From: Alphaproteobacteria bacterium
Lineage (GTDB): Bacteria; Pseudomonadota; Alphaproteobacteria; UBA828
Direction of reading: 5' to 3'
Length of the DNA: 64,000 bases
Assembly: GCA_965214705.1 (NCBI GenBank)
Contig: OZ243972.1
Location: 1,760,001 to 1,824,000 of the forward strand
A model generated the notes under the pieces. That model saw only the letters and a program-made list of their open reading frames with translations, ran no database searches and was not told the DNA's origin. A program made the translations under genes and the position numbers. This document shows, in pieces, positions 1 to 64,000 of this stretch. Position 1 is the stretch's first letter, and the number at the start of each line of letters is the position of its first letter.

Positions 1-708
1 CGCCGGCCCTGCGTGGACCACGAGGGGTTGGTCAATCCCGTCGATCTCTGGCTGGCTGGCGGGGGCCGGTTCCACCCCAAGCCGCGCCGCAAGATCCCGC
101 CTCCCGCCGAGGTCCTGCCGTGCTGGCGCAGGGGCATCGAGGCCGTGGTGAGCAACCCGGCTCTTCGAGACGTGTTCTGGTTCGGCATATACACGGGCAT
201 GCGGCTCGGTGAGGTGCTGCCGCTCAAGTGGGAGCGTGTGAACCGGGAGGCGCTGGTCTTCCGTGTGGACAACACCAAGACGGGTTCGCCGCTGGAGTTG
301 CCCATCACCCGGCAGCTCGCAGCCGTTCTCGATCGCCGCTGGGGCGAGAGCGGTCACCTGAAGGGCGGCTGGGTGTTTCCCTCTGCCGCCAGTCGCACGG
401 GCTACTTCGTGAAGCTGACGTATTTCTATCGCCGGATCAGCGAGGCCGGTGGCGCGAAGTTCTGGTTCCACGGGATGCGCAACTGCTTCATCACGGTGGC
501 CGAGCGCGAGCTGATGCTGCCGCACGCCCTGACCAAGCGTCTGGTGAACCATGCGCCGCCCCGCGACGTCACCGAGGGGTACACCGCCGACTGGACGATC
601 GGGCAGTTGCGCGAACCCGCTCAGCGTATCGCGGATCGCATCGAGGCGTTGATGGGAGCTGAGCCCAACTGCGTTGTCGGGGGAATGGAGACGCCGGGAG
701 CTACATAG
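1..708 (+). CDS. Tyrosine recombinase/integrase, C-terminal part (runs off the window start)
   Basis: Catalytic motifs YTGMRLGE, TKTG, FHGMRN, LVNH...TEGY; frame is open back to position 1. Confidence 0.85.
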   Translation, partial: RRPCVDHEGLVNPVDLWLAGGGRFHPKPRRKIPPPAEVLPCWRRGIEAVVSNPALRDVFWFGIYTGMRLGEVLPLKWERVNREALVFRVDNTKTGSPLELPITRQLAAVLDRRWGESGHLKGGWVFPSAASRTGYFVKLTYFYRRISEAGGAKFWFHGMRNCFITVAERELMLPHALTKRLVNHAPPRDVTEGYTADWTIGQLREPAQRIADRIEALMGAEPNCVVGGMETPGAT

Positions 709-746
709 CCTGAAGGCCTCAGCTTCAATTCCCGCCCCCGCGACCA
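704..746 (+). other. Degenerate 3' half of an initiator tRNA-Met gene (probable att-site remnant)
   Basis: CATAGCCTGAAGGCCTCAGCTTCAATTCCCGCCCCCGCGACCA matches the typical tRNA-fMet 3' half CATAACCTGAAGGTCGCAGGTTCAAATCCTGCCCCCGCAACCA (recalled consensus) at 36/43; ends in CCA; no 5' half; abuts the integrase stop. Confidence 0.65.
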
Positions 747-788
747 CGGAAAGTCTTTGAAAAAATGTAGTTTTCTAGGACTTTTCAT

Positions 789-1775
789 CCTAAATCCGGC
801 AGTTGCAGGCTGCGGGCGGCGGGTTTTCGGGGTCGATTTCAGCCCGCGAGCGCGGGTCGAGGCGGCGGCAGCCAGGGCTGTCGGCCCGGCTGGCGGCCAC
901 GCAGGTACTTCTTCAGCGCTTGCGCCAGGATGCGGCGCCAGCGATCCTCGGCGCTCAACTGCTCCGCACTTCGCATCAGGCTCCGGAAGAAGCCGGTGAT
1001 GCGCCGCAATGCTGCGACCACCACCCGCCGACGCCCGTGACTCGACGTCACCGTCAACCGCGTCTGACCAGCATGCTGGGTCCGGCGGGCAATCCCGTGC
1101 AGCAGAAGCGGCCGGCTGGTGATCGCCTCGCGGTGATGATCGGGATCGGCCAAGCGCACAAACAGGCTCCACCAGTTGTAGATGAGCGCGATCAGCCGGG
1201 CCATGTGCTGGCAGCGCTTCAGGTCGCGTGTCGTGAAGCCGCCCCACCCCCACTGGTTCTTCAACTCGTCGAAGCCGTTCTCCGCGTCAGCCCGGTCCCG
1301 GTAGAGCTGGGCAACCGAACGGACCTCAAGATCGAGCGACGTCGCCAGAACCGCGAACTCCCACACCTTGGTGCCCGGCTGCGCGTCGGCCCAGAACAGA
1401 TCGCCCTGGCCGTCATCGACACGCGTCAGCGCCACCGTCCCGGGAAGCCGCCGGCGCAGCACCACGACGCGACGCGTCCGGCTCCAACCCCGCAGGCGAA
1501 GCTCGGCCTCGATACCCCACCAGCCCTGGCCCGCGTCCGCCCACTCGTCACGCCCCATGAGGCGCTCCGCAAGGCGACGCGCGCCCTGCGTCAGGCGCAG
1601 CTTGAACAGATAGTCGAGACCCGCCCCCTCGCACGACGCCATGGTGCCCTCGCTCCCCCAGTCCTTGTCGCCCCGGACAAGCCGCGGCCAGTGCTCACGG
1701 TCGAGGCGCTCAAGCAGGGCCCACAGCGAGGGTGCCGCGCTCTTCGAGCGGTGACGGTTGCCGGCCTCGAGAGCG
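789..1775 (-). mobile_element. IS1380-family remnant (5'-truncated transposase about 839..1775, putative end CCTAAATCCGGCAGTTG at 789)
   Basis: LVRGDKDWG, YLFKLR and YRDRADAENGFDELKNQWGWGGF motifs of IS1380-type DDE transposases; N-terminus absent. Confidence 0.75.
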
Positions 1776-1987
1776 AGACGGCCGTCGGCTCGCTGCACGG
1801 AACCTGGCGGCAAGGCGGGCTGCAGCTCAGCGGCGCGGTGAACCTGGGCAGAACCGGTGTGGACATCGAGCGCTCGACGATGAGCCTCGGCGGGCAGGCG
1901 AGCGCTGTCCTGGGCTACTCAGGCCGCACCGGCGACGGTTCCCGCAGCGACCACCTGGTGAACGTGGGCCTGCGCGTCGTGTTTTGA
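1775..1987 (+). pseudogene. Remnant of an outer-membrane beta-barrel/autotransporter C-terminus
   Basis: Amphipathic strands ending ...DHLVNVGLRVVF*, terminal Phe signature; lies between two IS remnants. Confidence 0.45.
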
Positions 1988-1994
1988 TTGGGGC

Positions 1995-2432
1995 GCCAAA
2001 ATACATCCCGGCGGAGGAAGAGGTGCCACATAGTGCTCTGTGAGACCCGCAGACCGTGCTCGTCTTCCAGATGGGCGGCGGTCTCCGAAAGCGTGAAGTC
2101 CGGGGTCTCGTCCACCAGCGAGAGGACCACCCCTGTCCGTGCCTCGATCCGCTGCGAGCGCCTGTCGCCGCCTTGCGCTCTGGGGCGATAGCTGCCCGCG
2201 CGGCGCCAGGCTGCGACCCACTTGATCGCCGTCGACGGCTCGATGCCGAACCGCTTCGCCGCGCTCCGGCGGCTCATGTCGCCATCTACCACCGCCGTCA
2301 CCACTTGGCGGCGCAGATCAATCGAAAGAGGTCGTGTCATGCAGGTTGGCCTCCTTCACCAGCCCGCATCCTAAATAACAAATCCAAGCGATTGAAAATT
2401 CTAAAGATTCTCTGTGTCCGAAGAATGCTCTA
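1995..2432 (-). mobile_element. IS630-family remnant (left end plus HTH part of transposase starting at 2340)
   Basis: MTRPLSIDLRRQVVTAV...SRRSAAKRFGI...PDFTLSE is typical of IS630 N-termini; end begins TAGAGC at 2432; no DDE domain follows. Confidence 0.75.
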
Positions 2433-2559
2433 ACATTCGCACTGGCTCGCTCCTTCGGGGGCCAGTCGACCGGACTCGGTATCGTCTGGGCCTCATTGCC
2501 TGTGAGCTCACATACTGCGCGGCAAGGATGATTGGCAACCAATATGCGGAGGAACGAAA

Positions 2560-3921
2560 ATGGAGCGTGAGGCTGGCGGCCTCGAATTTCAAGACTTGAC
2601 TGCTTTGGTAAAGAAGCTGATAGCCGAATCCTGCGACGTTGCGCACGTCGGTATGTTCGACCTGAATGCCACCTTCCGTGAGCGCCGGGTCAGGGTAGCC
2701 GATCTCACCAGGGTATTCGGACCAGGCGGAACATTCGTCAACGTCGTGCACGAATGGGACACCGGAGAGCAGGTGTTCGGTGCCGGTCCGTTTGTCGGCG
2801 AGCCAATTGCGATCGACCCCGCGTCGCTCCGTCCCTACCCCTTCGAGCCCAATGCTTGCGCCCTTGTCGCCGACTACATCGGCCCCTCCGCCGAAACCTC
2901 GCCAAGACGCTTGCTGGAACACCTGGTAGCGAAAGCCCACAACCAGGGTTTGGGTGTGCGAGCCGCCTTCGAATTCGAGTTCCTGGTGCTCGACGATGAT
3001 GCGGAATCCTTGAGGGAATCGGGGTTTTCGACCCTCAAGACATTCGCGAAGGACAACCGTTGTTGGGCCGGAGAGAGTGCAGCGATTTACGCGGATTTCG
3101 TGACGGAGCTGGAGCGGATTCTCGTTCAGGCCGATATCGACATGTTGGCGCTCGGCCTAGAACTTGGACCGGGATGCTTTGAAGCAACTCTCAGTCATGG
3201 AGACCCGCTGCGTGCCGCTGACAATGCAGTCTTTTTCAAGCTCCTGACGAAGGCGTATTGCCGCCGGCAGGGCAAAACGGCGTCGTTCATGGCGCAGCTC
3301 GGCGGTCAATTTCCGGGCCTCTCGGGCCACATCCATTTGTCGTTGACCGACCGCGAAACGGGCGAAGGCCTGTTCCCCGACCCAGCCGATGAAAAAGGCA
3401 TGAGCCGGATCTTCCGGTCTTTCGTGGCGGGGCTGGTCGCCCTGGCTCCCGAAGCGATGCCGCTGACCCACCACACGGCCAATGCTTACCGCCGCCACGC
3501 CCCTCAGAATTGGGCGCCGAAGACGGCATCCTGGGCCGTGCAGAACTATGCAGCCGCGGTCCGCGTGGTCCCGCAACCGGCAGACCGATGCCGGCTCGAA
3601 TATCGGCTTCCCGGCTCCGATATCAACCCGTTCCTCGCCTTGGCCTTTGTGCTGGGCGCGGGTCTCTGGGGCCTCGACTCCAATGCCGAACTCCCGCCCG
3701 AATTGACCGGCGGGGGCCCGGGTCTTACGGTCACCGGGGGGGCGGCGTTGCCCCACGATCTCTTCGAAGCCATCGACCGTCTTGCCCGCTCCGAACGCGC
3801 GAGCGACATCTGGGGAGAGACATTCGTGCAGCATCTTGTGGAAGCCTGCCGCCAGGAGGTGGCCGCTCTATCCCGCGAGACCAGCGCCGCCGAGCGCGCC
3901 AGGTATCTCGAAGTCGTTTAG
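2560..3921 (+). CDS. Glutamine synthetase-like (gamma-glutamyl ligase) protein 1
   Basis: EFEF, GPGCFE, GLSGHIHLSL, RLEYRLPGSDINP motifs. Confidence 0.85.
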   Translation: MEREAGGLEFQDLTALVKKLIAESCDVAHVGMFDLNATFRERRVRVADLTRVFGPGGTFVNVVHEWDTGEQVFGAGPFVGEPIAIDPASLRPYPFEPNACALVADYIGPSAETSPRRLLEHLVAKAHNQGLGVRAAFEFEFLVLDDDAESLRESGFSTLKTFAKDNRCWAGESAAIYADFVTELERILVQADIDMLALGLELGPGCFEATLSHGDPLRAADNAVFFKLLTKAYCRRQGKTASFMAQLGGQFPGLSGHIHLSLTDRETGEGLFPDPADEKGMSRIFRSFVAGLVALAPEAMPLTHHTANAYRRHAPQNWAPKTASWAVQNYAAAVRVVPQPADRCRLEYRLPGSDINPFLALAFVLGAGLWGLDSNAELPPELTGGGPGLTVTGGAALPHDLFEAIDRLARSERASDIWGETFVQHLVEACRQEVAALSRETSAAERARYLEVV

Positions 3922-3935
3922 CGCGCGCAAAGATT

Positions 3936-5402
3936 ATGAGTGATCTGCAGGACTACTTGAACGATCCCGCTCGCGACGGATTGGTCGCCGAGGTTCGCAA
4001 GAGGATCGACGCGCTCGAAATCGACGCGATTTACTACCAGTATATTTCGATCACCGGCCGCATCATGGGCAAGATGATCCCGGTCAAGCACTGGGAGCGC
4101 GCGGCCCAAGAGGGGATGCAGACCTGGATCGGCGGCATCACCAACGTCTTCGCTGACAGGGACGGAAACCTGATCGGGTTTCCCCCGAATGCCTCCGAGC
4201 TTCTGGCCCTCCCCGACCCCGAAACATTCTGCCAGCTTCCCTGGAACAAACGCGTCGCCAGGGTCTTCTGCACCGTGTTTTTCAGCCGGGAGGATCCGGA
4301 CCGTCCCGAAGAATTCCTTGACTCGGATTCACGGGGAAATCTGCGGCGCATCCATGACGCCTTCCGGCAGGATCACGACGGTCTACACATGAGGGTCGGC
4401 TGCGAGCCGGAAATGCTTTGGCTGAAGCCGGGCGACGGGGAGAAGCCCTATTACGAGACGACCAAGCCCTACGCCTACCACATCGATCAGTTCGAGCAGC
4501 TCCAGGAGGTCTGGCTGAAGCTCTACGAGTACGGGACCGCGATGGGCCTCGACATGATCCAGGCGGATCACGAGGACGCGCCCGGCATGATCGAGATGAA
4601 CTTTCAGTATGACGACGCGTTGCGCACCAGCGACCGCCTGACCACCTACCGCCAGCTGTGCGCGCAGGTTGCGCGCGAATGCGGGCTCATGGCGGTGTTC
4701 ATGTCCAAGCCTTACATGAGCCTGTCGGGCAACGGCTGCCACCACAACCTCTCGCTCTGGCGGGGCGGCGAGGACACGGTGCAGTCGTTCGGACGCCAGG
4801 GCCAGCCGGCGATGGACGACGTCTTCGCCTACCGCAAAGGCGGCACCAACGAGATCGAGAACCCGAACCACGCCTGGATGCCCTCGGAGCTCGGGCGTCA
4901 CGCGCTGGGCGGCATGCTCGCGCACCTCAATGCGTTGGTCGCCATCGGCTCGTCCACCGTGAACTCCTACCGGCGGCTGAACGATACGGGTCTGTGGGCG
5001 CCGGTCGGCGCGGGGTGGGGCCTGCAGAACAGGTCCTGCGCCATTCGCGTCTCGAGCCCGGACCGGCTCGAGTTCCGTTGTGTGGACAGCATGGTCAATC
5101 CCTACCTGATGCAGGCGGCGCTGCTGAAGGCCATCGACGACGGCATTAGGAACCGGATCGATCCTGGGGAGCCCGAAGACCGGAACTTCGTGGATCTGTT
5201 GAATGCGGGAGAGGCGATCGAACGTATTCCCACCACGCTGCGCGACGCGCTCGACGCGCTGGCGGATGACGGTGTGGTCAAGGCCGCCCTCCCTGGGGAC
5301 CTTTACAGGGTCTACGATTGGTACAAGCGCGACGAATGGAACAAGTTCATCTGGCAAGTCTCCGACTGGGATGTGAACATGTACCTGGACTGCTTGCCCT
5401 AG
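3936..5402 (+). CDS. Glutamine synthetase-like (gamma-glutamyl ligase) protein 2
   Basis: GCEPE, DHEDAPG, SGNGCHHNLSL, RLEFRCVDSMVNPY; start moved to ATG 3936 just after the upstream stop. Confidence 0.85.
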   Translation: MSDLQDYLNDPARDGLVAEVRKRIDALEIDAIYYQYISITGRIMGKMIPVKHWERAAQEGMQTWIGGITNVFADRDGNLIGFPPNASELLALPDPETFCQLPWNKRVARVFCTVFFSREDPDRPEEFLDSDSRGNLRRIHDAFRQDHDGLHMRVGCEPEMLWLKPGDGEKPYYETTKPYAYHIDQFEQLQEVWLKLYEYGTAMGLDMIQADHEDAPGMIEMNFQYDDALRTSDRLTTYRQLCAQVARECGLMAVFMSKPYMSLSGNGCHHNLSLWRGGEDTVQSFGRQGQPAMDDVFAYRKGGTNEIENPNHAWMPSELGRHALGGMLAHLNALVAIGSSTVNSYRRLNDTGLWAPVGAGWGLQNRSCAIRVSSPDRLEFRCVDSMVNPYLMQAALLKAIDDGIRNRIDPGEPEDRNFVDLLNAGEAIERIPTTLRDALDALADDGVVKAALPGDLYRVYDWYKRDEWNKFIWQVSDWDVNMYLDCLP

Positions 5403-5423
5403 CGGGGTGCAGGAGAAGCGCGT

Positions 5424-6293
5424 ATGGCATTCGATCTCACGCCCGCGCAGATAGACCGGTTCAACGAAGACGGCTTTCTGGTCGTCGACAAGCTGATCGA
5501 TGACGAGACGGTCGAGGCGGTGAGCGAGCGCTACGAAAAGCTCTTTCGCGGCGAATTCGAAACCGGAGTCCTGCCGGACGAAGTCAACTGGCAAGAAGGC
5601 GAGAGCGATCCTTCCCTGACCCGGCAAATCTGCAACGCATGGAAGGCGGATCGGACGATCGCATCGGTGGTCATGAGGGCCGACCTGGGCAAGGCGATCG
5701 CCACACTCGGCGGCTGGCCGGGCGCGCGCTTGATGGTGGACAACGTGCTGTGGAAGCCGCCCGGCACACGGCCGCTGGCTCTTCACCAGGACAACGCCTA
5801 TCTGCATTGGTTCCAGCCGACGGAGTTGCTGAGCTGCTGGATGGCGCTCGACGACACCAGGGCCGATGCAGGGACGCTCGAGTTCGTGCGCGGATCGCAC
5901 CGGTGGCACCACTCACTCCCCGAAGGCGAGTTCCACGGCCCCAAGGACTACCGCAAGTACATGGAGAAGGCGGCCGCCAAGGAGGGAGTCGAGCCGGAAA
6001 TCGTCCACGTGGAGGTGCCCAAGGGCGGCGGCTCCTTCCATCACGGCTGGACCTGGCACGGCTCGGGCGACAACACCGCGACGGTCCCCCGTCGCTCTCT
6101 CGTGCTGCACGCCATGCGGAGCGACACGCGCTACGTCCCTGAGTGCTTGGGGCAAGGTGTCGGCTCCATCTACAGCCGCTATAAGCGGCTCGGCGACAAC
6201 ACCATCGATGAGAACTACTTTCCGGTTCTGTGGACCCGCGACGGCTATCGAACCCCCGATATCGACACGTTCCTGAATGGTGCGGGCACCTGA
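5424..6293 (+). CDS. Phytanoyl-CoA dioxygenase (PhyH) family Fe(II)/2-oxoglutarate oxygenase
   Basis: F..DGFLVV N-terminus, HQD and WHGSG iron-binding triad, distal Arg. Confidence 0.9.
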   Translation: MAFDLTPAQIDRFNEDGFLVVDKLIDDETVEAVSERYEKLFRGEFETGVLPDEVNWQEGESDPSLTRQICNAWKADRTIASVVMRADLGKAIATLGGWPGARLMVDNVLWKPPGTRPLALHQDNAYLHWFQPTELLSCWMALDDTRADAGTLEFVRGSHRWHHSLPEGEFHGPKDYRKYMEKAAAKEGVEPEIVHVEVPKGGGSFHHGWTWHGSGDNTATVPRRSLVLHAMRSDTRYVPECLGQGVGSIYSRYKRLGDNTIDENYFPVLWTRDGYRTPDIDTFLNGAGT

Positions 6294-6408
6294 TCCTGCG
6301 CCGGCCAAGCGCCCGGAGCGTCTTGGCTTGTGTGGCGACGGTAGATGCGCGACAACAACCCGACCCGATCATCTGGAATGATCACAACACGTGCTGGAGA
6401 AGAGAGAC

Positions 6409-6714
6409 ATGTCTGCCGCGGACAAGTTGGGCGGATATGCCAGCGGTTTCAGCGGCTTGAACGCTGAGGAAATCGCCGCAAACGTGACGGACGACTACAA
6501 GCTTCTGGACAAGGACGGAGCGGTCTACGGCAAGAGCGACCTGCCGGGCTACATCGCCGAGCTGAGAAAGATCGGCGACAGGATGGACATCACCGATGTC
6601 GTGGTCGAGGGCTGCACCGCATGGTGCAAGTGGCAGGTCGGCGACATTGTCGGGGCCGGCTTGATCAGCTTTGGAGATAAGGGCGTCACGCAGGAGCAGC
6701 TGTTCTATTTCTGA
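6409..6714 (+). CDS. SnoaL/NTF2-like small protein
   Basis: 101 aa, NTF2-like pattern (ITDVVVEG..AWCKW), purine-rich RBS before ATG 6409. Confidence 0.55.
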   Translation: MSAADKLGGYASGFSGLNAEEIAANVTDDYKLLDKDGAVYGKSDLPGYIAELRKIGDRMDITDVVVEGCTAWCKWQVGDIVGAGLISFGDKGVTQEQLFYF

Positions 6715-6873
6715 CGTGTAACGGCGCCACGCCGCGCGATCGGCACCGGATCGAGAACCGGACGTCGCGCGGCGCTGAGTTGGCACGTGCTTGCCTGCCA
6801 ATTCGAAGCCACTTAAGCTGCCGAACAGAAGTTATGCCGTGCGCCGGTCTGCCGGTCTGTAGGGAGTGTAATC

Positions 6874-9048
6874 ATGGCGCGAGACCCCAAGTACGACGTC
6901 CTCTTCGAGCCCATCCAGTTCGGCCCGAAGACGATGAAGAACCGCTTCTACCAGGTTCCGCACTGCAACGGCGCGGGTTCGGAGCGGCCAGGCACACAGG
7001 CCGCATTTCGGGGCATGAAGGCCGAAGGCGGATGGGGCGGCGTCTGTACCGAGGCTTGCTCGATCGACCACGAGGCCGACACCTCGCCGGGCGTGCTGGC
7101 CTGCCTCTGGGACGACGGCGACATCATCAATCTTCGGCATATGTGCGACAGCCTGCACAAGTGGGATGCGCTCGCCGGTGTCGAGCTTTGGCATATGGGC
7201 TCGGCGTCGGCGAACCTGGAGACGCGAGCCGCTCCGTCGTCTCCCACGCAATCGACCTCGGATTGGTCGATCGGCACTTACTCGCACGAGCCCGACGAAG
7301 ACGAGATCATCGAACTCCAGGACATGTACGTTGAGTCCGCGAAACGGGCCGTGCAGGCCGGCTTCGACATCGTGTACGTCTACGGCTCGCACGGCGTCTT
7401 GCCAGTGCAGTTTTTATCTCGCTTCTACAACAAGCGGACCGACAAGTACGGCGGTTCCTTCGAGAATCGCGCGCGCTTCTGGCTGGAGACCATCGAAAAG
7501 GTGAAAGAGGCAGTCGGCCATGAATGCGCGATCGCCGTGCGAATTTCGATCGATCAGATCATGGGGCCGGACGGCGTGCAGGCGGAGGATGACGGCATTG
7601 GGTTTATCGAGCTCGCCACCCAGCGCGGCCTGGTGGATCTCTGGGACGTGAACGTTTCCACGTTCAGCGAGTGGGGCGAAGATGCCGGCCCGTCCCGCTT
7701 CTACAAGGCGAACCACCAGGCGCCGTTCACGAAGCACGTCAAGAGCGTCGCCAAGGTGCCGGTGATCAACGTGGGGCGCTTTACCAGCCCGGATGACATG
7801 GTCCACGTGATCAGCTCCGGACAGGCGGACATCATCGGCGGCGCGCGCCCCTCAATCGCTGATCCCTTCCTGCCCCAGAAGATCGAAGAAGGACGGCTCG
7901 AAGATATCCGCGAGTGCATCGGCTGCAATATCTGCATCTCACGATGGGAGCGGGGCACTGCGCTCGTTTGCACGCAGAACCCTGTCGCCAACGAGGAATA
8001 TCGCCGCGGCTGGCACCCGGAAAAATTCGATCACGTAGAGGACGCCGGATCGGTTCTCGTGGTCGGCGCAGGGCCCGCCGGGACCGAGGCCGCTCGCGTT
8101 CTAGGCCAGCGGGGCTACGATGTGCACGTCTGCGAGGCGGAATCCGAAATCGGCGGGCATATCCGAGACGTCATGCGCTATCCGGGCATGGCGGAATGGG
8201 GCCGAATCACCAGCTACCGGCAGGCTCAGCTCGACAAGCTCAAGAACGTCGAGGTGCACACGAACGCCCGCCTCGAATCGGACGACGTGCTGACGTACGG
8301 CGCCGACAAGGTGGTACTTTGCACCGGCTCCCGGTGGGCGGTGGACGGCTTCAGCCACATCACGATGGCGCCGGTTCCGGGCATCGATGCAGCGGCGCCC
8401 CACTTCGCAACGCCCGAGCAGGTCATGGCGGGCAAGGATGTCGGCGAGCGTGTCGTCATTCTCGATGCCGACGGGTACTTCACTGGCGTCAGCATGGCCG
8501 AGATGCTGGCCGACCGGGGCAAGCAAGTGTCGATCGTCACGCAGTTCTCCGAGGCCGCACCGTTGATGGAGTACACCCTCGAGGCTCCCAACCTGCATCG
8601 CATGCTGCACGAAAAAGGCATCACCCAATATGGCGGCACGTGGGTCGAGGAGTGCGATCCGGGCAACGTGGTGAAGGTGAAGCTCTTCAGCCTCTCTCGG
8701 GACGGCTACAAGCGCACCATCGAGCCGAGGCCCGGCGAGCATGTACGCAGGATGGGCGGGGAGACCCAGACCATCGACGCAGATACCGTGATTCTGGTCA
8801 CGGCGCGGCTCGCGAACAGCGAACTCTACAAGTCGCTATGGGAGCGTCGCGAAAAGTGGGAAGAAGAAGGAATCGCGGGCATCTACCAGGCCGGCGATTG
8901 CTATGCGCCGCGGCTCACCGGCGATGCGATCTTCGACGCACACCGCCTCGCCCGAGAGTTCGAATCGGAGAATCCGCGGCGGCCGCAACCCTTCCTCCGC
9001 GAGCGCATGATCTGGGGACGAGACGATCCGTCGGTGACGGTGAACTGA
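6874..9048 (+). CDS. Trimethylamine/dimethylamine dehydrogenase-family Fe-S flavoprotein (paralogue 1)
   Basis: KNRFYQVPHC (Cys for 6-S-cysteinyl-FMN), VYVYGSH, CIGCNIC...C 4Fe-4S motif, GAGPAG; closely parallels TMADH. Confidence 0.9.
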   Translation: MARDPKYDVLFEPIQFGPKTMKNRFYQVPHCNGAGSERPGTQAAFRGMKAEGGWGGVCTEACSIDHEADTSPGVLACLWDDGDIINLRHMCDSLHKWDALAGVELWHMGSASANLETRAAPSSPTQSTSDWSIGTYSHEPDEDEIIELQDMYVESAKRAVQAGFDIVYVYGSHGVLPVQFLSRFYNKRTDKYGGSFENRARFWLETIEKVKEAVGHECAIAVRISIDQIMGPDGVQAEDDGIGFIELATQRGLVDLWDVNVSTFSEWGEDAGPSRFYKANHQAPFTKHVKSVAKVPVINVGRFTSPDDMVHVISSGQADIIGGARPSIADPFLPQKIEEGRLEDIRECIGCNICISRWERGTALVCTQNPVANEEYRRGWHPEKFDHVEDAGSVLVVGAGPAGTEAARVLGQRGYDVHVCEAESEIGGHIRDVMRYPGMAEWGRITSYRQAQLDKLKNVEVHTNARLESDDVLTYGADKVVLCTGSRWAVDGFSHITMAPVPGIDAAAPHFATPEQVMAGKDVGERVVILDADGYFTGVSMAEMLADRGKQVSIVTQFSEAAPLMEYTLEAPNLHRMLHEKGITQYGGTWVEECDPGNVVKVKLFSLSRDGYKRTIEPRPGEHVRRMGGETQTIDADTVILVTARLANSELYKSLWERREKWEEEGIAGIYQAGDCYAPRLTGDAIFDAHRLAREFESENPRRPQPFLRERMIWGRDDPSVTVN

Positions 9049-9173
9049 TCGTGATCGACGTTCCGAAAAGAGTTGGCGCGCGCGAATGATGTCGGGAACT
9101 TCCGTTGTTGGACGAGCGATCCGCAACGGCGCGTATCTTCACAAATGTCGGTAAACACAGGAGGTCTTGCTCC

Positions 9174-10454
9174 ATGAAAACGAACATCACACGACGCAAG
9201 TTTATGGCAGCAACGGGTGGCGTTGCCGCGGGCTTGACTGCCTTCGGCGCGACGCCGTCCAAGCTTTTCGCTGACGAGAAGACGGTCAAGATCGGATTTC
9301 TCGCGGCGCTCACCGGCGATGCCGCGGGCTGGGGTCTTCCAGGACTCTACGGGGTCGAGATCTGGGCGGAACAGATCAACGCTGCCGGTGGCCTCGACAT
9401 GGGCGGCGAGAAGTACAAGGTCGAGATCATCTCCTATGATGATGAGTTCGACGCCGTTAAGGCGACGGTCGGCGCCAAGAAGCTGCTCTTCGAGGATGAG
9501 GTCTCGATCGTCCTGATGCTCGGCGTCACGCCGGTGCTGGCGGTGAAGGACTTCATGACCCGCAACAAGATGCTGACGACGACGCTGGTGCCGACCGACA
9601 TCAGCGAGGACGCGCCGTATCTGTTCGCGCCCGTCGAGGTCCATCCCTTCTACAACGTGACCGCCGTGGACTACATCGCGCGCAACATGCCGCACATCAA
9701 GACGGCAGCCATCGCGACGCAGAACGACGAGCTGGGCCTCAGCTCGCTCGCGACCTACCGGGCCGCGTTCGAGGTCGCCGGCATCGAGATCGTCGAGGAG
9801 AACCTGTTCGGCTTCGAGGTGACCGACTTCGCGCCGGTGGTATCGAAGCTAATCGCCGCGAACCCCGACGTCATCACCTGGGACACGGCTTATCCCGATT
9901 ACGTCAACCTGCTGACCGAGCAGGCATACTTGCAAGGCTACAAGGGTCAGTTCGTGAACTGCACGCTCGACCAGTACGATCACATCCTGAGCAAGACCAG
10001 CAAGGAGTTCCTGGAGGGATTCCTTTGGCAGTTCCCGGATCTCGACGACCCGATCATGCAGGGCCCCGACACCCATTTCGATAACGCGGCGTCCTTCTAT
10101 CAGACCTACGCCGAGCGTTATCCGGGTGCCTGGACGGCGGTGTCGTGGGAATATGCCGCGGCGCTCGAGATGTGGCGCTCCGCCGTGGCCCAGGCCGGCA
10201 CCTTCGATCCGCCGGCGGTTGCCGACGCGCTCCGTGCGCTGAGCCCCGTGCCGCACGCGTTCGGCGACGCCGAATGGTGGGGCGAGGACTTCTTCGGCGT
10301 GAACAGCGCGGCGCTCGGCAAGTGGCCCGTCGTTCAGATGCAGAACGGCAAGGCCGTCATCGTCGAGATGGGCGACGTCAGAGCCTGGTGCGACCAGCAT
10401 CTCGACGTTCTCAAGAAGCACTTCATAGAGCTCGGCGTCCCGCTCGCCGGCTAA
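9174..10454 (+). CDS. LIV/HAAT-family ABC substrate-binding protein with Tat signal
   Basis: TRRKFM Tat motif, KIGFLAALTG, TDFAPVV; AGGAGG RBS. Confidence 0.9.
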   Translation: MKTNITRRKFMAATGGVAAGLTAFGATPSKLFADEKTVKIGFLAALTGDAAGWGLPGLYGVEIWAEQINAAGGLDMGGEKYKVEIISYDDEFDAVKATVGAKKLLFEDEVSIVLMLGVTPVLAVKDFMTRNKMLTTTLVPTDISEDAPYLFAPVEVHPFYNVTAVDYIARNMPHIKTAAIATQNDELGLSSLATYRAAFEVAGIEIVEENLFGFEVTDFAPVVSKLIAANPDVITWDTAYPDYVNLLTEQAYLQGYKGQFVNCTLDQYDHILSKTSKEFLEGFLWQFPDLDDPIMQGPDTHFDNAASFYQTYAERYPGAWTAVSWEYAAALEMWRSAVAQAGTFDPPAVADALRALSPVPHAFGDAEWWGEDFFGVNSAALGKWPVVQMQNGKAVIVEMGDVRAWCDQHLDVLKKHFIELGVPLAG

Positions 10455-10469
10455 GCGAACCTCAGGTGT

Positions 10470-10500
10470 TGTGCCCCGCTCCGGCGGGGCACACTCTTTC
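10470..10500 (+). terminator. GC-rich hairpin after the SBP gene (terminator or mRNA stabiliser)
   Basis: TGTGCCCCGC-tccg-GCGGGGCACA followed by CTCTTTC. Confidence 0.55.
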
Positions 10501-10545
10501 CTCAGACAGACACTGGCGATCGGCCGGAACGGGCCTTAGCGAGAC

Positions 10546-11430
10546 ATGACGGATCTGGAACTCATCCTTCAGACCATCATGAACTCGCTGATTGCAAGCA
10601 GCTTCACCGCGATATTCGCGGTCGGCCTGGTGCTGATTTTCGGCATCATGCAGATCGTCAATTTCGCCCATGGCGCTCTCTATATGGTGGGCGCGTACGC
10701 GACCTGGTACCTCTACGCGGAACTCGGAATCCCGTTCTTCGCCTCGATCGTGATCGCGACGCTCCTGACGGTGGCCATCGGCCTCCTGATGGAACGCGCG
10801 CTGTTTCGCCCGATGCGCGGCAACCTGTTCGGCGGCCTCATCGTTTCCGTCGGCATGATGTTCGTCCTCGAGGTTCTCGTTGTGTATCTGTTCGGCCAGG
10901 GGCTCATGAAGAACATGACGCCCTATTTCAGGGAATCGTGGCATGCCTTCGGCATCGAGAGCGTCACGATTTCCCACTCGCGGCTGTTCGTCTTCGCGAT
11001 CGCGGCATTCATCCTCGTTGCCTTCTGGCTCTTCATGAGCCGCACCAGGATCGGCTGGGCCATGCGCGCCTGCGCCCAGAATCCGGAAGCGGCGGCGCTG
11101 CAGGGCATCGGCATCGGCAAGATTTCCATGCTGGCGATGGTGATCAGCGCGGCAATGGCGGGCATGGGTGGCGCGGTCATGTCGCCGCTCGTGCGCATCA
11201 CGCCGCAGATGGGCCATCCGGTTCTGGTCACCGCCTTCATCGTCATGATCGTGGGCGGCATGGGCAGCATCGAAGGCGCTCTGATTGCGGCCGTCGTCTA
11301 CAGCTTCTTTCACACGTTCGTCACCACCTACATAGGCGGTGAAATCGCGACGATCCTGGGTCTGGCGTTGATGCTTCTGGTGCTGATCGTCAAGCCGACC
11401 GGGATCATGGGAGCACGCGAGAGTGTTTAG
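10546..11430 (+). CDS. livH: LIV-type ABC permease
   Basis: GLVLIFGIMQIVNFAHG, GWAMRA..QN..AA.LQGI, GGMGSIEG. Confidence 0.9.
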   Translation: MTDLELILQTIMNSLIASSFTAIFAVGLVLIFGIMQIVNFAHGALYMVGAYATWYLYAELGIPFFASIVIATLLTVAIGLLMERALFRPMRGNLFGGLIVSVGMMFVLEVLVVYLFGQGLMKNMTPYFRESWHAFGIESVTISHSRLFVFAIAAFILVAFWLFMSRTRIGWAMRACAQNPEAAALQGIGIGKISMLAMVISAAMAGMGGAVMSPLVRITPQMGHPVLVTAFIVMIVGGMGSIEGALIAAVVYSFFHTFVTTYIGGEIATILGLALMLLVLIVKPTGIMGARESV

Positions 11431-12415
11431 CCGGACGCACCGCAATCTCGCCGGAATCGCCGTCGTCCTGGCGGTCGTCTGCGTCCTGCCGTTTGTCCTG
11501 CGGCCGTATCAGCTCGATTTCCTGATTTTCATGTTCATCAACATCATTCTGGTGGTGAGCTACCGTTTCATCGCCATCACCGGCGAGTTTTCGCTGGCCC
11601 ATGCCGTGATCATGGGCGTGGGCGCCTATGCGAGCGCGCTTCTCGCGGCGCTTCCTATCTCACCGTGGATATCCATGCCGCTTGGCGGCGTGGCGGCAGC
11701 CGCCATCGCCTACGTTCTGAGTTTCCCGCTTTTCCGCATGAAGGGGTTCTACTTCCTCATTGGCTCCTTCGCTGCCGCCGAGGCAATCCGGCTGTGCTGG
11801 GTTCAATTCAACGATCCGTTCGGCGGCTTTCGCGGCCTGCGGCGCATCCCGGTTCTGGAAATCGATCTGGGCGAACTGCTCTATATCGATCTCGGCGCCC
11901 CGGTGCCCTACTACTTCTTCGCGGTGATCGTGGGGCTGATTTGCCTGTTCGTCATGTACCGTATTGAGCATTCCCGCTACGGCTTCGTCTTTCACGCGGT
12001 GCATCACAAGGACACGCTGGCGCAATCGGTCGGAGTCGACGTGCGCCGGTTCCGCACCATCGCATTCGTCACCGGCGGATTTTTCGCGGGCATCGCGGGC
12101 GCCATGGTGGCGCACTACGTCACAGCGATTAATCCGGGTCTGTTCGGCCTGAAGCAGATGCTCTTCGTCCTGGTCTGGGTGCTGGTGGGCGGCATGGGCC
12201 ACTTCGCGGGTCCAATCATCGGCGTCACGGTGCTGTCAATCATCGACGAATCCCTGCGCGGCCTGGATGAGCTGCGGCCCGGCTTCTACGGCCTGGTGCT
12301 GATCGCGACGGTGCTGTTCCTGCCCGAAGGCCTGGTCAGTCTGCCCAGAAAAGTTCTGCAGTGGTCGACCTGGCTGTGGAACCGTGGAGGGGGGACTCTC
12401 GTCAAGCGGGAGTAG
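11423..12415 (+). CDS. livM: LIV-type ABC permease
   Basis: TGEFSLAH...GVGAY, RMKGFYF, LAQSVGVD. Confidence 0.9.
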   Translation: MFSRTHRNLAGIAVVLAVVCVLPFVLRPYQLDFLIFMFINIILVVSYRFIAITGEFSLAHAVIMGVGAYASALLAALPISPWISMPLGGVAAAAIAYVLSFPLFRMKGFYFLIGSFAAAEAIRLCWVQFNDPFGGFRGLRRIPVLEIDLGELLYIDLGAPVPYYFFAVIVGLICLFVMYRIEHSRYGFVFHAVHHKDTLAQSVGVDVRRFRTIAFVTGGFFAGIAGAMVAHYVTAINPGLFGLKQMLFVLVWVLVGGMGHFAGPIIGVTVLSIIDESLRGLDELRPGFYGLVLIATVLFLPEGLVSLPRKVLQWSTWLWNRGGGTLVKRE

Positions 12416-13145
12416 GGGGCGTACCGGCACGACGGCACGGTGGCGCGAGGTAAACCGCCGCCGTTAACTTTCGGGTGTCGGTCATTTTCCGCCAACGCTT
12501 CCTGCGAAAGTCTTCGATCCCGGCATGGAACGGCTCGGCATCGATCTCGCGCGCCCGGGCCCGAGGCTCTTCCGCTTCGTTGTGCCGCCCGGCTTCTTCC
12601 AGAAGGTCCGCCAGATTGTCGCAAATGATCGCCACCCCGGCTTCACGGTGGCTGAGGGACTTCGCTCGCATTTCGCGCGCTTGACGGTAGAACGGCTCCG
12701 CTTCGTCGGTTCGCCCCATCGTGTGCAGGAGTTCCGCGAAGTTGTTCAGCGTCGCTGCGAGGCCGCCCTCGGCGAGGGTAGTGTTGATGCTGCGCTTGAG
12801 CTTGCGCAGTTCTTCCGTCCGTTTCATCTCGAGGCGGATGTGCATCGAGGCGCTTCGCCCGGTGAACTCGACATCCATCTGCGAGACCCATTCGGGCACC
12901 CGCTCCCAGGCGGCGATGGCATCGCGATACCGCGCCTCGGCGTCCGCCGTGTCACCCGCCTCGCGCGCGATCGCTGCGAGGCAATGGAGACTCGCCGCGC
13001 GCCGTGGATCCGCTTCGTCGAAAGCCTGACTCAGCGTGGCGCCGGTTCGCCACAACGGCTCGATCTCGACGCCTGCCTCGAAGGAATCAGCGGCCTCCTC
13101 GGCGAACTGCTCCCACAGGAAATCGACGAGCAAGCAGGGCCGCAT
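12402..13145 (-). CDS. Tetratricopeptide-repeat protein
   Basis: AATLNNFAELLHTMGRTDEAEPFYRQA and similar TPR units. Confidence 0.7.
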   Translation of the reverse strand: MRPCLLVDFLWEQFAEEAADSFEAGVEIEPLWRTGATLSQAFDEADPRRAASLHCLAAIAREAGDTADAEARYRDAIAAWERVPEWVSQMDVEFTGRSASMHIRLEMKRTEELRKLKRSINTTLAEGGLAATLNNFAELLHTMGRTDEAEPFYRQAREMRAKSLSHREAGVAIICDNLADLLEEAGRHNEAEEPRARAREIDAEPFHAGIEDFRRKRWRKMTDTRKLTAAVYLAPPCRRAGTPPTPA

Positions 13146-13178
13146 GGGTTGAGGCTTGTCTGGTATCGGCGCGGACGC

Positions 13179-13886
13179 TCAGGCCCCGAGATAGGCGTGG
13201 CGAACGTGATCGTTCTCGTGCAAATCGTTCGCCTTGCCTTCGAGCGCGATGCGGCCGGTTTCCAGCACGTAGCCATAGCTCGCCAGCATGAGGGCCAGCT
13301 CGGCATTCTGCTCGACCAGGATCACCGGAACGCCCCGACTGTTGATATCGCGGATGATTCTCGCCACCTCCTGCACCATCACCGGCGACAGGCCCAGCGA
13401 CGGCTCGTCCATCAGGATCAACCGCGGATTGGACATGAGGGCGCGGCCGATCGCGACCATCTGTTGTTCGCCGCCACTGAGCGTCTTGGCTCGCTGATTG
13501 CGCCGTTCCCTGAGCACCGGAAAGCGCTCGTGAACGTCTTCGAGGTCACGCGCAATACCCTGTCTGTCCTTCCGCAGGTAGGCACCGGTATGAAGGTTCT
13601 GATTGACGCTGAGATCGGGAAATACCTGCCGCCCCTCCGGCACATGGGCGATGCCCATGCGCACGATCTTTTCCGGCGCCAAGCGATCGATGCGCTGACC
13701 GTCGAACCAGACGCTGCCCTTCGTCGCGCGTTTCAGCCCGGATATCGTGCGAAGCGTGGTGCTCTTGCCGGCGCCGTTGGCGCCGATCAACGTGATGATC
13801 TGGCCTTCGTCGATCGAGATCGAGATATCCGAGACCGCCTGAACGCTCCCGTGGTGGACGGTGATGTCCTTAACTTCGAGCAGCAT
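13179..13886 (-). CDS. livF: LIV-type ABC ATPase
   Basis: GANGAGKS, VPEGRQVF, LSGGEQQM, MDEPSLGL. Confidence 0.92.
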   Translation of the reverse strand: MLLEVKDITVHHGSVQAVSDISISIDEGQIITLIGANGAGKSTTLRTISGLKRATKGSVWFDGQRIDRLAPEKIVRMGIAHVPEGRQVFPDLSVNQNLHTGAYLRKDRQGIARDLEDVHERFPVLRERRNQRAKTLSGGEQQMVAIGRALMSNPRLILMDEPSLGLSPVMVQEVARIIRDINSRGVPVILVEQNAELALMLASYGYVLETGRIALEGKANDLHENDHVRHAYLGA

Positions 13887-14649
13887 TGAGGCCGGTTCCC
13901 AAATAGGCTTCGATGACGTCCTTGTTGTCCTTGATTTCGTCCGGCGCGCCTTCCATCAACAGCTGACCGAAATTCACCACGGTAATTCGTTCGCAGAGGC
14001 CCATCACCGCCTGCATGTCGTGCTCGACCAGCAAGATAGTGATGCCGCTTTCGCGCACCTTCTGGATCAACTCCATCATGCTGCGCGTCTCTTCCGGGTT
14101 CATCCCGGCGAAGGGCTCGTCCAGTAGCAGCAGTTTGGGCTCCGTCGTGAGAGCGACGGCGATACCGAGGGCGCGCTGCAGGCCATGCGGCAAATTGGAA
14201 GCAAGCTCGTCCTTGCGCTCGGCGAGGCCGAGGAATTCCAGCACCTCGAGGGTCTTCGCGTCGCTCACCCGCTCGCTCGCTCGCTGGGTGTTGAACAAAG
14301 CCGAGATCATGTTGCTCTTGGTGTGGAGATAGCACCCCATCAGAGCATTCTCGAAGGTGGTGAACTCCCGGAAGAGCGTCGTCTCCTGGAATGTGCGGAC
14401 CAACCCCTTGGCGGCCACCTGATGCGGCTGCAGACCGCCAATGGACTCGCCCTGGTAGAAGATCTTGCCTGCGGTCGGCCTATAATAGCCGGTGATCACG
14501 TTGAAGACGGTGGTCTTTCCCGCCCCATTCGGGCCGATGAGCCCGTGAATGGCACCCTCTTTCAGTTCGAAACTCAACCCGTCGATGGCGGCCAAGCCAC
14601 CGAACCTCTTTTGCAGCTTCTCGACTCTGAAAAACGCCTGCTCGCTCAT
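13870..14649 (-). CDS. livG: LIV-type ABC ATPase
   Basis: GPNGAGKTT, RTFQ, LDEPFAGMN, VEHDM, VIEAYLG. Confidence 0.92.
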   Translation of the reverse strand: MSEQAFFRVEKLQKRFGGLAAIDGLSFELKEGAIHGLIGPNGAGKTTVFNVITGYYRPTAGKIFYQGESIGGLQPHQVAAKGLVRTFQETTLFREFTTFENALMGCYLHTKSNMISALFNTQRASERVSDAKTLEVLEFLGLAERKDELASNLPHGLQRALGIAVALTTEPKLLLLDEPFAGMNPEETRSMMELIQKVRESGITILLVEHDMQAVMGLCERITVVNFGQLLMEGAPDEIKDNKDVIEAYLGTGLNAARS

Positions 14650-14887
14650 CTCGACCGGCCCGAGGTGATGTGCGCGTCGCTCACCGAGGCGCCCCTATAG
14701 GTAATGATGTCAGGTCCTTGCGCTGGTCCACGAGGCATTCGGCGACGCTCACTCTGTATAGTAATCTACGGCCTCGGACACAAATACCCGACAACCGGTT
14801 TCGTCGCCGGCCGCGCTCGCACAGGAGAAGAAGCGCACTCCGGGTGGACAGGCCCGGCACAACCACTGGCAATAGAGAGAGAATGGG

Positions 14888-16177
14888 ATGGGAAAGAAGA
14901 TCGCGGTGTTCCCCGAACCCGGTGCTATCGGTCCCGTAATGAACCTAGTGGGCATTTGCCAGGGCCTGCGGGATATGGGCCACGAACCTGTCTTCGTGCT
15001 CGAGCCCGGTCTCAAGGGTTCTGTCGAAAGCTATGGCTTCGACGAGCGCTACGTCTCCTGCATGGAGCCGATGAGCCCGGAGGCGCAAGCGGCCTACTGG
15101 GACGATTTCATGATCCGATACATGCCGACCTTCAAGACTTCGGCCTACGATCAGATCGCCACTTACGTGAAAGGCTGTTGGGAGGCGATCATCTACACCT
15201 CCGAATGGTCGGTGAAGAACGGGCTCGACAAGGTCTTTGCCGAGATCGCTCCCGATCTGATCATCAACGACAATGTCGCGCTCTACCCCGCCACGCAGCA
15301 GGCAGGCTGCCCTTGGGCGCGCATGATTTCGTGCTCGGAGAATGAGATTATCGACCCAGACATTCCGCCTCATCTGTCCGGTTGCGGCGAGAACGACAAG
15401 GAATGCTTCGCGGCCTATCGGGCGGAGTTTGAGAAAGAGCTCAAGCCGGTCCACGACGGGTTCAACGACTTTCTTGAAGCCCAAGGGTGCGAGCGACTGC
15501 CGTTCCCGGAGTTCGTGCTGCCGTCGCCATATCTCAATCTGCTGCTTTATCCCAAGCCGTTGCGCTTCACACGGCGGAACCCTCTCGATCCCGAGAAGTT
15601 CGTCTATCTCGACGGCTGCGTGCGGGAGGAAAGCGAGCCCTATGAAGTGCCAACCTTCAGGGCGAACAACGACAAGCCGCTAATCTATTTCAGCTATGGC
15701 AGCCTTGGTGTCGCCGATGTCGACCTCATCAAGCGCATCATCGGCGTGCTCGCCAACGCGCCTTATCGCGTCCTGGTCAACGTGGGAGACTACGTCGAGC
15801 AGTACGACACCCCGCCGGACAATGTGCAAATCGCATCATGGTACCGGCAGACCGCGGTACTGCCCCATGTCGATGCATTCATCCAGCATGGCGGCAACAA
15901 CAGCTTCAACGAGAGCCTCTATTTCGGTATCCCGCCCATCGTGATGCCGTTCGTCTGGGACGGCCACGACAATGCCCAGCGCGCCAATGACACCAATCAC
16001 GGCATCGGGATGCACCGCTACGACTGGACCGACGCGGAGCTTCTGGCGAACATCGAAAGGACTCTGACCGACCAGAAAATGCGGGCCAACGTCGCGGCGA
16101 CCAGCGAGTACATGCAGGCACAGAACGGCCGTATGCGTGCCGCCAACGCCATCAACGAATTGCTGGAGCGCCCATAG
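14888..16177 (+). CDS. GT1/UGT-family (MGT-like) glycosyltransferase
   Basis: YFSYGSLG and WYRQ..VL...DAFIQHGGNNSFNESL.FG.P...P...D nucleotide-sugar signature. Confidence 0.85.
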   Translation: MGKKIAVFPEPGAIGPVMNLVGICQGLRDMGHEPVFVLEPGLKGSVESYGFDERYVSCMEPMSPEAQAAYWDDFMIRYMPTFKTSAYDQIATYVKGCWEAIIYTSEWSVKNGLDKVFAEIAPDLIINDNVALYPATQQAGCPWARMISCSENEIIDPDIPPHLSGCGENDKECFAAYRAEFEKELKPVHDGFNDFLEAQGCERLPFPEFVLPSPYLNLLLYPKPLRFTRRNPLDPEKFVYLDGCVREESEPYEVPTFRANNDKPLIYFSYGSLGVADVDLIKRIIGVLANAPYRVLVNVGDYVEQYDTPPDNVQIASWYRQTAVLPHVDAFIQHGGNNSFNESLYFGIPPIVMPFVWDGHDNAQRANDTNHGIGMHRYDWTDAELLANIERTLTDQKMRANVAATSEYMQAQNGRMRAANAINELLERP

Positions 16178-16179
16178 CG

Positions 16180-16533
16180 ATGCCCGCGCACGTGTTGGCG
16201 AATGCCGCCTCGCTCGATCCGGCATCCTTCACCGACTGGGGGGAGGTCGCCAAGCCGATCGGCGAGCCGGTATCTCGCGCGAGTGGCCTGATCCTGTTTC
16301 GGAACGAGGATCGTTCGTCGGAGATGGGGCTCTGGGAATGCACGCCGGGGTGTTGGCGCTGCGAGGTCGAGAGCGACGAGTTCTTCCACGTGCTCGCCGG
16401 CCGTGCGGTTTATACGGAGGACGATGGCACGGTGACCGACATTGCCGCCGGTATGACCTGCGCCTTCCCCGCCGGCTGGAGGGGCTCGTGCGAGGTTGTC
16501 GAGACCGTGCGCAAGGTCTACATGGTGCGGTAG
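16180..16533 (+). CDS. Cupin (EutQ/DUF861-like)
   Basis: GLWECTPG...DEFFHVLAG...FPAGWRG...TVRKVY. Confidence 0.85.
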   Translation: MPAHVLANAASLDPASFTDWGEVAKPIGEPVSRASGLILFRNEDRSSEMGLWECTPGCWRCEVESDEFFHVLAGRAVYTEDDGTVTDIAAGMTCAFPAGWRGSCEVVETVRKVYMVR

Positions 16534-17496
16534 CAAAACTCTTTGCCATTGAGACGGCACGCGCGGCGTGCTCCGGTCGACGGGGCGGGAAAGTTGCGCA
16601 ACGCGATGCAAGGAAAACGGCTTCGCGCGCCGCGGGGCACGTCATCAATTGCTGACGATCCTGGTCACGGTGCGGCCCTCGAGAACGTCCGCAACGTCCA
16701 CCGCCTCCAACGTGCCGTGTTCCAGAAGAGCGGTGGCGAGACTGTGAAGCTGCCCCTTGCGACTGTTTAGAATGTCGCGTGCACGGCGTTCCGCATCACT
16801 CATCAAGAGGCGCACGCCTGCCTCGGCCTCCGCGACCGTAAGGCCGGCCTCGGGACCGCCAAGCAAGTCGTATGCGATCCTTTCCGCCGCCTTGATGTCG
16901 GACGTCATCGCCTCGGTCATCGCGTCATCGCCGCTTGCGATCTCCTCGGCGATCAGACCGCCCAGAGCAATGGCGAGCTCCGCCTCCTTGCGTGCTCGCC
17001 GTGCTTCGTCGTCCAGATCGCCATCCGCTGGAACGCGGGTCACGCTGCCAAGCACGCCCCAGCGCGAGACGATGGTCACTTGCAGGATCTCCCCGCCCGC
17101 CGGGAGAGTGGCGGCGATCAGGGCATGACCGGCCTCGTGATAGGCGGTCAACCGCCGGTCTTCATCGCTGATTTTCGGGACGCGGTTCTCGGAGAGAGGG
17201 TCGATCGTGGCGGCGGCAACCAGCCCGGCCAGCAACGTAAGCACCGCAATGCCGCTGATGTTGACTTGAACGAAGCCGCTACGCGGAGTTAGCGGCGTAG
17301 AGTTCATTCATTTCCGAGGCGTCGCGGGTGCCGTTTGTTCTGTGCGTTCGCTTCCCGGTTGCGTCAGTGGCGCTCCGCCCGTCGGGTGGCGGATCCCCAG
17401 CAGCCTCCCGATCACCAGTGGTTAGCATCGACCCCTGCGACGGACCGTCGCCGGATCGGTCCGGCGGCGCGCCGTCGCGATCCAGGGAGATCGATA

Positions 17497-18375
17497 ATGA
17501 CCGGGACCGCGTGCGACACGAACACCGTCACCCCTCTTCGCCAGCGCATGGAGGAGCAGCTCCGCATCGCCAATCTGGCCGCGAGCACGTCCAAGGCCTA
17601 CATCTGCGAGATCAAGAACCTGGCCAGGTACTACGACGCCTCGCCGGACGAGCTCGACGCCGAGCAGGTGCGCCAGTGGTACCTGGGGCGGATCGACAAG
17701 GGGCTCAGTCCGGGCACGACCAACGTCTCCTTCGCCGCGCTGAACTTCCTCTACATCGACACACTCGGCTGGCCTGACCATGTCGCCGGCCTGCGCTCCC
17801 GCAAGAAGCCCGGCAAGCTGCCGCGCTACATGTCGGAGCAGGAGGTCGAGCACCTCATCCTTGCGACACCCGACCTCCGCCACCGTGCTGCCATTGTCAC
17901 CGGCTATGGCGGCGGGCTCCGCATCTCCGAGACCTTGGCCATCAAGGTCGGCGACATCCTGTCGGAGAAGAAGCTGCTGCACATCCCCTCCGGCAAAGGC
18001 GGCACCGAGAGAATGGCACCGTTGCCGGACATCGTCATCCACTACTTGCGCGTCTACTACAGGAACATCTGGCCGCGTCCGACGAGCTGGCTCTTCTACG
18101 GCGTCTCGCTCGACAGGCCCATCGCAACGGAGACCTTGCAGGCCGCCTTCAGGAGGGCGCGCGACATTGCCGAGCTCGACCGCAGCTACACCTTCCATTG
18201 CCTGCGCCATTCGGCGGCGACCCATCTCCTCGAGCGCGGCGGCGATATCGAGGTGATCCGGGACATGCTCGGCCATCGAAGCGCGAACACGACCCGTCAC
18301 TACGCCCGCGTCACCGGCAAGATGTTCGAGGGCCTCGACCACCCGATCTCAGGCTTCGCAGCGTTGCGCAACTGA
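17497..18375 (+). CDS. Tyrosine recombinase (N-terminal SAM-like domain plus catalytic domain) of the IS91-like element
   Basis: PLRQRM, GGGLRISE, GKGG, HCLRHS.ATHLLE.G, MLGH...TT..Y. Confidence 0.9.
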   Translation: MTGTACDTNTVTPLRQRMEEQLRIANLAASTSKAYICEIKNLARYYDASPDELDAEQVRQWYLGRIDKGLSPGTTNVSFAALNFLYIDTLGWPDHVAGLRSRKKPGKLPRYMSEQEVEHLILATPDLRHRAAIVTGYGGGLRISETLAIKVGDILSEKKLLHIPSGKGGTERMAPLPDIVIHYLRVYYRNIWPRPTSWLFYGVSLDRPIATETLQAAFRRARDIAELDRSYTFHCLRHSAATHLLERGGDIEVIRDMLGHRSANTTRHYARVTGKMFEGLDHPISGFAALRN

Positions 18376-18678
18376 CGGCGCGTGGAGGCCGAACGCGCGG
18401 GCGTGGCGGAGATCTTCCGCCGCGCCGGCGCCGCTTTCCGTGAGCGCCACAAAGGGCGCATCGACGCCGCCCGGCTCAAGGTCATGGGCGCCATCGAGGC
18501 GTGCCGCACCGCCGTGCTCGGCGGCCACATGTACGCCTGCGAGGGCTGCGGGCGCGAGCATCCGCTCTTCAGATACCATGAGCACGGTGGCACCGAATCG
18601 ATTCTGGCGGTTAGACAAGCTCGGAGAGAAGGCCAGCACCTTCTCTCCGAGCGGAATCGTCAACAACGGAGTGGACGG

Positions 18679-19875
18679 ATGTCGGATGGTCCAGACACGA
18701 CCGCGCTGACAGGCGCAAGTAGTAGCACGATTTATGTCGCGGTGGAGATCAGCCTCAAATCGTGGATCGTTGGCGTGCATTGCCCGGATGCCTCGGGTGG
18801 CAGCATCAGCATCCACACACTGGCTGCTGCCGACACGGCGGGACTGTTGGATCTCGTCGGGTCGGTGCGGGAACGGGTGGCGAGGGAGCTCGGCGCCCGT
18901 CCTCGGGTGATGCTGACCTACGAGGCGGGCTACGAGGGGTTCTGGCTTGCCCGCGATATCGAGCGCCGTGACGCGGAGATCGATATCTTCATGAACGATC
19001 CGGCGAGCCTGCGGGTGAACCGGCGCGCCAAGAAGAAAAAGACCGACCGTATCGACGCGAGGAGGATGGTTCGGGCTCTGAAGGCATGGGACCAAGGCGA
19101 TTCGGAGGCCATGTCCTGGGTGCGCGTGCCCGATGTGGACCAGGAGGATGCCAAGCGCCTGCTGCGCGAGAGGGACACGCTGATCAGCGAGCGTACCCGC
19201 GTCAACAACCGGATCAAAGGGCTCTTGCAGTTGCACGGCATCTTCGATCTGGCGCCGCGCAAGCCGGACTTCCTCGAACGCCTCGCGACCGCGCGGACGG
19301 GCTATGGGGCGCCGTTGCCGCCGCGTGCGCGGGCAGAGATTGAGAGGGCGGTGGGGATGCTTCGCCTGGTTGAGGAGCATATCGAGATGATCGAGGCCGA
19401 GAAGAGGGCCCTGCTGAAGGCTGGCCGGAAAGCCCAGGACGCGACCAATCGTGACGGGACGGCGATGATCGCGGCGCTTACGCGCATCCATGGCATCGGC
19501 CTCAATGACGCCACACTGCTGGCTGGCGAGGTGTTCTATCGGGACTTCCGCAATCGCCGGGAGTTGGGCAGCTGGGCCGGGTTGACGTCGGTGCCGTGGG
19601 CGAGCGGAGATGTCGACCACGATCTTGGCATCAGCAAGGCCGGCCCCTCGCATGTCAGGAAGCACATGATCCAGATGGCTTGGCGCTGGCTGAAGCTGCA
19701 ACCGGAAAGCGCGATCACGAAGTGGTTCCACGCCTACGTCGCCAGGGATGCCGGTGGCGGGAGGGACCGGCGAGCGAGGAAGCGGGCGATCGTGGGGGTC
19801 GCGCGCAAGCTGCTGATCGCGCTGTGGCGCTATGCCACCCAAGGACTGGTGCCTGAGGGCGCCATCGTCTCCTGA
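18679..19875 (+). CDS. IS110-family recombinase/transposase
   Basis: RuvC-like AVEIS / YEAG / KTDRIDA (first acidic residue Glu) and C-terminal IHGIG, WAGL..VPWASG, ISKAG, ARKLL. Confidence 0.92.
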   Translation: MSDGPDTTALTGASSSTIYVAVEISLKSWIVGVHCPDASGGSISIHTLAAADTAGLLDLVGSVRERVARELGARPRVMLTYEAGYEGFWLARDIERRDAEIDIFMNDPASLRVNRRAKKKKTDRIDARRMVRALKAWDQGDSEAMSWVRVPDVDQEDAKRLLRERDTLISERTRVNNRIKGLLQLHGIFDLAPRKPDFLERLATARTGYGAPLPPRARAEIERAVGMLRLVEEHIEMIEAEKRALLKAGRKAQDATNRDGTAMIAALTRIHGIGLNDATLLAGEVFYRDFRNRRELGSWAGLTSVPWASGDVDHDLGISKAGPSHVRKHMIQMAWRWLKLQPESAITKWFHAYVARDAGGGRDRRARKRAIVGVARKLLIALWRYATQGLVPEGAIVS

Positions 19876-20220
19876 GGGCACCGGCCGAACGAACGGGAAA
19901 ATACAGGAGGTTCCGACGTGGTCGGACGCGGCCGCGGAGGATGCCGGGCAAGGCGTGTGACCGGGCAAGAGTTGGGTCGCCGCTTGGCACCGTTCTACAG
20001 ATGGGTCCCGCCTCCCGGAACGTCACCACCGCTTGGATGCGGTATTGGGGTCACGGAGCCGGCAAGCGCCGGAGTTCCGAACCGGATAAGAGCTGAGCAG
20101 CGTGGCGGATCGCTGCGTGGAAACGACGTTCTGCCTGGACATCGGCCGCGGATTCGAGTGGAGAGATTGCGAATGCCATTGACGTAGATGAAGCCGGGCC
20201 TTGCGGAGAGAGCTCATAAG
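19876..20220 (+). ncRNA. Candidate bridge RNA/seekRNA region (exact RNA ends unknown)
   Basis: 345-nt structured non-coding region with segments matching the target (19964..19974, 19990..19999) and the circle junction (20041..20045, 20086..20092). Confidence 0.7.
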
Positions 20221-21535
20221 AACTCCTGCCGCAACCGCCACTGCCCCACCTGCCAGGGTCTCGCCGCCAACCTCTGGAGCGAGGAGCGCGCCGGGGACAT
20301 CCTGCCGGTGCCCTACTTCCATGTGGTCTTCACCCTGCCCAAGGAGGTTGCCGCCATTGCCTTCTGCAACCGCAGGGTGGTGTTCGACATCCTCTTCCGG
20401 GCCGTCGCCGAGACCCTGCGCACCATCGCCGCCGATCCCCGCCACGGCGGCATGCGCATCGGCGGCACCGCGGTCCTCCATACCTGGGATCAGAAGCTCC
20501 GCTTCCACCCGCACCTGCACGTGGTCGTGCCCAACGCGGGCTTCGACGTAGACAGTGGCGAGTGGAAGACGGGGAGCACCACCTTCCTCGCCCCCGTCAA
20601 GGTCCTCGGCAGCCTGTTCCGCCGCCTCTTCCTCAAGGAGCTCGCCCGCGCCCACGGCCGGGGGGACCTGGAGTTCCACGGCACCCTCGCCCACCTCGCC
20701 AATCCCGGCGAGTTCCACGCCACGCTTGCCGCCGCCCGGGCCAGGGACTGGGTGGTCTACGCCAAGCGGCCCTTCCGCGGGCCTGAGCAGGTCTTCCGGT
20801 ACCTCTCGCACTACACGCACAGGATCGCCATCTCCGACAGCCGCATCGTCTCCTTCGACGGCGAGACGGTCTCCTTCCGCCACCGAAAGCCCAAGGCGCC
20901 GGGGCAGAGAAAGCCGCGCTACGGCATCGCCACCGTGAGCGCCGACGAGTTCATCCGCCGCTTCCTGAGGCACGTCCTGCCGGACGGCATGCACCGCATT
21001 CGCTACTTCGGCATCCTCGCCAACGGCTGCCGCGCCAGCACGCTGGAGAGAGCACGCCAGGCTCTCGGCGCCCTCGGCTGCGCCGCCCCCGAGGGAAGCG
21101 TGGACGGCGCTCAGGCCGAGCCCGACGAAGAGCCCGAGATCGGCACCGCGCCCGTGGCCTGCCCCCACTGCGGCGGCGTCATGCGCCTCGTCCGCGAAAT
21201 CCGCCGCCGCCATGAGCCCCGCTCGACGCGCGGCCCGCCGGCGCTGCCGCCGACCCACAGGGGGAAACCGTGAGACGCCCGCTCGCTTCGGCCCCGCGCA
21301 ACGGCGCCAAAGCGCCGACGCACGACCGAACCTGTCTCCGCTTGAGCCGGGCTGACAGCCCTCGGCTCACACCCCGCTCAGTCCTCGCAGCGTGCGCCCG
21401 CATGCCTGCCGAAAGACCGGCGCGAGCGTCGATTTTATGCGCAACTCTGCTGCCGGTGGATGCCGCCTGACGCTGACATCAGCGCACTTTCCACATAGCT
21501 CAACTTCGCCTCTCGTGGCCCGCGGCTTCGTTCAA

Positions 21536-21577
21536 AAGGGTTGGGCAGGCTCTCGAGAGAGAGCCTGCCCAACCCTT
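21536..21577. repeat. Terminal hairpin of the IS91-like element (19-bp stem, GAGA loop), putative oriIS
   Basis: AAGGGTTGGGCAGGCTCTC-gaga-GAGAGCCTGCCCAACCCTT, 3 nt from the element end. Confidence 0.85.
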
Positions 21578-21817
21578 AACCTTGGGCAATGTCCAACCGG
21601 CGCGGCACGCTCGTCTCCGGAAAAGCTCGATCCGCAGCGCAGCATACTACCTCCGCTAAACGCAGGGCACCGACGAGTCTCGGACCCCACCGACGAACAC
21701 GAGTCCGGCCATGACGTGGCAGCGGGCACCGCGTCAACCCACTCGAACTTCTCGATCAGAGCACTAGAATGCAGCGCTGTTGTCGCATCGCGCTTCACCA
21801 CGAAGGGAGAGTCTGCC

Positions 21818-23221
21818 GTGACGAAGATGTGGGGCGGTGAGCCCTATTTCGGATTGTCCTATGACTTCGATCCACAATGGTATCTGACCGATGAGCAGAG
21901 GGAGATTCAGGCCCGGCTGATCGAACTCTGCCACTCGACCATCGCGCCACATGCCATCGAATGCGACCGCGACAGCATCTTTCCGCGCAAGAGCATGGAA
22001 GCGCTCGCCTCCCAGGACCTGCTCGCCCTTCACGTGCCGAAGAAGTACGGCGGCATGGGGCAGAACCACGTCTGCGTGGCGATGGTGCTGGAGACGATCG
22101 CCCGCTACGGTTGTGCCAGCACGGCGCTGGTCTACACCATGCACTTGCTCGCGGTCAGCGCATTGCTGCTCCGCGCCGGCGGCAACCCCGAAATACAGAA
22201 GACCCTGCGGCGCATGAACCGCGACGTCTTCATCGGCACCGCGTCCTACTCCGACCCCGAGACCGGCTCGCACTTCTGGTATCCGATGGCGTCGAAGGCC
22301 GAGAAGATCGACGGTGGCTGGCGGGTCAACAAGAAGTCCTCATGGACCACGTCAGGCGGGTTCGCGGACTTCTACGTGGCGCAGACCACCAGCCCGGACT
22401 TTGACGGCGACTTCTCCGATCTCTCCGTGTTCCTGATCTACGCCGACGAGGTCGTCGCGCACCCCGCGAGCTGGGATGCGATGGGCATGCGCGGCAATCA
22501 GTCGGGGCCGATCGAGATCACGGACGTGGAGGTGCCGGCCGATCGCATGGTGGGACCGCCCGGCGACGGCGCCCGCTCGAATGACGAGGGACTGGACCCG
22601 ATCGGCCTCTTGATGCTCGCCGCGTCATACAACGGCCTCGGCATGGGCGCGATTGACCTCGCCAAGCGGCAGGTGACGCGCACGACCCATGCGGACGTGG
22701 GCATGCGCGTCTGCGACTATCCGTCCATCCAGGACTATTTCGGCGATGCCATCATGGATACCCAAGCCTCGCGCGTTTACACCTTCGCCGTCGCCCAGCA
22801 ACTCGATGCCGTCACCAACAACTGCGACTGGACGATCCACGAGGACGATCTCGACCTGCTGCCCCGGTCGGAGTTCCTGACCTGGAGCTGGAAGGCGAAA
22901 TACATCGCGAGCAAGAGCGTCTACACGGTCGCCGACCGCATGCTGAACGCCTGCGGCGGCACCGGCTACAAGAAGAGCCTCGTCGTCGAGCGCGTGGTCA
23001 GGGACGCGAAGGCCGGCTGGATCATGGGGCCGACCAACGAGGTGCTGCGCCAGTTCGTCGGCAAGTGGGCGCTCCTCGGGTTCGAATCGCTCGATTACTG
23101 GAACCAATCGGTCAACGAGCGCGCCATGAACAACGAGTTGAAGAAGCTCGACGATGATGCCAAGCGTGCCCTGATCGAGAGGCTTAGTGCCGAGCTTGCC
23201 GAAGCCGAAGCCGCCGAGTAG
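21818..23221 (+). CDS. Acyl-CoA dehydrogenase-family flavoprotein
   Basis: LTDEQ, VPKKYGGMG, K.WTTSGG.AD, MGMRGN.S, GGTGY, ERVVRDAK; GTG start after AAGGGAG. Confidence 0.85.
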   Translation: MTKMWGGEPYFGLSYDFDPQWYLTDEQREIQARLIELCHSTIAPHAIECDRDSIFPRKSMEALASQDLLALHVPKKYGGMGQNHVCVAMVLETIARYGCASTALVYTMHLLAVSALLLRAGGNPEIQKTLRRMNRDVFIGTASYSDPETGSHFWYPMASKAEKIDGGWRVNKKSSWTTSGGFADFYVAQTTSPDFDGDFSDLSVFLIYADEVVAHPASWDAMGMRGNQSGPIEITDVEVPADRMVGPPGDGARSNDEGLDPIGLLMLAASYNGLGMGAIDLAKRQVTRTTHADVGMRVCDYPSIQDYFGDAIMDTQASRVYTFAVAQQLDAVTNNCDWTIHEDDLDLLPRSEFLTWSWKAKYIASKSVYTVADRMLNACGGTGYKKSLVVERVVRDAKAGWIMGPTNEVLRQFVGKWALLGFESLDYWNQSVNERAMNNELKKLDDDAKRALIERLSAELAEAEAAE

Positions 23222-23321
23222 CGGAGGGCTGCTCCTTCCAACCGTTAGCAGTGAACGTCCTCGTCTTCGGTGAGCACGCGAGCGATGTGCTCATCTGGGC
23301 CGTCTCTTGCGCGGCTAAAGC

Positions 23322-23705
23322 TCAGCCATCGACCGGCTCGTCTCTCTCAAGCGTGCGGAAGCCGCCGCGAATGAAGACTGCGACCGTGCAGCCGGTGTGC
23401 GAGACCGAGAAATGTTTGGAGCCGGGCTTGAGGGACACGAGATCGTTCTTTTTGTAGATGGTGCCGTCGCAGTCCTCGATCTCGCCGTCGAGAACCATGA
23501 ACTCCTCATAGCCCACATGCTCGTGGGGAATCGAGGTTCCGCCGGGCTTGAATCGGATCAGGAAGCAGCCGCCGCCCTCCGCCTCGTCGTAGCTGACATT
23601 GCACCAAGTCAGGTCGGACTGCTCCGACCCTTGCAGCCCGTACGGCACGAACTCCGCCGTGTCGAGGTTGACGATCCGACGTTGTGAATCGAGGGTGGTC
23701 GACAT
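23322..23705 (-). CDS. ChrR-like cupin
   Basis: LIRFKPG...PHEH.GYEEFMVLDG...PGSKH.S.S..GC. Confidence 0.8.
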   Translation of the reverse strand: MSTTLDSQRRIVNLDTAEFVPYGLQGSEQSDLTWCNVSYDEAEGGGCFLIRFKPGGTSIPHEHVGYEEFMVLDGEIEDCDGTIYKKNDLVSLKPGSKHFSVSHTGCTVAVFIRGGFRTLERDEPVDG

Positions 23706-23922
23706 TGTCTTGCCTTCCCAAATTTGACCTAGCCGCAGCAGCGGGGCGCGTCCTTATTCGCCGAAACAAGGTTACGCCGGCGCCAGACCAACCGGCAAGA
23801 CTCCGTCGTCTTTTCCGCCGGGATCGTGTGAAAAAGAAATACTTGTACGGGCTCCGCTGCTCGCGCATGCCACCTTAGCCGACAAGCAACCCGCACTCGG
23901 TGGTCTCGGATGCACGCCCGCG

Positions 23923-24825
23923 TCAGTGCCTGCTCGGCTCGCCAAGCGTCGCAGCCTTGAAGACGAAGGTATCGTCGACATACTCGCCGCCCTCCGAGGC
24001 CGCCGGCATGACATCACTGTAGCGATCTTCCAGCACGATGTGGGGGTCGTGCCCCTCGACCCACCCCAGGAAGAAGTCGTGCAGGTGGTAGCCGATCAGG
24101 TGCTGCACGTCCTCGCGCAGGTCTTTTGCCACGGCCGGAGGGACGGCGAGGTACTGGTTCTCCTCCTGACGCAGCCATCCCAGGCTGTAGCCGGTGATCG
24201 CGCCGGTGCGCCACTCGTCCTCGGTATTGTTCTGGCCACCGCCGTGATAGACCGAGCCCAGGTAGATCAGGCACGAGCCGCGCGGCATGACGGCATAGGC
24301 CCTCGGAGTGTTGTCGTCGGGATAGGTGTCATCGTCCCAGACATGGCTTCCCAGAACCACGTTGGTGGCACCGTTCTCGTATGTGAAGTCGGTAAGTGCC
24401 CACATCGTGTTGCACAGGCACTGCGGCCCGGGATGGCGGAAGGGCATCAGCGCGTCGTCGCGATGGATGATCTGCAGTCCCTGACCGGGGCCGATCCGCA
24501 CCGCTTGGGTGACGTGAAGCTGGTAGCGTTCGCAGCGCGGCAGCAGAAGGCGGTCCATTACGCCAAGGATCTGCGGGCACGTGGCGAGCTCTTCACCGTA
24601 GCTCTTGGACTTCGCGACCAGAGAGCTGACCCGCTTCGTCTTGTTCCCCCAGAACTCGCCCTCGCCGTAGTAGGCGCGTGACAGGAAGGGTTCGAGCTCG
24701 GCGTTGACTCTGTCGACCACCTCGTCATCGACGACCTGACGGTAGATGACGGCACCATCCTCTTCCAGGATCGCCATCGCCTCGTCGGCCGACGCAGGCC
24801 GGTCGATGGAACGCACCGTGTTCAT
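23923..24825 (-). CDS. PhyH-family dioxygenase
   Basis: EDGAVI, Q.IHRDD, FT.ENGAT, YHGGGQN, GWLRQEENQYL. Confidence 0.9.
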   Translation of the reverse strand: MNTVRSIDRPASADEAMAILEEDGAVIYRQVVDDEVVDRVNAELEPFLSRAYYGEGEFWGNKTKRVSSLVAKSKSYGEELATCPQILGVMDRLLLPRCERYQLHVTQAVRIGPGQGLQIIHRDDALMPFRHPGPQCLCNTMWALTDFTYENGATNVVLGSHVWDDDTYPDDNTPRAYAVMPRGSCLIYLGSVYHGGGQNNTEDEWRTGAITGYSLGWLRQEENQYLAVPPAVAKDLREDVQHLIGYHLHDFFLGWVEGHDPHIVLEDRYSDVMPAASEGGEYVDDTFVFKAATLGEPSRH

Positions 24826-24906
24826 GGCTGCCTCCCTCTGCTCGGTTGTACGATTCTAGCCCGGAACATTTGCCACGGTCACGGCCTGCTGGACCGGCGC
24901 TCAAGG

Positions 24907-25011
24907 GCGTTCGGCGGGTTCAGGCAGTCGGGCTACGGCAAGGGCAAGGCGCACCACGCGCTGGAGAAGTTCCGCGAATGCAAGAACACCTGGATTGAGC
25001 TATCGGGCTGA
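24907..25011 (+). pseudogene. Aldehyde dehydrogenase C-terminal remnant
   Basis: AFGGFRQSGYGKGKAHHALEKFRECKNTWIELSG* matches the ALDH FGG.K.SG.G tail; no upstream gene body. Confidence 0.7.
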
Positions 25012-25036
25012 CCGCGCCAGCAAATTCTCCTCTCGA

Positions 25037-27115
25037 TCAAGCGACCGCGCTCTCGAGGCGAACGTACTCCACCTTGTAGGGCACGTCGGCGACCGCGCCG
25101 GCGTCAAGCTCGCGCGCGAACTTGTGGCCCTCGTAGACAGCATGTTGGATCGTGCCGGCGGCCACGCAGTCGCCGACGCGGGCGAGCGTGGTAATCCCGG
25201 CCTTCTCCAGCTTCTCCGGTTCCGCCGCAAGCTCCCGGTAGAGCGTGTCGTTCGGCAGGCGCGAGGTGGTGAGCACGAGAGACTGATAGCCGAGATGCTG
25301 CCGCTTCTCCTCGTGATAGACGTTGTAGATCTCGATGCTGTTGTCGCCGATGTGGGCGATGTTGTGATCGGTGATCAGCTCGATCCCCATGGAGAGGACC
25401 TGGCTCATGATCTTCTCCATCTCCAGGGTGTATTCCGACCAGCGCGAGAGTTCCATCAGCGGGGTGACGATGGTCACCTCGTGACCGGCGGCCCGGAGCT
25501 TCTCGGCAATGACGCCGCCCATGTAGTAGTGGTCGTCGTCGAACACGACGATGGGACCCTCCAGCGCTTTCCCGTCCATCACGTCATCGGGAGTGAAGAC
25601 CTTCTTGCCGTCGCTCCCTGGGATCGCATGCGTGTTGGTGTAGGCGGCGCCGTCGCCGCGCCAGCGCGACCCTGTGGCGACGACCACGGTCTCGGCGCCG
25701 TAGTCGAGCACATCTTGCGTCGACAGGCGCGAGCCCGTGTGCACCTCGACATTCTTCATCTTCGCGATCTGGCCGACGCGGTAATCGCGCACGCGGCCCC
25801 ATGCGGCGAGGCCGGGGAGCGTGCTTTCGCGTGACACCCGGCCGCCTACGTCCGGTTCCGCCTCGACGAGGTGAACCGTGTAGCCCCGCTCTCCGAGCGC
25901 GCGCGCACACTCCAGCCCAGCCGGGCCGGTACCGACGATGAGCACACCGCTGTCGGACCCTTTCGGCTCGATCGTCTCCGGGTGCCAGCCACGCCGCCAC
26001 TCCTCGCCCGCGGTCGGGTTCTGCGTGCAGCGGAACAGGCTGGTGGTGTTCTCCGAGGCCACGCACATGTTGCAACCGATACACTCGCGGATGTCGTCGT
26101 TCCGCCCCTCCTCGATCTTCTTCGGCAGGAAGGGATCGGCGATCGAGGGGCGCGCCGCGCCGATGAAATCCGTAATCCCGCGGCCGATCTGGGAAATCAT
26201 CGTGTCCGGCGATGTGTAGCGCCCGACCGTCACGACCGGCCTGTCGGTCTTCTGCTTGACGAAGGCGACGTAAGGCTCCTGGAAGGCTTCATCGGTGAAC
26301 CGCGACGTGGCGGAATCGTAGGCCCAGTCGCTGATGTTCACGTCCCAGAGGTCGGGCAGGTCGGAGAACATCTCGACCACCGCCTGGCCCTCTTCCTGCC
26401 AGGTAATGCCGTGCTCGCCCCGGTTTTCGTCGACCGCGAGCCTCAGCGCCACAGCCGCCCTGTCGCCGACGGCCTCCTTGGTGTCCTCCAGCAGTTCGCC
26501 GATCAGGCGGGCGCGGTTTTCGACGCTGCCGCCATATTCGTCGGTGCGGTGATTGGTGTGCGGTGAGAGGAAGTGCTGTGGCAGCGCGATGTCGTGGGCG
26601 GCATAGACGTAGACGATGTCGTAGCCAACGTTGACCGCCCTCTTCGCCGCCTCCACCTGCCAGCGCCGGAACTCGCGGATGTCGGCCTTGTCCATCTCGC
26701 GGCCCATGATGGGATCCCAGTTGTAGTGCACCATGTTGGGCGAGGGTCCCAGCGGGAACTCCTTCGTCTTGCGGTTGGAGAAGCCGAGCCCGTTATGGAC
26801 CAGCTCCACGGCGGCGAGCGCGCCGTATTCGTGCATGGTGTCCACCCATCCGCGAAGCTGCTCCGCGTACTCGTCGTTCCAGAGCCGGCGTTCACCATAA
26901 GGGGCGGCGCAGGAGCTTGGATGGATGCTGCATTGCTCGGTGCAGATGACGGCCCAACCGCCTTCGGCCTTCATGCGCCGATGCGCGACATCGCCGTGGT
27001 GCTCGCCGTAACCCATCGCATTGCAGTGAGGCACTTGGTAGAAGCGATTCTTGGCGATCTTCGGGCCGATCTTGATCGGCGTGAACAGGATGTCGTAACG
27101 GGGATCGCGGGCCAT
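25037..27115 (-). CDS. Histamine-dehydrogenase-like TMADH-family flavoprotein (paralogue 2)
   Basis: KNRFYQVPHCNAMGY, CTEQ, VYVYAAH, CIGCNMC, ESTLPGLAAWGRV; ATG 27115 with GGAGG RBS. Confidence 0.9.
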   Translation of the reverse strand: MARDPRYDILFTPIKIGPKIAKNRFYQVPHCNAMGYGEHHGDVAHRRMKAEGGWAVICTEQCSIHPSSCAAPYGERRLWNDEYAEQLRGWVDTMHEYGALAAVELVHNGLGFSNRKTKEFPLGPSPNMVHYNWDPIMGREMDKADIREFRRWQVEAAKRAVNVGYDIVYVYAAHDIALPQHFLSPHTNHRTDEYGGSVENRARLIGELLEDTKEAVGDRAAVALRLAVDENRGEHGITWQEEGQAVVEMFSDLPDLWDVNISDWAYDSATSRFTDEAFQEPYVAFVKQKTDRPVVTVGRYTSPDTMISQIGRGITDFIGAARPSIADPFLPKKIEEGRNDDIRECIGCNMCVASENTTSLFRCTQNPTAGEEWRRGWHPETIEPKGSDSGVLIVGTGPAGLECARALGERGYTVHLVEAEPDVGGRVSRESTLPGLAAWGRVRDYRVGQIAKMKNVEVHTGSRLSTQDVLDYGAETVVVATGSRWRGDGAAYTNTHAIPGSDGKKVFTPDDVMDGKALEGPIVVFDDDHYYMGGVIAEKLRAAGHEVTIVTPLMELSRWSEYTLEMEKIMSQVLSMGIELITDHNIAHIGDNSIEIYNVYHEEKRQHLGYQSLVLTTSRLPNDTLYRELAAEPEKLEKAGITTLARVGDCVAAGTIQHAVYEGHKFARELDAGAVADVPYKVEYVRLESAVA

Positions 27116-27637
27116 TGTTACCTCCCTGCACCGTATATGGGCAGCGCCTCGGCGGCGCGCCCTCATGCATGCACCAAACGACCATGCAGCGGCGGGCGCG
27201 CCACGCGCATGAGCGCACGGCGCGGCGCCGCCGGGATGTGAGAGCCCGCCTAGGCGGCGAGCTGCTCGGACTCGGGATCGTGAATGAAGAAGACCTTGCG
27301 GACGGTCTCCTCGATGACCCAGGTCACCTTCTCGCCCTTGTTCGTGTAGAAGATGTCGCCGGCGGTATAGGTGTGGGTGGTGCCGTCCTGTTCGGTCACA
27401 TGGATCTTGAACGAAGCCGCTACGCGGAGTTAGCGGCGTAGAGTTCATTCATTTCCGAGGCGTCGCGGGTGCCGTTTGTTCTGTGCGTTCGCTTCCCGGT
27501 TGCGTCAGTGGCGCTCCGCCCGTCGGGTGGCGGATCCCCAGCAGCCTCCCGATCACCAGTGGTTAGTATCGACCCCTGCGACGGACCGTCGCCGGATCGG
27601 TCCGGCGGCGCGCCGTCGCGATCCAGGGAGATCGATA

Positions 27638-28516
27638 ATGACCGGGACCGCGTGCGACACGAACACCGTCACCCCTCTTCGCCAGCGCATGGAGGAGCAG
27701 CTCCGCATCGCCAATCTGGCCGCGAGCACGTCCAAGGCCTACATCTGCGAGATCAAGAACCTGGCCAGGTACTACGACGCCTCGCCGGACGAGCTCGACG
27801 CCGAGCAGGTGCGCCAGTGGTACCTGGGGCGGATCGACAAGGGGCTCAGTCCGGGCACGACCAACGTCTCCTTCGCCGCGCTGAACTTCCTCTACATCGA
27901 CACACTCGGCTGGCCTGACCATGTCGCCGGCCTGCGCTCCCGCAAGAAGCCCGGCAAGCTGCCGCGCTACATGTCGGAGCAGGAGGTCGAGCACCTCATC
28001 CTTGCGACACCCGACCTCCGCCACCGTGCTGCCATTGTCACCGGCTATGGCGGCGGGCTCCGCATCTCCGAGACCTTGGCCATCAAGGTCGGCGACATCC
28101 TGTCGGAGAAGAAGCTGCTGCACATCCCCTCCGGCAAAGGCGGCACCGAGAGAATGGCACCGTTGCCGGACATCGTCATCCACTACTTGCGCGTCTACTA
28201 CAGGAACATCTGGCCGCGTCCGACGAGCTGGCTCTTCTACGGCGTCTCGCTCGACAGGCCCATCGCAACGGAGACCTTGCAGGCCGCCTTCAGGAGGGCG
28301 CGCGACATTGCCGAGCTCGACCGCAGCTACACCTTCCATTGCCTGCGCCATTCGGCGGCGACCCATCTCCTCGAGCGCGGCGGCGATATCGAGGTGATCC
28401 GGGACATGCTCGGCCATCGAAGCGCGAACACGACCCGTCACTACGCCCGCGTCACCGGCAAGATGTTCGAGGGCCTCGACCACCCGATCTCAGGCTTCGC
28501 AGCGTTGCGCAACTGA
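27638..28516 (+). CDS. Tyrosine recombinase of the IS91-like element
   Basis: Identical protein to 17497..18375. Confidence 0.9.
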   Translation: MTGTACDTNTVTPLRQRMEEQLRIANLAASTSKAYICEIKNLARYYDASPDELDAEQVRQWYLGRIDKGLSPGTTNVSFAALNFLYIDTLGWPDHVAGLRSRKKPGKLPRYMSEQEVEHLILATPDLRHRAAIVTGYGGGLRISETLAIKVGDILSEKKLLHIPSGKGGTERMAPLPDIVIHYLRVYYRNIWPRPTSWLFYGVSLDRPIATETLQAAFRRARDIAELDRSYTFHCLRHSAATHLLERGGDIEVIRDMLGHRSANTTRHYARVTGKMFEGLDHPISGFAALRN

Positions 28517-28522
28517 CGGCGC

Positions 28523-29764
28523 GTGGAGGCCGAACGCGCGGGCGTGGCGGAGATCTTCCGCCGCGCCGGCGCCGCTTTCCGTGAGCGCCACAAAGGGCGC
28601 ATCGACGCCGCCCGGCTCAAGGTCATGGGCGCCATCGAGGCGTGCCGCACCGCCGTGCTCGGCGGCCACATGTACGCCTGCGAGGGCTGCGGGCGCGAGC
28701 ATCCGCTCTTCAACTCCTGCCGCAACCGCCACTGCCCCACCTGCCAGGGTCTCGCCGCCAACCTCTGGAGCGAGGAGCGCGCCGGGGACATCCTGCCGGT
28801 GCCCTACTTCCATGTGGTCTTCACCCTGCCCAAGGAGGTTGCCGCCATTGCCTTCTGCAACCGCAGGGTGGTGTTCGACATCCTCTTCCGGGCCGTCGCC
28901 GAGACCCTGCGCACCATCGCCGCCGATCCCCGCCACGGCGGCATGCGCATCGGCGGCACCGCGGTCCTCCATACCTGGGATCAGAAGCTCCGCTTCCACC
29001 CGCACCTGCACGTGGTCGTGCCCAACGCGGGCTTCGACGTAGACAGTGGCGAGTGGAAGACGGGGAGCACCACCTTCCTCGCCCCCGTCAAGGTCCTCGG
29101 CAGCCTGTTCCGCCGCCTCTTCCTCGAGGAGCTCGCCCGCGCCCACGGCCGGGGGGACCTGGAGTTCCACGGCACCGTCGCCCACCTCGCCAATCCCGGC
29201 GAGTTCCACGCCACGCTTGCCGCCGCCCGGGCCAGGGACTGGGTGGTCTACGCCAAGCGGCCCTTCCGCGGGCCTGAGCAGGTCTTCCGGTACCTCTCGC
29301 ACTACACGCACAGGATCGCCATCTCCGACAGCCGCATCGTCTCCTTCGACGGCGAGACGGTCTCCTTCCGCCACCGAAAGCCCAAGGCGCCGGGGCAGAG
29401 AAAGCCGCGCTACGGCATCGCCACCGTGAGCGCCGACGAGTTCATCCGCCGCTTCCTGAGGCACGTCCTGCCGGACGGCATGCACCGCATTCGCTACTTC
29501 GGCATCCTCGCCAACGGCTGCCGCGCCAGCACGCTGGAGAGAGCACGCCAGGCTCTCGGCGCCCTCGGCTGCGCCGCCCCCGAGGGAAGCGTGGACGGCG
29601 CTCGGGCCGAGCCCGACGAAGAGCCCGAGATCGGCACCGCGCCCGTGGCCTGCCCCCACTGCGGCGGCGTCATGCGCCTCGTCCGCGAAATCCGCCGCCG
29701 CCATGAGCCCCGCTCGACGCGCGGCCCGCCGGCGCTGCCGCCGACCCACAGGGGGAAACCGTGA
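28523..29764 (+). CDS. IS91-family HUH/Y2 transposase (intact)
   Basis: CEGC...NSCRNRHCPTC Zn site, HVVFTLP, LHTW...HPHLH (HUH), YLSHY (Y2), CPHCG. Confidence 0.93.
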   Translation: MEAERAGVAEIFRRAGAAFRERHKGRIDAARLKVMGAIEACRTAVLGGHMYACEGCGREHPLFNSCRNRHCPTCQGLAANLWSEERAGDILPVPYFHVVFTLPKEVAAIAFCNRRVVFDILFRAVAETLRTIAADPRHGGMRIGGTAVLHTWDQKLRFHPHLHVVVPNAGFDVDSGEWKTGSTTFLAPVKVLGSLFRRLFLEELARAHGRGDLEFHGTVAHLANPGEFHATLAAARARDWVVYAKRPFRGPEQVFRYLSHYTHRIAISDSRIVSFDGETVSFRHRKPKAPGQRKPRYGIATVSADEFIRRFLRHVLPDGMHRIRYFGILANGCRASTLERARQALGALGCAAPEGSVDGARAEPDEEPEIGTAPVACPHCGGVMRLVREIRRRHEPRSTRGPPALPPTHRGKP

Positions 29765-30026
29765 GACGCCCGCTCGCTTCGGCCCCGCGCAACGGCGCCA
29801 AAGCGCCGACGCACGACCGAACCTGTCTCCGCTTGAGCCGGGCTGACAGCCCTCGGCTCACACCCCGCTCAGTCCTCGCAGCGTGCGCCCGCATGCCTGC
29901 CGAAAGACCGGCGCGAGCGTCGATTTTATGCGCAACTCTGCTGCCGGTGGATGCCGCCTGACGCTGACATCAGCGCACTTTCCACATAGCTCAACTTCGC
30001 CTCTCGTGGCCCGCGGCTTCGTTCAA

Positions 30027-30068
30027 AAGGGTTGGGCAGGCTCTCTCTCGAGAGCCTGCCCAACCCTT
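30027..30068. repeat. Terminal hairpin of copy 2 with inverted (TCTC) loop
   Basis: Same 19-bp stem; loop TCTC at 30046..30049. Confidence 0.85.
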
Positions 30069-32225
30069 AACCTTGCCCTGGAGCAGGGTGCAGATCTCGT
30101 CGCCCGGATAGGTGTATTCGAAACTACCCGGCGTGCACTGCCAGACACCGGCCATGGTGCGCATGCCGAAGCCGCCCAGATCGAAACGCCCCTCGTGCAC
30201 CGGGTTGCCGTCGAGCACGTTCACGAACGGCAGCTCCTCCAGCGGCGGCCACGGCTCCAGCCCGCCCTCGTCCTTCAGCGTCACATAGTCGAGCATCTTC
30301 TCCCTCCACTCCCTCATCGGCCAGTGAGTTGAGCCATCGTTGGCATCGCAGAAGCCTGTCGGCGCGATACTAGGACATTCTTCACCGATCAGGCGACCCG
30401 CTTTGGAAACGTTTCGTGCCCCCAGACTTGGCGCTCGCGGATCCACGGCAGCGGCTGTTGCGGATCGTCGGATTCGAACTCGCGCGCGAGCCTGTGGCCG
30501 TCGAAGATGGCGTTGGCGATGATGCGCGGGGCGTGACAATCGCCGACCCGATAGACCGCCTGGATGCCTTGGCCGGCCCACTCCGCGTTGCGCGCCTTGA
30601 CCTCGCGGAACACCTTGTCATTGCTCAGCCGTGACGTGCACAGGACGACACTGTCACACTCGAGTTCAGTCATCTCGGTACCAGCACGGCGCGAATACTC
30701 GCCCTTCTTTGGCGTCAACGTCCGAACATAACCGTCCCGATAGAGGTAGAAGATCGTAAGCTTAACTGCATTACCTATCTCAAGTTTATCTGCCCAATGC
30801 AGCGTATGTTGCTCGATGTTCTTTTCGTGCATCATGCGGCGAATATCGTGAATCTCCTCGGTATAGATGCAGTGAGACGCGACGTTATCGAAGTTGGTGA
30901 CGATGCTGACGTCCTTGCCTTGATCGGCAAGCAGCTCCGCCATGCTCACGCCGGTGTAATAGCCCTCGTAGTCGAGCACGACGACGCGCTCGCCGGTCTC
31001 CTTGCCGGCCATGATCTGCTCGGGGGTACTAATTTCCGGTAGCGACGCATCTGCGCCGCCGAGCGGGGCCTGCGTCACGCCGCCGAGGCCGTTCGTCGAC
31101 CATCGCGCACCGGTGGCGAAGACCACCTTGTCGGCGCCGTATTCCAGAACGCTGTCGGCGCTCATCTCGCCGACCCCGGTGTGCACTTCGACGTTCTTGA
31201 GCTTGTCCAGCTGGCCCTGTTTGTAGCTGATGACGCGGCCCCATTCGGCGAGATGGGGGTAGCGCATGATGTCCTTCATGCAGCCGCCGATTTCGTCCGA
31301 CGCTTCGCGCAGGTGGACGTCGTAGCCCCGCTCGCCGAGGACACGCGCGCACTCCATCCCTGCAGGGCCGGCGCCGACGACGAGAACCGAGCACGGATCC
31401 TCCGCCCGCTCGAACTTCTCGGGGTGCCAGCCGCGCCGGTATTCCTCCATCGACGTGGCGTTCTGTGTGCAGATCAGGGGTGTCGTCTGCCACCACTTGG
31501 AGAGGCACATGTTGCAGCCGATGCATTCGCGGATGTCGTCGGTCCGGCCTTCGTCGATCTTGTTGGGGAGGAAGGGATCGGCGATGGAGGGACGCGCGGC
31601 GCCGATCAGGTCGGCCTGCCCGGACTTGACGATCTGCACCATCTCGTCGGGGCTGGTGACACGGCCGGCGCTGACCACCGGCACGCTGCAGGCCTTCTTG
31701 GCTTCCCTGATCCAGGGCGCCATGTAGTTGGAGGCCGTGGAGCGCGAGGCAGCAATTTCCAGCGCGAGCTCGGAGTAGCGGCCGACCTTCATGTCCCAGA
31801 CGTCGCACAGGCCTTCCCTCTCATGGAGCTCGATGAAGCGAATGCCGTCCTCCCAGACCTCGAGGCCGTCCGGCCCGTCCATGGTGTCGACCGAATAGCG
31901 ATAGCCGACCGCACACTCATCGCCGACGGCCTTTTTGGTCGCCTCCGAGACTTCGAGCGCAAAACGGGCGCGATTCTCCATCGAGCCGCCGTACTTGAAC
32001 GAAGCCGCTACGCGGAGTTAGCGGCGTAGAGTTCATTCATTTCCGAGGCGTCGCGGGTGCCGTTTGTTCTGTGCGTTCGCTTCCCGGTTGCGTCAGTGGC
32101 GCTCCGCCCGTCGGGTGGCGGATCCCCAGCAGCCTCCCGATCACCAGTGGTTAGCATCGACCCCTGCGACGGACCGTCGCCGGATCGGTCCGGCGGCGCG
32201 CCGTCGCGATCCAGGGAGATCGATA

Positions 32226-33104
32226 ATGACCGGGACCGCGTGCGACACGAACACCGTCACCCCTCTTCGCCAGCGCATGGAGGAGCAGCTCCGCATCGCC
32301 AATCTGGCCGCGAGCACGTCCAAGGCCTACATCTGCGAGATCAAGAACCTGGCCAGGTACTACGACGCCTCGCCGGACGAGCTCGACGCCGAGCAGGTGC
32401 GCCAGTGGTACCTGGGGCGGATCGACAAGGGGCTCAGTCCGGGCACGACCAACGTCTCCTTCGCCGCGCTGAACTTCCTCTACATCGACACACTCGGCTG
32501 GCCTGACCATGTCGCCGGCCTGCGCTCCCGCAAGAAGCCCGGCAAGCTGCCGCGCTACATGTCGGAGCAGGAGGTCGAGCACCTCATCCTTGCGACACCC
32601 GACCTCCGCCACCGTGCTGCCATTGTCACCGGCTATGGCGGCGGGCTCCGCATCTCCGAGACCTTGGCCATCAAGGTCGGCGACATCCTGTCGGAGAAGA
32701 AGCTGCTGCACATCCCCTCCGGCAAAGGCGGCACCGAGAGAATGGCACCGTTGCCGGACATCGTCATCCACTACTTGCGCGTCTACTACAGGAACATCTG
32801 GCCGCGTCCGACGAGCTGGCTCTTCTACGGCGTCTCGCTCGACAGGCCCATCGCAACGGAGACCTTGCAGGCCGCCTTCAGGAGGGCGCGCGACATTGCC
32901 GAGCTCGACCGCAGCTACACCTTCCATTGCCTGCGCCATTCGGCGGCGACCCATCTCCTCGAGCGCGGCGGCGATATCGAGGTGATCCGGGACATGCTCG
33001 GCCATCGAAGCGCGAACACGACCCGTCACTACGCCCGCGTCACCGGCAAGATGTTCGAGGGCCTCGACCACCCGATCTCAGGCTTCGCAGCGTTGCGCAA
33101 CTGA
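32226..33104 (+). CDS. Tyrosine recombinase of the IS91-like element
   Basis: Identical protein to the other copies. Confidence 0.9.
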   Translation: MTGTACDTNTVTPLRQRMEEQLRIANLAASTSKAYICEIKNLARYYDASPDELDAEQVRQWYLGRIDKGLSPGTTNVSFAALNFLYIDTLGWPDHVAGLRSRKKPGKLPRYMSEQEVEHLILATPDLRHRAAIVTGYGGGLRISETLAIKVGDILSEKKLLHIPSGKGGTERMAPLPDIVIHYLRVYYRNIWPRPTSWLFYGVSLDRPIATETLQAAFRRARDIAELDRSYTFHCLRHSAATHLLERGGDIEVIRDMLGHRSANTTRHYARVTGKMFEGLDHPISGFAALRN

Positions 33105-33407
33105 CGGCGCGTGGAGGCCGAACGCGCGGGCGTGGCGGAGATCTTCCGCCGCGCCGGCGCCGCTTTCCGTGAGCGCCACAAAGGGCGCATCGACGCCGCC
33201 CGGCTCAAGGTCATGGGCGCCATCGAGGCGTGCCGCACCGCCGTGCTCGGCGGCCACATGTACGCCTGCGAGGGCTGCGGGCGCGAGCATCCGCTCTTCA
33301 GATACCATGAGCACGGTGGCACCGAATCGATTCTGGCGGTTAGACAAGCTCGGAGAGAAGGCCAGCACCTTCTCTCCGAGCGGAATCGTCAACAACGGAG
33401 TGGACGG

Positions 33408-34604
33408 ATGTCGGATGGTCCAGACACGACCGCGCTGACAGGCGCAAGTAGTAGCACGATTTATGTCGCGGTGGAGATCAGCCTCAAATCGTGGATCGTT
33501 GGCGTGCATTGCCCGGATGCCTCGGGTGGCAGCATCAGCATCCACACACTGGCTGCTGCCGACACGGCGGGACTGTTGGATCTCGTCGGGTCGGTGCGGG
33601 AACGGGTGGCGAGGGAGCTCGGCGCCCGTCCTCGGGTGATGCTGACCTACGAGGCGGGCTACGAGGGGTTCTGGCTTGCCCGCGATATCGAGCGCCGTGA
33701 CGCGGAGATCGATATCTTCATGAACGATCCGGCGAGCCTGCGGGTGAACCGGCGCGCCAAGAAGAAAAAGACCGACCGTATCGACGCGAGGAGGATGGTT
33801 CGGGCTCTGAAGGCATGGGACCAAGGCGATTCGGAGGCCATGTCCTGGGTGCGCGTGCCCGATGTGGACCAGGAGGATGCCAAGCGCCTGCTGCGCGAGA
33901 GGGACACGCTGATCAGCGAGCGTACCCGCGTCAACAACCGGATCAAAGGGCTCTTGCAGTTGCACGGCATCTTCGATCTGGCGCCGCGCAAGCCGGACTT
34001 CCTCGAACGCCTCGCGACCGCGCGGACGGGCTATGGGGCGCCGTTGCCGCCGCGTGCGCGGGCAGAGATTGAGAGGGCGGTGGGGATGCTTCGCCTGGTT
34101 GAGGAGCATATCGAGATGATCGAGGCCGAGAAGAGGGCCCTGCTGAAGGCTGGCCGGAAAGCCCAGGACGCGACCAATCGTGACGGGACGGCGATGATCG
34201 CGGCGCTTACGCGCATCCATGGCATCGGCCTCAATGACGCCACACTGCTGGCTGGCGAGGTGTTCTATCGGGACTTCCGCAATCGCCGGGAGTTGGGCAG
34301 CTGGGCCGGGTTGACGTCGGTGCCGTGGGCGAGCGGAGATGTCGACCACGATCTTGGCATCAGCAAGGCCGGCCCCTCGCATGTCAGGAAGCACATGATC
34401 CAGATGGCTTGGCGCTGGCTGAAGCTGCAACCGGAAAGCGCGATCACGAAGTGGTTCCACGCCTACGTCGCCAGGGATGCCGGTGGCGGGAGGGACCGGC
34501 GAGCGAGGAAGCGGGCGATCGTGGGGGTCGCGCGCAAGCTGCTGATCGCGCTGTGGCGCTATGCCACCCAAGGACTGGTGCCTGAGGGCGCCATCGTCTC
34601 CTGA
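33408..34604 (+). CDS. IS110-family recombinase/transposase
   Basis: Identical protein to 18679..19875. Confidence 0.92.
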   Translation: MSDGPDTTALTGASSSTIYVAVEISLKSWIVGVHCPDASGGSISIHTLAAADTAGLLDLVGSVRERVARELGARPRVMLTYEAGYEGFWLARDIERRDAEIDIFMNDPASLRVNRRAKKKKTDRIDARRMVRALKAWDQGDSEAMSWVRVPDVDQEDAKRLLRERDTLISERTRVNNRIKGLLQLHGIFDLAPRKPDFLERLATARTGYGAPLPPRARAEIERAVGMLRLVEEHIEMIEAEKRALLKAGRKAQDATNRDGTAMIAALTRIHGIGLNDATLLAGEVFYRDFRNRRELGSWAGLTSVPWASGDVDHDLGISKAGPSHVRKHMIQMAWRWLKLQPESAITKWFHAYVARDAGGGRDRRARKRAIVGVARKLLIALWRYATQGLVPEGAIVS

Positions 34605-34949
34605 GGGCACCGGCCGAACGAACGGGAAAATACAGGAGGTTCCGACGTGGTCGGACGCGGCCGCGGAGGATGCCGGGCAAGGCGTGTGACCGGGCAAGAG
34701 TTGGGTCGCCGCTTGGCACCGTTCTACAGATGGGTCCCGCCTCCCGGAACGTCACCACCGCTTGGATGCGGTATTGGGGTCACGGAGCCGGCAAGCGCCG
34801 GAGTTCCGAACCGGATAAGAGCTGAGCAGCGTGGCGGATCGCTGCGTGGAAACGACGTTCTGCCTGGACATCGGCCGCGGATTCGAGTGGAGAGATTGCG
34901 AATGCCATTGACGTAGATGAAGCCGGGCCTTGCGGAGAGAGCTCATAAG
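34605..34949 (+). ncRNA. Candidate bridge RNA/seekRNA region, second copy
   Basis: Same sequence as 19876..20220. Confidence 0.7.
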
Positions 34950-37273
34950 AACTCCTGCCGCAACCGCCACTGCCCCACCTGCCAGGGTCTCGCCGCCAAC
35001 CTCTGGAGCGAGGAGCGCGCCGGGGACATCCTGCCGGTGCCCTACTTCCATGTGGTCTTCACCCTGCCCAAGGAGGTTGCCGCCATTGCCTTCTGCAACC
35101 GCAGGGTGGTGTTCGACATCCTCTTCCGGGCCGTCGCCGAGACCCTGCGCACCATCGCCGCCGATCCCCGCCACGGCGGCATGCGCATCGGCGGCACCGC
35201 GGTCCTCCATACCTGGGATCAGAAGCTCCGCTTCCACCCGCACCTGCACGTGGTCGTGCCCAACGCGGGCTTCGACGTAGACAGTGGCGAGTGGAAGACG
35301 GGGAGCACCACCTTCCTCGCCCCCGTCAAGGTCCTCGGCAGCCTGTTCCGCCGCCTCTTCCTCGAGGAGCTCGCCCGCGCCCACGGCCGGGGGGACCTGG
35401 AGTTCCACGGCACCCTCGCCCACCTCGCCAATCCCGGCGAGTTCCACGCCACGCTTGCCGCCGCCCGGGCCAGGGACTGGGTGGTCTACGCCAAGCGGCC
35501 CTTCCGCGGGCCTGAGCAGGTCTTCCGGTACCTCTCGCACTACACGCACAGGATCGCCATCTCCGACAGCCGCATCGTCTCCTTCGACGGCGAGACGGTC
35601 TCCTTCCGCCACCGAAAGCCCAAGGCGCCGGGGCAGAGAAAGCCGCGCTACGGCATCGCCACCGTGAGCGCCGACGAGTTCATCCGCCGCTTCCTGAGGC
35701 ACGTCCTGCCGGACGGCATGCACCGCACTCGCTACTTCGGCATCCTCGCCAACGGCTGCCGCGCCAGCACGCTGGAGAGAGCACGCCAGGCTCTCGGCGC
35801 CCTCGGCTGCGCCGCCCCCGAGGGAAGCGTGGACGGCGCTCAGGCCGAGCCCGACGAAGAGCCCGAGATCGGCACCGCGCCCGTGGCCTGCCCCCACTGC
35901 GGCGGCGTCATGCGCCTCGTCCGCGAAATCCGCCGCCGCCATGAGCCCCGCTCGACGCGCGGCCCGCCGGCGCTGCCGCCGACCCACAGGGGGAAACCGT
36001 GAGACGCCCGCTCGCTTCGGCCCCGCGCAACGGCGCCAAAGCGCCGACGCACGACCGAACCTGTCTCCGCTTGAGCCGGGCTGACAGCCCTCGGCTCACA
36101 CCCCGCTCAGTCCTCGCAGCGTGCGCCCGCATGCCTGCCGAAAGACCGGCGCGAGCGTCGATTTTATGCGCAACTCTGCTGCCGGTGGATGCCGCCTGAC
36201 GCTGACATCAGCGCACTTTCCACATAGCTCAACTTCGCCTCTCGTGGCCCGCGGCTTCGTTCAAAAGGGTTGGGCAGGCTCTCGAGAGAGAGCCTGCCCA
36301 ACCCTTAACCTTGTCCGTCCTCTTGTTGTAGTAGGGCTGCAGGAACTGGTTCATGATCATCGAGTCCGAAACTAGGTTCTCGATGATGTCGAAGCCTGCA
36401 TCCCGCGCCCGCTTCGCCGCATCGACGTGCATCTGGATGACGGCGCGGATGTCGTCATCATCCATTTCGCAGGTGCTCGCCAGGGGAATCGCCTCCGACG
36501 GCGCTTGACTGGGCGCACGGCTGATCGCGCGGGATTCACCGCTCTGAGAGTGCAAACCGGCGTAGTAGAGTTCGACGCCGGCCAGCGCGCCGTGCGCGTG
36601 AATGCTGTCGGTTACGTGCCGCAGGCTGATAACGTCGCCTTCGTCCCAAAGGCGCGCGGACCAATGCGGCGAATCATCCGATTCCGGGTGGATCGCGGTG
36701 TACTCGATGAAGACAGTCCCCCAACCGCCTTCGGCCTTCATGCCGCGGAACGCGGCCTGGGTGCCGGGACGATCGGAGCCCGCGCTGTTGCAATGGGGCG
36801 TCTGCCAGAACCGATTCTTCGTTGCTTTTGGACCGACTTTGACCGACTCAAACAAAACGTCGTGTTCTGGATTTCGCGCCATTGTTTACCCCCTCCCCTT
36901 ACACAATTGCGCTTCAATACATTTGTACCTTGTTGGCAATTTAATCTTACACAGAAGAAGCTATCACGCAAGATTCATCTTTGGCGGTGCGAGTGCTGAC
37001 TATTCAATTTGACATCGTCATACGGTCCCAATGGGCACACGCTGTCAGGGACCGTCCGGGCGGCCAGCGGGGTGGAGCGAGATCATAAGGCCAGCGTAGC
37101 GACACGGCCGTTCTCAGCCTCGGCGCTCGATGGTCTGGGCTACCACGAGTCCGGCCTCGAAAAGGGAGCTGCTTCGGATTTAGCCCGGATGACGGAGTTC
37201 GCAATTCGAGTATTCTGTTGAGGGAAGGCCGCTCGCGCGCGCCGCGCGCGACAACTCTATACGCCTCTCAAGA

Positions 37274-38317
37274 GTGACGAGTTCGACGCGAGAGATGAAG
37301 ATTTCGGCGCCCGGCATCCTTGAGGGGCTGCAGCCGCAGCCACGCTTCCTCGCAATCTGGATCGCTCTGGCTGTGCTCATCGTTATCAGTGCGATCTTCG
37401 TGCCGCGAAGCCTGATGGCCACGTCGATCCTCGCCATCATTCCGTTTGCGGCGTTCCTCTGCATCGCGTCCATGGGCGAGGCCCTGGTGCTAATGGCGCG
37501 CGGCATCGACCTCTCGATCCCGGCCGTCATCACGCTCTCCAGCAGCCTGATTCTGGGCATCTCCGGCGGCCAGGACGCCGCGCTCGGCCAAGCGATCGTC
37601 GTTGCGCTCGCGGTCTCGGCCGGTGTTGGCCTGATCAACGGCGTTCTGGTCTCGAACTTTCGGTTGAATCCCCTGGTCGTCACGCTCGCCGTCGGGACCA
37701 TCATGATGGGCGCGGCGATCTGGTACCGGGAAGGCATCGCCCAGGAGGCGCGGGTACCGCCGATCCTCGCGGACTGGGGCGAGACCCGCTTCCTCTCGAT
37801 CAACTTCTCGGTCTGGGTGGCGATGGCCCTCGTGCTCCTCTCCACCTTCCTGCTGCGCTTCACCCTCTACGGGCGGCGCTTCACCGCCGTCGGCGCCAAC
37901 CCCGTCGCCGCCTGGATCAGCTGCATCGGCGTGAACCGCTACCGGGTTGCGGCCTACGCCGCGGCCGGGTTGCTCTACGGCGTCGCGGGCATCCTGCTCG
38001 CGGCCTTCATCCGCAATCCCACCCTCGATGTCGGTGCCGCCTATCTGCTCGCACCCATCGCCGCCGCCGTGCTGGGCGGCACGGCGATCGGCGGCGGGGT
38101 CGGCAGCATGATCGCGGTGGCCGGCGCGGCGCTCTTCCTGACCCATCTCGGGCAGATCCTGAAGATGATGGGGCTGACCACGGCCATCCAGTTCATGGTC
38201 TACGGCGGCGCCATCGCCGTTGGCATGGCGCTCGCCGGCGTTCGATTCTCCGACCTGCGCGGTGCGTGGGATCGTTGGCTCGGTCGCACCGCCGCGCGCG
38301 GAGCCGAATCACGGTAG
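37274..38317 (+). CDS. Sugar-type (RbsC-like) ABC permease
   Basis: GIDLSI, GLING, TLYGRRF.AVGANP.AA, IAAAVLGGT. Confidence 0.88.
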   Translation: MTSSTREMKISAPGILEGLQPQPRFLAIWIALAVLIVISAIFVPRSLMATSILAIIPFAAFLCIASMGEALVLMARGIDLSIPAVITLSSSLILGISGGQDAALGQAIVVALAVSAGVGLINGVLVSNFRLNPLVVTLAVGTIMMGAAIWYREGIAQEARVPPILADWGETRFLSINFSVWVAMALVLLSTFLLRFTLYGRRFTAVGANPVAAWISCIGVNRYRVAAYAAAGLLYGVAGILLAAFIRNPTLDVGAAYLLAPIAAAVLGGTAIGGGVGSMIAVAGAALFLTHLGQILKMMGLTTAIQFMVYGGAIAVGMALAGVRFSDLRGAWDRWLGRTAARGAESR

Positions 38318-38438
38318 GACGCTTATGCCAAAGTCGAGGGTCTGGTATCTATAGCACTTACGCACGATCAACCCGTTTGCGGGAACAGGACCTGCCCGCC
38401 ATCAACATCAACGACACACAGCAAAAGGAGAAACGAAC

Positions 38439-39626
38439 ATGAGTCGTATGCACTGGATGAGAAAGACGGCCGTCTCGGCGGTGGTTGCCGGCGCCGTGGC
38501 GTTGGGCGCCCACAGCGGCGCGCGCGCCGAGGCCAATCCCGAACTGATGCTCAAGGCGCTCGGCACCACCGAAGGGATCGGCCCGATCGTCACGGCGACC
38601 TTCGAGCGCGCGAGCGCGGCGCTCAGCGAGGAAGACCGCGCGCTGGCGCTGAAGTGCTGGAGCGAGCAGGTGTGCGAGACCGGCCGCGGCGATCTCACCG
38701 TGGCGCTCGCCGACGGCTTCGGCGAGAACGTCTGGCGCCGCGTGACGCACATGGAGTTCGTCATGCAGGCGCTGAGCTATCCCGAGGTCAGCAAGATCAT
38801 CTATACCTCGGCCCGGGGCGACGCCAGCAAGGCGATCTCCGACATGCGGAGCCTGATCGCGCAAGGCGTCGACATCATCGTGACCTTCCCCGATGCGGGC
38901 CCCGCGCTGCTGCCGACCGCCCAGGAGGCAACTGAGTCCGGCATCACCGTAGTCCCCTACATCGCCGGTCTCGGCGGCACGGCGGGCGAGGACTATCTCA
39001 CCTTCGTCGCTGAGGACCTGTGCGAGCTGGGCCGCCAGTTCGTCCAGTTCGTGGCCGGCGCCAACAGCGAGGAGAGCATCGAGATCGTCGAGCTGGGCGG
39101 CACGCCCGGCAACCAGCTGAGCGCCGCTTGGCAGGCCTGCTCCGAGGCCGAGATGGAGAACAACGCGGCAATGACGCTGCTCGGCAAGGCGGACACCAAC
39201 TGGACCCAGCAGGGAACCTTCGAGGCGATGTCGGGCTTCCTTTCGCAGAACCCCGATATCGACGCGGTGCTCTATGAGTATGCCGACGGCTTCCGCGGGG
39301 GCGTGCGCGCCTATGCTGCAGCCGATCGCGCCATGGACGTAATCGTCACGCTGCGCACCGACGAGCAGGGCCTGTTCTGCGATTGGGAAGAAGTGGGAAA
39401 CCCGAACTTCCGCATCTTCTTTTCCTCGGGCGGCACCTTCCAGGTGCGCATCGCGCTGACCGCCGCCATGGAGGCAAGAGGCGGTGCCGAGATCGGCGCC
39501 CATGTCGACGTGCCCTTCAAGATGAAGGAAGTGCAGCAGGGCATGTGCGATAAGGCGTTGCCGGATCAGATGCCGGTTTCCACGCTCGTGGACACCGACA
39601 TGCTGAACGCGATGTTCAAGGAGTAG
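38439..39626 (+). CDS. Sugar-type ABC substrate-binding protein
   Basis: Signal peptide, ISDMRSLIAQGVDII, NPDIDAV; AAGGAG RBS. Confidence 0.82.
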   Translation: MSRMHWMRKTAVSAVVAGAVALGAHSGARAEANPELMLKALGTTEGIGPIVTATFERASAALSEEDRALALKCWSEQVCETGRGDLTVALADGFGENVWRRVTHMEFVMQALSYPEVSKIIYTSARGDASKAISDMRSLIAQGVDIIVTFPDAGPALLPTAQEATESGITVVPYIAGLGGTAGEDYLTFVAEDLCELGRQFVQFVAGANSEESIEIVELGGTPGNQLSAAWQACSEAEMENNAAMTLLGKADTNWTQQGTFEAMSGFLSQNPDIDAVLYEYADGFRGGVRAYAAADRAMDVIVTLRTDEQGLFCDWEEVGNPNFRIFFSSGGTFQVRIALTAAMEARGGAEIGAHVDVPFKMKEVQQGMCDKALPDQMPVSTLVDTDMLNAMFKE

Positions 39627-39646
39627 TAGCCGAAGCGAACGGCTTG

Positions 39647-39695
39647 ACCGCCGGGCGGAGCGGAAGACGCCGCACCCCGCCCGGCGGTTTCATTT
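39647..39695 (+). terminator. Hairpin after the SBP gene
   Basis: ACCGCCGGGCGG...CCGCCCGGCGGT followed by TTCATTT. Confidence 0.55.
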
Positions 39696-39722
39696 GAACG
39701 ACCGCAGATCGCCGCCGAGAGA

Positions 39723-42293
39723 ATGACCGACCCGTCGCTCCGCCTCACAGGGATCTCCAAGCGCTTCCCCGGTGTCCAGGCGCTCCGCGACGTGAGCCTG
39801 GAATGCGTGGCCGGCGAGGTACATGCTGTGCTTGGCGAGAACGGCTCGGGCAAGAGTACGCTGCTCAAGATCGCGAGCGGCGCGCTGACGGCGGACGACG
39901 GCACGGTGGAAATCCTGGGCAATCGGCTGACCTCGGCCGACACGTCGCAGGCCCATCACTTCGGGCTGGCCACCGTTTACCAGGACAACTCGCTCGTGCC
40001 GGAGCTCACCGTCGCTCAGAACCTCTATCTGGGCACGATGGGCGAAGCGCTGGCCTATCGCAGGCTGGAAACCTGGGCCGAGGAGCAGCTCGCCCCGTAC
40101 GATCTCGCGATCGATGCCTCCGCGCGCGTCGCCACTCTCTCCCCGGCTCAGAGACAGTTTCTGGAGGTGGTGAAGGCGCTGGTTTCGAAGCCGAAGGTGC
40201 TTCTGCTCGACGAGCCGACCGCGTCGCTCGACGTCAACGACGTGGAGACCTTGCACCGCATCGTCCGTCGGATCGTCGCTGAGGGCACGACGGTCGTCTA
40301 CGTCAGCCACCGTCTGCCAGAGATCCTCGACCTCGCCCAGCGCGTGACCGTGCTGCGCGACGGCGAGGGACAGGGCACCTTCGAGACGCAGGCGCTCTCC
40401 GAGGACGACCTCATCGCGCTCATGGTGGGCCGGCCGATCGAGGCGGAGTTCCCGCCCAAACGAGGCGCCGAGGTTCTATCGAGCGACATCTGCCTTTCGG
40501 TGCAGGCGCTCTACGGTGACGCGTTCAGCAACGTCGCCTTCGAAGTGCATCGGGGCGAGATCCTCGGCCTCGCCGGTGCCGAGGGCAACGGCCAACGCGA
40601 GGTGCTCCGCGCCATCGGCGGCTTCGAGGACGGGTCCGGCGCCCTCTCTTGCGAGGGCCGGCGCATCCCGCTTGCAGCACCGCAGCGCGCGCTCGGCGCG
40701 GGCGTGATGATGCTGAGCGGAGACCGGGCCGTCGAATCCATCTATCCGGCTTTGAGCGTGCGCGAGAACATCACGATCCAGGTCCTCAAGGACTTCGCGA
40801 CGGCGAGCGTAATCTCCGGCCGCAAGGAGCGCACGCGCACGCGTGGGATGATCGAGGAGCTCGACATCGTCACCGCGAGCCTCAATCAGTCCATCGTCTC
40901 GCTCTCCGGCGGCAATCAGCAGAAGAGCATGCTGGCGCGGAGCTTCCTGCACGGCGCCAGGGTGGTGCTGATCGACGAGCCGACCCAGGGCGTGGACGCC
41001 GCCGCGCGTTTCGACATTTATCAGGCGGTGAGAGCCAAGGCCGATAGCGGCACCACCTTCGTCATCAAGTCGTCGGATGCGTTGGAACTCGCCGGTCTTT
41101 GCGACCGAGTGCTGGTGTTCTCCCGCGGGCGCCTCATCAAGGAGCTGGTGGGCGATGAGGTGAGCGAGGAGAACATCGTTTCATCGTTCCTGACCTCGCG
41201 GGTGGCGCGCACGAGGGAAGCCACCGCCGCTCCGACCGCGTCCGCTGTGCCTGCAGGCTTCTCGCTCGCACGGGACATGGGACGCCTCGCGCTCGCCCGC
41301 GATCAGTGGTGGACGCCGCATGGCTTTCTCATGTTGCTGATCGTCCTAGTCGGCGCCTACGCCTCGAGCCAGTCCGACGCCTTCCTCTCCCCGCTCAACG
41401 GGCGGCACCTGCTGTTGGCGACCGCACCGCTCGCTCTCGTCGCGATGGCTCAGCTCAACGTGCTGCTCGTCGGCGGCTTCGACATGTCGGTCGGCTCGCT
41501 CATGAGCATGACGGTGGTCGCAGCGTCCTTTCTGATCGGCATGGGAGTGGATATTCCCGTGCTGTTCGGGGGCACGCTCGCCTGCCTGGCCGCCGGTCTC
41601 GCGGTCGGGGTCATCAACGGCACGATGGTGCGGCGGCTCCACATCAACCCGGTCATCACGACCATCGCCATGCTGAGCGTGCTGCAGGGCGTCGCGCTTC
41701 ATTTCAGGCCAGTGCCGACCGGTCTCGTGGAGCCAGACTTCATGTCGGCGCTGCGCACCCGCATCGACTTTCTGCCGGTTTCCTTCCTCGGGCTTATCGC
41801 GATCGCCGTTCTCGGCGATCTCTGGCTCTACCGCACCAAGAGCGGGCTCAGGCTCCGAGCCGTGGGCTTTCACGAGGAGGCCGCGCGGCGCAATGGCATC
41901 AAGACCGGCTTCGTGCACTTCCGCGCCTACGTGATTTCGGGCGGCATCGCGGCGCTCGCCGGGCTCTTTCTCAGCACCGAGGTGGGCGTCGGCCACCCGA
42001 CCGTGGGCGCGACCTACACGCTCACCAGCATCGCCGCTGCGGTGCTGGGCGGTGCCGCGCTCTCCGGCGGGCGCGGGTCCTTCTCGGGCGCGCTGCTGGG
42101 CGCGATCTTCTTCACGTTGATCGTCAACATCATGCCGTTCCTCGCGGTCAATACCGCGCTCGGCGTCATCGTCAGTGGTGCATTGACTCTGCTGGCCGTC
42201 CTTCTCTATTCCGGGCGTCTGCCGACCGGCCGCGTGGGTCACCTCCTGCGCGTCCTTGCCAGTCGCCGCTCCACCCCAACGCAACGGGTATGA
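39723..42293 (+). CDS. Fused double-ATPase plus permease of a sugar-type ABC transporter
   Basis: GENGSGKST, LDEPTASL, LSGGNQQK, DEPTQGVD, then GFDMSVG...IAAAVLGG permease in one ORF. Confidence 0.88.
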   Translation: MTDPSLRLTGISKRFPGVQALRDVSLECVAGEVHAVLGENGSGKSTLLKIASGALTADDGTVEILGNRLTSADTSQAHHFGLATVYQDNSLVPELTVAQNLYLGTMGEALAYRRLETWAEEQLAPYDLAIDASARVATLSPAQRQFLEVVKALVSKPKVLLLDEPTASLDVNDVETLHRIVRRIVAEGTTVVYVSHRLPEILDLAQRVTVLRDGEGQGTFETQALSEDDLIALMVGRPIEAEFPPKRGAEVLSSDICLSVQALYGDAFSNVAFEVHRGEILGLAGAEGNGQREVLRAIGGFEDGSGALSCEGRRIPLAAPQRALGAGVMMLSGDRAVESIYPALSVRENITIQVLKDFATASVISGRKERTRTRGMIEELDIVTASLNQSIVSLSGGNQQKSMLARSFLHGARVVLIDEPTQGVDAAARFDIYQAVRAKADSGTTFVIKSSDALELAGLCDRVLVFSRGRLIKELVGDEVSEENIVSSFLTSRVARTREATAAPTASAVPAGFSLARDMGRLALARDQWWTPHGFLMLLIVLVGAYASSQSDAFLSPLNGRHLLLATAPLALVAMAQLNVLLVGGFDMSVGSLMSMTVVAASFLIGMGVDIPVLFGGTLACLAAGLAVGVINGTMVRRLHINPVITTIAMLSVLQGVALHFRPVPTGLVEPDFMSALRTRIDFLPVSFLGLIAIAVLGDLWLYRTKSGLRLRAVGFHEEAARRNGIKTGFVHFRAYVISGGIAALAGLFLSTEVGVGHPTVGATYTLTSIAAAVLGGAALSGGRGSFSGALLGAIFFTLIVNIMPFLAVNTALGVIVSGALTLLAVLLYSGRLPTGRVGHLLRVLASRRSTPTQRV

Positions 42294-42297
42294 GGTC

Positions 42298-43971
42298 ATG
42301 ACAGAGCTTTCGCCGATCCCGCAACGCGAATCAGCCCGCCCGGCCGCCGCGCGCGGCCCTTATGACGGCGCCTTCGACATCGTCTGCGTCGGCGCAGGCG
42401 CCGGCGGCCTAGCGACAGCCCTCTTCTCGCGCTGGCTCGGCAACAGCGTGCTGATCCTGGAGAAGGCGCCGGAGGTCGGCGGCACGACGCGCAAGGCCGC
42501 CTTCTGGTACTGGGTGCCCAACAACCAGGCGATGCGCGACAAGGGCATGGAGGACCCGCGCGAAGACTGCTTGCGCTACATGGCGCGCCTCTCGCGACCC
42601 GAGTGCTACGACCCCTCGGATCCCCACCTCGGTATGCCCGCGTGGGAGTACGCGATGTTCGAGGCGATCTACGACAACGCCTCGACAGCGACCGAGCTCT
42701 TGAAGGAGAAGGGCGCGCTCGACTACCGGCATTGCGACTTCGTGCCGGACTACTGGGCCGAACTGCCGGAGGACAAAGCGCCCACGGGCCGCGTCCTGGT
42801 CCCGGTGGACGCGAGGGACACGATGTCCGACGGCGGCCTGCGCGCGGTGGAATCGATGTCGCGTGCGGCTACCGAGGCCGGCGTCGATATCCGCACCGGG
42901 CATCGGGTACAGCGCGTCATCCGCAACCTCGCGGGGGATGTCGTCGGTGTCGAGGCCAGCGCCGGCAACGGTGCAGCGCGGCGCTTCCACGCCCGCAAGG
43001 CCGTGGTCTTCTGCACCGGCGGCTTCACCCACAACGTAGAGATCCGCAAGAACTTCCTGAACGTGCCGATCTACGGCGGCTGTGCCGCGAAGACCAACGA
43101 GGGGGACTTCATCCCGATTGCCGGCAGCGTGGGCGCTCAGTTGCGCAACATGAATTACGCCTGGATGTGCCCGATCGTGCTGGAGAAGGCGATTGCCGGC
43201 GATCCCACGTTGATCGGCACCTTCTCGCCCTCGGGCGATTCCATGATCTACGTGAGCAAGCAGGGCCACCGGGTCGCCAACGAGAAGCTCGCCTACAATG
43301 AGATGGCGCAGAAGTTCTTCGAGTGGAGCCCGACGGCCGGGGAATATCCCAACCTTGTGTTGATCGCGGTCTGGGACCAACGCAGCCAGGACCACTGCGC
43401 GAGCGACGAGTACGGTCGCTTCATCGTGCCACCCGGCGTGGACGATGCCCATGTCATCAAGGGCGAGACCCTGGGCGCGCTAAGCCAGGCCATCAGCGAG
43501 CGGCTCGGGCGTTACGAGGCCGAGACCGGCGGCATCCGGCTCTCAGCGGACTTCGAGGCAAACCTCAAGGCAGCGATTGTGCGCTTCAACAGCTTCGCCG
43601 AGACCGGCAAGGACCTGGATTTTCGTCGTGGCGAGCGCCAGGTCGAGCAGCTGTTTAACGGGCCGGTGGCGGAGGAGCCGTCCGCGCCCAACCCAACGAT
43701 GTATCCGATCAGCGGCGAGGGACCCTACTACGCGGCGCTGCTTTCCGGCGGGACTCTCGACACCAAGGGTGGAGCCAAGGCTGCGCCCACCGGCAAGATC
43801 CTCGACGACACCGATACGCCGATTACGGGGCTCTACGGCGTCGGCAACTGCGTCGCGTCCGCTTCGGCCCGCGCCTACTGGGCCGGTGGCGCCACCCTCG
43901 GGCCGATTCTGGCCTTCGCCTATCTGGCCGCGAACGAGGCCGACCGCGAAACGCCGAAGCTCACCAACTAG
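42298..43971 (+). CDS. FAD-dependent oxidoreductase, 3-ketosteroid-delta1-dehydrogenase/fumarate-reductase-like
   Basis: VGAGAGG, LEK...GGTT, TGGF, GTLDTKGG, ITGLYGVGN, YWAGGATLG. Confidence 0.8.
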   Translation: MTELSPIPQRESARPAAARGPYDGAFDIVCVGAGAGGLATALFSRWLGNSVLILEKAPEVGGTTRKAAFWYWVPNNQAMRDKGMEDPREDCLRYMARLSRPECYDPSDPHLGMPAWEYAMFEAIYDNASTATELLKEKGALDYRHCDFVPDYWAELPEDKAPTGRVLVPVDARDTMSDGGLRAVESMSRAATEAGVDIRTGHRVQRVIRNLAGDVVGVEASAGNGAARRFHARKAVVFCTGGFTHNVEIRKNFLNVPIYGGCAAKTNEGDFIPIAGSVGAQLRNMNYAWMCPIVLEKAIAGDPTLIGTFSPSGDSMIYVSKQGHRVANEKLAYNEMAQKFFEWSPTAGEYPNLVLIAVWDQRSQDHCASDEYGRFIVPPGVDDAHVIKGETLGALSQAISERLGRYEAETGGIRLSADFEANLKAAIVRFNSFAETGKDLDFRRGERQVEQLFNGPVAEEPSAPNPTMYPISGEGPYYAALLSGGTLDTKGGAKAAPTGKILDDTDTPITGLYGVGNCVASASARAYWAGGATLGPILAFAYLAANEADRETPKLTN

Positions 43972-44021
43972 GGCTCCCGCCCGGACACCTGAAAGAGACT
44001 GAACGCACAAGGAGAATCAAC

Positions 44022-44486
44022 ATGGCGCTTTGCACGCAGACGATGACCGACGAGCAGCGTAAGTCGGTTGCCCTCGAGTACCTCAAGGCCTTCGACAACG
44101 GCGGTGTGACGTCCACCGGCGGCAGCATCCTCGACCTGTTCGCAGACGATGCGCAGGTCTACTTCCCGAAGTGGGGCATCGCCACCGGCAAGGAAGAGAT
44201 CGGCCAAATGTTCACGGACGTGGGCGGCACCATCAAGTCGATCTTGCACCACTATTCGCATTTCAACTACATCTTCTCCGGCAGCGACTATCTCGTGGTC
44301 GAAGGCACCAGCCACGGCGAGCACCGCGACGGTCCCTGGCGCGCCGGCGTGCCCGAGCACGGCGCCGGCCGCTGGTGCGATGTGTTCGAGATCCGCGACT
44401 GGAAGATCCAGCGCTGCTTCATCTACCTCGACCCCGATTACGCCGGCGGCGACAACGGGCGCTACCCCTGGCTCGCCGACAGGTAG
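44022..44486 (+). CDS. SnoaL/NTF2-family protein
   Basis: LFADDA, VVEGTS.G, WCDVFEIRD.KIQR.FIYLDPD; AAGGAG RBS. Confidence 0.8.
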   Translation: MALCTQTMTDEQRKSVALEYLKAFDNGGVTSTGGSILDLFADDAQVYFPKWGIATGKEEIGQMFTDVGGTIKSILHHYSHFNYIFSGSDYLVVEGTSHGEHRDGPWRAGVPEHGAGRWCDVFEIRDWKIQRCFIYLDPDYAGGDNGRYPWLADR

Positions 44487-44635
44487 GCGTGGGCGGGCGC
44501 CCCGAGGCTGGGCTGGTCCTTCCCCATCGGATTGGTCCAGAATTCAGGTAGCAGGTCACGGCTTCTCGGCCAGGCGCGGCGGCCGGCGGAGTGGGACCGG
44601 GGCGGTCGAGCCCGTTCTGCTGAGCGGAGGCTTGA

Positions 44636-46795
44636 CCCAAGTTGGCACTTTTTCCGACCAGCCGAGCCTGTTCGAGCCAGTTTTGCGGCGCTGAACCACT
44701 AGATGTTGGGGTTGGAGGACACCTGAGACCCACATTTGCCATTCGTGGTCCTGGAAGCCAATTGTGGGGCCAGGACTTTGGAGTTGAGTCGATATCCCTC
44801 TTGCCAGATGCCGCGAACGCCGTGTATGCGAAACAGGCATCGCAGAAACGGCGCCGCCATGTACATCAAGGCAACCAGGACACACACCGACAAGGCCGGC
44901 CAGCCGGTCCGAAGCCATCGCCTCGTGCTCGCCCAGCGCGTCGGCGACAAGGTGCGCCACAGGACGCTGCTCAATCTCGGCACCGACTATCCGGTGCCGC
45001 GCGAGAAGTGGAAGGCCGTCACCGAACTCGCCGAGGCGCTGCTTCACGGCAAGCCGCCGCTGTTCGAGGGCGAGGCGGATGTGCGGGCCGCAGCCGAGGA
45101 CATCGTCGCCAAGCTCAGGGCCAGGGGGTTCCGCGTCGAGGCGATGCAGGAAGAGGCGCGCAAGCCCGACATCGCCACCGTCGACCTCGATACCCTGGAG
45201 CACGAGAACCCGCGCACGGTCGGCTGCGAGCGCCTGTGCCTCAAGGCCCTCGACGCCCTCGGCTTCGCCGAAATCCTCCACGGCCTCGACATCAAGGGCC
45301 GCGACGGGCGCATCGCCAGCGCGCTGATCGTCGCCAGGATGGTCCATCCCGCCAGCGAGCGTGATACCAGCCGCTGGCTCCGCCACGACAGCGCGGCCGC
45401 CGAGCTCCTGGGCCTGGAGGGCGACCGCAAGGCGCTGCGGCGCAAGACGCTCTACCGCATCGGCGACCTGCTCTGGCGCCACCGCGCCGCCATCCAGCGG
45501 GAGCTGTTCAACCGTGAGCGCGCACTGCTCGACCTGCCCGAGACGATCGCCTTCTACGATCTCACCAACGTCCACTACCACGGCCACACGGGCGGCGAGC
45601 TTCCCAGGTTCGGGCGCTCCAAGCAGAAGCGCGACGACTGTCCCCTCATCACGCTGGCGCTGGCGCTCGACGGCGCGGGCTTCCCGCGCAGTTGCGAGAT
45701 CCTGCCGGGCAACGTGAGCGAGCCGGGCACGCTGCACGAGGCGCTGGCGCGGCTCGAGGCGGTGTGCGGCGGCACGGCGCCGAAGCCCACGGTGGTCATG
45801 GACGCGGGCATCGCCACCGAGAAAAACATCGCGTGGCTGGGCGAGCAGGGCTACGACTGGATCGCGGTCAGCCGCGGTGCCAGGCCTGCGCCGCCCGAGG
45901 GCGGACCCGAGGCCCTGCTGATCACCAGCGCGCGCCACGAGGTGCGGGCCTGGCGGCTTGCCAGCGAGGACGGCGAGGCGCGGCTCTACGTCGTCAGCGA
46001 GGGCAAGAAGAAGGCCGAGAACGCGATCATCGGCCTGAGGCGGAACCGCTTCGAGGCGGCGCTGGAAAGGCTCCACGGCGGCCTCCCGGTCAAGGGCCGC
46101 CTCAAGCGCTACGACAAGGTGCTGGAGAGCATAGGCCGCCTCAAGCAGCGCTTCTCCGCCGTCGCCAGGCACTACGAGATCACGGTCGAGAGGGCGAAAA
46201 CCGGCCCCAATGCCACCGCCGTGCGCTTCAAGCGCAGGCCGCGATACGACGAGGCCGATGAGGGCGCCGGTGCCTATGTGCTGCGCACCAGCCACGTCGA
46301 CTGGGACATCGAGACGGTCCTGCGGACGTACTGGCGGATCACGGATATCGAGGCGACATTCCGGAGCCTGAAATCCGAGCTCGGCCTTCGCCCGATCTGG
46401 CACCAGCTCGACCGGCGCATCGCGGCCCACCTGCTGATCGCCGTGCTGGCCTACCACGCCGTGCATCTGATCCGTACCCGGCTGGCCGCGCGCGGCATCC
46501 ACAAGTGCTGGGCGTCGATCCGCGAGAGCATGCGGACCTGGGTGCGGATCACCACGCGCCTGCGCCAGACCGACGGCACCTTGATCGTCAACCGCCAGGA
46601 CACGCGCCCGGCCGCCGAGGTTGCCGCAATCTCCTCGGCGGCGGGCGTGGACCCCGCCATCCACCGCACGAGGACCCGTCTGATGAGCTGACAGAATCTC
46701 ACAAAATGTGGGGCCATGTTGGAATCGACCGAGAAAAATATCGCGTTGAATCAAACCAATAGGGAACACAGGCAGCGGAAAAGTGCCAACTTGGG
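44636..46795 (+). mobile_element. IS1634-family insertion sequence
   Basis: IRs CCCAAGTTGGCACTTTT / AAAAGTGCCAACTTGGG (17 bp perfect); no target duplication. Confidence 0.88.
44859..46691 (+). CDS. IS1634-family DDE transposase
   Basis: RTLLNLG, FYDLTN, RFGRSKQKR.DCP, VMDAGI, IEATFRSLKSELGLRPIWHQ. Confidence 0.9.
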   Translation: MYIKATRTHTDKAGQPVRSHRLVLAQRVGDKVRHRTLLNLGTDYPVPREKWKAVTELAEALLHGKPPLFEGEADVRAAAEDIVAKLRARGFRVEAMQEEARKPDIATVDLDTLEHENPRTVGCERLCLKALDALGFAEILHGLDIKGRDGRIASALIVARMVHPASERDTSRWLRHDSAAAELLGLEGDRKALRRKTLYRIGDLLWRHRAAIQRELFNRERALLDLPETIAFYDLTNVHYHGHTGGELPRFGRSKQKRDDCPLITLALALDGAGFPRSCEILPGNVSEPGTLHEALARLEAVCGGTAPKPTVVMDAGIATEKNIAWLGEQGYDWIAVSRGARPAPPEGGPEALLITSARHEVRAWRLASEDGEARLYVVSEGKKKAENAIIGLRRNRFEAALERLHGGLPVKGRLKRYDKVLESIGRLKQRFSAVARHYEITVERAKTGPNATAVRFKRRPRYDEADEGAGAYVLRTSHVDWDIETVLRTYWRITDIEATFRSLKSELGLRPIWHQLDRRIAAHLLIAVLAYHAVHLIRTRLAARGIHKCWASIRESMRTWVRITTRLRQTDGTLIVNRQDTRPAAEVAAISSAAGVDPAIHRTRTRLMS

Positions 46796-47176
46796 TGGAG
46801 CAACATCAACCTCACCGCAGACGACGATGGCGAGCGGGTCTGGTTCGTCGACTGGGAGTTCGCCGGGTTCACGGTGGATCTGTTCGATCTCGGGGTGCTG
46901 GCCATGAACATCGAGATCAGGCCGGACGAGATCGACCCTTATCTCGAGACCTATTTCGAGACGCCGGCCACCGATGAGCTGCGCCACCGCTTCGCGGCTG
47001 CGACGGTCGTTTCCGCCATCCGCGAGACCACCTGGAGCTTCGTCTCCGAGGTGATGGACAAGCCCATCGACTTCGACTTTCGCATCTACTCCACGATGAA
47101 CGCGGAGCGTTACGAGCGCATGTACGCCGAGTACTGCGACACCTACGACGCCTCGGGGTAGCGGAGGAACCGATCG

Positions 47177-48064
47177 ATGAGCGAAGAGAGACAGCCTGAC
47201 GAGACCTGCCGCGTCGCCGTGGAGGGCGGCGAGGTGGCCGTCTACAGCTTTGGTGAAGGCGAGCGGGTGCTGCTCATTCTTCACGGCGGCCCCGGCCTGC
47301 CCTGCGATTATGTGCGGGACAGCCACTCGGTAATGGCGGACCACGGCTGGCGTGTGGTGGCCTACGACCAGCTCGGCTGCGGCGAGTCGGACAAGCCGGG
47401 CGACACCTCGCTCTACAACGTACCCCGCTACGTTGACGAGGTCGAAGCGGTGCGGAGCGCACTCGGGCTGGGCCGCGTCCACCTTCTCGGGCAATCGTGG
47501 GGAACCTGGCTGGCGACGGACTACTGCCTGAAACACCAGGAGAACGTCGCGTCCTATGTGATCGCCAACGGCTCGGGCTGCGTGCCGCACACGGTCGCGG
47601 AGATGAAGCGCCTGCGCGCTGCCCTGGGGCCCGAGACGGTGGCCATGATGCAGCGCCACGAGGCGCAGGGAACCACCGACCACCCCACTTACGAGGCCGC
47701 CATCACGATCCTGTACCACAGGCACCTGTGCCGGCTCGACGCGTGGCCCGCGCCGCTGCAACGCTCGCTCGACGGCATCAACATGGATGTCTACGGCACG
47801 ATGTGGGGACCCAACGAGTTCTGCTGCGTCGGCACGCTCAAGGATTGGGACCGGCTCGCTGAGATGGGGCGCATCGCGGTGCCTTGCCTGATCGTGAGCG
47901 GCCTCCACGACGAGCTCACGCCCGAAGGCGCCATGCTCATGCAGGACGTGCTGCCGAACGCGACGAGCATGGTCTTTCCCAACAGCTCGCACACGCCGTT
48001 CTTCGAGGAGCCCGAAGCTTACTTCGCGGCGCTGCGCGACTTCCTCGATCGCCAGTCCGGCTGA
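47177..48064 (+). CDS. Proline-iminopeptidase-family alpha/beta hydrolase (amidase)
   Basis: HGGPG, YDQLGCG.SD.P, GQSWG, MWGPNEF, SSH..F.EEP. Confidence 0.88.
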   Translation: MSEERQPDETCRVAVEGGEVAVYSFGEGERVLLILHGGPGLPCDYVRDSHSVMADHGWRVVAYDQLGCGESDKPGDTSLYNVPRYVDEVEAVRSALGLGRVHLLGQSWGTWLATDYCLKHQENVASYVIANGSGCVPHTVAEMKRLRAALGPETVAMMQRHEAQGTTDHPTYEAAITILYHRHLCRLDAWPAPLQRSLDGINMDVYGTMWGPNEFCCVGTLKDWDRLAEMGRIAVPCLIVSGLHDELTPEGAMLMQDVLPNATSMVFPNSSHTPFFEEPEAYFAALRDFLDRQSG

Positions 48065-48077
48065 CCACCGTCGCCGT

Positions 48078-48863
48078 TCAGTGGATGCTCAGGCCGGCGC
48101 AGACGTTGATCGCCTGGCCGGTGACGTAACGGCCGGGATCGCCGGCCAGATAGACCGCCATCTCGGCGATCGCAGTCGGCGGGATCAGGGCGCTCAGCAT
48201 GTTGGTGCGCATGCTCTCGTCATAGACCTTCTCGTAGGGCTCGCCGAGATCGCGCGCCATGTCCTCGTGCAGCGCCACCGCCATCTTGGTTTCGATCCAG
48301 CCGGGACAGATGGCGTTGACCCGGATGTTGTGCTCGCCCACCTCGGCGGCGAGACAGCGCACGAAGCCGACCAGGCCGTGCTTGGTCGTGTTGTAGGCGG
48401 TCCACTCCGCATCCGCCGTCTTGGCGTTGGTGGACGCGTTGAAGAGCTGCACGCCGCCTGCGCCCTGCTCGATCATCGCCGGCAACGTGTGCTTGGAGAC
48501 CAGGTACGGCGCCTTCAGGTTGACCGCCATGATCCAGTCCCACATGGCCTCGTCCATGTCGACGACCTTCTTGACGTCGGCGACCCCGGCGTTGTTCACG
48601 ACCACGTCGATGCCGCCGAGCCGCTCGACGGCGGCCTTGCACATCGCCTCGATGGCCGCGGCGTCGGTCAGATCGGCCGGCGCGGCGAAGGCCTTGCCGC
48701 CGGCATCGGCGATAGCGTCGAGTGTCTCCGCCGCCCGTTCCTCGCTCCGCGCGTGGACCGCGACCGTCGCCCCTTCTCGCGCGTAGGCCTCAGCGATGGC
48801 GCGCCCGATGCCGCTTGCCGCGCCAGTAACCAGCGTCCGCTTACCCTCCAGACCGACTTTCAT
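48078..48863 (-). CDS. Short-chain dehydrogenase/reductase
   Basis: TGAASGIG, NNAG, YNTTK, VNAICPG. Confidence 0.92.
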   Translation of the reverse strand: MKVGLEGKRTLVTGAASGIGRAIAEAYAREGATVAVHARSEERAAETLDAIADAGGKAFAAPADLTDAAAIEAMCKAAVERLGGIDVVVNNAGVADVKKVVDMDEAMWDWIMAVNLKAPYLVSKHTLPAMIEQGAGGVQLFNASTNAKTADAEWTAYNTTKHGLVGFVRCLAAEVGEHNIRVNAICPGWIETKMAVALHEDMARDLGEPYEKVYDESMRTNMLSALIPPTAIAEMAVYLAGDPGRYVTGQAINVCAGLSIH

Positions 48864-48904
48864 GGCTTTCTCCCCGAAGCTGCCGACATCGCGACCAGCT
48901 TAGC

Positions 48905-49615
48905 CTAAGCGACGCCGAGATAGGTGTGCTGCACCTTGTCGTTGTCGCGCAGGTCGGACGCCGGGCCCTCGAGCACGATCCGCCCCGTCTCCATCACGTA
49001 TCCCTTCTGGGCCAGCGCGAGGGCGAGGCGGGCGTTCTGCTCGACCAGCACGATGGTCCGCTTCTCGGTGTGCAGCGCGCGAATGATGCGCGCGATTTCG
49101 CGGCACATGATGGGCGAGAGTCCGAGTGACGGTTCGTCCATCAGAATCACGTTCGGCTTCGACATCAGCGCGCGTCCCATGGCGAGCATTTGCTGCTCGC
49201 CGCCGCTGAGCGTACCGGCGAGCTGACTGGCGCGCTCCTGCAATCGTGGAAACCGCCTGAAGACATCCTCGAAGTCGGCCCGCAACGCGTCTCCGTCCTT
49301 GCGCAGGTAAGCGCCCATCTCCAAATTCTCGCGCACCGTCATCATGGGGAAGACGCGCCGTCCTTCGGGCACGTGGGCGATGCCAAGCCCGGCGATCTTC
49401 TCCGGCGAGGCGCCGTCGATGCGCTTGCCCTCAAGGCGGATTTCGCCGCCGCTCAGCCGTTCCAGGCCCGAGATCGCCCGCAATGTGGTGGACTTGCCCG
49501 CGCCGTTGGCACCGATCAGGGTGACGATCTCACCCTCCTCGACGCCGATGGTAATTCCCTTTACGGCCTCGATCTTGCGATAGCGGACCGATACGTCCTC
49601 GATCTCAAGCAGCAA
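48905..49615 (-). CDS. livF: LIV-type ABC ATPase
   Basis: GANGAGKS, VPEGRRVF, LSGGEQQM. Confidence 0.92.
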   Translation of the reverse strand: MLLEIEDVSVRYRKIEAVKGITIGVEEGEIVTLIGANGAGKSTTLRAISGLERLSGGEIRLEGKRIDGASPEKIAGLGIAHVPEGRRVFPMMTVRENLEMGAYLRKDGDALRADFEDVFRRFPRLQERASQLAGTLSGGEQQMLAMGRALMSKPNVILMDEPSLGLSPIMCREIARIIRALHTEKRTIVLVEQNARLALALAQKGYVMETGRIVLEGPASDLRDNDKVQHTYLGVA

Positions 49616-50390
49616 AGTCGTCGTCTCCCAAGATGTCCTCGGAGCCGAGATAGGCCTCGATCACCTCCGGGTTCGAAACGATCTCCGCCGGCACACCCTC
49701 CGCAAGCTTCTTTCCGAAGTTCAGGACCGTGATGTACTCGCAGAGCCCCATCACGGTCTTCATGTCGTGCTCGACCAGAATGATCGTGATGTTCCACTCG
49801 TCCCGCAGCTTGCGAATGATGCCGGTCATTCGTTCCGTCTCGGCAGGGTTCATGCCGGCGACCGGCTCGTCCAGCATGAGGATGTGCGGCTCGGTGGCGA
49901 GCGCCATTGCGACGCCGAGCGCTCTCTGATGGCCATGAGAGAGGTTGGGCGCGAGTTCGTCCCTGAATGCGCTCAAGCCGATGAATTCGAGGATTTCCAG
50001 TGCCCGCGCCTCATTGGCCTTCTCCATGCTGCGCGCCGTGCCGACGATCGCGCCGAACAGGCTCTCGCGCGCATGCAGGTGCCGCGCGATCGACACGTTC
50101 TGCAACACGGTGAAATCGCTGAACATGGCAGAGCGCTGAAAGGTGCGCACCCCGCCCTTGCCGGCAATGCGGCTCGGGCGCAAGCCGGTGAGCTTGTCGC
50201 CGTTGAGAAAGACGTCGCCCGAGGTCGGCTTGTACGTGCCCGAGATGACGTTGAAGAGCGTGGTCTTGCCCGCACCGTTGGGTCCGATGATCCCGCGGAT
50301 TTCGCCTTCCTCGACTGTCATGTCGAGATCGGCAATGGCGAGCAGGCCGCCGAAGCGCTTGCTCAGTTTCCTGACTTCGAGGAGCGACAC
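49605..50390 (-). CDS. livG: LIV-type ABC ATPase
   Basis: GPNGAGKTT, RTFQ, LDEPVAGMN, VEHDM; GTG start at 50390. Confidence 0.9.
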   Translation of the reverse strand: MSLLEVRKLSKRFGGLLAIADLDMTVEEGEIRGIIGPNGAGKTTLFNVISGTYKPTSGDVFLNGDKLTGLRPSRIAGKGGVRTFQRSAMFSDFTVLQNVSIARHLHARESLFGAIVGTARSMEKANEARALEILEFIGLSAFRDELAPNLSHGHQRALGVAMALATEPHILMLDEPVAGMNPAETERMTGIIRKLRDEWNITIILVEHDMKTVMGLCEYITVLNFGKKLAEGVPAEIVSNPEVIEAYLGSEDILGDDDFAA

Positions 50391-50401
50391 GAGACCGGCC
50401 C

Positions 50402-51448
50402 CTACGTTCGCGATGCGAAGGTCGTGAACCAGGTGCGCAGACGCTGGAATTGATGCCCCGGCGGCGTGCGCAGTGCACTGCCGACCTTGGGAAACAGGCT
50501 CTCCAGCCCGCCCGGCAGGAAGATGAGGAAGAAGATCAGGACGGCGCCGAACATCAGAGGGCGCCATTCCAGCAGCGGCCGGCTCCATTCGAAGGCGATG
50601 GTCACCACTACCAATCCCACGATCGGCCCCCAGAAGGTCGCCGTTCCGCCGACTACCACCCAGATGATCAGATAGATCATCGTTGTCAGGTCGAAGTTTC
50701 GCGGATCGATCGACCCCATTCTGTACGCCAGCAGAGCGCCGGCGATGCCGGCGAAGAACGCGCCCGTAATGAAGGCGAGGCTGCGGTACCGCGCAACGTC
50801 GATGCCGACACACTCGGCGAGAAGATCGTCGCTGTGGATCGACTTCCAGGCGTTGCCGATCCGCGATTTGTCGAGCCTCCACATGATGAAGACGGCGGCG
50901 AGCATGACGATGAAGCAGGTGAAGTAGAACGGCACCGGCGGCGACAGCCTGAGCCCCACGATCTCCGGCGACGGAATGTTGATGATGCCGCGCGTGCCGC
51001 CGAAGGGGAACTGCACCTTCACCCAGATGAGCCGCACCAGCTCACCCATGGCGAAAGAGGCGATGAAGAAGCCAAAGCCTGCCGTTCGCAGCAGCGGGAT
51101 GATGAAGGCCGCGCCCACGATCGCGGCGGTGATCCCGGCCATCGGCACGACGACCCCGAAGGGCAGGCCGGCATGCTTGGCGATCAGCGCCGCGCCATAG
51201 GAGCCCGCGCCCATCAGCACGACATGGGCGAAGCTCCAGTCCCCGGTCGTGGTGATGAGCCGATAGCTCGTCACCATGATGACGTTGATGAAGAAAACGA
51301 TCGCGAGCTCGCGGTGGTAGGGCTTCAGCTCGAAGCCGAGGACGCACAGGACGGCAAGCACCGCGGCGAGGAGCAGCAGCGGCGCGAACCGCCGCAGTGC
51401 GGTCGCGGATGCCAGTCCGGTGTTCGCCGCCTCGTCAGGCGCGCTCAC
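50402..51448 (-). CDS. livM: LIV-type ABC permease
   Basis: TGDWSFAH, SRIGNAW, LAECVGID, FLPGGL. Confidence 0.9.
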   Translation of the reverse strand: MSAPDEAANTGLASATALRRFAPLLLLAAVLAVLCVLGFELKPYHRELAIVFFINVIMVTSYRLITTTGDWSFAHVVLMGAGSYGAALIAKHAGLPFGVVVPMAGITAAIVGAAFIIPLLRTAGFGFFIASFAMGELVRLIWVKVQFPFGGTRGIINIPSPEIVGLRLSPPVPFYFTCFIVMLAAVFIMWRLDKSRIGNAWKSIHSDDLLAECVGIDVARYRSLAFITGAFFAGIAGALLAYRMGSIDPRNFDLTTMIYLIIWVVVGGTATFWGPIVGLVVVTIAFEWSRPLLEWRPLMFGAVLIFFLIFLPGGLESLFPKVGSALRTPPGHQFQRLRTWFTTFASRT

Positions 51449-52304
51449 GGCCGAGGAGCCCCTGTGGCCGGACGATCAGGGTGAGCGCCATGAAGCCGAC
51501 GCCAACCATCGTTGCGATCAGATTGTCGGTCACCGTCGTGACGAAGGTGTGGATGAAGCCGAGGATGACGGCCGCCAGGATCGCGCCTTCGATGCTGGCC
51601 ATGCCGCCCACAATCACGACCACGAAGGCGATCAGGATGACTCCATGGCCCATGTAGGGCGTGACGGAATGGACGGGCGCCATCAGCGCGCCGGCGAGCC
51701 CCGCCGAGGCGCCGGCGAGCGCCATCGCCAGCGCCGTCATGCGGTTGGTGCGGATGCCCTGCAGTGCGGCGATTTCGGGATCCTGCGCACAGGCGCGCAA
51801 CGCCTTGCCCAGCTTGACGCGGTAGAGGAAGAAGCGCAGCGCGAGCAGCATCGCGAACGCGCAGGGGATGACGATCAGGCGCTGCCAGCCGATCGTGGCG
51901 TCGCCCACGTCGGCGGCGCCCATGTAGGGCGTGGGAATGCTCTTGGCGATGCCGACACCCCAAATCTGCCCCGCGAGTACTTGCAGGATAAACGCGAGCC
52001 CTGCGGTGGCCATGAATCCGGCCAGGATGTTCTTTCGCGTCGGTCGGAAGATCAGGCGCTCCGCCACCAACCCGAACAGTGCCACGATCGGGATCGCAAG
52101 GATGACTGCGAGCGGGAACGGTAGACCGACGAGCGCGTAGAGAACGTAGACGCAGTAGGCGCCGACCATGAAGAACTCGCCATGTGCGAAGTTCGCCATC
52201 TTCATGACGCCGAACGCGAGCGCCAGCCCCACCGCCACCAGCGCATAGATCGACGACGCCACAACCGAGTTCAGCAGCGTCTGAATCAGGGTAACGGTGT
52301 CCAT
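51435..52304 (-). CDS. livH: LIV-type ABC permease
   Basis: FGVMKMANFAHGE, GKALRA..QD..IA.LQGI. Confidence 0.9.
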   Translation of the reverse strand: MDTVTLIQTLLNSVVASSIYALVAVGLALAFGVMKMANFAHGEFFMVGAYCVYVLYALVGLPFPLAVILAIPIVALFGLVAERLIFRPTRKNILAGFMATAGLAFILQVLAGQIWGVGIAKSIPTPYMGAADVGDATIGWQRLIVIPCAFAMLLALRFFLYRVKLGKALRACAQDPEIAALQGIRTNRMTALAMALAGASAGLAGALMAPVHSVTPYMGHGVILIAFVVVIVGGMASIEGAILAAVILGFIHTFVTTVTDNLIATMVGVGFMALTLIVRPQGLLGRERA

Positions 52305-52320
52305 ACGACCGGACTCTGAG

Positions 52321-52419
52321 CAGCGGTCTCCAGACTATCCGGAGACCGCTGGACCGTACACTATCGTGTCCGATACGGAAAAGCGGGGCGGGCGTTCATG
52401 TCGTTGATTCGCCCGCCCC
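52321..52419 (-). terminator. Two hairpins between the SBP gene and livH
   Basis: CAGCGGTCTCC/GGAGACCGCTG (52321..52351) and GGGGCGGGCG/CGCCCGCCCC (52385..52419). Confidence 0.55.
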
Positions 52420-52429
52420 TTTCACATGC

Positions 52430-53915
52430 TTACTGGCGCTGATCCCACATCTGACCGCGATCCCGCACGTGGGCGATGATCGACTCCTTGTGGGCGTCGA
52501 ACCAGGGCTCGAAACGCATCATGGAGACGATGCGCTTGCAGTTGCAGTCAGCGTCGAAGACGTTGGTCGGGATCGGATGCGACATCATGTTCTTGATGCC
52601 CCACATGTCCTCACCCGAGATCAACGCCGGCCCCTCGATCGTCATGATGGCCTTCTCGGCGCGGATGGCCTCCAGCACCGCGTCGGGATCGAAGCTGCCA
52701 GCCTTCTCCAAACCGTGCAGGTAGACCTGAACGATCGGCATGTAGAGCCAATCGATGCCGGTCATCGGCGCGTTCACGTCTTCCGGCGCACCGTCGCCGA
52801 AGCGGGCCTGCCAATCGTCAACGAACTGGCTCTGCATCGAGGGGTTGCCCCACCAGGGGTCGTCCATGGTGGGATAGCTGTCGTAGCCGCCAACCTTCGC
52901 GGCCCACTCCGGCGGCACCTTCTGCAGCACCGATTCCCATTCGATGTAGTTCGCGTTGATGGGTCCTTCGAAGCCCTGCAGATAAAGCTGCTCCATCACC
53001 AGCGGAATGAAATCGGGCCAAGTGATGTTGAGCGCCACGGCATCCGGCTTGGCCGCGAGCAGCGCGGTGACAACCGGCGCGAAGTCGGTGGTCTCGGGCG
53101 AGAAGTGCTCGTCGTAGACGATCTCCCAACCCGCCGCCTTCGCCGCGCCGACTTCCCAGGCTTGGCCGACGAACGTCACCGCGTCTTCCTGCGCGATGAC
53201 CCCGTAGGTCTTGAGCTCTGGATAGACGTTCTTGATGTAGAGCGGGCGCATCATCTCGCCGCGTGGGAACGAGTCCTCGCCGGCGATCACGTAGGGGCGG
53301 TTGGGGTTGATGTCGGTGGACGCAAGCGGCGCATAGAACACGCCGTTGTCCATCAGGAAGGGGATCTGGGAGTCCCCGGTCGTGCCGCCGACACCCAGCA
53401 CCATCTTGACCTCGTTCTCGAAGACGAGCTGCTTCGCGCCCTGTAGTGCCTTGCTCGGTACATACTCGTTATCGAACTGGTGGATCTCGATCATATGGCG
53501 CGTGTCACCGACCAGGAGCCCGCCTTCCGAGTTGATCCAGTCGGCCAGAATCTTCAGGCCGGTGAGCCCGGGAAGACCCCAGCCTGCCACCGGACCAGAC
53601 AACGGCGCATTGAAGCCGATGCCGATGGGATCGCCGACAAGGCTTATCCCCTTACATCCGGCTTCTCCATATGTGGGGTGCCGGATCGCTGGGCACTTTA
53701 CGGGCAACCCATTGAGACACGGAAGGAACTGCGACCGTGTCGGATACCGCCGCCGAGGTGGCCGGTACAACATGTTGGGGAACCGGAGCCAGAGGGATAA
53801 GCCTTTCGCCGACATCATCTTCCGCCTTCGCGGCTGACAGTGTGCCGAGCGCGAGAGCGCCGGCGCATGTGAGGATTCCGACGCCGCGGAGCACTGTTTT
53901 TCCTAGAGACTTCAT
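52430..53915 (-). pseudogene. LIV-type substrate-binding protein frameshifted by a MITE
   Basis: Signal peptide MKSLGK...AKAEDDVG joins DPIGIGFNAPLSG in frame once 175 bp are removed. Confidence 0.85.
53639..53805. mobile_element. 167-bp MITE, IS1595-like ends
   Basis: Perfect 12-bp IR AAGGCTTATCCC/GGGATAAGCCTT; 8-bp duplication TCGCCGAC at 53631..53638 and 53806..53813. Confidence 0.85.
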
Positions 53916-55000
53916 GTTGTCTCCCTTTCCCTCGTTGGGTCTTCGCATCAACCAGAGATCCACACCCAACGCGGAGCATAGCCGCGCCAAAACGGGCGTT
54001 CAAGCCGACCACGCCCGCCGCCAAGTGCCGATACGCCCCGTGAAGGAAGATGTCTACGGCCGGACGTTCTCGGGAAAGCAACCGCCGCGCGCCGTTGCAT
54101 AAAGCTGCACGCTCCGACAACCCGACGTTCGAGAATGCCTCGGCCTTGCTGTTGACAACCCGAATACGAGTGCCTCGAGTCAGGCGTTTGAACCGATCGC
54201 ACTACCATCCAAGATTAGGTTCCATACTGCACCTCAATACTCCGTTGGTCGGCAAGATCGGAGAACGTCCCTGTTCCGGGCTTCGTCCTGGTTGGTATGG
54301 TTGGCGGTGGATCGGGGATTTGGAACAGGTGTTCGGGTCTGTCGTTGTAGGCGTGTGCGCGCAGCAGTCCGGCCCTGTGCCATCTGCGTACCGTGTCGTC
54401 GGACACTCCGAGCCGGTCGGCGGCTTCCAAGGCTGTCAACAGTCCGCGCTCGCGCAGCCGGTCACGGCGGGTCTTGAGAGCGTAGTCGACCCGGACCACC
54501 TTCACCGATATCGGGTCGAAGGCGTGGCCGTGTCCGGTTCGGTACTCGCGCTGGTTGAGGATCGCTGCGATCTCGCCCTCGGTGTGATCGTTCATCAACC
54601 TGTCGACCTCGGCGACGACCTCGTCGCTGGTCTTGATGAGCTGGGAAGGGTGAGGGTCCGGCGTCCAGGCGATCCGTCGGGTCGCGCCGCCGCGCAGCCG
54701 CACTCCCAGGCTCCGCGTGGCCTTGGTCAGGGTCACGTCCTCGATCAGCAGCCGCGCCATCCTCTTGCGCTCGCGGTGCAGCGTCCCCGGATCGTTCCAC
54801 AGGCGCAGGAAATCGCTGGCCAGGGCGAGGATTCGCTCGCGTTGCGCGTCGTCCAACCCCTGGCCTGGTTCGGCGCGGCTGCGCTCGAGCTCGCGCTGGG
54901 CCTCGTCGAGTGCGCGAAGCTTCACGTTCCACTCCGCCTCCAGCACGTCGGCCACCATCCGGTTGTCGGGATGGGTCTGCATGAACCGCGGGCGCTCTAG

Positions 55001-55149
55001 GGAACCTCTGATTTATCAGGGGTTCCCGTGGCACAGGGATGTGCCACCATTTTCTGTGGCTGTAAGTCACTGAAAATGTGAGTAAAGCGGAAAGCGCGCT
55101 TCCGCCTTGCGCGTCTGAGAAATGCAGGAGGCACTTATTCAGACCTTCC
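55001..55149. mobile_element. 149-bp MITE, IS5-like ends
   Basis: CTAG duplication (54997..55000, 55150..55153); imperfect IRs GGAACCTCTGATTTA / GGAAGGTCTGAATAA; removal restores the recombinase frame. Confidence 0.8.
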
Positions 55150-56327
55150 CTAGGTCGGCTTCCTCGCGGGCGCGCTGCACCCGCTGGGCGCGCCACAGAT
55201 CCGCCTCTTCGGCGCGCGCGGCGAGTTCGTCCTGCACCTGCAACGCGATATCCAGCGTGAGCGGTGTCATCAGCTCGACCAGCAGCGCGCCAACCGCCCG
55301 GTCAATGGCGCCGCCGGATATGGTCTGGCAATTCTCCGCGCTCGCCGTCTCGACCCTTTCGCGATTGCACAGGTATTGGGGGCTTTGTTGCCCTTTTGCG
55401 GCTCGGTAGCGCACCGTCATGTTCCTGCCGCGCACGCCGCAGATCGCCAGGCCCTGCAGCAGCGCAGACCCTTCGCGCGGGGCGCCGCGTCGCTGCACCG
55501 TGGCGTGCGCCTGGGCATTGTCCCGGAGCTGGCGCTGATTCTGCTCGAAGCGCTCCCAGGTGATGTAGCCCGGGTGGGCATCGCGCAGCAGCACCGTCCA
55601 TTCCTCTCGCGGAACTCTTCTGGTCTCGACACCACCGCCGGGACGCCGCCGGCTGCGGCTGCGCCCGTACGCGAAAGCGCCGGCGTATCGCGGGTTGTGC
55701 AGAAGCCCGCACACGCGCGAGAACCTGAGGGGCTTCCAATGCAGCTCACCGCTGTGGGGCCCGCCCTGAAGACGGTACGGAAACAGCAGCTTCTCGTTGT
55801 TGAAATGCCTGACCGTGGCGCTGGCCGAGCCGGTCCGCGCGAAGGTGTCGAATATCAAGCGCAGACTGTGCTGCACTTGCTCGTCGGGGTCGAGCACCAC
55901 GTTGCCCAGCGGGTTGTAGACCAGCCCCACCGGCAGCGACACCTTCAACTCCCCGCGCCTGGCCTTGGCCAGCACTCCGCCACGTAGCCGGAGGCGCATC
56001 ATGTGCAGCTCCGCTTCCGACATGGTCCCTTTGAGCCCGAGCAGGAGCCGATCATTGAAGTCGCCGGGGTCGTAGACGCCGTCCTCGTCGAGGATCAGCG
56101 TCTCGCTCAGCGCGCAGATCTCGAGCAGGCGGTGCCACTCGGTAGAGTTGCGCGCGAGGCGGCTGACCTCGAGCCCGAGCACGATCCCGGCCCGGCCCAT
56201 GCCGACCTCGGCGACCAGGCGCTGGAATCCCTCGCGGTCCCTGTCGGCGCCGGAGAGACCGAGATCGCTGTCGATCACGACGATGCTCTCGCTCGGCCAG
56301 CCCAGCGCCACCGCCCGCTCCCGCAGC

Positions 56328-56353
56328 GCGTACTGGCGGCGCGTACTGGCGGC
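56328..56353. repeat. 13-bp tandem duplication frameshifting the recombinase
   Basis: GCGTACTGGCGGC x2. Confidence 0.85.
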
Positions 56354-56458
56354 GCGTGCTCTCGCCATGCTCGAACACCTGACGCGGGGTGGACTGACGC
56401 ACGTACAGGTAGGCATCGCGGCTCAGGTGGTTCGCGGCCACCTTCTGGTGAGCGGGGT

Positions 56459-56766
56459 TCATGCGGCTTCCCTCCCCATACGGCCCCTGAGCATCGCGAG
56501 CAGAATGTCGATCACCGGCCTTTCGACGTCGGCGGGCAGCGGCTCCGGGGAAGCGCCGCCGCAAACGGCGGCCGGCGGGGCGGGCAGTTCGGCGAAGGCA
56601 TGCAGCAGGCCGCGACGCCGCGCAGCGCCACCACGGCGAGCCCGTGGCGACCGTGGCCGGCGCCGGGTTCGACGGCATGACGGCGCATCCGCTCGTAACC
56701 GTGCCCGTAGGCGGAATGCTCCGCCGCGGGGAGCGCGGCGCATGGCGGCGGGCTGTGCATCGTCAT
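56459..56766 (-). pseudogene. Small accessory ORF of the recombinase element, apparently with a 1-nt deletion
   Basis: YERMRRHA...GLAVVALRGVAA continues in another frame as LHAFAEL...; overlaps both neighbouring genes. Confidence 0.45.
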
Positions 56767-57221
56767 CGTTTTTTTCCCCGCGCGAGGGCGCGATCGATGC
56801 TGCTGCGATGGATCGAGACGCCGAAGCGTTCGCGCACGAACTCGACCAGCGCGGCGGCGGTCAACTCCGGCTGTTCGCTCTTCGCCGCCTGCAACGCCTC
56901 GACCACCTCGTCGCTGAGCTTGTGCGGCCGGCGCGGACCCGGCCGATCCGGTAGCAGCCCCGGCAGCCCGCCGGCGTTGTAGGCGCGCTGCGCCTGATAC
57001 CAGGTGGGCCGCGAGACGCCGAAGCTGGCGGCGGCGTGGCTCACCGTCACGCCGTCCTCGCGCACCCGGCGCAGCATCTCGTACCTGACCTGGAGCAGGT
57101 CGCGCGGGTCGAAGAACTCGTTCGACAGGAACAGCTCGTCGCGCACCGACTCCGCGCGCGGGTTCAGGCAGCCGTGCTCCTTGAGGGAGCGGGACTTGGC
57201 GTCGGCGGGGCGTTTGGCCAT
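56763..57221 (-). CDS. Helix-turn-helix protein of the recombinase element
   Basis: FFDPRDLLQVRYEMLR, AAASFGVSRPTWYQ, GLLP.RPGP..PHKL. Confidence 0.75.
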   Translation of the reverse strand: MAKRPADAKSRSLKEHGCLNPRAESVRDELFLSNEFFDPRDLLQVRYEMLRRVREDGVTVSHAAASFGVSRPTWYQAQRAYNAGGLPGLLPDRPGPRRPHKLSDEVVEALQAAKSEQPELTAAALVEFVRERFGVSIHRSSIDRALARGKKR

Positions 57222-57402
57222 GGCGCGGGCTCCATCGGGAAAGAAATGTAAATATAAATATACATATTCTCAGCAACGCATCAAGCCCTTCCTTCGCCTC
57301 CATGGCTGAAAATAGGCTGAAATTCCACATATAAACGCCAATCATTGCCGCCCCATCGCCCCCATGATCCTGTGCCTCCGCAACTCATGCGCAAAAACGT
57401 TC

Positions 57403-57708
57403 TTATATACTCGGCAAAATCTCCTCGGCAGTCTCCGCCCCGCCGTCGCTCTCCCGCATAGTGCGGGCGTCCCTGTCCAGGCTGTCCAGCAATGCCGCCA
57501 GCGCAAGCAGGTCCGAGACGCGGAACGCCGACCGGCCCGCCGCTACCCTCACAAACGGATCCGCCGCCGCGGCGCTCGTAAACGCCTGACGAATCGTCCG
57601 CAGCGTTCCGTCGTCAGCCGTGTAATGAACCAGCCCCACCCCCAGCACCGACGTGGTCTCGATCAGTTCGAACTCACGTCCGTGAAGCGGATGAAACGGG
57701 TGCGTCAC
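57403..57708 (-). CDS. Small DUF5372-like protein
   Basis: THPFHPL.G..F and DPF...AAGRS.FRV.DL..L pattern, recalled from proteins next to such recombinases. Confidence 0.5.
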   Translation of the reverse strand: MTHPFHPLHGREFELIETTSVLGVGLVHYTADDGTLRTIRQAFTSAAAADPFVRVAAGRSAFRVSDLLALAALLDSLDRDARTMRESDGGAETAEEILPSI

Positions 57709-57945
57709 CCGGACGAGCTGCCGCTCGACGCATCCGAGGGGTGCACTTGAGTGCCCAGTCCCAGTGCCCGCGCGATGGCCGCGCCGATGCGATCTGCCGC
57801 CGCCTCGGTCTCCCGGTCACCGACGTGGGCGTAGCGCAGTGTCACACTCGGCCGCTTGTGGCCAAGCAGGCGCGAGACGACCGGGAGCGGGATGCCCTGC
57901 AGCACGGCGTGGCTCGCGAATGAGTGGCATAAATCGTGTATCGAT
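57705..57945 (-). pseudogene. Tyrosine integrase C-terminal fragment
   Basis: IHDLCHSFASHA...VSRLLGH...TLRYAH; catalytic Arg replaced, rest of gene absent. Confidence 0.75.
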
Positions 57946-58358
57946 GTGCCGTTTTGCGGCTGCTGGCGCCTGAGGTGCGCTGATGTATGATTAATGCCGC
58001 TAAGACAGTGTGTTATCAAGCCTCATCCTGCCTTCGAGAAGCTTGCATTGGCGACTGAGATGCGCTAACAGTCGACCACTGTTGGGACCGGTTGGTTCCT
58101 GTTTGCTTACGGAATTCGGGCCGGCCAAGAACGCGAGTGCCGAGCGATGGAAAGCGTTCGGTCACGCGGTGATGAGAGTGGTGGATTCAACGATTGAGCG
58201 TTCGCTTCCAGTCCTTGCGGAGGGGTCGCAACCAGATGTCCTTTTGGGGCTGGGCCCGTTTCGTGTGCCTGTCATAGCGTCCTCTTCCCTGGGCGCAGAT
58301 TTCATTATCGATCCCCTCAACAAGACACTGGTAACGCCGCCGGCGATTCGATATCGTC

Positions 58359-60911
58359 GTGCGCATGGCGATGCGCGACGAGGAATTCGGAGCGACCCCG
58401 ACGCTGACCGAGGCGGAGGGCGGGTTCTGGGCGCCGCTCCAGGCGGCGCCGGCATCGGAGCCGCGCGACTGGCGGTCTCTGTGCGAACAGGCGCAGTCCC
58501 GCGCGGAGATGGAACGGGCGCGGGCGGACGCGGCGGAAGCGCGCGTCGAAGAGCTGGTTCTGGCGGAGAGGGACGCCCGTTCGCGGGCGGGTTCGCTGAA
58601 GTGGCAGCTCGACAAGAGCCGGGACAAGCTCAAGGCGGCCAACAAGGAGGTCGAGGAGGTTCGCCGCGCGGCCAAGGATGCGCTGTTCTACCAGTCGGAA
58701 GTGGCGCGTTTGGACAAGCTGCTCTCGCAGGCCGGTGTCGAGTCGAGCAAACGCAGCACGATCATGTCGCTGCGCATGGAAGTCTTTCAGCTGCGCGAAG
58801 CCTTGCAGACGTTGCAGGCCGGCAAGGATACGGCCGCCCCTGCATCCGTAGAGAAGATCAAGCTGCCCAGGGGTGCGCCAGCGCTGAAGCCGTCCCAGGA
58901 GCAGAAGGACGAGGTCGCGGCGTTGCGCAGGAAGGTCGAGGCGCTCCGTCGCAGGCTGAAACGGGCGGCAGAGTCGTCGCCGCCCCGGAGAGCGGGCACC
59001 CAGCTGCGCAAGGCGCTGGAACGCGCGCGCAAGCAGAAGGACACGATCAAGGCGCTGCGCGGGCAAGTCGGTTCTCTGCGCCGGGAGACGCGCCGGCTGA
59101 ACCGGGAAGCTCGCCGGCTGCGCCGCGAGCAGGAGCAACTGCAGAGCCTCAAGGCGACCCTGCGCCAGACGACCGCCGAGGCCAAGATTCTCCGCGGGGC
59201 TCTGGCCGGGTTCTACGATCAGATGGACCTCATCAAGGAGCAGCAGAGCCACATCATCGGCCTGCGCGTGGCCCTGAGGACATCGGCCATCAAGAACGAG
59301 AAGCTGGAGGCCGAGCTTGCCGAACGTCCCCTGCTGAGCGCGGTCTTCATGAAACTGCGCGAGCGGAACAAGACCATCGAGGCGCTGCGCAAGGAGATCG
59401 CCCGGCAGCGCAAGGCGAACGGGCGGCTGGGCAGCAAGATAAAGTCCCTGCACGCCCACAGAGCGAGCCTGCAAGCCCGGATTGTCCAGCTTCGCTCGTC
59501 CCGCGCGGTCTTGTCGAAGGCGGTCTTCGGGGGCCGGAGCGAGCGGCAGGAGACGCCCCGCTCGGAGCGCAAGCGCGGCCAGCAGCGCGGCGCGCCCGGC
59601 CACGGCCGTACCTCGCGGCTTGCGCTCAAGGAGAAGGAGGAACGGCGGGAACGGCCGCCGGACGCGCTCATCTGCTCGTGCTGCGGCAAGCCCTATGTCG
59701 CCAACGGCGAGCGTTCCTCGTCCGTCATCGAGATCGCGGTCAAGGCCCACATCCGCAGGATCGTCCGTCCGCGCTACCGTCGGGGCTGCGGCTGCCCGTC
59801 CTCGCCCCCGGAGGCGGTCGCGCCCCCGCCGGCGCGGCTGTTCGCCAGGACGCCCTTCGGGATCAGCGTCTGGGCGCGCATCCTCTACGAGCGCTTCGCC
59901 TGCTTCCGGCCCCTGCGTCAGGTCGCGGCGTGGATGACCGATCAGGGGCTGGCGATCGCGCCGGGGACGATGGCCGACAGCGTGCGCCGCTTCCAGCCGC
60001 TGTTTGCGCCGCTCGCCGAGGCGATCCTCGCCCGCCAGAACGAGATGGCGGTGCGCCACGGCGACGAGACCGGCTGGCGCATCCAGGCGCTGAGCGAGAC
60101 CGGGCGCTCGCGGCGCGCGTGGCTGTGGATCTCGGTCGGCAAGGACGCCGTCTACTACCGCGTCGACCCCTCGCGCAGCGCCGAGGCCGCGATGAAGCTG
60201 TTCGGCTCGGTCAAGGGCACCGTGTTCCTGGTCTGCGACCGCTACGCCGCCTACATCAAGATGGCGCGGGAGCTCGACGGCAAGGTGATCCTGTGCTGGT
60301 GCTGGATCCACCAGAGGCGCGACTTCATCGAGTGCGCGGCTGGCCAGGTGAAGCTGAGGCAGTGGTGCGAGGGGTGGATCGAGCGGTTCGCGTCCGTCGT
60401 CCGGCTGAACAAGGAGCGGCTGAAGCATTACGACCCCGCTCTCGCTCTCATACGACAGACGCCGGCGTTCGACGCGGCACAGGCCGCGCTGAAGAAGGCG
60501 GTCGACGAGCTGTTCGCACAGGGCGAAGCGGAGCTGGCCGACCTGCCGGCCAAGGCGCGCCAGGCCAAGGCGTTGCGCTCGCTGCTCAAGCATCGCGAGG
60601 GACTGAGCGTCTTCGTCGACAATCCCCAGGTGCCCATGGACAACAATGTCGCGGAGCGCGAGTTCCGGAGGGCCGTTATCGGGCGCCGGTTATGCTTCGG
60701 TTCGGACAGCGAGGACGGCGCCGACTTCACGGCGGCGATGTACTCGGTCCTCGGCACCCTCGCCCTGAACGGCATCGATGTCCTGCGCTGGCTGGAGGCG
60801 TGGCTCGAAGCCTGCGCGGAGAACGATGGCCAGCCGCCCGACGACCTGTCGCCCTGGCTGCCCTGGACGATGAGCGAGGAGCGCAGGCGCGAGTTCACGG
60901 CGCCGGAATGA
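58359..60911 (+). CDS. IS66-family TnpC-type transposase with long N-terminal coiled coil
   Basis: FGGRSER, GAPGHGR, CSCCG, HGDETGW, VCDRYAAY, CWIH.RR.F, MDNN.AER; exact start uncertain. Confidence 0.88.
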   Translation: MRMAMRDEEFGATPTLTEAEGGFWAPLQAAPASEPRDWRSLCEQAQSRAEMERARADAAEARVEELVLAERDARSRAGSLKWQLDKSRDKLKAANKEVEEVRRAAKDALFYQSEVARLDKLLSQAGVESSKRSTIMSLRMEVFQLREALQTLQAGKDTAAPASVEKIKLPRGAPALKPSQEQKDEVAALRRKVEALRRRLKRAAESSPPRRAGTQLRKALERARKQKDTIKALRGQVGSLRRETRRLNREARRLRREQEQLQSLKATLRQTTAEAKILRGALAGFYDQMDLIKEQQSHIIGLRVALRTSAIKNEKLEAELAERPLLSAVFMKLRERNKTIEALRKEIARQRKANGRLGSKIKSLHAHRASLQARIVQLRSSRAVLSKAVFGGRSERQETPRSERKRGQQRGAPGHGRTSRLALKEKEERRERPPDALICSCCGKPYVANGERSSSVIEIAVKAHIRRIVRPRYRRGCGCPSSPPEAVAPPPARLFARTPFGISVWARILYERFACFRPLRQVAAWMTDQGLAIAPGTMADSVRRFQPLFAPLAEAILARQNEMAVRHGDETGWRIQALSETGRSRRAWLWISVGKDAVYYRVDPSRSAEAAMKLFGSVKGTVFLVCDRYAAYIKMARELDGKVILCWCWIHQRRDFIECAAGQVKLRQWCEGWIERFASVVRLNKERLKHYDPALALIRQTPAFDAAQAALKKAVDELFAQGEAELADLPAKARQAKALRSLLKHREGLSVFVDNPQVPMDNNVAEREFRRAVIGRRLCFGSDSEDGADFTAAMYSVLGTLALNGIDVLRWLEAWLEACAENDGQPPDDLSPWLPWTMSEERRREFTAPE

Positions 60912-61789
60912 CCGGCGCGATCGAGTGCCGCTACTACGGTCGGGACTTCACCGCTGACGAGATGGCGCTGCTGCGCGTCCTGATCGCCGCCGATCCGCAG
61001 CCCACCCGAGCTGCCCTGTCCAGAGAGTTCTGCCGGCGTATCGGTTGGCTCAAGCCTGACGGCGGCCTCAAGGACATGATGGCGAAGGTGACCATGCTCG
61101 CCATGCACCGCGACGGCGTCATCGTCCTGCCGCCGCCGAGAGGGCGCCAGGGGCGGCCCAAGCCCATCGTCTTCGGACCGGACACCGAGCCGCCGCTGTT
61201 CCCCGCTCCGACCACCCTCGACCAGGTGCGTCCCCTCGACTTCCGCACCGTCGTGCGCAACACCCGGGAAGGGAAGCTCTGGAACGAGTTCGTCGCCCGC
61301 TACCACTACCTCGGATACAAGACCCTGGTCGGCGCCCAGATGCGCTACGCCGTGCATGACCGCAACGGCTGGCCGCTGGCCATGCTCGGCTTCTCCACCG
61401 CCGCATGGAAGCTCGCCCCGCGCGACCGCTTCATCGGATGGTCGCCCCAAATGCGCGAGAAAAACCTGCCGCTGGTGGTCGACAATCCGCGCTTCCTGAT
61501 CCTGCCGTGGGTCGAGATCCCCAACCTCGGCTCGCACATCCTCGCCATCGTGCGCCGCCGCCTGCCCGGCGACTGGACCGAGCGCTACAACACCACGCCC
61601 GTGCTCATCGAGACCTTCGTCGAGACCCCGCGCTACACCGGCGCCGTCTACAAGGCCTCGGGCTGGACCCACGTTGGAACCACCCAGGGAAGAGGACGCT
61701 ATGACAGGCATACGAAACGGGCCCAGCCCCAAAAGGACATCTGGTTGCGACCCCTCCGCAAGGACTGGAAGCGAACGCTCAATCGTTGA
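60908..61789 (+). CDS. DUF4338 / Druantia DruA-like protein
   Basis: RYYGR.F, LSRE.C..IGW..PDG, WNE...RYHYLGY..L.GAQ.RY, RD.FIGW, N.RFLILPW...NL.S, ETFV, G..YKA.GW..VG.TQGRGR; ATGA overlap with the transposase. Confidence 0.8.
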   Translation: MTGAIECRYYGRDFTADEMALLRVLIAADPQPTRAALSREFCRRIGWLKPDGGLKDMMAKVTMLAMHRDGVIVLPPPRGRQGRPKPIVFGPDTEPPLFPAPTTLDQVRPLDFRTVVRNTREGKLWNEFVARYHYLGYKTLVGAQMRYAVHDRNGWPLAMLGFSTAAWKLAPRDRFIGWSPQMREKNLPLVVDNPRFLILPWVEIPNLGSHILAIVRRRLPGDWTERYNTTPVLIETFVETPRYTGAVYKASGWTHVGTTQGRGRYDRHTKRAQPQKDIWLRPLRKDWKRTLNR

Positions 61790-61829
61790 ATCCACCACTC
61801 TCATCACCGCGTGACCGAACGCTTTCGCG

Positions 61830-63026
61830 ATGCCGAAACGGAACGCCATCCGGATTTCCAAGCGGTCGGTCGAACGCCTGGCGGTGGAGCGCGGCGACGC
61901 GCTGTTCTGGGACCGCGACCTCACGGGCTTCGGGGTCAGGGTCTATGCGACCGGGCGCAAGGTCTACGTGGCCCAGACGCGCGGGCCGACAGGCCAGTCC
62001 AGGCGGGTGCCCATCGGCGTGCATGGCGAGATCGCGCCGGACGAGGCGCGCGGCAAGGCGGCGGTCGTCATCGACCGCATCGGGCGGGGCGAGGATCCGT
62101 TCCCGCCGGAGCCCGCCCCGCCGCCGACGATGGCCGACCTGGCCGAGCGCTACGTCAAGGGCCACCTCGAAGTGAACTGCCGGCCGAACACGGTGAAGAC
62201 GTGCCGGCGGGTGCTGGATCTCCACATCCTGCCCGCGCTGGGGCATCTGCCGGTGGCGTCTGTCGAGCGCTCGCATGTGTCCGAGCTCCATTTCAGGATG
62301 CGGGACAAGCCCGCCCAGGCGAACCAGGCGGTGGAGGTGCTGTCGAAGATGTTCCGGTTGGCCGAGACCTGGGGCATGACGCCGCCCCGGCGCAGTCCCT
62401 GCCGGCGGGTGCGGGCCTACAAGAGGGTCCGGCGGGAGCGGTTCCTGACGCCGGAGGAGTATCGCCGTCTCGGACGCGTGCTGGACGAGGCGGAGGCGGC
62501 GGGCGGGTTCCTGCCGTCCGGCATCGCCGCGATCCGGCTGCTGCTGCTGACCGGTTGCCGCAAGAACGAGATCGTCACCCTCAGGTGGGACGACATCGAC
62601 CGCACGGCGGGCGAGATCCGGATTCGCGACGCGAAGACCGGCGCGCGGCGCATCCCGCTGACGCGGGCGGTGGAATCCGTGCTGGCCGGCATTCCGCGCA
62701 TCGAAGGCAATCCCTGGGTGATTACGGGGAAGCTGCCGGGCGATCACTTGAAGAACCTCGACCAGGTCTGGCTCAGGCTGCGCCCGCGCGCCGGGCTCGA
62801 CGGCGTGCGCATTCACGACTGCCGACACTCTTACGCGTCCCGCGCGCTGGCGATCGGCGAGGGCCTGCCGATGATCGGCAAGCTGCTCGGTCACCGCAAG
62901 GTGACGACGACGGCGCGCTACGCCCACCTGGTGCGGGACACGGAGAAGGCCTCGGCGCGCAAGGTCGGCCGCAGCATCGGGGCGGACATTCTGGGCGGGG
63001 ACGCGGAGGAAGGCCGCGCGGCCTGA
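61830..63026 (+). CDS. Tyrosine integrase with N-terminal arm-binding domain
   Basis: WD..L.GFGVRV..TG.K, LTGCRKNEI, DAKTG, HDCRHSYAS, LLGH...TTARYAH. Confidence 0.92.
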   Translation: MPKRNAIRISKRSVERLAVERGDALFWDRDLTGFGVRVYATGRKVYVAQTRGPTGQSRRVPIGVHGEIAPDEARGKAAVVIDRIGRGEDPFPPEPAPPPTMADLAERYVKGHLEVNCRPNTVKTCRRVLDLHILPALGHLPVASVERSHVSELHFRMRDKPAQANQAVEVLSKMFRLAETWGMTPPRRSPCRRVRAYKRVRRERFLTPEEYRRLGRVLDEAEAAGGFLPSGIAAIRLLLLTGCRKNEIVTLRWDDIDRTAGEIRIRDAKTGARRIPLTRAVESVLAGIPRIEGNPWVITGKLPGDHLKNLDQVWLRLRPRAGLDGVRIHDCRHSYASRALAIGEGLPMIGKLLGHRKVTTTARYAHLVRDTEKASARKVGRSIGADILGGDAEEGRAA

Positions 63027-63058
63027 CGGGCGGCGCGCGGCGGAATCGGAGGACGGGC

Positions 63059-64000
63059 ATGGCCCGGTTCAGGACGAAGACGATATCGAAACGGACGGTC
63101 GACGCGCTGAAGGTGGACCGGGACACATTCTTCTGGGACAGCGAGCTCGCGGGCTTCGGGGTCCGGGTCCATCCCACGGGGCGGAAAGTCTACGTGGTGC
63201 AGACCCGGGCGGGCGGCGAGGCGGCGAAACGGGTGACGGTCGGCCGGCACGGCGTCATCACCGCCGAGGAGGCCCGGCGGCGCGCGGCGCAGATCATCTC
63301 GCGGATCAAGGCCGGCGAGGACCCGGTGCCGGAGCCGGCGGCGGTCAGGCTGGCCGCCAGCCCGACCGTGGGCGATCTGGCCCGGCGGTATCTCGAGGAG
63401 CACGTCGCGGTGCGCTGCAAGCCGAAGACGGAGGCGACCTATCGGCTGGTGGTCGAGAAGCACATCCTGCCCCGGCTCGGCAAGCTCCCGGCGCTGGCCG
63501 TCGGGCACCGGGAGGTCACGGAGCTGCATCACGCGCTGCGCGCTACGCCGGTGATGGCGAACCACGTCGTCGATCTGCTGTCGCGCATCTACAACCTGGC
63601 GGAGGACCGGGGCGAGATCCCGGAGATGAGCAACCCCTGCCGCCTGGTCGCGAAGAACCGCGAGCGCAGCCGCGAGCGGTTCCTGACCGAGGAGGAGTTC
63701 CGGCGCCTCGGGCGGGTGCTGGACGAGGCGGAGACGAGCAAGGGGGTGTCGGCGCACGCCGTCGCGGCGATCCGGCTGCTGCTGCTGACCGGCTGCCGCA
63801 AGGGCGAAATCCTGAACCTGCGGTGGGACCAGGTTGACCTGGAGGCCGGGGAACTGAACCTGCCCGACACCAAGACGGGGCCGCGCACGATCGTGCTGTC
63901 GCCGGAGGCGGCGTCGGTGCTGCGGCGGATTCCCCGGCTGGCGGACAATCCGCATGTGATCCCGGGGAAGATCAGGGGCAGGCCGATGCGCAACCTGAAC
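63059..64000 (+). CDS. Second tandem tyrosine integrase paralogue (runs off the window end)
   Basis: ATG 63059 after GGAGG; FFWDSELAGFGVRV, RERFLTEEE, LTGCRKGEI, DTKTG; not listed in the ORF track. Confidence 0.88.
   Translation, partial: MARFRTKTISKRTVDALKVDRDTFFWDSELAGFGVRVHPTGRKVYVVQTRAGGEAAKRVTVGRHGVITAEEARRRAAQIISRIKAGEDPVPEPAAVRLAASPTVGDLARRYLEEHVAVRCKPKTEATYRLVVEKHILPRLGKLPALAVGHREVTELHHALRATPVMANHVVDLLSRIYNLAEDRGEIPEMSNPCRLVAKNRERSRERFLTEEEFRRLGRVLDEAETSKGVSAHAVAAIRLLLLTGCRKGEILNLRWDQVDLEAGELNLPDTKTGPRTIVLSPEAASVLRRIPRLADNPHVIPGKIRGRPMRNLN

What the first reader, a model, noticed from the sequence alone, without database searches (positions are those of the whole stretch)
18571..20220. 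IS1111-type element with a readable bridge/seekRNA in its 3' non-coding end
Seen: copy 2 supplies the empty target CCGCTCTTC|AACTCCTGCC. In the 345-nt non-coding region, GGCAAGAGTTG (19964..19974) matches the target bottom strand GGCAGGAGTTG at 10/11. CCGTTCTACA (19990..19999) matches the top strand CCGCTCTTCA at 8/10, one difference being a possible G:U pair. The two segments face each other across an internal loop closed by GGT.GCC/GGCACC inside and CGGG/CCCG plus GTGAC/GTCAC outside. Downstream, GGTAT (20041..20045) and ATAAGAG (20086..20092) match the bottom and top strands of the predicted circle junction CATAAG|AGATACC and flank a CCGGC/GCCGG hairpin. Established: IS110/IS1111 recombinases use such bispecific RNAs, encoded downstream of the gene in IS1111. 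Inference: a complete programmable RNA-guided recombinase with donor, target and guide all visible here; its first catalytic residue is Glu (AVEIS).
Basis: partly seen in the sequence, partly recalled or inferred. Interest (0 to 1): 0.9.

Follow-up and report, generated by a model that had tools for sequence, protein, structure and literature searches.

The report
RNA-guided insertion sequence inside another transposon
This is a real, multi-copy jumping gene of the known IS110/IS1111 kind that carries its own guide RNA, and here that RNA directs it into the transposase gene of a different, hugely expanded jumping gene.

Summary
Window 18571..20220 is a 1650-bp IS110/IS1111-type element. It has 7-nt and 3-nt terminal extensions, a 6-bp subterminal repeat, a 398-aa recombinase gene and a 345-nt 3' non-coding region. 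It sits in the zinc-finger region of an IS91-family transposase gene, and an empty site lies at 28703..28721.

Within this one element the four guide matches are only weakly above chance. Both target matches were reached in 17 of 1000 shuffles, and the donor 5-mer in 922 of 1000.

The comparative evidence is decisive. A covariance model finds the same RNA beside 28 related recombinase genes. Guide 1 fits its own right flank (19 elements) and guide 2 its own left flank (16 elements) better than foreign flanks; 0 of 100,000 permutations reached either observed value. Both donor segments change with the element ends.

Two corrections. The donor has a 2-nt core AG, which meets AA in this target.

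Glu at the first catalytic position is supported and is typical of this clade.

Verdict: a new member of a known kind. The most interesting extra is that this clade often targets genes of other insertion sequences.

The parts
18571..20220 (+). Whole insertion sequence, 1650 bp, counted with one copy of the donor core AG at its left end
   Evidence: Compared with the empty site at 28703..28721. In the genome there are 14 full-length copies at 99.9-100% identity, 4 diverged full-length copies and 3 copies split by another insertion.
18562..18570 (+). Left half of the target (CCGCTCTTC), inside the Zn_Tnp_IS91 coding region
18571..18577 (+). Left terminal extension AGATACC (7 nt): core AG plus the programmable donor positions ATACC
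   Evidence: The same 7-nt layout is seen in 16 related elements. The 7/3 asymmetry is the IS1111 hallmark.
18578..18583 (+). Left subterminal inverted repeat ATGAGC
   Evidence: It is the complement of 20212-20217.
18619..18652 (+). Perfect 14-bp hairpin in the leader upstream of the recombinase gene; role unknown
18679..19875 (+). Recombinase gene, 398 aa. Putative catalytic residues are E23, E82, D123 and D126 in the RuvC-like domain and S309 in the C-terminal domain.
   Evidence: Pfam and NCBIfam, 31-sequence alignment, model, Foldseek top hit ISCro4 synaptic complex, profile alignment to IS621 and ISCro4.
19876..20220 (+). 3' non-coding region, 345 nt
19939..20100 (+). Bridge/seekRNA scaffold as covered by covariance model R1. 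The true RNA ends are unknown.
   Evidence: L024:1564-1725 corresponds to window 19939-20100
19952..19962 (+). 5' strands of the helices that close the target loop: GGCG (19952-55, pairs with 20009-12) and ACC (19960-62, pairs with 20004-06)
   Evidence: Paired in 100% and 97.6% of cells, with compensatory changes at 4 pairs.
19963..19974 (+). Target guide 1 (5' side of the loop): complementary to the top strand of the last left-flank base, the core AA and the right flank CTCCTGCC. It matches 10 of 11 at the IS91 site and 11 of 11 at the istB site of the 97% variant.
19975..19991 (+). Inner hairpin of the target loop
   Evidence: The three conserved pairs are paired in 100% of cells; one pair is CG in 22, UA in 5 and UG in 1.
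19992..20000 (+). Target guide 2 (3' side of the loop), GTTCTACAG: same sense as the left flank plus core.
20004..20012 (+). 3' strands of the closing helices (GGT and CGCC)
20028..20043 (+). Hairpin ACCGC / GCGGT; its 3' strand runs into the donor guide
   Evidence: All five pairs form in the five rows of this family. My alignment columns did not register the equivalent hairpins of other families (56-67% of cells paired).
20041..20045 (+). Donor guide GGTAT: complementary to ATACC of the left end
   Evidence: There are four classes of left end, each with a matching RNA segment.
20059..20072 (+). Hairpin CCGG / CCGG between the two donor guides
   Evidence: All 4 pairs show changes on both sides.
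20086..20092 (+). Donor guide ATAAGAG: same sense as the right end ATAAG plus core AG
   Evidence: There are five classes of this segment, each equal to its own right end.
20212..20220 (+). Right subterminal repeat GCTCAT (20212-17) and 3-nt terminal extension AAG (20218-20)
20221..20230 (+). Target core AA and right half of the target (CTCCTGCC)
28703..28721 (+). Unoccupied target in a second copy of the IS91-family element
33300..34949 (+). Second identical copy of the element in the window, at the same target in a third IS91-family copy
   Evidence: G000:C1:1793300-1794949

Best explanation
This is an active or recently active IS110/IS1111-type insertion sequence.

Proposed mechanism (inferred by analogy, see below):
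- The recombinase works with an RNA transcribed from the 3' non-coding region.
- One internal loop of that RNA holds two guides. Guide 1 pairs with the top strand of the right half of the target. Guide 2 pairs with the bottom strand of the left half.
- A second region holds two short guides that pair with the two ends of the excised circle around the core AG.
- Recombination between the circle junction (CATAAG-AG-ATACC) and the target (TTC-AA-CTCC) inserts the element in one orientation without a duplication.

Shown here: the anatomy, the copy number, the empty site, and covariation of guides with targets and ends.

Inferred by analogy with ISEc11, IS621 and ISCro4: that the RNA is made, binds the protein and directs strand exchange.
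For: 1. Family assignment.
- NCBIfam 'IS110 family RNA-guided transposase', E 3.5e-51.
- Pfam Transposase_20 and DEDD_Tnp_IS110.
- Model with pLDDT 82.8 whose best PDB match is the ISCro4 bridge-recombinase synaptic complex, E 6e-9.
- Profile alignment to IS621 and ISCro4 across the catalytic Ser region.

2. Mobility.
- 21 full-length copies counting split ones, 14 of them at least 99.9% identical.
- Occupied IS91 copies fall in at least 4 flank haplotypes. The main haplotype (12 occupied, 58 empty) and two rarer ones also exist empty.
- Two diverged copies sit at other sites.

3. Natural reprogramming.
- The 86% variant changes 5 of 11 guide-1 letters, and its new guide matches 8 of 8 letters of its own right flank.
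- The relative L028 (88% amino-acid identity) has a guide 1 matching its right flank over 9 consecutive letters, 10 counting the last left-flank base.

4. Permutation tests on longest exact matches.
- Guide 1 against right flanks, 19 elements: own mean 6.84, foreign mean 3.38; 0 of 100,000 permutations reached the observed sum.
- Guide 2 against left flanks, 16 elements: own 4.62, foreign 2.62; 0 of 100,000.
- An earlier 9-element version gave 0 of 20,000 and 0.003.

5. Donor guides.
- Five classes of the 3' donor segment each equal their own right end.
- Four classes of left end each have the complementary RNA segment: exact 5-mer in 5 and exact 4-mer in 10 of 16 elements.

6. Conserved RNA.
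- Model R1 hits 28 loci with E from 6e-40 to 4e-6. Every hit lies on the strand of the recombinase gene, and where the gene position was checked it lies downstream of it.
- 86.7% of cells are paired, against 73.9% in shuffles.

7. The order of the two target guides and their overlap at the insertion point match the IS1111 seekRNA description.
Against:
- Single-sequence folding gives no signal. The z-scores are -1.23 and -0.56, and the minimum-energy fold pairs the guides internally.
- No Rfam family matched at its threshold.
- At the site that holds 19 of the 21 copies, neither guide is perfect: 10 of 11 and 8 of 10. The target core AA differs from the donor core AG.
- In the 86% variant the guide-1 match is shifted by one base relative to the junction.
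- Many occupied IS91 copies share one haplotype, so part of the copy number could come from IS91 copying itself with the insert.
- Right ends of relatives were located with the help of the RNA's own donor 5-mer, so that agreement is partly built in. Left ends were accepted only if they carried AGAT.
- Alignment A4 was fitted to the model structure.
Confidence: 0.9

Rival explanations
1. The RNA guides target choice only, as in the short seekRNA model. The ends are recognised by the protein through the subterminal repeats, and the two donor-like segments are conserved scaffold that merely resembles the ends.
For: An 82-nt seekRNA holding only the target matches sufficed for ISEc11 movement. In this element alone GGTAT is at chance (922 of 1000 shuffles) and ATAAGAG is weak (120 of 1000). 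The donor segments are only 4-7 nt long.
Against: The donor segments change with the ends across relatives: five classes of the 3' segment and four classes of left end. Durrant et al. report donor-binding nucleotides in IS1111 bridge RNAs. The test is partly circular for the right end.
Confidence: 0.12
2. The element is now inert. Its many copies arose mostly because the IS91-family host element multiplied after one or a few insertions.
For: 12 occupied copies share the flank haplotype of 58 empty copies over 800 bp. The IS91-family unit has about 97 copies.
Against: The insertion splits the IS91 transposase gene. Occupied copies occur in at least 4 IS91 haplotypes, and besides the main one two rarer haplotypes also exist empty. 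Variants sit in two different IS21 istB sites. 14 copies are at least 99.9% identical with an intact gene.
Confidence: 0.2
3. The matches between the non-coding region and the target or ends are coincidence, and target choice is made by the protein.
For: Single-element statistics are weak, and folding z-scores are not significant.
Against: Guides track flanks across 19 and 16 elements, with 0 of 100,000 permutations reaching the observed sums. There are compensatory changes in the scaffold helices.
Confidence: 0.02

Closest known systems
IS1111-family elements with a seekRNA (ISEc11, ISKpn4, ISPa11, ISPst6; Siddiquee et al. 2024, PMC11187229)
   Same: Long non-coding region downstream of the gene. 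Subterminal inverted repeats with 7-nt left and 3-nt right extensions. The top-strand-complementary guide lies 5' of the bottom-strand one, and the two overlap at the insertion point. Close relatives are naturally retargeted. No target duplication.
   Different: The protein is 398 aa against 330-350. The subterminal repeat is 6-7 bp against the usual 11-13. Glu replaces the first Asp. The C-terminal motif reads GLTSVPWASG rather than GL-P----S(t)G. Model R1 found nothing beside the enterobacterial IS5708-type genes in L062 and L063.
IS621 and ISCro4 bridge recombinases with bridge RNA (Durrant et al. 2024, PMC11208160; PDB 8wt6, 9t56)
   Same: Same fold. Same C-terminal catalytic Ser region and KTD..DA motif. 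The RNA has separate target and donor guides around a 2-nt core.
   Different: The RNA is encoded at the right end, not the left. The order of the guides is reversed. The donor guides flank a hairpin rather than lying in a simple internal loop. The core is AG, and it tolerates AA in the target here. The protein is about 60-70 aa longer.
IS4321/IS5075 and the attC-targeting IS1111 members (known to me from titles in the reference lists seen; details recalled)
   Same: IS1111-type elements that choose a sequence inside another mobile element as their target.
   Different: Those elements target terminal repeats of Tn21-type transposons or integron attC sites. This clade's sites lie inside coding sequences for conserved motifs of other transposases: the IS91 zinc finger, the IS21 IstB Walker A and C-terminal motifs, DDE_Tnp_1, IS110 and IS6.

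Membership tests
IS110 superfamily (bridge/seekRNA-guided DEDD recombinases) | N-terminal RuvC-like DEDD catalytic domain | tested here: met
   Pfam DEDD_Tnp_IS110 matches residues 104-185 only. NCBIfam NF033542 matches residues 33-389. The model has beta1 at 17-24 and beta4 at 76-82. E82, D123 and D126 are invariant in 31 of 31 sequences. The first acid is Glu, not Asp (next row).
IS110 superfamily (bridge/seekRNA-guided DEDD recombinases) | First catalytic residue Asp at the end of beta1 (the GID motif) | tested here: not met
   E23 is invariant in 31 of 31 sequences. In sister family B the Pfam profile places the equivalent Glu at profile position 4, which is the Asp of GID in canonical IS110 genes of the same genome. 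BLASTP against an IS5708-type protein instead put S25 opposite the Asp. I read this as a conservative Asp-to-Glu variant, not as exclusion from the family.
IS110 superfamily (bridge/seekRNA-guided DEDD recombinases) | C-terminal Tnp domain with conserved Ser-Gly | tested here: met
   Pfam Transposase_20, E 8.2e-12. S309 and G310 are invariant. They align with the ESG of IS621 and ISCro4.
IS110 superfamily (bridge/seekRNA-guided DEDD recombinases) | Non-coding RNA with guides complementary to both strands of the target and of the donor | tested here: met
   Sequence and covariation evidence only. The RNA itself was not observed.
IS110 superfamily (bridge/seekRNA-guided DEDD recombinases) | Circular intermediate and RNA-dependent recombination | not testable with these tools
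IS1111 group | Subterminal inverted repeats, usually 11-13 bp (Durrant et al. give 7-17 bp) | tested here: inconclusive
   Present but short: ATGAGC / GCTCAT, 6 bp perfect (7 of 8). Relatives have 7 bp.
IS1111 group | Asymmetric terminal extensions, 7 bp on the left and 3 bp on the right | tested here: met
   AGATACC on the left and AAG on the right. The same layout is seen in families B and C and in L044.
IS1111 group | Long non-coding region downstream of the gene | tested here: met
   345 nt downstream against 108 nt upstream.
IS1111 group | Top-strand-complementary target match lies 5' of the bottom-strand match | tested here: met
   19963-74 precedes 19992-20000.
IS1111 group | Transposase of 330-350 aa related over its full length to that of IS1111, with the motif GL-P----S(t)G | tested here: not met
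   398 aa; the clade is typically about 395 aa. The motif reads GLTSVPWASG, with the Pro displaced. No tree with named IS1111 and IS110 references was built, and the phylogeny in the paper's supplement could not be seen.
Rfam RNA families | Match at the family's gathering score | tested here: not met
   5 matches up to E = 10, none near threshold; the best was 27.1 bits against 59.

The most novel reading that the evidence does not exclude
This roughly 395-aa Glu-variant clade of RNA-guided insertion sequences may habitually retarget its guides to conserved coding motifs of other transposases, so that it lives as a parasite of other insertion sequences.

Insertion sites observed:
- All 6 sites of the three families closest to this element lie in genes of other ISs: the IS91 zinc finger, two positions in IS21 istB, DDE_Tnp_1 twice, and an IS110-type gene.
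- 4 of about 13 more distant relatives also lie in or next to such genes.

Such sites would give the element a multi-copy, harmless, horizontally travelling landing pad, and insertion would knock out the host IS. Here about 19 of about 97 IS91-family copies are hit.

The same data hint that the system tolerates a mismatched core (AG against AA) and imperfect guides in nature.
Probability: 0.3. Interest if true: 0.6.

Novelty: new member of a known kind. Interest (0 to 1): 0.4.

Why it matters
RNA-guided IS110/IS1111 recombinases are being developed as genome-insertion tools, and new orthologues with readable donor, target and guide are useful starting points.

This genome offers a natural reprogramming series. 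The same scaffold is aimed at several different targets, and empty and filled sites lie side by side.

The recombinase clade has Glu instead of the first catalytic Asp. The main target is mismatched in both the core and the guides. These features bear on specificity rules.

Biologically, this is one mobile element using an RNA guide to insert into, and disable, the transposase genes of others.

None of this changes what is known of the mechanism.

Tried and rejected
- **Rfam scan of 18300..20500 at E up to 10:** nothing near threshold.
- **Single-sequence folding of the non-coding region:** Energy therefore does not decide between them.
- **Search for the element in plasmids:** DNA search gave only short, distant pieces.
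- **Genome contigs with the protein:** only 3 loci.
- **PDB search with the single protein:** nothing. The profile search was needed.
- **Promoter and terminator scan of 18400..20400:** none found.
- **Alignment A3 (trimmed region):** structurally worse than A1 and not used for the model.
- **Perfect guide-1 sites in the genome:** outside copies of the element itself there are only 3 unoccupied perfect 11-mers, one of them a second istB site. This does not settle which target is the 'intended' one.
- **Which product keeps which core:** I considered whether left junctions always keep the donor core and right junctions the target core. My left ends were selected by the motif AGAT, so the pattern is biased and I make no claim.
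- **Literature:**
  - 'EEDD' with 'IS110': 0 papers.
  - IS110 / IS91 / 'inserted within' / 'transposase gene': 55 papers, 12 listed, none on this theme.
  - 'IS110 family' / nested / 'transposase genes' / 'target site' / 'other IS': 9 papers, none relevant.
  - One 2026 preprint, read in passages only, did not treat it.
- **Supplements:** closed. Supplementary phylogenies and tables of PMC11187229 and PMC11208160 may already list this clade, its Glu or its targets.
Full report
**What is there.** Window 18571..20220 is a 1650-bp element that begins AGATACC and ends CTCATAAG.
- It splits an IS91-family transposase gene. The 63 residues upstream and the 350 downstream carry the two halves of Pfam Zn_Tnp_IS91, followed by Y2_Tnp, and a tyrosine-recombinase gene lies in front.
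- The uninterrupted 19-mer target occurs once in the window, at 28703..28721.
- A second identical copy of the element lies at 33300..34949.
- The element holds a 398-aa gene (18679..19875) and a 345-nt non-coding region (19876..20220).

**The protein.**
- NCBIfam calls it an 'IS110 family RNA-guided transposase' (E 3.5e-51, residues 33-389).
- Pfam finds Transposase_20 and the second half of DEDD_Tnp_IS110.
- A model built on 31 homologues (pLDDT 82.8) has as its best PDB match the ISCro4 bridge-recombinase synaptic complex (E 6e-9).
- A profile of the homologues aligns with IS621 and ISCro4 across the catalytic Ser region. The single sequence found nothing in the PDB.
- The family is large. 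5874 proteins had E at or below 1e-10 among the 8000 scored, and most are about 395 aa long.
- In 31 of 31 aligned sequences E23, E82, D123, D126, S309 and G310 are invariant.

**The first catalytic residue.** The Pfam profile does not reach the N-terminus of this protein. In sister family B of the same genome it starts at profile position 4 on the equivalent Glu. In canonical IS110 genes of the same genome, position 4 is the Asp of GID. A BLASTP alignment with an IS5708-type protein gave a register two residues off, with S25 opposite the Asp. I could not inspect coordinates. No paper in the library holds both 'EEDD' and 'IS110'.

**Copies and targets in the genome.** The genome is 7.9 Mb in 3 contigs.
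- It holds 14 full-length copies at 99.9-100% identity, four diverged full-length copies (97, 96, 92 and 86%), three copies split by another insertion, and a partial copy at 89%.
- Nineteen of the 21 sit at the same position of IS91-family copies.
- The IS91-family unit is itself hugely expanded. 78 BLAST hits span the empty junction, and 18 left and 19 right halves end at it.
- Occupied copies fall in at least four flank haplotypes. The main one (12 occupied, 58 empty) and two rarer ones also occur empty. Several insertions were therefore independent, though part of the copy number may come from IS91 copying.
- The 97% variant lies in an IS21 istB gene at the Walker A codons. There its right flank matches guide 1 at 11 of 11 positions and its left flank matches guide 2 poorly.
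- The 86% variant lies near the 3' end of another istB gene.

**Ends and core.** Two paralogous families in the same genome, B and C, have both filled and empty sites.
- In family C, and in family B judged against one of its five empty sites, a 2-nt AG is shared by target and element. The other B empty sites differ by a base or two around the junction.
- The donor junction is CATAA(G/A)-AG-AT(C/A)C in all three families.
- In the element under study the donor core is AG and the target core is AA. The left junction carries AG and the right junction AA.
- Counted with one core copy, the element has a 7-nt left extension, a 3-nt right extension and a 6-bp subterminal repeat (ATGAGC / GCTCAT).
- The 7/3 asymmetry is what Siddiquee et al. 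give for the IS1111 family. The repeat is shorter than their usual 11-13 bp.

**Is the RNA reading more than chance?** On this element alone, only weakly. In 1000 shuffles the 10/11 match was reached 66 times, the 8/10 match 421 times and both 17 times. The 7-mer donor match appeared 120 times and a 5-mer donor match 922 times. Folding energies are not unusual, and Rfam has no matching family.

The comparative evidence settles it.
- Within the genome, the 86% variant differs from the reference at 5 of the 11 guide-1 positions. The new guide matches 8 consecutive letters of its own right flank, with a one-base shift relative to the junction that I cannot explain. One of its two guide-2 changes follows its left flank.
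- L028, a relative with 88% protein identity in a Defluviicoccus MAG, has a fully different guide 1. It matches its right flank over 9 consecutive letters, or 10 counting the last left-flank base.
- Families B and C and three further loci show the same layout.

**The covariance model.** Model R1, built on 11 sequences, found the RNA in 18 further loci. In all it matched 28 loci at E from 6e-40 to 4e-6, every time on the strand of the recombinase gene. It found nothing beside two enterobacterial IS5708-type genes.
- Of the 28 loci, 23 gave a right end and 5 did not.
- I dropped L055, L061, L047 and L038 as near-duplicates or too short.
- On the remaining 19, the longest exact match between guide 1 and the element's own right flank averages 6.84, against 3.38 for foreign flanks.
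- On the 16 with a left end, guide 2 averages 4.62 against 2.62.
- In both tests 0 of 100,000 permutations reached the observed sum. The earlier 9-element test agreed.

**Donor guides.**
- The 3' segment comes in five forms (ATAAG-, ATAAA-, ATACA-, ATATA- and ATGTG-, each followed by AG), and each equals its own right end.
- This agreement is partly built in, because I located right ends with that 5-mer. However, the sites found are preceded by C and by a 7-nt repeat. That repeat recurs inverted, with at most one mismatch, at the left end in the 16 elements that have a left end, and the sites are followed by sequence matching guide 1.
- The left ends come in four forms (ATACC, ATCCT, ATGCT and ATCCC). 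The RNA holds the complementary 5-mer in 5 and the complementary 4-mer in 10 of 16 elements. For L035 the columns I read missed it, though its row shows the complement.

**Structure.**
- RNAalifold and pair counts support the inner hairpin (19975-77 with 19989-91) and the CCGG/CCGG hairpin, in which all 4 pairs show double changes.
- They also support a closure of the target loop by GGCG(19952-55):CGCC(20009-12) and ACC(19960-62):GGT(20004-06).
- On 28 sequences these two closing helices are paired in 100% and 97.6% of cells, with compensatory changes at four pairs.
- A4 was fitted to my structure, which favours it. On the unfitted A1 the figures were 100% and 100% against 87% and 68%.
- With this closure the target loop is a symmetric 12/12 internal loop (19963-74 and 19992-20003).

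**Comparison with what is known.**
- The gene-then-RNA order, the 7/3 extensions, the order and overlap of the two target guides and the natural retargeting of relatives match IS1111-type seekRNA elements.
- Target plus donor guides around a core match the bridge-RNA model. That work notes that IS1111 members carry the RNA in the right end and hold donor-binding bases in a more complex loop.
- The differences are a longer protein, a short subterminal repeat, Glu for Asp, a displaced Pro in the C-terminal motif, and a mismatched core at the main target.
- I did not build a tree with named references, so placement in the IS1111 branch is untested.

**Targets are often other insertion sequences.**
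- The six sites of the closest families are the IS91 zinc finger, IS21 istB twice, DDE_Tnp_1 twice (L028; family B) and an IS110-type gene (family C).
- Among the more distant relatives, L034 is in a DDE_Tnp_1 frame and L050 in an IS6-type domain. L032 lies about 160 nt downstream of an IS110-type gene, and L013 about 250 nt from an IS630-type gene.
- L037, L029, L035 and L046 have non-IS neighbours. Four gave no family match, and L044 and L047 sit beside a palindrome that looks like a repeat element.
- This is a tendency, not a rule, and these genomes are rich in insertion sequences.
- My three literature searches found no treatment of it.

**Limits.**
- L040 comes from a genome flagged unpublished (G279). 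It is one row among 19, 16 and 28, and no claim depends on it.

**Verdict.** This is a well-preserved new member of a known kind of RNA-guided insertion sequence. It comes with an unusually informative set of natural variants and a possibly new ecological habit.

Noticed in passing
whole genome G000; in the window the IS91-family copies around 17335-21273, 27400-29800 and 33300: The IS91-family unit (a tyrosine-recombinase gene followed by a Zn-finger Y2 transposase gene) is present in roughly 97 copies. 78 BLAST hits span the empty site and about 19 copies are occupied. 58 of the empty copies are identical over 800 bp. This looks like a very recent burst.
   Followed up: partly
G000:C1:1873053-1874866: One copy is followed directly by a second copy of its last 165 nt (element positions 1486-1650). 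The repeat is joined at an internal AG after the normal right end. It looks like a one-ended or off-target recombination product.
   Followed up: no
G000:C2:518994-523403, C3:1713791-1718200, C3:687404-691813: Three copies of the element are themselves interrupted, at three different positions, by another element of about 2.7-3.3 kb whose ends read GTAAGCGGTA... So there are insertion sequences nested three deep.
   Followed up: no
window 18382..19875: The insertion leaves the first 63 codons of the IS91 transposase in frame with the leader and the recombinase gene, giving one 497-codon open frame. The same open frame of 499 codons is reported for most copies. This could allow read-through expression from the host element, or it could be chance.
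   Followed up: no
window 18619..18652: A perfect 14-bp inverted repeat with a 6-nt loop lies in the leader, 27 nt upstream of the recombinase start codon. Its role is unknown. No promoter-like or terminator-like site was found in 18400..20400.
   Followed up: partly
G000 genome-wide: There are 54 matches to the Pfam IS110 catalytic domain in one genome. They comprise several canonical Asp-type families besides the three Glu-type families A, B and C.
   Followed up: partly
right ends of families B and C and of L042, L044, L047: A TTGACA or TTGACT hexamer lies 17-19 nt before the right end in these relatives. It is placed like the -35 box of a promoter completed at the circle junction, as described for ISEc11. 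In the element under study the nearest TTGACG is 34 nt from the end, and a weaker TTGCGG lies 13 nt from it.
   Followed up: no
G000:C1:3548637 region (minus strand), locus L096: A second istB site identical to the target of the 97% variant exists and is unoccupied. Only two other perfect 11-mer matches to guide 1 exist outside copies of the element.
   Followed up: partly
L094 (G000:C1:638300-640800), ORF 11-1063: The gene upstream of family B's target combines a Pfam DruA (Druantia) match with DDE_Tnp_1_assoc. This is an unexpected pairing in an ISAs1-like element.
   Followed up: no

Follow-up and report, generated by a model that had tools for sequence, protein, structure and literature searches.

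The window, a 64-kb stretch of DNA, contains an element that is very probably an autonomous member of the IS110 family with an IS1111-type layout, in which a 3' guide RNA specifies TCTAC/AACTCTTGCC (a slash within a sequence or motif marks the insertion point) and which has repeatedly inserted at the zinc-motif boundary of an IS91-family transposase gene. In the proposed mechanism, the 3' non-coding region would encode a guide RNA of the seekRNA or bridge RNA kind, which would be made and then bound by the transposase. Right of the crossover, a 10-nt guide would pair with the top strand, and on the left a 5-nt guide, followed by AG, would pair with the bottom strand. Sites with up to two mismatches to the specified word would be used by the element, and its natural target would be the boundary between the (Y/F) and N codons of the (Y/F)NSCRNRHCP zinc motif in one IS91 lineage. 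Insertion there has taken place repeatedly, in a constant orientation and without target duplication, and cuts the zinc domain in two. The element would presumably move via a circle, and life inside other transposons may be a selected habit. The features of the window are listed in Table 1.

Table 1. Positions of the element, its host IS91-family unit, the target halves and the predicted guide RNA features in the window
Feature	Position	Strand	Description
Host IS91-family unit	17266..21583	+	2,668 bp minus the insert
Tyrosine integrase of the host unit	17335-18375	+	Phage_integrase domain; upstream of the split transposase
Split IS91 transposase	18382-18570 and 20221-21273	+	Halves of Zn_Tnp_IS91, and Y2_Tnp
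Left target half, TCTTC	18566..18570	+	Codons xTC TTC = L-F
IS110-family element, copy 1	18571..20220	+	1,650 bp; ends set against uninterrupted host copies
Left end of the element	18571..18583	+	7-nt extension AGATACC, then short subterminal repeat ATGAGC
DEDD transposase gene	18679..19875	+	398 aa; PF01548 and PF02371
3' non-coding region, presumed guide (seek/bridge) RNA gene	19876..20220	+	345 nt; conserved blocks
Predicted target-binding loop	19952..20012	+	RNAalifold consensus, 11 sequences
Predicted outer stem of the target loop	19952-19962 / 20004-20012	+	Pairs 2-62, 3-61 and 9-57 covary
Right-target guide, GGCAAGAGUU	19964..19973	+	Complementary to the top strand of AACTCCTGCC at 9/10 positions, with a single A.C mismatch
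Predicted inner hairpin stem of the target loop	19975-19977 / 19989-19991	+	Pair 26-40 covaries
Left-target guide, UCUAC plus AG	19994..20000	+	Pairs with the bottom strand of TCTTC, 4/5; perfect for TCTAC
Candidate donor guide, AUAAGAG	20086..20092	+	Equals the right end, the shared A and the first G of the left end
Right end of the element	20212..20220	+	GCTCAT, then AAG; mirrors the left repeat ATGAGC
Right target half, AACTCCTGCC	20221..20230	+	N-S-C-R
Empty target site, CCGCTCTTCAACTCCTGC	28703..28720	+	Within the intact IS91 copy 27407-30074
IS110-family element, copy 2	33300..34949	+	Within the IS91 copy 31995-36312, whose SNP variant differs from the host of the first copy

The transposase of the element has both domains that define the IS110 family, an N-terminal DEDD/RuvC-like domain (PF01548, 33 bits with a cut-off of 29) and a C-terminal Transposase_20 domain (PF02371, 45.8 bits with a cut-off of 21.3). 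Insertion is also of the kind expected of the family, being into one site and in one orientation at 19 of 22 loci, with only a single A shared at the junctions. Since this A is common to the element and the target, the limits 18572-20221 are equally possible for the first copy. A second, identical copy is located at 33300-34949 on the + strand of the window. The 345 nt 3' of the stop codon, against 108 nt 5' of the start codon, place the element with the IS1111 type, and blocks of this non-coding region are conserved in relatives with only 53-57% amino acid identity in the transposase.

IS1111-type seekRNA elements have been described, in the parts of the source drawn on here, as having terminal extensions of 7 and 3 nt, subterminal repeats of 11-13 bp, transposases of 330-350 aa and a non-coding region downstream of the gene, in which the match to the top strand is 5' of the match to the bottom strand (PMC11187229). 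The element shares the DEDD transposase and the downstream non-coding region with ISEc11, ISXne4, ISKpn4 and ISPa11 as presented there (Siddiquee et al. 2024, PMC11187229), and the matches that meet at the insertion point, the order of these matches and the extensions of 7 nt and 3 nt are alike as well. In contrast to these elements, the subterminal repeat ATGAGC is 6 bp long (or 7 of 8), and the transposase, at 398 aa, is longer.

The target element belongs to the IS91 family, as its gene encodes a Y2_Tnp domain (PF04986, 184 bits) downstream of the zinc domain. The insert cuts Zn_Tnp_IS91 (PF14319) into profile positions 1-48 and 50-90. Where the host gene is present without an insert elsewhere in the genome, it reads CCGCTCTTCAACTCCTGC, which encodes P-L-F-N-S-C, and the insertion point is exactly between the F and N codons (PLF/NSC). 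The element is flanked by ...CCGCTCTTC on the left and AACTCCTGC... on the right.

The genome (G000) contains about 98 copies or fragments of the 2.67-kb unit of integrase and IS91, with 98-100% identity, and the IS110-type element was found at 22 loci. In 18 of these the element occupies this one site in the main IS91 lineage, with three of the 18 elements interrupted in turn, and one (L051) is in a divergent IS91-like gene with Zn_Tnp_IS91 on both flanks. The remaining loci are v86, a variant whose own guides match the IstB gene in which it is inserted, a 96.7% variant in the Walker-A codons of another IstB gene, inserted antisense, and a 3' fragment with an unplaced flank (v89). The main lineage has 92 copies in which the site region is kept, and 18 of these are occupied while 74 are empty. 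Counting L057 and L058, which are two of the five close relatives (L054-L058) recovered in a metagenome scan, the IS91 site has been hit in at least four distinguishable IS91 lineages.

The fixed site would say little about targeting if a single insertion into IS91 had been followed by copying of the composite IS91::IS in trans by intact IS91 transposases. In line with such copying, 14 element copies are 100% identical, occupied IS91 copies have kept their ends intact, transposase could come from about 70 intact IS91 copies and one IS91 variant is common to three occupied copies. However, the 15 occupied near-full IS91 copies represent 12 SNP variants, with empty copies occurring in 7 of these, and the two copies in the window are themselves in different variants; this scatter refutes composite copying as the sole cause, although gene conversion among the copies could blur the argument from variants, so that some copying of the composite may have taken place. 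Diverged forms of the element (96% and 92% nucleotide identity) are likewise found in IS91, and the hosts further include the different IS91-like gene of L051 and the two additional IS91 variants that hold L057 and L058 in other samples. In one occupied copy there is also a group II intron 11 bp upstream. Composite copying is an improbable explanation of the pattern, and the distribution of variants and hosts argues for repeated targeted insertion and not for one event.

Within the IS91 gene, a second kind of RNA-guided element, the group II intron, strikes the same 20 bp. A 4.1-kb insert of the group II intron type is located 11 bp upstream of the IS110 site (L052:1409-5526, G000:C1:791409-795525) and has two reverse-transcriptase ORFs, which run antisense to the IS91 gene and one of which encodes a group II intron maturase domain. 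A related 5.6-kb insert at G000:C3:1609612-1615235 is again 11 bp upstream of the site, and the IS91 copy at C1:4022019-4025028 holds both a group II-type insert and an IS110-type element.

Other rearrangements were seen around the element. Inserts of 2.75 kb interrupt three IS110-type copies (L053:1196-3948, which is G000:C2:520095-522848; C3:687935-690688; and C3:1715127-1717880). The L053 insert encodes an IS66-family transposase, ends in terminal inverted repeats and comes with an 8-bp duplication, CATGATCC, so that this locus reads as a three-deep nesting of IS66 in the IS110-type element in IS91. At G000:C1:1873056-1874857, inside IS91, the last 165 nt of a full element (from approximately position 1486) are repeated directly behind it, which by sequence is a tandem duplication of the right end. 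Six of the 74 empty main-lineage copies are mutated within the 18-nt site (G000:C2:15222-15548 and five others), where AAC at the insertion point is precisely missing in one copy, TGC is changed to TAC with loss of the Cys in two, TTC to TCC in two and CTC to CTT in one. These could be excision scars or escape variants, with six cases in copies that are non-independent. The genome as a whole is unusually rich in IS and has, besides the main unit, three further IS91 lineages and at least four IS110-family lineages. Among contigs from sequencing runs, the left IS91-IS junction is spanned in X1, X2 and X8, and the empty site is present in X1, X2 and X9. No joint of the right and left ends of the element, as in a circle, was listed among these assembled contigs. 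These runs were not counted as independent because at least X9 holds the flank of the v89 fragment, and they may come from the same or near-identical strains.

The two segments proposed as guides are present in the non-coding region as GGCAAGAGTT at 19964-19973, the reverse complement of AACTCTTGCC, and as CCGTTCTACAG at 19990-20000. The original prediction had read them as guides to the interrupted gene that together spell P-F-Y-N-S-C in its frame. Its letters and positions are borne out by the sequence, and the empty copies confirm that the insert is between PLF and NSC. The joined reading holds for the TCTAC/AACTCTTGCC part, which guides, and does not hold for the P and F codons, which are constant scaffold. 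The first four letters of the left guide as predicted, CCGT, are scaffold and not a guide because they are constant in variants with unrelated targets. The specified word is approximately TCTAC/AACTCTTGCC, or about 15 of the 18 letters of the prediction. Against the resident target, the left guide has one A.A mismatch, at the Phe codon TTC, and the A.C mismatch of the right guide is at the Ser codon, where TCT is expected and TCC is present. The mismatch at the Ser codon occurs in every IS91 target seen, and no perfect IS91 target was seen among them. When the 345-nt region was mononucleotide-shuffled 20,000 times, 8 of the shuffles contained a guide pair of equal quality and spacing, with at least 9/10 matches to the right half and at least 6/7 across the left junction. 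The segment complementary to the top strand is 5' of the one complementary to the bottom strand, which is the IS1111-type order, and both are observed to covary with the target.

Natural re-aiming in relatives is the main evidence that both segments act as guides, and as far as comparison of sequences can go it is decisive. All relatives are built alike, with two slots that vary in an otherwise constant frame, GUGUGRCCG-[N7+3]-hairpin-CCG(U)-[N5]-AGAUGGG. The variable 7 nt of the right guide change along with the right flank in v86, L043, L034, L017 and o5, and the 5 nt of the left guide change along with the left flank in v86, o3, o4, o5, L017 and L034. The v86 copy (C3:483687, in the same genome, 86% nucleotide identity) has the guides AAUAGGCGUU and UCCAU and is located between ..TCCAC and (A)ACGCCTATC in an IstB gene (PF01695, E 6e-61). 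L043, from a Defluviicoccus MAG record and with 88% amino acid identity, has the guides ACCACCAGUU and UCUAU and is located between ..TCTAC and AACTGGTGGA in a DDE_Tnp_1 transposase gene. More distant relatives with 53-55% amino acid identity (L034, L017, o3, o4 and o5) have their own guides, each of which fits its own flanks. In the cognate pairs tabulated, 8-10 of 10 positions of the right guide and 4-5 of 5 positions of the left guide are Watson-Crick pairs, and the remainder are mostly U.G. Re-aiming between these variants parallels that between the close relatives ISEc11 and ISXne4 among the IS1111-type elements, as far as the source was drawn on (PMC11187229).

Three metagenomic relatives, L054-L056 (93% amino acid identity), are at the DDE_Tnp_1 site of L043 with a right guide that is one letter off the IS91 guide and matches their own flank at only 7 of 10 positions. 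This suggests, from the letters of the guides and sites, movement between two targets that have TCTAC/AACT..TG in common. The right junction of v86 (L050, G000:C3:485324-485340) is one A shorter than in the two IstB homologues that have no insert (GTCCACAACGCC), which is either an imprecise event or a later loss of 1 nt.

The 96.7% variant at G000:C3:428450-430086 (L049) has the guides of the window and is inserted in the codons for GTGKS of the IS21 IstB gene. At this site the guide is matched at 10 of 10 positions in the right half, or 12 of 13 when the match is extended, and at 2 of 5 in the left half. Judged by these matches, it looks like a natural half-match off-target insertion, of which this is a single case. 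Half-match recombination has been described for IS621 (Xie et al., bioRxiv 10.64898/2026.08.31.748434), and L049 can be likened to it, with the difference in kind that it is one natural insertion.

Several of the copies also have reading frames that run in from the host gene. In the window, the frame 18382-19875 is open throughout and joins the IS91 start codon, the 108-nt left end and the element transposase into 497 aa. Open frames of 499 aa are present in 14 of 15 copies that are identical across the full 398 aa, and in v86 an open frame of 748 aa runs from IstB into the transposase. The left end of L043 and L054-L056 is 109 nt long and is therefore out of frame with the host gene. Read-through expression of the transposase from the host gene is possible given these frames. 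The transposase gene also has its own GGAG 8 nt ahead of the ATG.

The RNAalifold consensus of 11 non-coding regions predicts a target-binding loop in which both guides are on opposite strands of one internal loop. Compensatory changes on both sides are observed in 7 of the 29 predicted pairs, including pairs in the outer stem and the inner hairpin (Table 1). The single-sequence fold of 19925-20125 is no better than shuffles (z = -0.69), and its minimum-energy structure, in which the right guide is buried, was replaced by the alignment fold. An Rfam scan of 18300-20400 with E up to 1 gave four sub-threshold chance hits, none of them relevant. There may also be a second loop. ATAAGAG occurs together with the right end CATAAG, and ATAAAAGG (as RNA, AUAAAAGG) occurs together with the right end CATAAA across relatives, which suggests a donor-reading loop as in bridge RNAs; AUAAGAG is the only candidate guide that tracks the right end. 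GGUAU was considered as the partner donor guide for the left end ATACC and was rejected because its variable letter covaries with hairpin column 79 (pair 79-94).

The element resembles IS621 in several of these respects, within the portion of the bridge RNA work drawn on here (Durrant et al. 2024, PMC11208160). In the bridge RNA the strands of one loop read the target halves on opposite DNA strands, as predicted for the element, and a donor-reading loop is present, of which the element shows hints, with only half assigned. Mismatch tolerance and off-target insertions are reported for IS621 and are likewise found here. Unlike in IS621, the RNA gene of the element is 3' and not 5' of the transposase gene, the order of the guides is reversed, and the shared core looks like a single A instead of CT (PMC11208160).

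The original prediction also held that the guide fits the Tyr consensus of the IS91 family better than the Phe of the resident copy, and this agrees with the relatives and the family. The left guide UCUAC has a mismatch to TTC (Phe) and is perfect to TAC (Tyr). L057 and L058 (95% amino acid identity) have the same right guide as the window and are in IS91 genes that read CCGCTCTAC/AACTCCTGC, or P-L-Y/N-S-C, with the host codons CTC TAC/AAC TCC TGC; further downstream, the sequences of their host genes diverge. In a phylum-wide sample that includes G000, the IS91 zinc domain was found in 18 of 121 genomes. The motif was unreadable at 12 of the 30 IS91-family loci, which were left out of the residue and mismatch counts, and 13 readable sites come from other genomes. 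The motif residue at these 13 sites is Tyr in 11, Phe in one and another residue in one, with five YNSC and six YHSC among them. From these codons, the guide is nearer to the majority codon of the family than to the resident copy. Five of the 13 sites, from two genomes, have at most two mismatches to the 14-nt word, and one has at most one; therefore, codon conservation would give the guide some reach beyond one lineage.

This reach is narrow at the nucleotide level, as judged from word searches. Across 400 further genomes from the class, TCTWCAACTCYTGC, a degenerate form of the word, falls inside an IS91 gene in only one (G202). Thirty matches were examined, of which 28, among them all five perfect matches to TCTACAACTCTTGC, are in unrelated sequence. 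A reversed-pattern control gave similarly scattered matches in the 400 class genomes. The three other IS91 lineages of the genome, with 3, 2 and 12 copies (17 in total), are uninterrupted at the site and none of them flanks any of the 22 loci; two of the three have at least four mismatches there. The claim that the guide is aimed at the (Y/F)NSC codons of IS91 is thus upheld in part: the 19 loci at the site, together with L057 and L058, agree with it, while the rarity of the word, in 1 of 400 class genomes, limits it. Insertion into unrelated sequence with this guide, which would count against the claim, was found at one of the 22 loci, and there the right half is perfect. The further proposals of the prediction would go beyond targeting: IS91 may serve the element as a safe harbour and a vehicle, and disabling its host may be a strategy.

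The same observations bear on whether the guide was instead tuned to one narrow IS91 lineage, an ancestral copy of the Tyr type, so that the mismatches are tolerated drift and the likeness to the family motif is a by-product. The word searches are in keeping with this, since TCTWCAACTCYTGC is within IS91 in G202 only and none of the five perfect TCTACAACTCTTGC matches is in IS91. So are the three unoccupied lineages in the same genome and the absence of a close relative of the element, the best having 57% amino acid identity, from G202, G140 and G466, which have near-matching IS91 sites. Against it, the five phylum-wide sites are as close to the guide as the resident site or closer. Tuning to a narrow lineage is a substantial possibility, with a probability clearly below even.

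The nameable targets of the relatives are all genes of transposition. By Pfam, the IS91 zinc finger is the target of the window type, L051, L057 and L058 (Zn_Tnp_IS91, with L057 and L058 assigned by flanking codons alone), and IstB of IS21 (PF01695) is the target of v86 and of the 96.7% off-target variant. A DDE_Tnp_1 transposase is the target of L043 (28.6 bits) and, by matching flanks, of L054-L056. An IS110-family transposase is the target of o5 (E 1e-23) and, by a similar flanking frame, of o6, and the IS3 integrase core (rve) is the target of L034, at DIT/Y (E 2e-11). The flank of o4 has a DDE match below the cut-off, and no recognisable transposon family was found by Pfam in the flanks of o3, o7, L017 and L031. 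The orientation relative to the target gene is mixed across relatives.

Close relatives of the element are few. L043 was the only one found in the species genomes, and no relative above 55% amino acid identity was found outside G000 in the 49 genomes of the order, G000 included. In the plasmid collection, a distant DNA search gave four records, none with 80% or more of the element covered and the best with 21%.

It is tentatively proposed, at a little less than even probability, that the clade, down to approximately 53% transposase identity, consists of RNA-guided parasites of other transposons, whose guides may have been repeatedly re-aimed at conserved motif codons. Such codons would be those of the IS91 zinc finger, the C-terminal motif of IstB, the catalytic motif DIT/Y of IS3, the IS110 transposase and the C-terminus of DDE_Tnp_1. 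Targets in transposon genes could result from selection for sites that are multi-copy, harmless and conserved, or from plain survivorship. A related explanation has no specialisation on transposons, with guides that wander and insertions that survive where they are harmless and where identical targets are many, in practice in other IS. The variety of the targets (IS91, IS21 IstB, DDE_Tnp_1, IS3 rve and IS110 transposase), in both orientations, the flanks of o3, o7, L017 and L031 without a recognisable transposon gene and a genome packed with IS all suit it. However, the hits fall on motif codons (zinc finger, IstB C-terminal motif, IS3 DIT/Y) and not anywhere in the genes, a pattern that is expected from selection for durable and transferable targets. 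The explanation is also compatible with the targeted insertion proposed above, as it accounts for the persistence of the guides and not for how they work. Wandering without specialisation is rather unlikely.

RNA-guided target choice and natural re-aiming are established for the IS110/IS1111 family in the sources as drawn on here (PMC11187229; PMC11208160). The targets presented there for IS1111-type elements are a linear site, attC sites and REP, whereas the target of the present element is a protein-coding motif of a transposase (PMC11187229). The literature search, judged on titles, abstract openings and text passages, found no description of a coding-motif target in an IS91 transposase or of a clade-wide pattern. 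The seekRNA and bridge-RNA papers give target logos for hundreds of elements in their supplements, and these may bear on the matter.

Other members of the family have specific targets inside another mobile element. IS1383 reportedly inserts into the inverted repeats of IS1384, a result that is attributed to Muller et al., and IS4321 and IS5075 are said to insert into the terminal repeats of Tn21-type transposons. These IS110/IS1111-family elements are like the present one in having a specific target within a mobile element. In contrast to their non-coding terminal repeats, the target here is in the transposase frame, at zinc-finger codons, and the gene is inactivated.

RNA-guided IS110/IS1111 elements are being studied intensively for use in genome writing, and this locus supplies a series of guides that were re-aimed in nature, each with its cognate target. 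The tolerated mismatches, with 18 insertions at a two-mismatch site and one natural half-match off-target, bear on the specificity rules for an IS1111-like, 3'-encoded guide with a target code of 10+5 nt. The element is also a case of transposon-on-transposon parasitism aimed at coding motifs and not at terminal repeats, and approximately one fifth of the copies of an IS91 family of roughly 90 copies have been knocked out by it in this genome. If the tentative reading of the clade is true, its motif codons would be targets that exist in many copies, can be hit without harm to the cell and are conserved from host to host. The IS carriers would then be both ridden and knocked out, and the elements may limit the spread of IS in transposon-rich genomes.
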